Assembly (NCBI RefSeq): GCF_006345805.1
Contig: NW_021825765.1
Location: forward strand, 1-14,554
Direction of reading: 5' to 3'
Length of the DNA stretch: 14,554 nt
DNA from: Octopus sinensis
Lineage: Eukaryota
The stretch's first letter is position 1. Each line of letters begins with the position of its first letter. The position numbers and the translations under genes were made by a program. Below are positions 1 to 14,554 of this stretch, one piece after another. A model generated the notes under the pieces. The model had not been told where the DNA came from, made no database searches, and saw only the letters and a list, made by a program, of their open reading frames with translations.

Positions 1-16
1 ATCCTTTCCTACTTCT

Positions 17-89
17 TCTCTCTCTCTCTCTCTCTCTCTTCTAGCTCTTTATCTCCCTCCGTCACACACACACACACACACACACACAC
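17..89. repeat. (CT)n and (CA)n microsatellites
   Basis: Perfect CT run ~17-39 and CA run 63-89. Confidence 0.95.
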
Positions 90-118
90 TTCTAGAAGGC
101 AGTGATGCATTAATATAA

Positions 119-356
119 ATATATATGTGTGTGCGTGTGTGTGTATGTATGCATGTGTATATTTATACCTTTATATATGTGTGTGTATGTGTCTGTGTGT
201 GTATATACACACATCCATACATACATATACATATATGAAACCACACTTTTCATATATGTATGTATGTATGCAGGTATGTATAAGTATATGTAATATATAT
301 ATATATGATGTATCCGTTTGGATTGTTTTTGGTTTAAAAAATATATATTTCTATAT

Positions 357-388
<32 letters not shown>
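119..388. repeat. Compound TG/TA/TATG microsatellite and low-complexity tract
   Basis: Dinucleotide runs; accounts for the spurious ORFs 110-406 and 127-420. Confidence 0.9.
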
Positions 389-390
<2 letters not shown>

Positions 391-559
391 ATGTGTGAAA
401 ATGCATTCAATTTATATTGAGAGATCAAAATAGATTACATCCATATTCTGAGTACATACATGCATACATATTCGCACACACGCATGCGCGCACACGCATA
501 CATAGATAATGCTAATATATTTGTATTAAATTACGTATCAGTTTAACTAATATCGATAT

Positions 560-653
560 TGATTTCAAGTTTTTGGCACAAGGCCAGCACGTTTAGGGAG
601 GAGGAAGTCAATTACATCGACGCCAGAGCTCAACAGGCACTTATTTTATCGAC
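560..653 (-). mobile_element. 3' fragment of a tRNA-derived SINE (same family as 5976-6193)
   Basis: Reverse complement GTCGATAAAATAAGTGCCTGTTGAGCTCTGGCGTCGATGTAATTGACTT...GGCCTTGTGCC aligns by eye to GATCGATAAATTTAGTACCAGTTGCGTACAGGGGTCGATCTAATCGACTT...GGCCTTGTGTC at ~6096-6174. Head is absent. Confidence 0.85.
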
Positions 654-699
654 ATAGCATAGTTAACCTCAGCAGGGTTACCGTAGGGGTTTCTTAAAA

Positions 700-1020
700 C
701 CCCTACGGTAACGTGATGTTGTTGCTAAAACAGTATTCAATGTCATTTGTAAAAAAGATGGACCCCCGCCACCAGAATTTACAAACTATACTCCTGCGAT
801 TGATAAGCTATACCGCTACATGTACACATATTATCACAAGAAATATTGGTAGAACATTCCTAACACGATATCTACCAAATGCAAACCAAACCTAACTGGC
901 CTGATATAGTTATTCGGGACGGAAAAGAAAATTGTGTATTTTCATAGCAGTTTCTGTTCTGAAGGTGTGAAGACTTTTTCCCCAAAACAACAAGAAGAGA
1001 TTTTTTTATGGACATCTATA
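700..1020 (+). pseudogene. Decayed C-terminal fragment of a non-LTR retrotransposon with restriction-like endonuclease (R2/R4/NeSL group; clade not resolved)
   Basis: Frame from 700: PLR*RDVVAKTVFNVICKK...YYHKKYW*NIPNTISTKCKP; after a frameshift NWPDIVIRDGKE (PD at 900-905); after another CIFIAVSV (935-958); then KQQEE..YGHL (to 1018). Motif order matches RHD..VAK / YWWN.PI.T / N.PDIVI.D / C.FIDVSVP / K..EK...Y..L of RLE LINEs. The ORF track missed it (stops, frameshifts). Confidence 0.65.
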
Positions 1021-1313
1021 TTTCCGATGCTGTTTGCAAATTCACATGTATACACATAACTAGTAACAAATGTCTATGCGCTGACCTGGTCAAGCTAAGG
1101 CTTTCGGGCAAAGAAAAAGATCAGTAATATAAATATTCAAGATTTTCTGAAGTTCAACATGTAACGGTTATCATTCTTGCCATACAGATTCAAGAGATAA
1201 AACTTTGTATTTTGTTAGAAACTAGCACCATTTTTCTGAATGTATTTCAATAACTAAAAGGTAGTGAAAACATACTTATATATATATATTATTAACATGC
1301 ATACGCATAATAT

Positions 1314-1384
1314 TCCATCCATCCATCCATCCATCCATCCATCCATCCATCCATCCATCCATCCATCCATCCACCCATTCATCC
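1314..1384. repeat. (TCCA)n tetranucleotide microsatellite
   Basis: Near-perfect CCAT array. Confidence 0.95.
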
Positions 1385-1449
1385 ATACACAATTCTGGTG
1401 CATCTAAATTAAGTACCATATTCATTTGAATCTAAATTTTTGCTGAACT

Positions 1450-1649
1450 TATAAATATATATATATATATATATATTAAATTAGAGATAAAACCACTATT
1501 AGGCAAATCAAACAGTGAAAAACATAAACCAATAAATAGAAATAAATTAATTAATATAATATACAAAATATACAAAATATACAAATATAAAATTCTAAAT
1601 TTAAATTTAAAGTTAAAATTTAAAAATATTTAAATTATTAATCTATACT

Positions 1650-1700
<51 letters not shown>

Positions 1701-2525
1701 ATTTTATTTTTTATTTCTATTATCATGATATTTTTTTTTTTATTATTATTATTTTTTTAAAAATAAATATTACTATCAAAAAGAATTAAAAGTTTAATAT
1801 AAGATAAAGAGTAAAACCACTACGATCGTTTCATGCTCATAATCTAATTCGAATAACAATAATTTAAATTCAATCAATAATTCGAATTATGGTTATAGTC
1901 AATCTTCAGGTTAATGATAATATTTAAATAAATAATCAAAAATATTTAAACAATATTTTTTAAGAAATGAATAAAATAATAATTTTTCTTATAAAAAACT
2001 CTATTATCAAACTAGAAACATTAACGATTATGATTATGTCATACAATCGATTATAATGTTAAATATTAATTTTTAAGTATTCATTTTTAAGGTAAGAAAC
2101 CCACAGTTATAGTCAATATCTAATTATATAAATATTTTACAAAAAAGAAAAAAAAATGACTATTCATATTATTAAATATAATTTCAAGTCGAATAATTAT
2201 ATAATATTTGAATAATAACTAAATTATCAATGAAAATATATAAATGTACATAAATATAAGAATTAAAATATTTAATTAAAATATTTATGAAATTAGATAT
2301 TGACTATAACTGAGATTAGATTAAGGTTTCATAACTTATAAATTAATACCAAAAAATTAATATTTAACATTATAATCGATTGTATGACGTAATCATAATT
2401 CGAATTATTAATTGAATTTAAATTATTGTTATTCGAATTAGATTATGGGCATGAAACGATCGTAGTGGTTTTACTCTTTATCTTATACTAAACTTTTAAT
2501 TCTTTTTGACAGTTATATTTATTAA

Positions 2526-2570
<45 letters not shown>

Positions 2571-2860
2571 TAATAATAATAATAATAAAATAAAAATAAT
2601 ATAATATTATATATATATATACACATATATATAAATATAATATATATATAAATTTATAAGTATAAATTGATAATTTAAATATTTTTAAAATTTTAACTTT
2701 AAATTTAAATTTAAATAATTCAAATTTTGAATTTTATATTTTGCATATTTTGTATATTATATTAATTAATTTATTTCTATTTATTGGTTTATGTTTTTCA
2801 CTGTTTGATTTGCCTAATAGTGGTTTTATCTCCAATTTAATTTAAATATATATATTTATA
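1450..2860. mobile_element. 1.4-kb AT-rich fold-back (arms 1450-2139 and 2277-2860, spacer 2140-2276); probable inverted pair of Penelope-like pseudo-LTR sequences
   Basis: Arms are reverse complements, e.g. GAGATAAAACCACTATTAGGCAAATCAAACAGTGAAAAACATAAACCAATAAATAGAAATAA (from ~1484) vs 2764-2832, and CAGTTATAGTCAATATCTAATT (2104-2125) vs 2291-2312. Both outer ends run into TA repeats. The inverted repeat is certain; the Penelope assignment is inferred from the hammerhead motif. Confidence 0.75.
1817..1912 (-). ncRNA. Degenerate type I hammerhead ribozyme motif
   Basis: Minus strand: CTGAAGA (1909-1903), a long helix II with a perfect distal 10 bp (TAATTCGAAT/ATTCGAATTA), GAAACGATCGTA (1832-1821) with palindromic ACGATCGT helix III and GUA site. 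Proximal helix II and helix I are mismatched. Confidence 0.55.
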
Positions 2861-2923
2861 CTGTTAAATTAGATTTAATCCTAAATCTAATTTTTCCCTG
2901 TATGTTTGGATTTACTCCCTAAT

Positions 2924-2929
2924 ATTATT

Positions 2930-2970
<41 letters not shown>
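2924..2970. repeat. (AT)n microsatellite
   Basis: Perfect AT run. Confidence 0.95.
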
Positions 2971-2972
<2 letters not shown>

Positions 2973-3089
2973 GTTCGTATCTATGCGGTGAATAAAATTT
3001 ATCTTTTTACTTGTTATATATTATATATATATTTAATATAATATATATATATAATATATATATAATATAACAAGTAGAAAAATGTAAGA

Positions 3090-3408
3090 TGTCCGGCGTG
3101 AGGGATATCATCGTAGAGTATACACGCAGCAAGCTTAGATGGGCTGGACACGTCGCCGGGCTCACCGATAATCGGTGGACCCGCGCAGTTGTCGAGTGGT
3201 ACCCGCGCGAGAGGAAACGACCACCCGGAAGGCCTCCACGACGGTAGAGTTACGATTTCAGGAGGACGATTGGGACCACGTGGATGAGAAAGGCGCGATC
3301 CAGAGAGGAGATGACAGCGTGCTGTGACCAGCGGTGTCAAATGGACTCCTGACGGACTGGTCGGTCAAGGTGATCAAGGTGATATATATATATGATAGAG
3401 ATAGAGAG
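3090..3408 (+). mobile_element. 5'-truncated RTE-clade LINE 3' end with target-site duplication
   Basis: Frame 3089-3352: SGVRDIIVEYTRSKLRWAGHVAGLTDNRWTRAVVEWYPRERKRPPGRPPRR*SYDFRRTIGTTWMRKARSREE... matches the RTE C-terminal KLRWAGHV.R...RW...V.EW.P...KR..GRP..RW pattern, with one TGG>TAG stop at 3245. Tail (TCAAGGTGA)x2 at 3365-3382. TSD AGAAAAATGT(A/G)AGA at 3076-3089 and 3409-3422. Confidence 0.9.
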
Positions 3409-4697
3409 AGAAAAATGTGAGAGTAAGAAGAGAAAAGAAAAGAGAAGTTGAGAAACCAAAATGATGTTTACATTGTCTTCTATAAAGCCTTCGGTTATCT
3501 CTGGTATCTTACTTTTGGGTATCCGTTTCAAATCATACACAAGGATCTTTGTAAGGAACACATTGAGCAATATGGACAAGTGTGCTCTGCGGCTGGGAAC
3601 AGTACTAGACTGTCATGCTTTCAACGGCTTTCATTGAATATCGCAGTAATTAGAATTGACCTAACACGAAACAACAAGAGTAGCAACAACTATGTAAGAT
3701 AACCGGTGCCTGTAACACGTATCAATTCACTATAGCTGGAAAGAGATAAATCTGTGGCACTATTTAAAAGAACGGCCTAACTGAAAGCTCTTTTAAGAGT
3801 AGATTATAGCTGCATATAAACTCTTGCAAATAGCGATAACACAGATAGACATCTAATTTAGGTGTGTATATGAATGCGTGTGAAGATGCATAAACGCATA
3901 CTCAGTGGGATTATAAGTATTAATGCATGAAGGACAATTTGCCTTTCTCTCTGCTGTTGCGTTTGTGCCTTTCTATTTGTCATTCTCTCTCATTTTCTAT
4001 GTATGTATATATATGTATACAAATATACACACACATTCATGTATAGATAGGTAATAGAGAGAGAGAGAAAGAGAGAGAGAAAGTAGAATGAATGCTTGTA
4101 ACAGTTAATGTGTGTGTGTGTGTGCGTGTATAACCACACACGCGCACGCACGCCCACACACGCACACGCGGACACACACTCACACACACATACACACACA
4201 CACACAGAATTGTATGTATATACATGTATCTGTATGTAAGAGTGTATATCTGTGTATGTACAGCAGCATATAATCCTTGTACAAGGCCAAATCCATAAAA
4301 ATAATCAAATAACAAAACTATAAAAGAAATGAAAAATTAACCACCCAAACTTATAACAACGAATCTTACACACATATTTATTGACACACCCGCTTATAAA
4401 GATATATCCATATATCTACACTCACATGTTCATGCATGTACACTCCATTATATACATGGCCCCACATATACACACGCATACACATAGACATACACACATA
4501 TACGTACACAACCAGATTTACAGATACATACGTATGAATATGAATGCGGCCAACTATTCCATATCCTTCTACGCCTCGATCAGAAGAAACCACGTCTGGT
4601 GAGTTAGCTCGCCTCTGCGGGTTGAAAGGTCGCCGGAGAAGATACATCATTTATCCAACTTGTCTGTGTATATAAAGCTGTGACTGACTCTATTGCA

Positions 4698-4960
<263 letters not shown>

Positions 4961-5975
4961 GGATGTATGCGATTGTATGAGGTGTTTTGCGTATTGTGTT
5001 ACTGTTTAGCATATCGTGACGGCAATCAAACCAATATGTCCGCCAAATGATATTGAAACGGTGTAGTACTGTGATAGCTTCACACTCTGTCTGTCTCTAA
5101 TAAATAATGTAATAAATAGCGGATGGAGGAGATGGGAGTTTATTGGTGACGAGAATAGTTCTGTTCTTGTTGTTATTAGTGGCTGGGGTGATGGCAGTTA
5201 TGATGGTGTGTGTATTTTAGCCTGGTCTGAGGTTTGATACGGTTTGGTTAGGTGTGGTGTGATATGATGTGATGGGATACAGTGTGTTGTGGATATAAGT
5301 CTTGCTTCTAGTGTTAGAGGTGGTTCTATTGTTTTATTACATTATATTGTATTACATATTGTTTTGTTGTAGTTTGACGCTCTTTATGCTCTATATTTGT
5401 CATATTTTGCTGTATTTTGTTTTATTTCCCTTCAATCTATCCATAATTTCTGGACATATATGAGGCGTCATCATTCGTTATTTTCGCATTATGATATAGA
5501 CTTTAAAATATTTTTTCTCTCTCTCTTCCTATATATACTATTTCTCCCTTTCTCCATCTGTTTCTTTTAATCACACTCATCGACCATCTATATACCTGCA
5601 TATTTATACATTAAACTATTTGCATCTCTTTTTCTCTGTCTCCCTCTCTCTTCCTATGCCCCTCTTTATCTCTCATCCTCTTTCTCTCCATTCTCTATCT
5701 AAATTCATATCCATTTTCGATCAATTTATCTACCTCCCTAAATGCACACACACGCACACACACGCACACAGACACAGGCACACACACAACTTTATATTTA
5801 TCTCTATACACATCTATCTATAGTACATAGAATGTATTCCATATAAAGATTCTCATTCTATCATTCTATATATCAATTTACGCACATCGCCTTCAATATA
5901 TAATCTATCTTCAACACTAACATACAGGCATCCAGGTTTATCTTTTAAATATATATTACAATAGATTAAACCTTA

Positions 5976-6193
5976 AAGACGGCAAGCTAGCAGATATGTT
6001 AGCACGCTGGGCGAAATGCTTACTGGCATTTCGTCTGTCTTTACGTTCCGAGTTCAAGTACCAGTGAGGTCGACTTTGCCTTTTATCTTTCGGGGATCGA
6101 TAAATTTAGTACCAGTTGCGTACAGGGGTCGATCTAATCGACTTGTCCCCTCCTCAAAAATTCGGGCCTTGTGTCTAGAATAGAAAAGAATGT
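5976..6193 (+). mobile_element. Full-length tRNA-derived SINE (octopus OK-like, name tentative)
   Basis: tRNA-like head GACGGCAAGCTAGCAGATATGTTAGCAC, B-box-like GAGTTCAAGT (~6050), body CTTTCGGGGATCGATAAATTTAGTACCAG; 11-bp TSD ATTAAACCTTA at 5965-5975 and 6194-6204. Confidence 0.9.
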
Positions 6194-6369
6194 ATTAAAC
6201 CTTATTTGCATCTGTACAAAACCCTCTTCCTTTCTTTTACTTTGACACGATCTCTATCACTCCCTGCCTCTCTTTCCCTCTCTCTGAATACACTACATGT
6301 CTATAGTATTCTACACAAATACATAGTTCCCTACACTATATGCATACACACATGATAAACGTGTGTGTA

Positions 6370-6408
<39 letters not shown>

Positions 6409-6450
6409 GTGTCTGTATATATATAAGAGAGCAAAGTGTACGTACACCGC

Positions 6451-6481
<31 letters not shown>

Positions 6482-6537
6482 AGTGAGAGAGAGATACAAA
6501 TAAAGAGTTTTTTATTCGAACAAATCGACGTTAGGAC

Positions 6538-6663
6538 TTATACATACATACACACAAACCTACATACATACATACATACATACATATATACATACATACA
6601 CACACACATACATACATACATACATACATACATACTACATACATACATACATACATACATACA
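6538..6663. repeat. (TACA)n tetranucleotide microsatellite
   Basis: Imperfect CATA array. Confidence 0.95.
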
Positions 6664-6882
6664 TTGATGTATATTTTTCAGTCGCAAAGTGACCATAGGC
6701 GACTGAATGGCCGAATGCTTGGGGCATTGCCATTTCTCATTAACTTATGTGCAAGGTACGAAGCTTACGTCCCTTGAATCGTATGACTAACTTTACTTAT
6801 GAATGAATATATATGTTAGTAGCGGTAGTAGTGGTAGTGGTGGTAGTAATGGTGATATTGTGATGGTAGTGGTAGTCATGAG

Positions 6883-7118
6883 ATTAGGGCGGCGAGCTGG
6901 TAGAAACGTTAGCACGCCGGCCGAAATGCTTAGCAGTATTTCGTATGTCGCTACGTTCTGAGCTCAAATCCCGCTGAGGTCGACTTTGCCTTCCATCCTT
7001 TCGGGGTCGATAAATTAAGTACCAGTTACGCACTGGGGTCGATATAATCGACTTAATCCGTTTGTCTGTCCTTGTTTGTCTCCTCTGTGTTTAGCCCCTT
7101 GTGAGTAGTAAAGAAATA
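6883..7118 (+). mobile_element. Full-length tRNA-derived SINE (same head/body as 5976-6193, different tail)
   Basis: Head GGCGGCGAGCTGGTAGAAACGTTAGCACG from 6888, B-box-like GAGCTCAAATCC; 12-bp TSD GGTAGTCATGAG at 6871-6882 and 7119-7130; inserted in a GGT/GTA low-complexity tract. Confidence 0.92.
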
Positions 7119-7789
7119 GGTAGTCATGAGGTTTGTGTGAGTGTTATGGTTGCTGTTGTTGTTGTTAATAGTGTTGGCGATGGTTGTCATGGTGGTAGCG
7201 CTGTTTCAGTTTTTCTTTAATTGCAACTCAGTCCTCGCCAAATAGTCCAATGAACAATGCCACTTCAAGCATGACCCACCTGTTTACTTTTTCTTATATG
7301 CAGAGAACCCAAAATCACATTGTCAAATGTGTTCTTCTATAAAACGATTGGGTGTGGTTTGAGGGAGTTTCCTGCTACCATTTCTAACCAGTTCTGTGAC
7401 CACAAATAATCTCCTCTGTTAGATCACTGCATGGAGATTTGTGAATATAAACCGTTTGAAATATAAACCGTTCGGCTGTTGTAAAGATAAATGGCTATTT
7501 TTGTTTATGCATTATAATAGCTTGTGTTAGACTGGACAATGGTAAATTTTGTGTTCATGGAATAACATCTACTTCCATCATTGAAAGTGGAAAGAGTGAA
7601 AAACTATTTCAACAGATTCTGGTGTTAGAAATTTATTAATAATGCTTTCATAATAAACTGCATATGAATTATGGCGGTGTGATTTTAATAGATTCCGTAT
7701 GTTCAACATGAAATCGGTCAAATCTGTCTCGTTCGTTTGTTAATGCTATGGTAATGACTGGCTGTGGTTTACTCTGCATTATAGCTGGC

Positions 7790-8040
7790 ATGTCTTTGTG
7801 AAATGAAGAAAGAAGATAATGGTATAATGGTCGGTGAATGTTGATGAAGATTGCTAAGGGTCGGTGTTGGTTGGGATGTTACTGATACAGGAAGTGATGG
7901 TGTTAGCGATTTTATTTTCGCTAATGGTATGATGGTGGTGAGGATGTTGGGAACGATGCTGGTTACGATGTTGTAGGCGATGGCGTATTGGTTAAGGATA
8001 CTATTGCACAAGTAAGATATGGGGTGGAGTGTGGTAATTT
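7790..8040. repeat. GT-rich triplet low-complexity tract
   Basis: Degenerate GGT/GAT/GTT triplets; explains the T/I/P-rich ORF 7769-8053. Confidence 0.6.
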
Positions 8041-8198
8041 TTACATAGTGCACTCTCTGCTGTTTGGTGTAATATTCTGTACATCAGCAGGTACTTTCGC
8101 TCGCGATGAATAGTTACGAGGTGTAGTGTAACCGTCTGAACATAATTCTTACTATCACTGTACACCAATAGATGCAGTTGAGGTTGCTGCGGACAAAT

Positions 8199-8268
8199 TA
8201 CTTATTTTTGCCAGCTGAGTGAACTTCAGAAGCGTGAAATAAAGAGCTCAAGAACACAACACATCACC
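8199..8268 (-). mobile_element. Isolated central (CORE-like) fragment of the SINE family seen at 14061-14374
   Basis: Reverse complement GGTGATGTGTTGTGTTCTTGAGCTCTTTATTTCACGCTTCTGAAGTTCACTCAGCTGGCAAAAATAAGT aligns to ~14122-14195. Confidence 0.8.
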
Positions 8269-8366
8269 TTGTTGAGGGATCTAACTATTTAGATACACAC
8301 CTCCACACATGTACACATACACACAAATTTATGTTTGTGTTTATATTCATACATATATGTATGTAT

Positions 8367-8846
8367 GTTAAACATGGAGGAGGATCTGTGATTATCTGGG
8401 GTGGTGTGGAGGCTATATCTTGGAAATCCGCCGGCCCAGTGGTTTTCTTTCATGGCAGAATTAATAGTCAAACCTATTTAAGCATTTTATCTGATCAAAT
8501 TCATTCTATGTTGCGGAACCGTTACAGAATGGCACGAGGAACATTCTAGTGAAGTTGAACACCTTATCTGGCCACCACAGTTCCCAGATCTCAATATTAT
8601 TCAACATTTATGGTGCATTTTAGAAAAACAAGTAAGGAGTCGATATCATCCACCATCATCACTACAAGAACTGGAGACTATTTTAGCTGAAGAATGGACA
8701 AAAATTCTTTTGGAAACAATTCAAACTTTGTACGAGTCAATATCTCATAGAATTCAAGTTGTAATTACTACCAAAGGCGGTCCTACCCCATATTAAAATA
8801 AATTTGTTTGAAATATAAGGCGTTTCCATAATTTTGTCCAACCCCT

Positions 8847-8847
<1 letters not shown>
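8367..8847 (+). mobile_element. 3' half of a Tc1-family DNA transposon (transposase pseudogene plus right TIR)
   Basis: VKHGGGSVIIWG..AISWKSAGP...GRINSQTYLSILSDQIH from 8367; frameshift; EWHEEHSSEVEHLIWPPQFPDLNIIQHLWCILEKQV...KGGPTPY* (8527-8796), the Tc1 WPPQSPDLNPIE motif. TIR-like GTTTCCATAATTTTGTCCAACCCCTC at 8822-8847, followed by a TA run. Confidence 0.92.
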
Positions 8848-8882
<35 letters not shown>

Positions 8883-8905
8883 CATTGTGCGAGTAGTTTA
8901 CTGTA

Positions 8906-11150
8906 CGTAATAGGAGCTCGGTCATGCGAATTTTTGTCGTGACGTAGGAGCGGAAATCTGCAGTACGAGCGAGTTTCATACAAACGACAGCTACTCGGCT
9001 CTGAGTTCGCGCCCGCTCTCCAAACAGGTACGGTCTTCGCTCGCTCAGTTCACGTGTTTATCTCGTTGTGGTAGCAACCTTGTTGTGTTTTCCAAGTGCT
9101 TTTGCTTAGTTTGGGGCATTTTTTGCTATCATTTTATAATAATTAGTTGTGTTAGCTATGGGTCCTAAGAAGGTTGGTCCAAAGGATAGTGCTGAGAAGA
9201 AGAAAAAGCTGATTGCGATAGAATTGAAGAAAGAAAACACTGATAAACATGAGAGGAGTGCGTGTAGTGGACATAGCACGTTAATACAAACGAAGTACAT
9301 CGACGATTTGGACCATCCTAAAGAAAAAGGTCGAGACCAAGGCGGTTACAACAGCAACTCACATCTGTCCACGAAAATGATGGAAAAATTACTTCCCTTG
9401 TGGATCAACGAGAAGCAACACGCAGGGGATATGATTACGGAGATCATCTTCTGTGAGAAAGCATGAGCGCTGTATAGAGATTACCTGAAGCAGAACCCTG
9501 GAACATCGATGGAGGAGACATTAGCAGACGCATTTAAATCCAGTTGCAGCTGGTTTGATAATTTCAAGAAGAGGACTGGTGTTCATAGCATCGTCAGATA
9601 TGGAGAAGCAGCGAGTTCTGACACGAAGGCAGTTGAAGATTTCGTGAGTGAATTCCGTCAGCTCATCGCAGCCGAGGGGGGTACATCGCACAAACCGGTA
9701 TTCAACTGTGGTGAAACTGGTCTATTTTTTTTGAAAAAAATGCCAAGTCATAAAACCATGAATGATAGGCTTGCTCTCGGCCTTGTGCCAATGCAAGTCA
9801 GTCGAGACTTGAAGATTAAGCCGCTCTTAGCCTACCATTCCGAAAATCCAGAGCGTTCAAGTCGCACAAAATCCTGAAGGAGAAGCTGCAGGTATGTGGA
9901 TGGCAAACGTTAAAGCCTGGGTCAACAGGCAATTCTTCTCCAAGTGGGTCAACCTTGTCTTCGGACCAGTAGTGAAAAAGTACCTTCTGGAGAACAATCT
10001 TCCTCTCAACACCCTCCTCATCCTCGACAATGCTCCTGCTCACCCACCTAACCTCGAAGATGATATCCTGGTCGAATTTAAATTCATAAAAGTTCTGTAT
10101 CTTTCACACAGCACCACCCCTATCTTGTATCCCATGGACCAATAGGTGATTCATAATTTTAAGTAACTGTACACCGAATACCTGTTTTGTCGGTACTTTG
10201 AAGTCACCAAAAATACAAATGTAATCCTTCGTGAGTTTTGGAAGGAGCACTACAACGTTGTAAACTAACTGAAAATCATCGATATGGCCGGGCAGGATGT
10301 AATGAGGAGATCGTTGAATTCTGCATAGAAGAAGCTGTGGCCTGACTGCGTATCTGAAAGAGACTTCGAAGGGTTTGAGTTTGAGACACATGTAGTTGAG
10401 AAGATGGTATCTCTTGGCAAGTCCATGGGCATCGAGGTTGATGATGGGTATATTAACGATCTCGTCGAGGAAAACTCAGAAGAGGTGATGAGAGATGCAC
10501 TCCTGCAGTTTCACGAGCAGCAGTATTTGGATGCATTGGAGGATAGTGTAGCAGAGAAGGCTAGCAGTATTAGTGTTGGCAAAGTGGCAGTATGTTTCTG
10601 AATTTGTAGAAAAATATCATCTTGCAAAAGTAGCCACAGGTCGTGCAGCTGCTTTATTGAAATGACTTTGCTCTCGTGCATTTTCGTAACATTTTGAAAG
10701 GCAGGAAAAAACTGACTTCTCTTGATATGTTTCTAATGAAACGATCCACAAGAATAAAAAGTGAAGATAGGGTTCCAAAAAGCCTAAATTAAGCGGAGAG
10801 AGAAAACCCCAGAAATTGTTCTTCCTGAAGTTTTAATGGAGGAGAATCTCCTTCCAAACAGTAATCCGCCTCCTCGCTCGATCGTCTTCATCGCTCACAA
10901 ATCGTCCCATCTTTAAGGTTAATAAAATAAGTTTATATATTTCTGTTGCATTCTCTTTCGTTAGAATTGTCATTTTACTTGTAACTACACTTTCTTTGTT
11001 TTAAAACGCATAAAAAATTACTTTTGAGTGGTTTTTAGTGGGCTGGAACGGATAAATTATATTTTAATTAATTTCAATGGGGAACATGGATTTGTAAAAC
11101 GAGTAAAAAGTAAAACGTAAGATTTAAACTCATAGTGCGAGGTATTACTG
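8906..11150 (+). mobile_element. Near full-length Tigger/pogo DNA transposon, decayed
   Basis: Contains the transposase relic below. Right end ...GAGGTATTACTG|TA (11150; TA at 11151-52). The left end TA|CGTAATA.. (8904-8912) is a degenerate match to the inverted CAGTAATA, so the left boundary is less certain. Confidence 0.85.
9158..10864 (+). pseudogene. Tigger/pogo (TIGD1-like) transposase pseudogene
   Basis: MGPKK..KKKLIAIELKKE; MEKLLPLWINEKQHAGD..TE.I.CEKA; FKSSCSWFDNFKKR (CENP-B type HTH); VFNCGETGLF; LILDNAPAHP; TTPILYPMDQ; LGKSMGIEVD; C-terminal ..PSKQ* ending 10864. Many stops and frameshifts split it across ORFs 9149, 9509, 9894 and 10404. Confidence 0.93.
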
Positions 11151-11231
11151 TATATGCACACATACACATATTACATAATGAATGGCCGTAAGGTGCATAA
11201 CCTGAATATTCATAACATATCTAAATTTATA

Positions 11232-11262
<31 letters not shown>

Positions 11263-11303
11263 ATTATATATATATATATATATTATATATATATATACAT
11301 AAT

Positions 11304-12119
11304 ATATATAATTATAATAAAGGGTTATTTGCAAGACGTTGCTTAAACCACATACCGAAAATATTAGAAATAGCAGCCAAATAGGTTACCATTACTATTA
11401 CTACAAGAATAAGTCACCACAAACAACAATATTTGTAACCCGTATATGAGTAAAAAGAAGGAAGACAATGAAATCACACAGTCTAATTTGGATCAATTAT
11501 GGACGAATCGTTTCTGGATTAGAATCGAAAATTCATTTCCTCATCAACATAATATTTCCTATAAATCTAGAAATGCTAGGAAAAAACTCACCCATTACAT
11601 CAACTCGACCAGGCGACATCGAACGATATAACGGTCTGCCAGCATCTCCACATTTATATAGACAAGCGAATTCGTATCTCCCTCCAAAATTTCACCACGT
11701 GAGTTACAAAAACAGTACCACCGAAACGAAGTTTCGCAGATTCACTGTATGGGAGTAATAGTATTCGATACATATAAAGGGTGAAATATAATTAATTTAA
11801 TAAAATTAATAAATTTCACCTAGTAGTTTTTTCGGTATGGAAAGGACCATATTCGGTAAAAATTATATATAATTATAATAAAGGGTCATTTGCAACAAGT
11901 TGTTTAAACCACATACCGAAAATATTAGAAATAGCAGCCGAATTTTCGATTCTAATCCAGAAACGATTCGTCCATAATTGATCCAAATTAGACTGTTTGA
12001 TTTCGTTGTCTTCCTTCTTTTTTACCATATACGGGTTACAAATACTGTTGTTTGTGGAGACACTTATTTTTCTAGTAATAGTAATCTATTTGGCTGCTAT
12101 TTCTAATATTTTCGGTATG
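11304..12119. mobile_element. (TA)n-anchored element with a 561-bp-period partial tandem repeat plus ~180-bp inverted copy; Penelope-like architecture, family unassigned
   Basis: 11304-11378 repeated directly at 11865-11939 (4 mismatches in 75 bp); 11351-11534 repeated inverted at 11940-12119. Confidence 0.7.
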
Positions 12120-12156
12120 AAGTCATCAACTTCAAATTTGCATTAATCAAGACTTT

Positions 12157-12344
12157 ACAAGGACAGACAAACGGATTAAGTCGATTATATCGACCCCAGT
12201 GGGTAGTTGGTACTTATTTAATCGACCCCGAAAGGATAAAAGGCAAAGTCGAGCTCGGCGGAAATTGAACTCAGAACGTAGCGGCAGACGAAATACCGCA
12301 AAGCATTTCGCCCGGCGTGCTAACGTTTCTGCCAGCTCACCGCC
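12157..12344 (-). mobile_element. tRNA-derived SINE, same subfamily as 6883-7118, 3' tail truncated
   Basis: Reverse complement matches 6888-7073 at roughly 90% by eye, including TAATCCGTTTGTCTGTCCTTGT. The remaining tail and a TSD are not seen. Confidence 0.92.
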
Positions 12345-12625
12345 TTTTAAATCACTATATTTATATATAATTGATAATGCAACCGTTTCCCTGCATTATG
12401 AGATCTAGTTGTGTTTCCTGAGGCGACATGTAAATATTGTCCCCGTATCATCAATTCTCGGCTTCGAGAGCATCCTCTCTGTGTGTCGTGTTCTGAAGTT
12501 AGTAGAAGCCACTGAGTTTATCAAAATGTGTTGTTATTGAAGGACAGTTGGCAAACTGCTTTAAGTGTGTAGATTTTTGAGTAGATCTGAAGGTAGAGGA
12601 ACTTCTTTCTCTGTACACACCACAC

Positions 12626-12630
<5 letters not shown>

Positions 12631-12676
<46 letters not shown>
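12631..12676. repeat. (TA)n microsatellite
   Basis: Perfect TA run. Confidence 0.95.
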
Positions 12677-12678
<2 letters not shown>

Positions 12679-12826
12679 GGAGTAAGCACATAAATGTGAA
12701 ACAAGGTGGAAAAAAAGTACTCAAATACCAGAGGTAGAGTATGCTTTATTTTGTTAACAAAACTGTCCGACGAACGGGAACGTGAAACTCCGAGTAACAG
12801 CTTTTGTTATATTTCTGCTGCTTTTA
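12677..12826. mobile_element. Short non-coding element between TA-rich tracts carrying a hammerhead; probable Penelope-like pseudo-LTR remnant
   Basis: Unique 150-bp island between TA-rich tracts. AATAAA on the minus strand (TTTATT 12745-12750) about 70 nt from the TA run; hammerhead at 12755-12809. Confidence 0.55.
12755..12809 (+). ncRNA. Minimal type I hammerhead ribozyme, U4C core variant
   Basis: Helix I TAACAAAA-CTGT (12755-66) / ACAG-c-TTTTGTTA (12797-809); core CCGACGA (12767-73); helix II ACG-GGAA-CGT (12774-83); GAAA (12784-87); helix III ACT-CCG-AGT (12787-95); GUA triplet with predicted cleavage after 12796. Confidence 0.8.
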
Positions 12827-13358
12827 AGTAAAGTATTTATATATATGTATATATATATACATACATATTACACATATATATATATATGTATATATATGTT
12901 TATATGTATATATATATATATGTATGGAAGTCGATATACATAAATGTATGTGTGCGTGTGTGTATGTGTGCATGTGTGTGCGCGCGTGTGTGTGTGAGTA
13001 TGCGTGTATATGTGTGTTTGTGTGTATTTGGCCTAGCCTATATTTTCGTATAAATAAAAGTTGGCCTGTGTATGCGCTTTTTAGTATCATAATAATTCCC
13101 TGCAGTAATTGATTCTGCTTCGAATGTGTTCTATTGTTATGTTCGAGCGCTGGAGTAGGGCGACCCACCTGCTTTTCTCTTCTTTCTCTATATACAGTCA
13201 TTCATTACGTTCGCATGGCCGAACTTTAAGACCTTGTCTCGGTTGTGCTGCTTACTCAAGCGTTTATAGAGTAAAACTATTATGTGCCAATTACGATCGT
13301 GTTGCCGTGTGTGTGAAATATTTGTTCTAGAATTGCACGCTGACACACAAGAACATGC

Positions 13359-13359
<1 letters not shown>

Positions 13360-13434
<75 letters not shown>

Positions 13435-13465
13435 TCCCTTTCTTTCTTTGTTTCTTTCTTCCTTT
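13360..13465. repeat. (TTTC)n microsatellite
   Basis: Long near-perfect array; explains the FLSF ORFs. Confidence 0.95.
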
Positions 13466-13588
13466 CGCTCCCCCCCCTTTCTATCTATCTCAGACACTCA
13501 GGCACGTACAATTACATACGTAGAGATACGCAGACATACCAACAGGCCGATATATGAATGTGTGTATGTGCATGTGTGTGTGTATCTG

Positions 13589-13626
<38 letters not shown>

Positions 13627-13654
13627 ATCTATCTATCTATCTATCTATCTATCC

Positions 13655-13725
<71 letters not shown>
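13589..13725. repeat. (TATC)n microsatellite
   Basis: Long near-perfect array; explains the YLSI ORFs. Confidence 0.95.
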
Positions 13726-13753
13726 CTACGCACGCACACACACACACACGCAC

Positions 13754-14017
13754 AGAGGAGTAGCTGTGTGGTAAGAAGATTGCTTTCCACCACATGCATG
13801 GTACCTTGGGTGTCTTCTACTATAGCCTCGAGCCGCGCCATCACTTGACCACCGATGTTGGTGTGTTTACGTCACCGTACATTAGCGGTTCGGCAAAAGA
13901 ACGAACGAATAAATACTAGGGTTACAAAGAATAATTCCTGGGGGCGATTTGTTCGACTAAAGCTGTTGTTCCAGCATGGCCGCAGTGAAATGGCTCAAAC
14001 AAATAAAATAAAAAGAT
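13754..14017 (+). mobile_element. Internally deleted tRNA/CORE-type SINE (octopus OR-like, name tentative)
   Basis: A-box-like TAGCTGTGTGGT (13761-72), CORE-like ACCTTGGG-TGTCTTCTACTATAGCCTCG, tail ...CCAGCATGGCCGCAGTGAAATGGCTCAAACAAATAAAATAAAAAGA. Family recognised from memory. Confidence 0.75.
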
Positions 14018-14060
14018 ACACACACATACATAAATGCATATATACAAACATGTGTGTGAA

Positions 14061-14374
14061 GGTACGCGGCTTAGAGGTTGGGGTATTGGGCTATGATCGT
14101 AAGGTCGTGCGTTCAATTCCCGGTGACGCGTTGTATCCTTGCGCAAGACACTTTATTTCACGCTGCTCCAGTCCACTCAGCTGGCAAAAATGAGTTGTAC
14201 CTGTATTTCAACGGGCCAGCCTTGTCACACTCTGTGTCACGCTGAATCTTCTTGAGAACTACGTTAAGGGTACTCAAGTCTGTGGCGTGCTCAACCACTT
14301 GCACGTTAATTTCACGAGCAGGCTGTTCCGTTGATCGTATCAGATGGGACCCTCGTCGGCGTAACCGACGGAGT
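14061..14374 (+). mobile_element. Full-length tRNA-derived CORE-type SINE
   Basis: A-box-like CGGCTTAGAGGT, B-box GTTCAATTCC (14111-20), CORE-like TTGTATCCTTGCGCAAGACACTTT (14131-54), 3' hairpin CGTCGG-CGTAA-CCGACG (14354-70). Confidence 0.85.
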
Positions 14375-14554
14375 AATCCTTTTATATATATAGGATTAAA
14401 GTAAAAGTTTTTATTTTCCAATCACTTTCGAAATCATAACAATTGGTGACTTGGAGTTTTAACTGCTCTTTCTAGCGAGTCAGATATCCTTTTCTTCGGG
14501 TATCTCTTTTGTGTATGAACGTACACTGTATTCTTCTCCTTGTATATATAAGGT

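What the first reader, a model, noticed from the sequence alone, without database searches (positions are those of the whole stretch)
12755..12809. Intact-looking minimal hammerhead ribozyme with a non-canonical CCGACGA core
Every hammerhead element is present in order: 12-bp helix I with one bulge, core, 3-bp helix II closed by a GGAA (GNRA) tetraloop, GAAA, helix III and a GUA cleavage triplet. Unusual points: C at position 4 instead of the conserved U, an A-U pair at 10.1-11.1, and a near-palindromic helix III (ACTC-C-GAGT) that could pair between two molecules, as reported for dimer-cleaving Penelope-associated hammerheads. If active and high-copy, it indicates a core-variant ribozyme family in a non-coding mobile element, which could also cut host transcripts that read through it. 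Novelty relative to published variants is unverified.
Basis: partly seen in the sequence, partly recalled or inferred. Interest (0 to 1): 0.85.

Follow-up and report, generated by a model that had tools for sequence, protein, structure and literature searches.

The report
Lone hammerhead-shaped motif, probably inactive
The sequence really can be drawn as a small hammerhead ribozyme, but it is a single copy with two of the most conserved positions changed and no detectable relatives, so it is either a dead relic of a ribozyme-carrying jumping gene or a chance look-alike.

Summary
The motif is at the stated coordinates. It has a 12-bp helix I with bulged C12801, core CCGACGA (C4 = 12768), helix II ACG-GGAA-CGT, GAAA, ACTCCGAGT and A17 = 12796. 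Helix III cannot form 4 bp around a 1-nt loop; it forms at most 3 bp.

Chance gives about 7e-5 such compact motifs per window, or a few per Gb.

Several results argue against an active ribozyme family:
- There is no second copy in the window and no Penelope-like coding sequence.
- No Rfam hammerhead model matches, even at E<=10.
- U4 and G10.1-C11.1 are both changed.
- Helix II forms with probability 0.15 because a competing pairing is favoured.
- The 157-nt surrounding block shows no significant structure.
- Inverted repeats like helix I are common here (7 in 14.5 kb).
- No relatives were found in any collection, but the animal source genome is not held, so copy number and C4 fixation stay untested.

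Three results favour a real origin. The GAAAC-small near-palindrome-GUH format matches natural animal type I hammerheads. The motif sits in a 157-nt island between two (TA)n tracts, a preferred Penelope-like target. Contigs sharing a Tc1 family with the window carry two perfect-core hammerheads next to (TA)n.

Verdict: relic about 0.45, chance about 0.40, active variant about 0.08. Interest is low.

The parts
12626..12676 (.). Pure (AT)25 microsatellite forming the left edge of the island
   Evidence: TRF, 95% matches; sequence
12677..12833 (+). 157-nt non-repetitive island between two (TA)n tracts; candidate insertion that carries the motif
   Evidence: Sequence; unique within the window by blastn; TRF borders; folding z-scores -1.4 (+) and -1.9 (-), not significant
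12755..12766 (+). Helix I, 5' strand (TAACAAAACTGT)
   Evidence: Sequence; pairing probability 0.85-1.0 in the isolated 55-mer, but in the 160-nt block it pairs upstream instead
12767..12773 (+). Core strand CCGACGA: C3, C4 (consensus U), G5, A6, C7, G8, A9
   Evidence: Sequence; only core-like site found by the descriptor scan
12774..12783 (+). Helix II hairpin ACG-GGAA-CGT: 3 bp, A10.1-U11.1, GNRA-type loop
   Evidence: Sequence; pairing probability only 0.15, outcompeted by CGGG(12775-78)/UCCG(12789-92) at 0.48
12784..12787 (+). G12 A13 A14 A15.1
   Evidence: Sequence
12787..12795 (+). Helix III region ACTCCGAGT: 2-3 bp as a monomer; 4+4 bp with a C.C mismatch as an intermolecular duplex
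   Evidence: Sequence; monomer pairing probability 0.02 and duplex -9.8 kcal/mol; same weak-helix-III behaviour in a natural coral hammerhead
12796..12796 (+). A17; predicted scissile bond is 12796|12797
   Evidence: Position in the hammerhead numbering, inferred from the layout; not tested
12797..12809 (+). Helix I, 3' strand (ACAGcTTTTGTTA), C12801 bulged
   Evidence: Sequence; descriptor scan gives 4 + 8 bp
12834..12925 (.). Imperfect (TA)46 tract forming the right edge of the island
   Evidence: TRF, 76% matches

Best explanation
The motif is a solitary, degenerate hammerhead of the animal type I kind. It is carried on a 157-nt fragment, either the 3' end of a Penelope-like element or a lone retrozyme-like monomer, that inserted into a (TA)n microsatellite. 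In its source element the ribozyme would have cut the element's transcript after position 17. It would probably have worked as a dimer through the near-palindromic helix III.

This copy is most likely inactive or nearly so, for five reasons:
- It has C instead of U at position 4, which removes the uridine turn of the core.
- It has an A-U pair in place of G10.1-C11.1.
- Its 3-bp helix II loses to a competing pairing.
- It has an extra C that spoils the UCGA palindrome of loop 3.
- No second copy is nearby to dimerise with.

Shown: the layout, the (TA)n island, the absence of a partner, and the unfavourable folding. Inferred: the retroelement origin, the ancestral activity, and the present inactivity.
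For: (1) The full ordered layout is present with 10 of 11 conserved core bases. It is compact, and the chance rate is about 7e-5 per window or lower.

(2) The 3' half reads GAAAC-UCCGA-GUA. Natural invertebrate and amphibian type I hammerheads read GAAAC-(4-6 nt palindrome)-GUH: coral AGUACU-GUC, mussel GCGC-GUC, axolotl ACGU-GUA. The axolotl Ax353 hammerhead also lacks G10.1-C11.1 (supplement of PMC7229834; main text).

(3) The motif lies in a 157-nt island between (AT)25 and (TA)46. Only about 1% of window positions lie in such a gap. (TA)n is a reported preferred target of Penelope-like elements, and their hammerheads sit near the 3' end (PMC8557442).

(4) 79 kb of contigs from ENA assembly ERZ21867824 share a Tc1 family with the window at 78-85% nucleotide identity. 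They hold two perfect-core hammerheads, both beside (TA)n:
- L013 13103-13132 is a canonical type I hammerhead, matching the Rfam hammerhead clan at 25 bits, E = 7e-4.
- L009 6672-6709 is a Penelope-type minimal hammerhead with a 10-nt palindromic helix III.

(5) Rfam also gives nothing for L009, so Rfam's silence on the window motif does not exclude a minimal hammerhead.

(6) Weak helix III is normal in natural type I hammerheads (coral control).
Against: - No homologue of the motif or of the 157-nt block was found anywhere. The retroelement origin therefore rests on context alone.
- There is no reverse transcriptase or GIY-YIG remnant in the window, no tandem repeat of the block, and no target-site duplication.
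- The features that a hammerhead-shaped search does not force mostly sit at chance values rather than at the natural consensus. N7 is C rather than U. The 10.1-11.1 pair is A-U rather than G-C. Helix II has the minimum 3 bp. There are no loop 1-loop 2 contact motifs.
- It does not fit the Penelope minimal type, which has helix II of 6-8 bp, an unpaired base after A9 and helix I of 4-5 bp (PMC4209133). It does not fit the canonical type I either.
- Neutral decay that hit U4 and both partners of 10.1-11.1 while leaving all 17 other helix pairs intact is unlikely.
- (TA)n tracts are frequent here, 11 in 14.5 kb, and I noticed the island after the fact.
Confidence: 0.45

Rival explanations
1. The motif is a chance look-alike. 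One of the many AT-rich inverted repeats in this repeat-laden DNA happens to enclose 30 nt that match the relaxed hammerhead pattern with one core mismatch. It has no ribozyme ancestry and no function.
For: - Inverted repeats of >=12 Watson-Crick bp (<=1 bulge, 25-45 nt spacer) occur 7 times in this window outside dinucleotide repeats. With G-U pairs allowed there are 35 clusters.
- Of 67 compact chance hits in 400 Mb of random sequence, 64 carry exactly one core mismatch, as here.
- Every unforced feature is at its minimum or at background: 3-bp helix II, 3-bp helix III, an A-U pair at 10.1-11.1 in a 35% GC genome, and N7 = C.
- No Rfam hammerhead match at E<=10.
- The 76-nt stretch containing the motif folds no better than shuffles (z = -0.06), and the 160-nt block is not significant (z = -1.4).
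- A few such motifs per Gb are expected.
- The exact helix II plus core string recurs by chance in 7 unrelated bacterial coding regions.
Against: - The per-window chance is only about 1e-5 to 1e-4 at this quality.
- C15.2-G16.2 and the near-palindromic loop 3 match the natural format.
- Placement in a (TA)n-bounded island has about 1% prior probability.
- Genuine hammerheads are abundant in many invertebrate genomes (PMC4209133, PMC7229834). They are also present in contigs that share a transposon family with this window.
Confidence: 0.4
2. One reading: a functional core-variant (C4) hammerhead belonging to a multi-copy non-coding mobile family, which cleaves as a monomer or as a dimer through helix III.
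For: - All helices are intact despite the core change.
- A U4C hammerhead is tolerated in vivo in a viroid (PMC3088659).
- Natural hammerheads with non-G-C 10.1-11.1 and GUA triplets cleave as dimers in axolotl (PMC7229834).
- The intermolecular helix III duplex is predicted to form in a two-copy fold.
Against: - It is a single copy with no dimer partner in 14.5 kb.
- No family was found.
- There are no tertiary loop-loop elements, which are what let natural core variants keep activity (PMC3088659).
- C4 strengthens a competing CCG/CGG hairpin that ties up C3-G5 in the dimer fold.
- Helix II probability is 0.15.
- In the full block, helix I and helix III strands pair elsewhere.
Confidence: 0.08
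3. The inverted repeat and its interior serve some other role, such as a transposon end, a small-RNA hairpin or a protein-binding palindrome, and the hammerhead resemblance is incidental.
For: - TTTTGTTAACAAAA (12749-12762) is a perfect palindrome.
- TTTTGTTA recurs at 12802-12809, so 8-bp direct repeats flank 12757-12801.
Against: - No Rfam family of any kind reaches threshold.
- There are no terminal inverted repeats at the island ends and no other copy.
- Folding is not better than shuffles.
Confidence: 0.05

Closest known systems
Canonical animal type I hammerheads of non-LTR retrozymes (coral, mussel, axolotl; PMC7229834)
   Same: - Type I topology, with helix I open.
- The order core-helix II-GAAAC-small (near-)palindromic loop 3-GUH.
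- A very weak helix III that suggests action as a dimer.
- AT-rich surroundings.
- A GUA triplet and a non-G-C 10.1-11.1 pair both occur in the axolotl Ax353 hammerhead.
   Different: - Those have U4.
- Helix I is about 6 bp with a loop 1 that contacts loop 2.
- Helix II is usually 4 bp or more and forms stably (probability 0.8-1.0 in my controls against 0.15 here).
- They sit in tandem repeats of about 170-400 bp present in thousands of copies.
- Here there is one copy in a 157-nt block, C4, a 3-bp helix II with a GNRA loop, and an odd-length loop 3 (UCCGA).
Minimal hammerheads of Penelope-like elements (Cervera and de la Pena 2014, PMC4209133; Lunse et al. 2017, not readable here)
   Same: - Type I topology with a short palindrome-like helix III implying dimer cleavage.
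- Low expected activity.
- Frequent occurrence as solitary, truncated copies.
- Association of the elements with (TA)n targets (PMC8557442).
   Different: - Penelope-type motifs have helix II of 6-8 bp, an unpaired base between A9 and 10.1, conserved G10.1-C11.1, and helix I of 4-5 bp.
- They lie in pseudo-LTRs next to a reverse transcriptase / GIY-YIG reading frame.
- None of these is met here.
Natural U4C hammerhead variant in a viroid (cited in Perreault et al. 2011, PMC3088659)
   Same: The same core substitution. It shows that C4 is not absolutely incompatible with biological function.
   Different: The viroid ribozyme has stabilising peripheral contacts and is under selection in a replicating RNA. 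The present motif has no such contacts and no evidence of selection.
Textbook minimal hammerhead (three short helices, no tertiary contacts)
   Same: Same bare architecture, including a short helix II closed by a tetraloop.
   Different: Minimal constructs keep the full consensus core and need high Mg2+. From my own recollection of the 1990 Ruffner, Stormo and Uhlenbeck mutagenesis (not checked here), changing U4 in such a background lowers the rate by orders of magnitude.

Membership tests
Hammerhead ribozyme (general consensus; Rfam clan CL00010) | Three helices around a junction in the order I - CUGANGA - II - GAAA - III - UH - I | tested here: met
   Sequence 12755-12809; only hit of a descriptor scan on both strands
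Hammerhead ribozyme (general consensus; Rfam clan CL00010) | Conserved core bases C3 U4 G5 A6 G8 A9 G12 A13 A14 A15.1 U16.1, with H17 | tested here: not met
   10 of 11 are present. Position 4 is C (12768). U4C is reported to lower activity considerably (PMC3088659).
Hammerhead ribozyme (general consensus; Rfam clan CL00010) | G10.1-C11.1 closing pair of helix II (most conserved pair after A15.1-U16.1) | tested here: not met
   The pair is A12774-T12783. Natural exceptions exist: U-U in bacterial and axolotl motifs (PMC3088659; PMC7229834).
Hammerhead ribozyme (general consensus; Rfam clan CL00010) | Score against a curated hammerhead covariance model | tested here: not met
   No hammerhead family is listed at gathering score, nor at E<=10 in 251 nt or 69 nt. 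Controls: L013 gives 25 bits; the Penelope-type L009 motif gives nothing, so the test is insensitive to minimal variants.
Hammerhead ribozyme (general consensus; Rfam clan CL00010) | Conservation and covariation of the helices among homologues | tested here: inconclusive
   No homologue was obtained in the window, metagenome, viral, prokaryote-genome or protein-derived searches. The source genome is not held.
Hammerhead ribozyme (general consensus; Rfam clan CL00010) | Site-specific self-cleavage 3' of position 17 | not testable with these tools
   Needs transcription and cleavage assays or RNA end mapping.
Penelope-like-element minimal hammerhead | Location in a pseudo-LTR next to a reverse transcriptase / GIY-YIG reading frame, or in a recognisable truncated copy | tested here: not met
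   Stop-to-stop frames of the whole window show only Tc1, Tigger and unclassified fragments. The block has no match elsewhere.
Penelope-like-element minimal hammerhead | Helix II of 6-8 bp with an unpaired base between A9 and 10.1; helix I of 4-5 bp | tested here: not met
   Helix II is 3 bp with no unpaired base, and helix I is 12 bp. Criteria from PMC4209133.
Penelope-like-element minimal hammerhead | Palindromic 15.2-16.2 / loop 3 allowing a dimer | tested here: inconclusive
   CUCCGAG is CUCGAG plus one C. The duplex forms with a central C.C mismatch, -9.8 kcal/mol.
Non-LTR retrozyme (tandem repeats with type I hammerheads) | Two or more head-to-tail units of about 170-400 bp, each with a hammerhead | tested here: not met
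   One 157-nt block, with no tandem or dispersed second copy in 14.5 kb. Solo monomers are known, however (bioRxiv 10.64898/2026.07.22.740005).
Non-LTR retrozyme (tandem repeats with type I hammerheads) | Unit RNA folds into a stable, highly self-paired structure | tested here: not met
   Block MFE is -33.8 kcal/mol, z = -1.4 on the + strand and -1.9 on the - strand.

The most novel reading that the evidence does not exclude
The motif is one member of an undescribed family of short, TA-microsatellite-targeting non-autonomous retroelements. Their hammerhead has fixed C4 and A10.1-U11.1 and still cleaves, as a dimer through the CUCCGAG helix III. That would show that the uridine turn of the core can be replaced in nature without peripheral tertiary contacts.
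Probability: 0.05. Interest if true: 0.55.

Novelty: new member of a known kind. Interest (0 to 1): 0.17.

Why it matters
If the motif is a relic, it adds one more degenerate hammerhead to the many thousands already catalogued in invertebrate genomes, and little follows from it. If it is a chance match, it is a useful caution. With one core mismatch allowed, hammerhead-shaped sequences arise a few times per Gb of AT-rich, inverted-repeat-rich DNA. It would matter for ribozyme biology only if a search of the source genome showed many copies with C4 fixed and compensated helices. That would be a natural core variant lacking the U-turn uridine.

Tried and rejected
- **Rfam** was run at gathering score on the whole window and at E<=10 on 251 nt and 69 nt. 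No hammerhead family appeared; the only hits were AT-repeat microRNA look-alikes.
- **Self-comparison of the window** found no second copy of the block or motif.
- **Public DNA pattern scans:**
  - CNGANGAACGGGAACGTGAAAC in metagenomes gave 7 hits. All are 53-69% GC bacterial contigs (several sharing flanks, apparently coding) without helices I or III, so I treat them as chance.
  - The same pattern in viral contigs gave 0 hits.
  - A core-plus-helix-III pattern in prokaryote genomes and viral contigs gave 0 hits.
- **'ORF trick'.** I searched the 43-codon open minus frame across the block against predicted proteins, in the hope that spurious ORFs had been called on other copies. There was no candidate. 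The exhaustive search gave one weak hit to a tandem-repeat protein at 31% identity, which I rejected as spurious.
- **Looking up window ORFs** to locate the source contig: three attempts, none on record.
- **Taxon identification** through transposase fragments:
  - The best Tigger match is 59% (Octopus bimaculoides), with 75% over half the query from a Logan run.
  - The best Tc1 match is 71-75%.
  - The source remains an unidentified invertebrate-like genome.
I used it only to reach related contigs.
- **CpG argument** on the direction of the U4-to-C change: dropped, because CpG observed/expected is 0.95 in the window.
- **Literature string search** for the helix III and core strings returned only shRNA loop sequences.
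- **Papers not held:** Lunse et al. 2017 and Ferbeyre et al. 2000.
- **tRNA-like promoter** upstream of the motif: ARAGORN finds none.
I replaced it with stop-to-stop fragments.

Full report
**What is there**

The window is eukaryote-like. GC is 15-44%. Tandem Repeats Finder gives 45 rows, including eleven (TA)n tracts. There are decayed Tc1 and Tigger transposase fragments and several unclassified repeat families.

At 12755-12809 on the + strand the sequence reads TAACAAAACTGT CCGACGA ACG GGAA CGT GAAA CTC C GAG T A ACAG C TTTTGTTA.
- Helix I has 12 Watson-Crick pairs with C12801 bulged.
- The core is C3 C4 G5 A6 C7 G8 A9.
- Helix II has 3 bp (A10.1-U11.1) closed by GGAA.
- G12 A13 A14 A15.1 follows.
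- Helix III is ACUCCGAGU.
- A17 is at 12796.

The one inaccuracy concerns helix III. Four pairs around a single-base loop cannot form. A monomer gets 2-3 pairs. Two molecules could form 4+4 pairs around a C.C mismatch.

**Is it more than chance?**

A descriptor scan finds this site and nothing else on either strand, and it finds no perfect-core motif. Shuffles of the window give 0.0025 hits per window for the C.GA.GA core, and none with a long helix I.

In 400 Mb of first-order Markov sequence, compact motifs of this kind occur as follows:

| Helix I length | Hits per window | Per Gb of genome |
|---|---|---|
| >=4 | 2.4e-3 | 165 |
| >=10 | 7e-5 | about 5 |
| >=12 | none seen | none seen |

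Helix I itself is cheap here. Seven inverted repeats of >=12 Watson-Crick pairs with a 25-45 nt spacer exist in this window outside dinucleotide repeats, and 35 clusters exist if G-U pairs are allowed. The motif is therefore improbable for a single window but expected a few times in a large genome. I do not know how many windows were scanned.

**Tests of the ribozyme reading**

- *Rfam.* No hammerhead family is listed at the gathering score, nor at E<=10 even when only 69 nt are searched. As controls I used two hammerheads found in related contigs (described under context). The near-canonical one scores 25 bits, E = 7e-4. The Penelope-type minimal one scores nothing. Rfam's silence therefore excludes a canonical type I hammerhead but not a minimal variant.
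- *Folding of the 55-mer.* The hammerhead fold is worth -8.1 kcal/mol against an MFE of -10.9. Helix II forms with probability 0.15 and helix III with 0.02. A competing CGGG/UCCG pairing has probability 0.48.
- *Controls for folding.* A natural coral hammerhead also has helix III near zero, so that part is normal. However, its helix II forms with probability 1.0, and that of L013 with 0.8.
- *Folding of the whole block.* In the 160-nt block, helix I and helix III strands pair elsewhere, and the fold is not better than shuffles (z = -1.4 and -1.9). The 76-nt stretch has z = -0.06.
- *Core and helix II positions.* U4 and G10.1-C11.1 are among the best-conserved positions. G10.1-C11.1 is the most conserved pair after A15.1-U16.1 (PMC3088659; PMC4209133). 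From general knowledge of the hammerhead structure, U4 makes the uridine turn and contacts the phosphate between A6 and N7. Perreault et al. note that contact. A cytosine cannot donate the N3-H.
- *Known precedent for C4.* A U4C variant is known in a viroid. It is much weaker in vitro yet sufficient in vivo. Perreault et al. ascribe the tolerance of natural core variants to peripheral tertiary contacts, which this motif lacks.

**Context**

No second copy of the motif or of its surroundings exists in the window, so there is no partner for dimer cleavage within 12.7 kb upstream or 1.7 kb downstream. No reverse transcriptase or GIY-YIG remnant is visible.

The motif does sit in a 157-nt non-repetitive island (12677-12833) between a pure (AT)25 and an imperfect (TA)46 tract. 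Only about 1% of window positions lie in such a gap. Penelope-like elements are reported to prefer (TA)n targets and to carry their hammerhead near the 3' end (PMC8557442; PMC11167929). That is the main positive argument for a mobile-element origin. It is post hoc, and (TA)n is common here.

**Related sequences**

Every route to homologues failed:
- The metagenome pattern scan gave 7 hits, all 53-69% GC bacterial contigs (apparently coding) without the helices.
- The viral and prokaryote-genome scans gave nothing.
- Translated-frame searches of the block gave nothing credible.
- Window ORFs are not on record.

The source genome is simply not in the collections. The best transposase identities are 59-75%.

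Contigs of ENA assembly ERZ21867824 share the Tc1 family at 78-85% nucleotide identity but none of the other window repeats, so they come from a different species. In 79 kb of them I found two convincing perfect-core hammerheads:
- L013 13103-13132 reads CTGATGA GTTCT-GAT-AGAAC GAAAC AGATCT GTC. It is preceded by a box-B-like GGTTTCGATCCC and followed by (TA)n.
- L009 6672-6709 has an extra U after A9, a 5-bp helix II and a 10-nt palindromic helix III. It lies about 70 nt after a (TA)n-T20 tract.

This shows that such genomes can be dense in hammerheads next to (TA)n, which raises the prior for a genuine relic. It says nothing about C4.

**Comparison with known kinds**

Natural retrozyme hammerheads (supplement of PMC7229834) share the GAAAC-small palindrome-GUH format. 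The window has UCCGA, which is the UCGA palindrome plus one C. The axolotl Ax353 motif shows that a GUA triplet and a non-G-C 10.1-11.1 pair occur in real hammerheads that cleave mainly as dimers.

The window motif nevertheless lacks several things:
- the loop 1-loop 2 contacts, 4-bp helix II and tandem organisation of retrozymes;
- the long helix II, unpaired base after A9 and short helix I of Penelope minimal hammerheads.

Most features that a hammerhead-shaped search does not force sit at background values: N7 = C, A-U at 10.1-11.1, and minimum-length helices II and III. That is what chance predicts. C15.2-G16.2, the near-palindromic loop 3, the GNRA loop and the long helix I go the other way.

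**Weighing**

A rough odds calculation combines the rates above, the (TA)n island and an unknown density of true hammerheads in the source genome. It spans roughly 1:5 to 6:1 for 'derived from a real hammerhead element' against 'chance'. My probabilities are:

| Explanation | Probability |
|---|---|
| Solitary, probably inactive relic | about 0.45 |
| Chance look-alike | about 0.40 |
| Some other role for the hairpin | about 0.05 |

A search of the source assembly would settle it in minutes.

**Verdict**

Novelty is low, because both hammerhead relics and a U4C variant are known. Interest is low unless the genome search shows a C4-fixed family. No step had to be referred.

Noticed in passing
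window 1446-2870: Nested long inverted repeats in a stretch of about 15% GC: 1446-1676/2640-2870 (231 nt, 82%), 1729-1895/2390-2556 (167 nt, 92%) and 2027-2101/2325-2399 (75 nt, 91%). Together they look like a foldback-type element of about 1.4 kb.
   Followed up: no
window 5975-6144 (+), 6888-7075 (+), 12157-12347 (-): Three copies (80-90% identical) of an unclassified ~170-190-nt interspersed repeat, SINE- or MITE-like. One copy lies about 400 nt upstream of the motif but is not joined to it.
   Followed up: partly
window 11303-12119: Composite repeat. 11303-11382 and 11864-11943 are direct copies (94%). 11351-11534 and 11940-12119 are inverted copies (91%).
   Followed up: no
window 8238-8878 and 9143-10816: Decayed Tc1/mariner transposase (DDE_3) and, directly downstream, a decayed Tigger/pogo transposase (DDE_1). 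The Tigger part aligns at 76% over 1.7 kb to a Logan contig (L008). The Tc1 part aligns at 78-85% to five contigs of ENA assembly ERZ21867824.
   Followed up: partly
window, whole: Extreme microsatellite load: 45 TRF rows, eleven (TA)n tracts, and long (TCCA)18, (ATAC)31, (TCTT)26 and (TATC)34 arrays. There is no CpG depletion (observed/expected 0.95). The source organism was not identified.
   Followed up: partly
L013 13020-13165: Near-canonical type I hammerhead (perfect core, 5-bp helix II, AGATCT loop 3, GUC). It lies just after a sequence containing a box-B-like GGTTTCGATCCC and just before a (TA)n tract, an arrangement that recalls schistosome SINE-like hammerhead elements. Rfam hammerhead clan 25 bits, below gathering score. 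ARAGORN finds no tRNA.
   Followed up: partly
L009 6560-6720: Penelope-type minimal hammerhead: perfect core, an extra U after A9, and the 10-nt palindrome CACTATAGTG as helix III. It lies about 70 nt downstream of a (TA)n-T20 tract. It is invisible to Rfam at E<=10.
   Followed up: partly
window 12749-12809: TTTTGTTAACAAAA is a perfect 14-nt palindrome overlapping the 5' strand of helix I. TTTTGTTA recurs at 12802-12809, so 8-bp direct repeats bracket the 45 nt that contain the core. Significance unknown.
   Followed up: no
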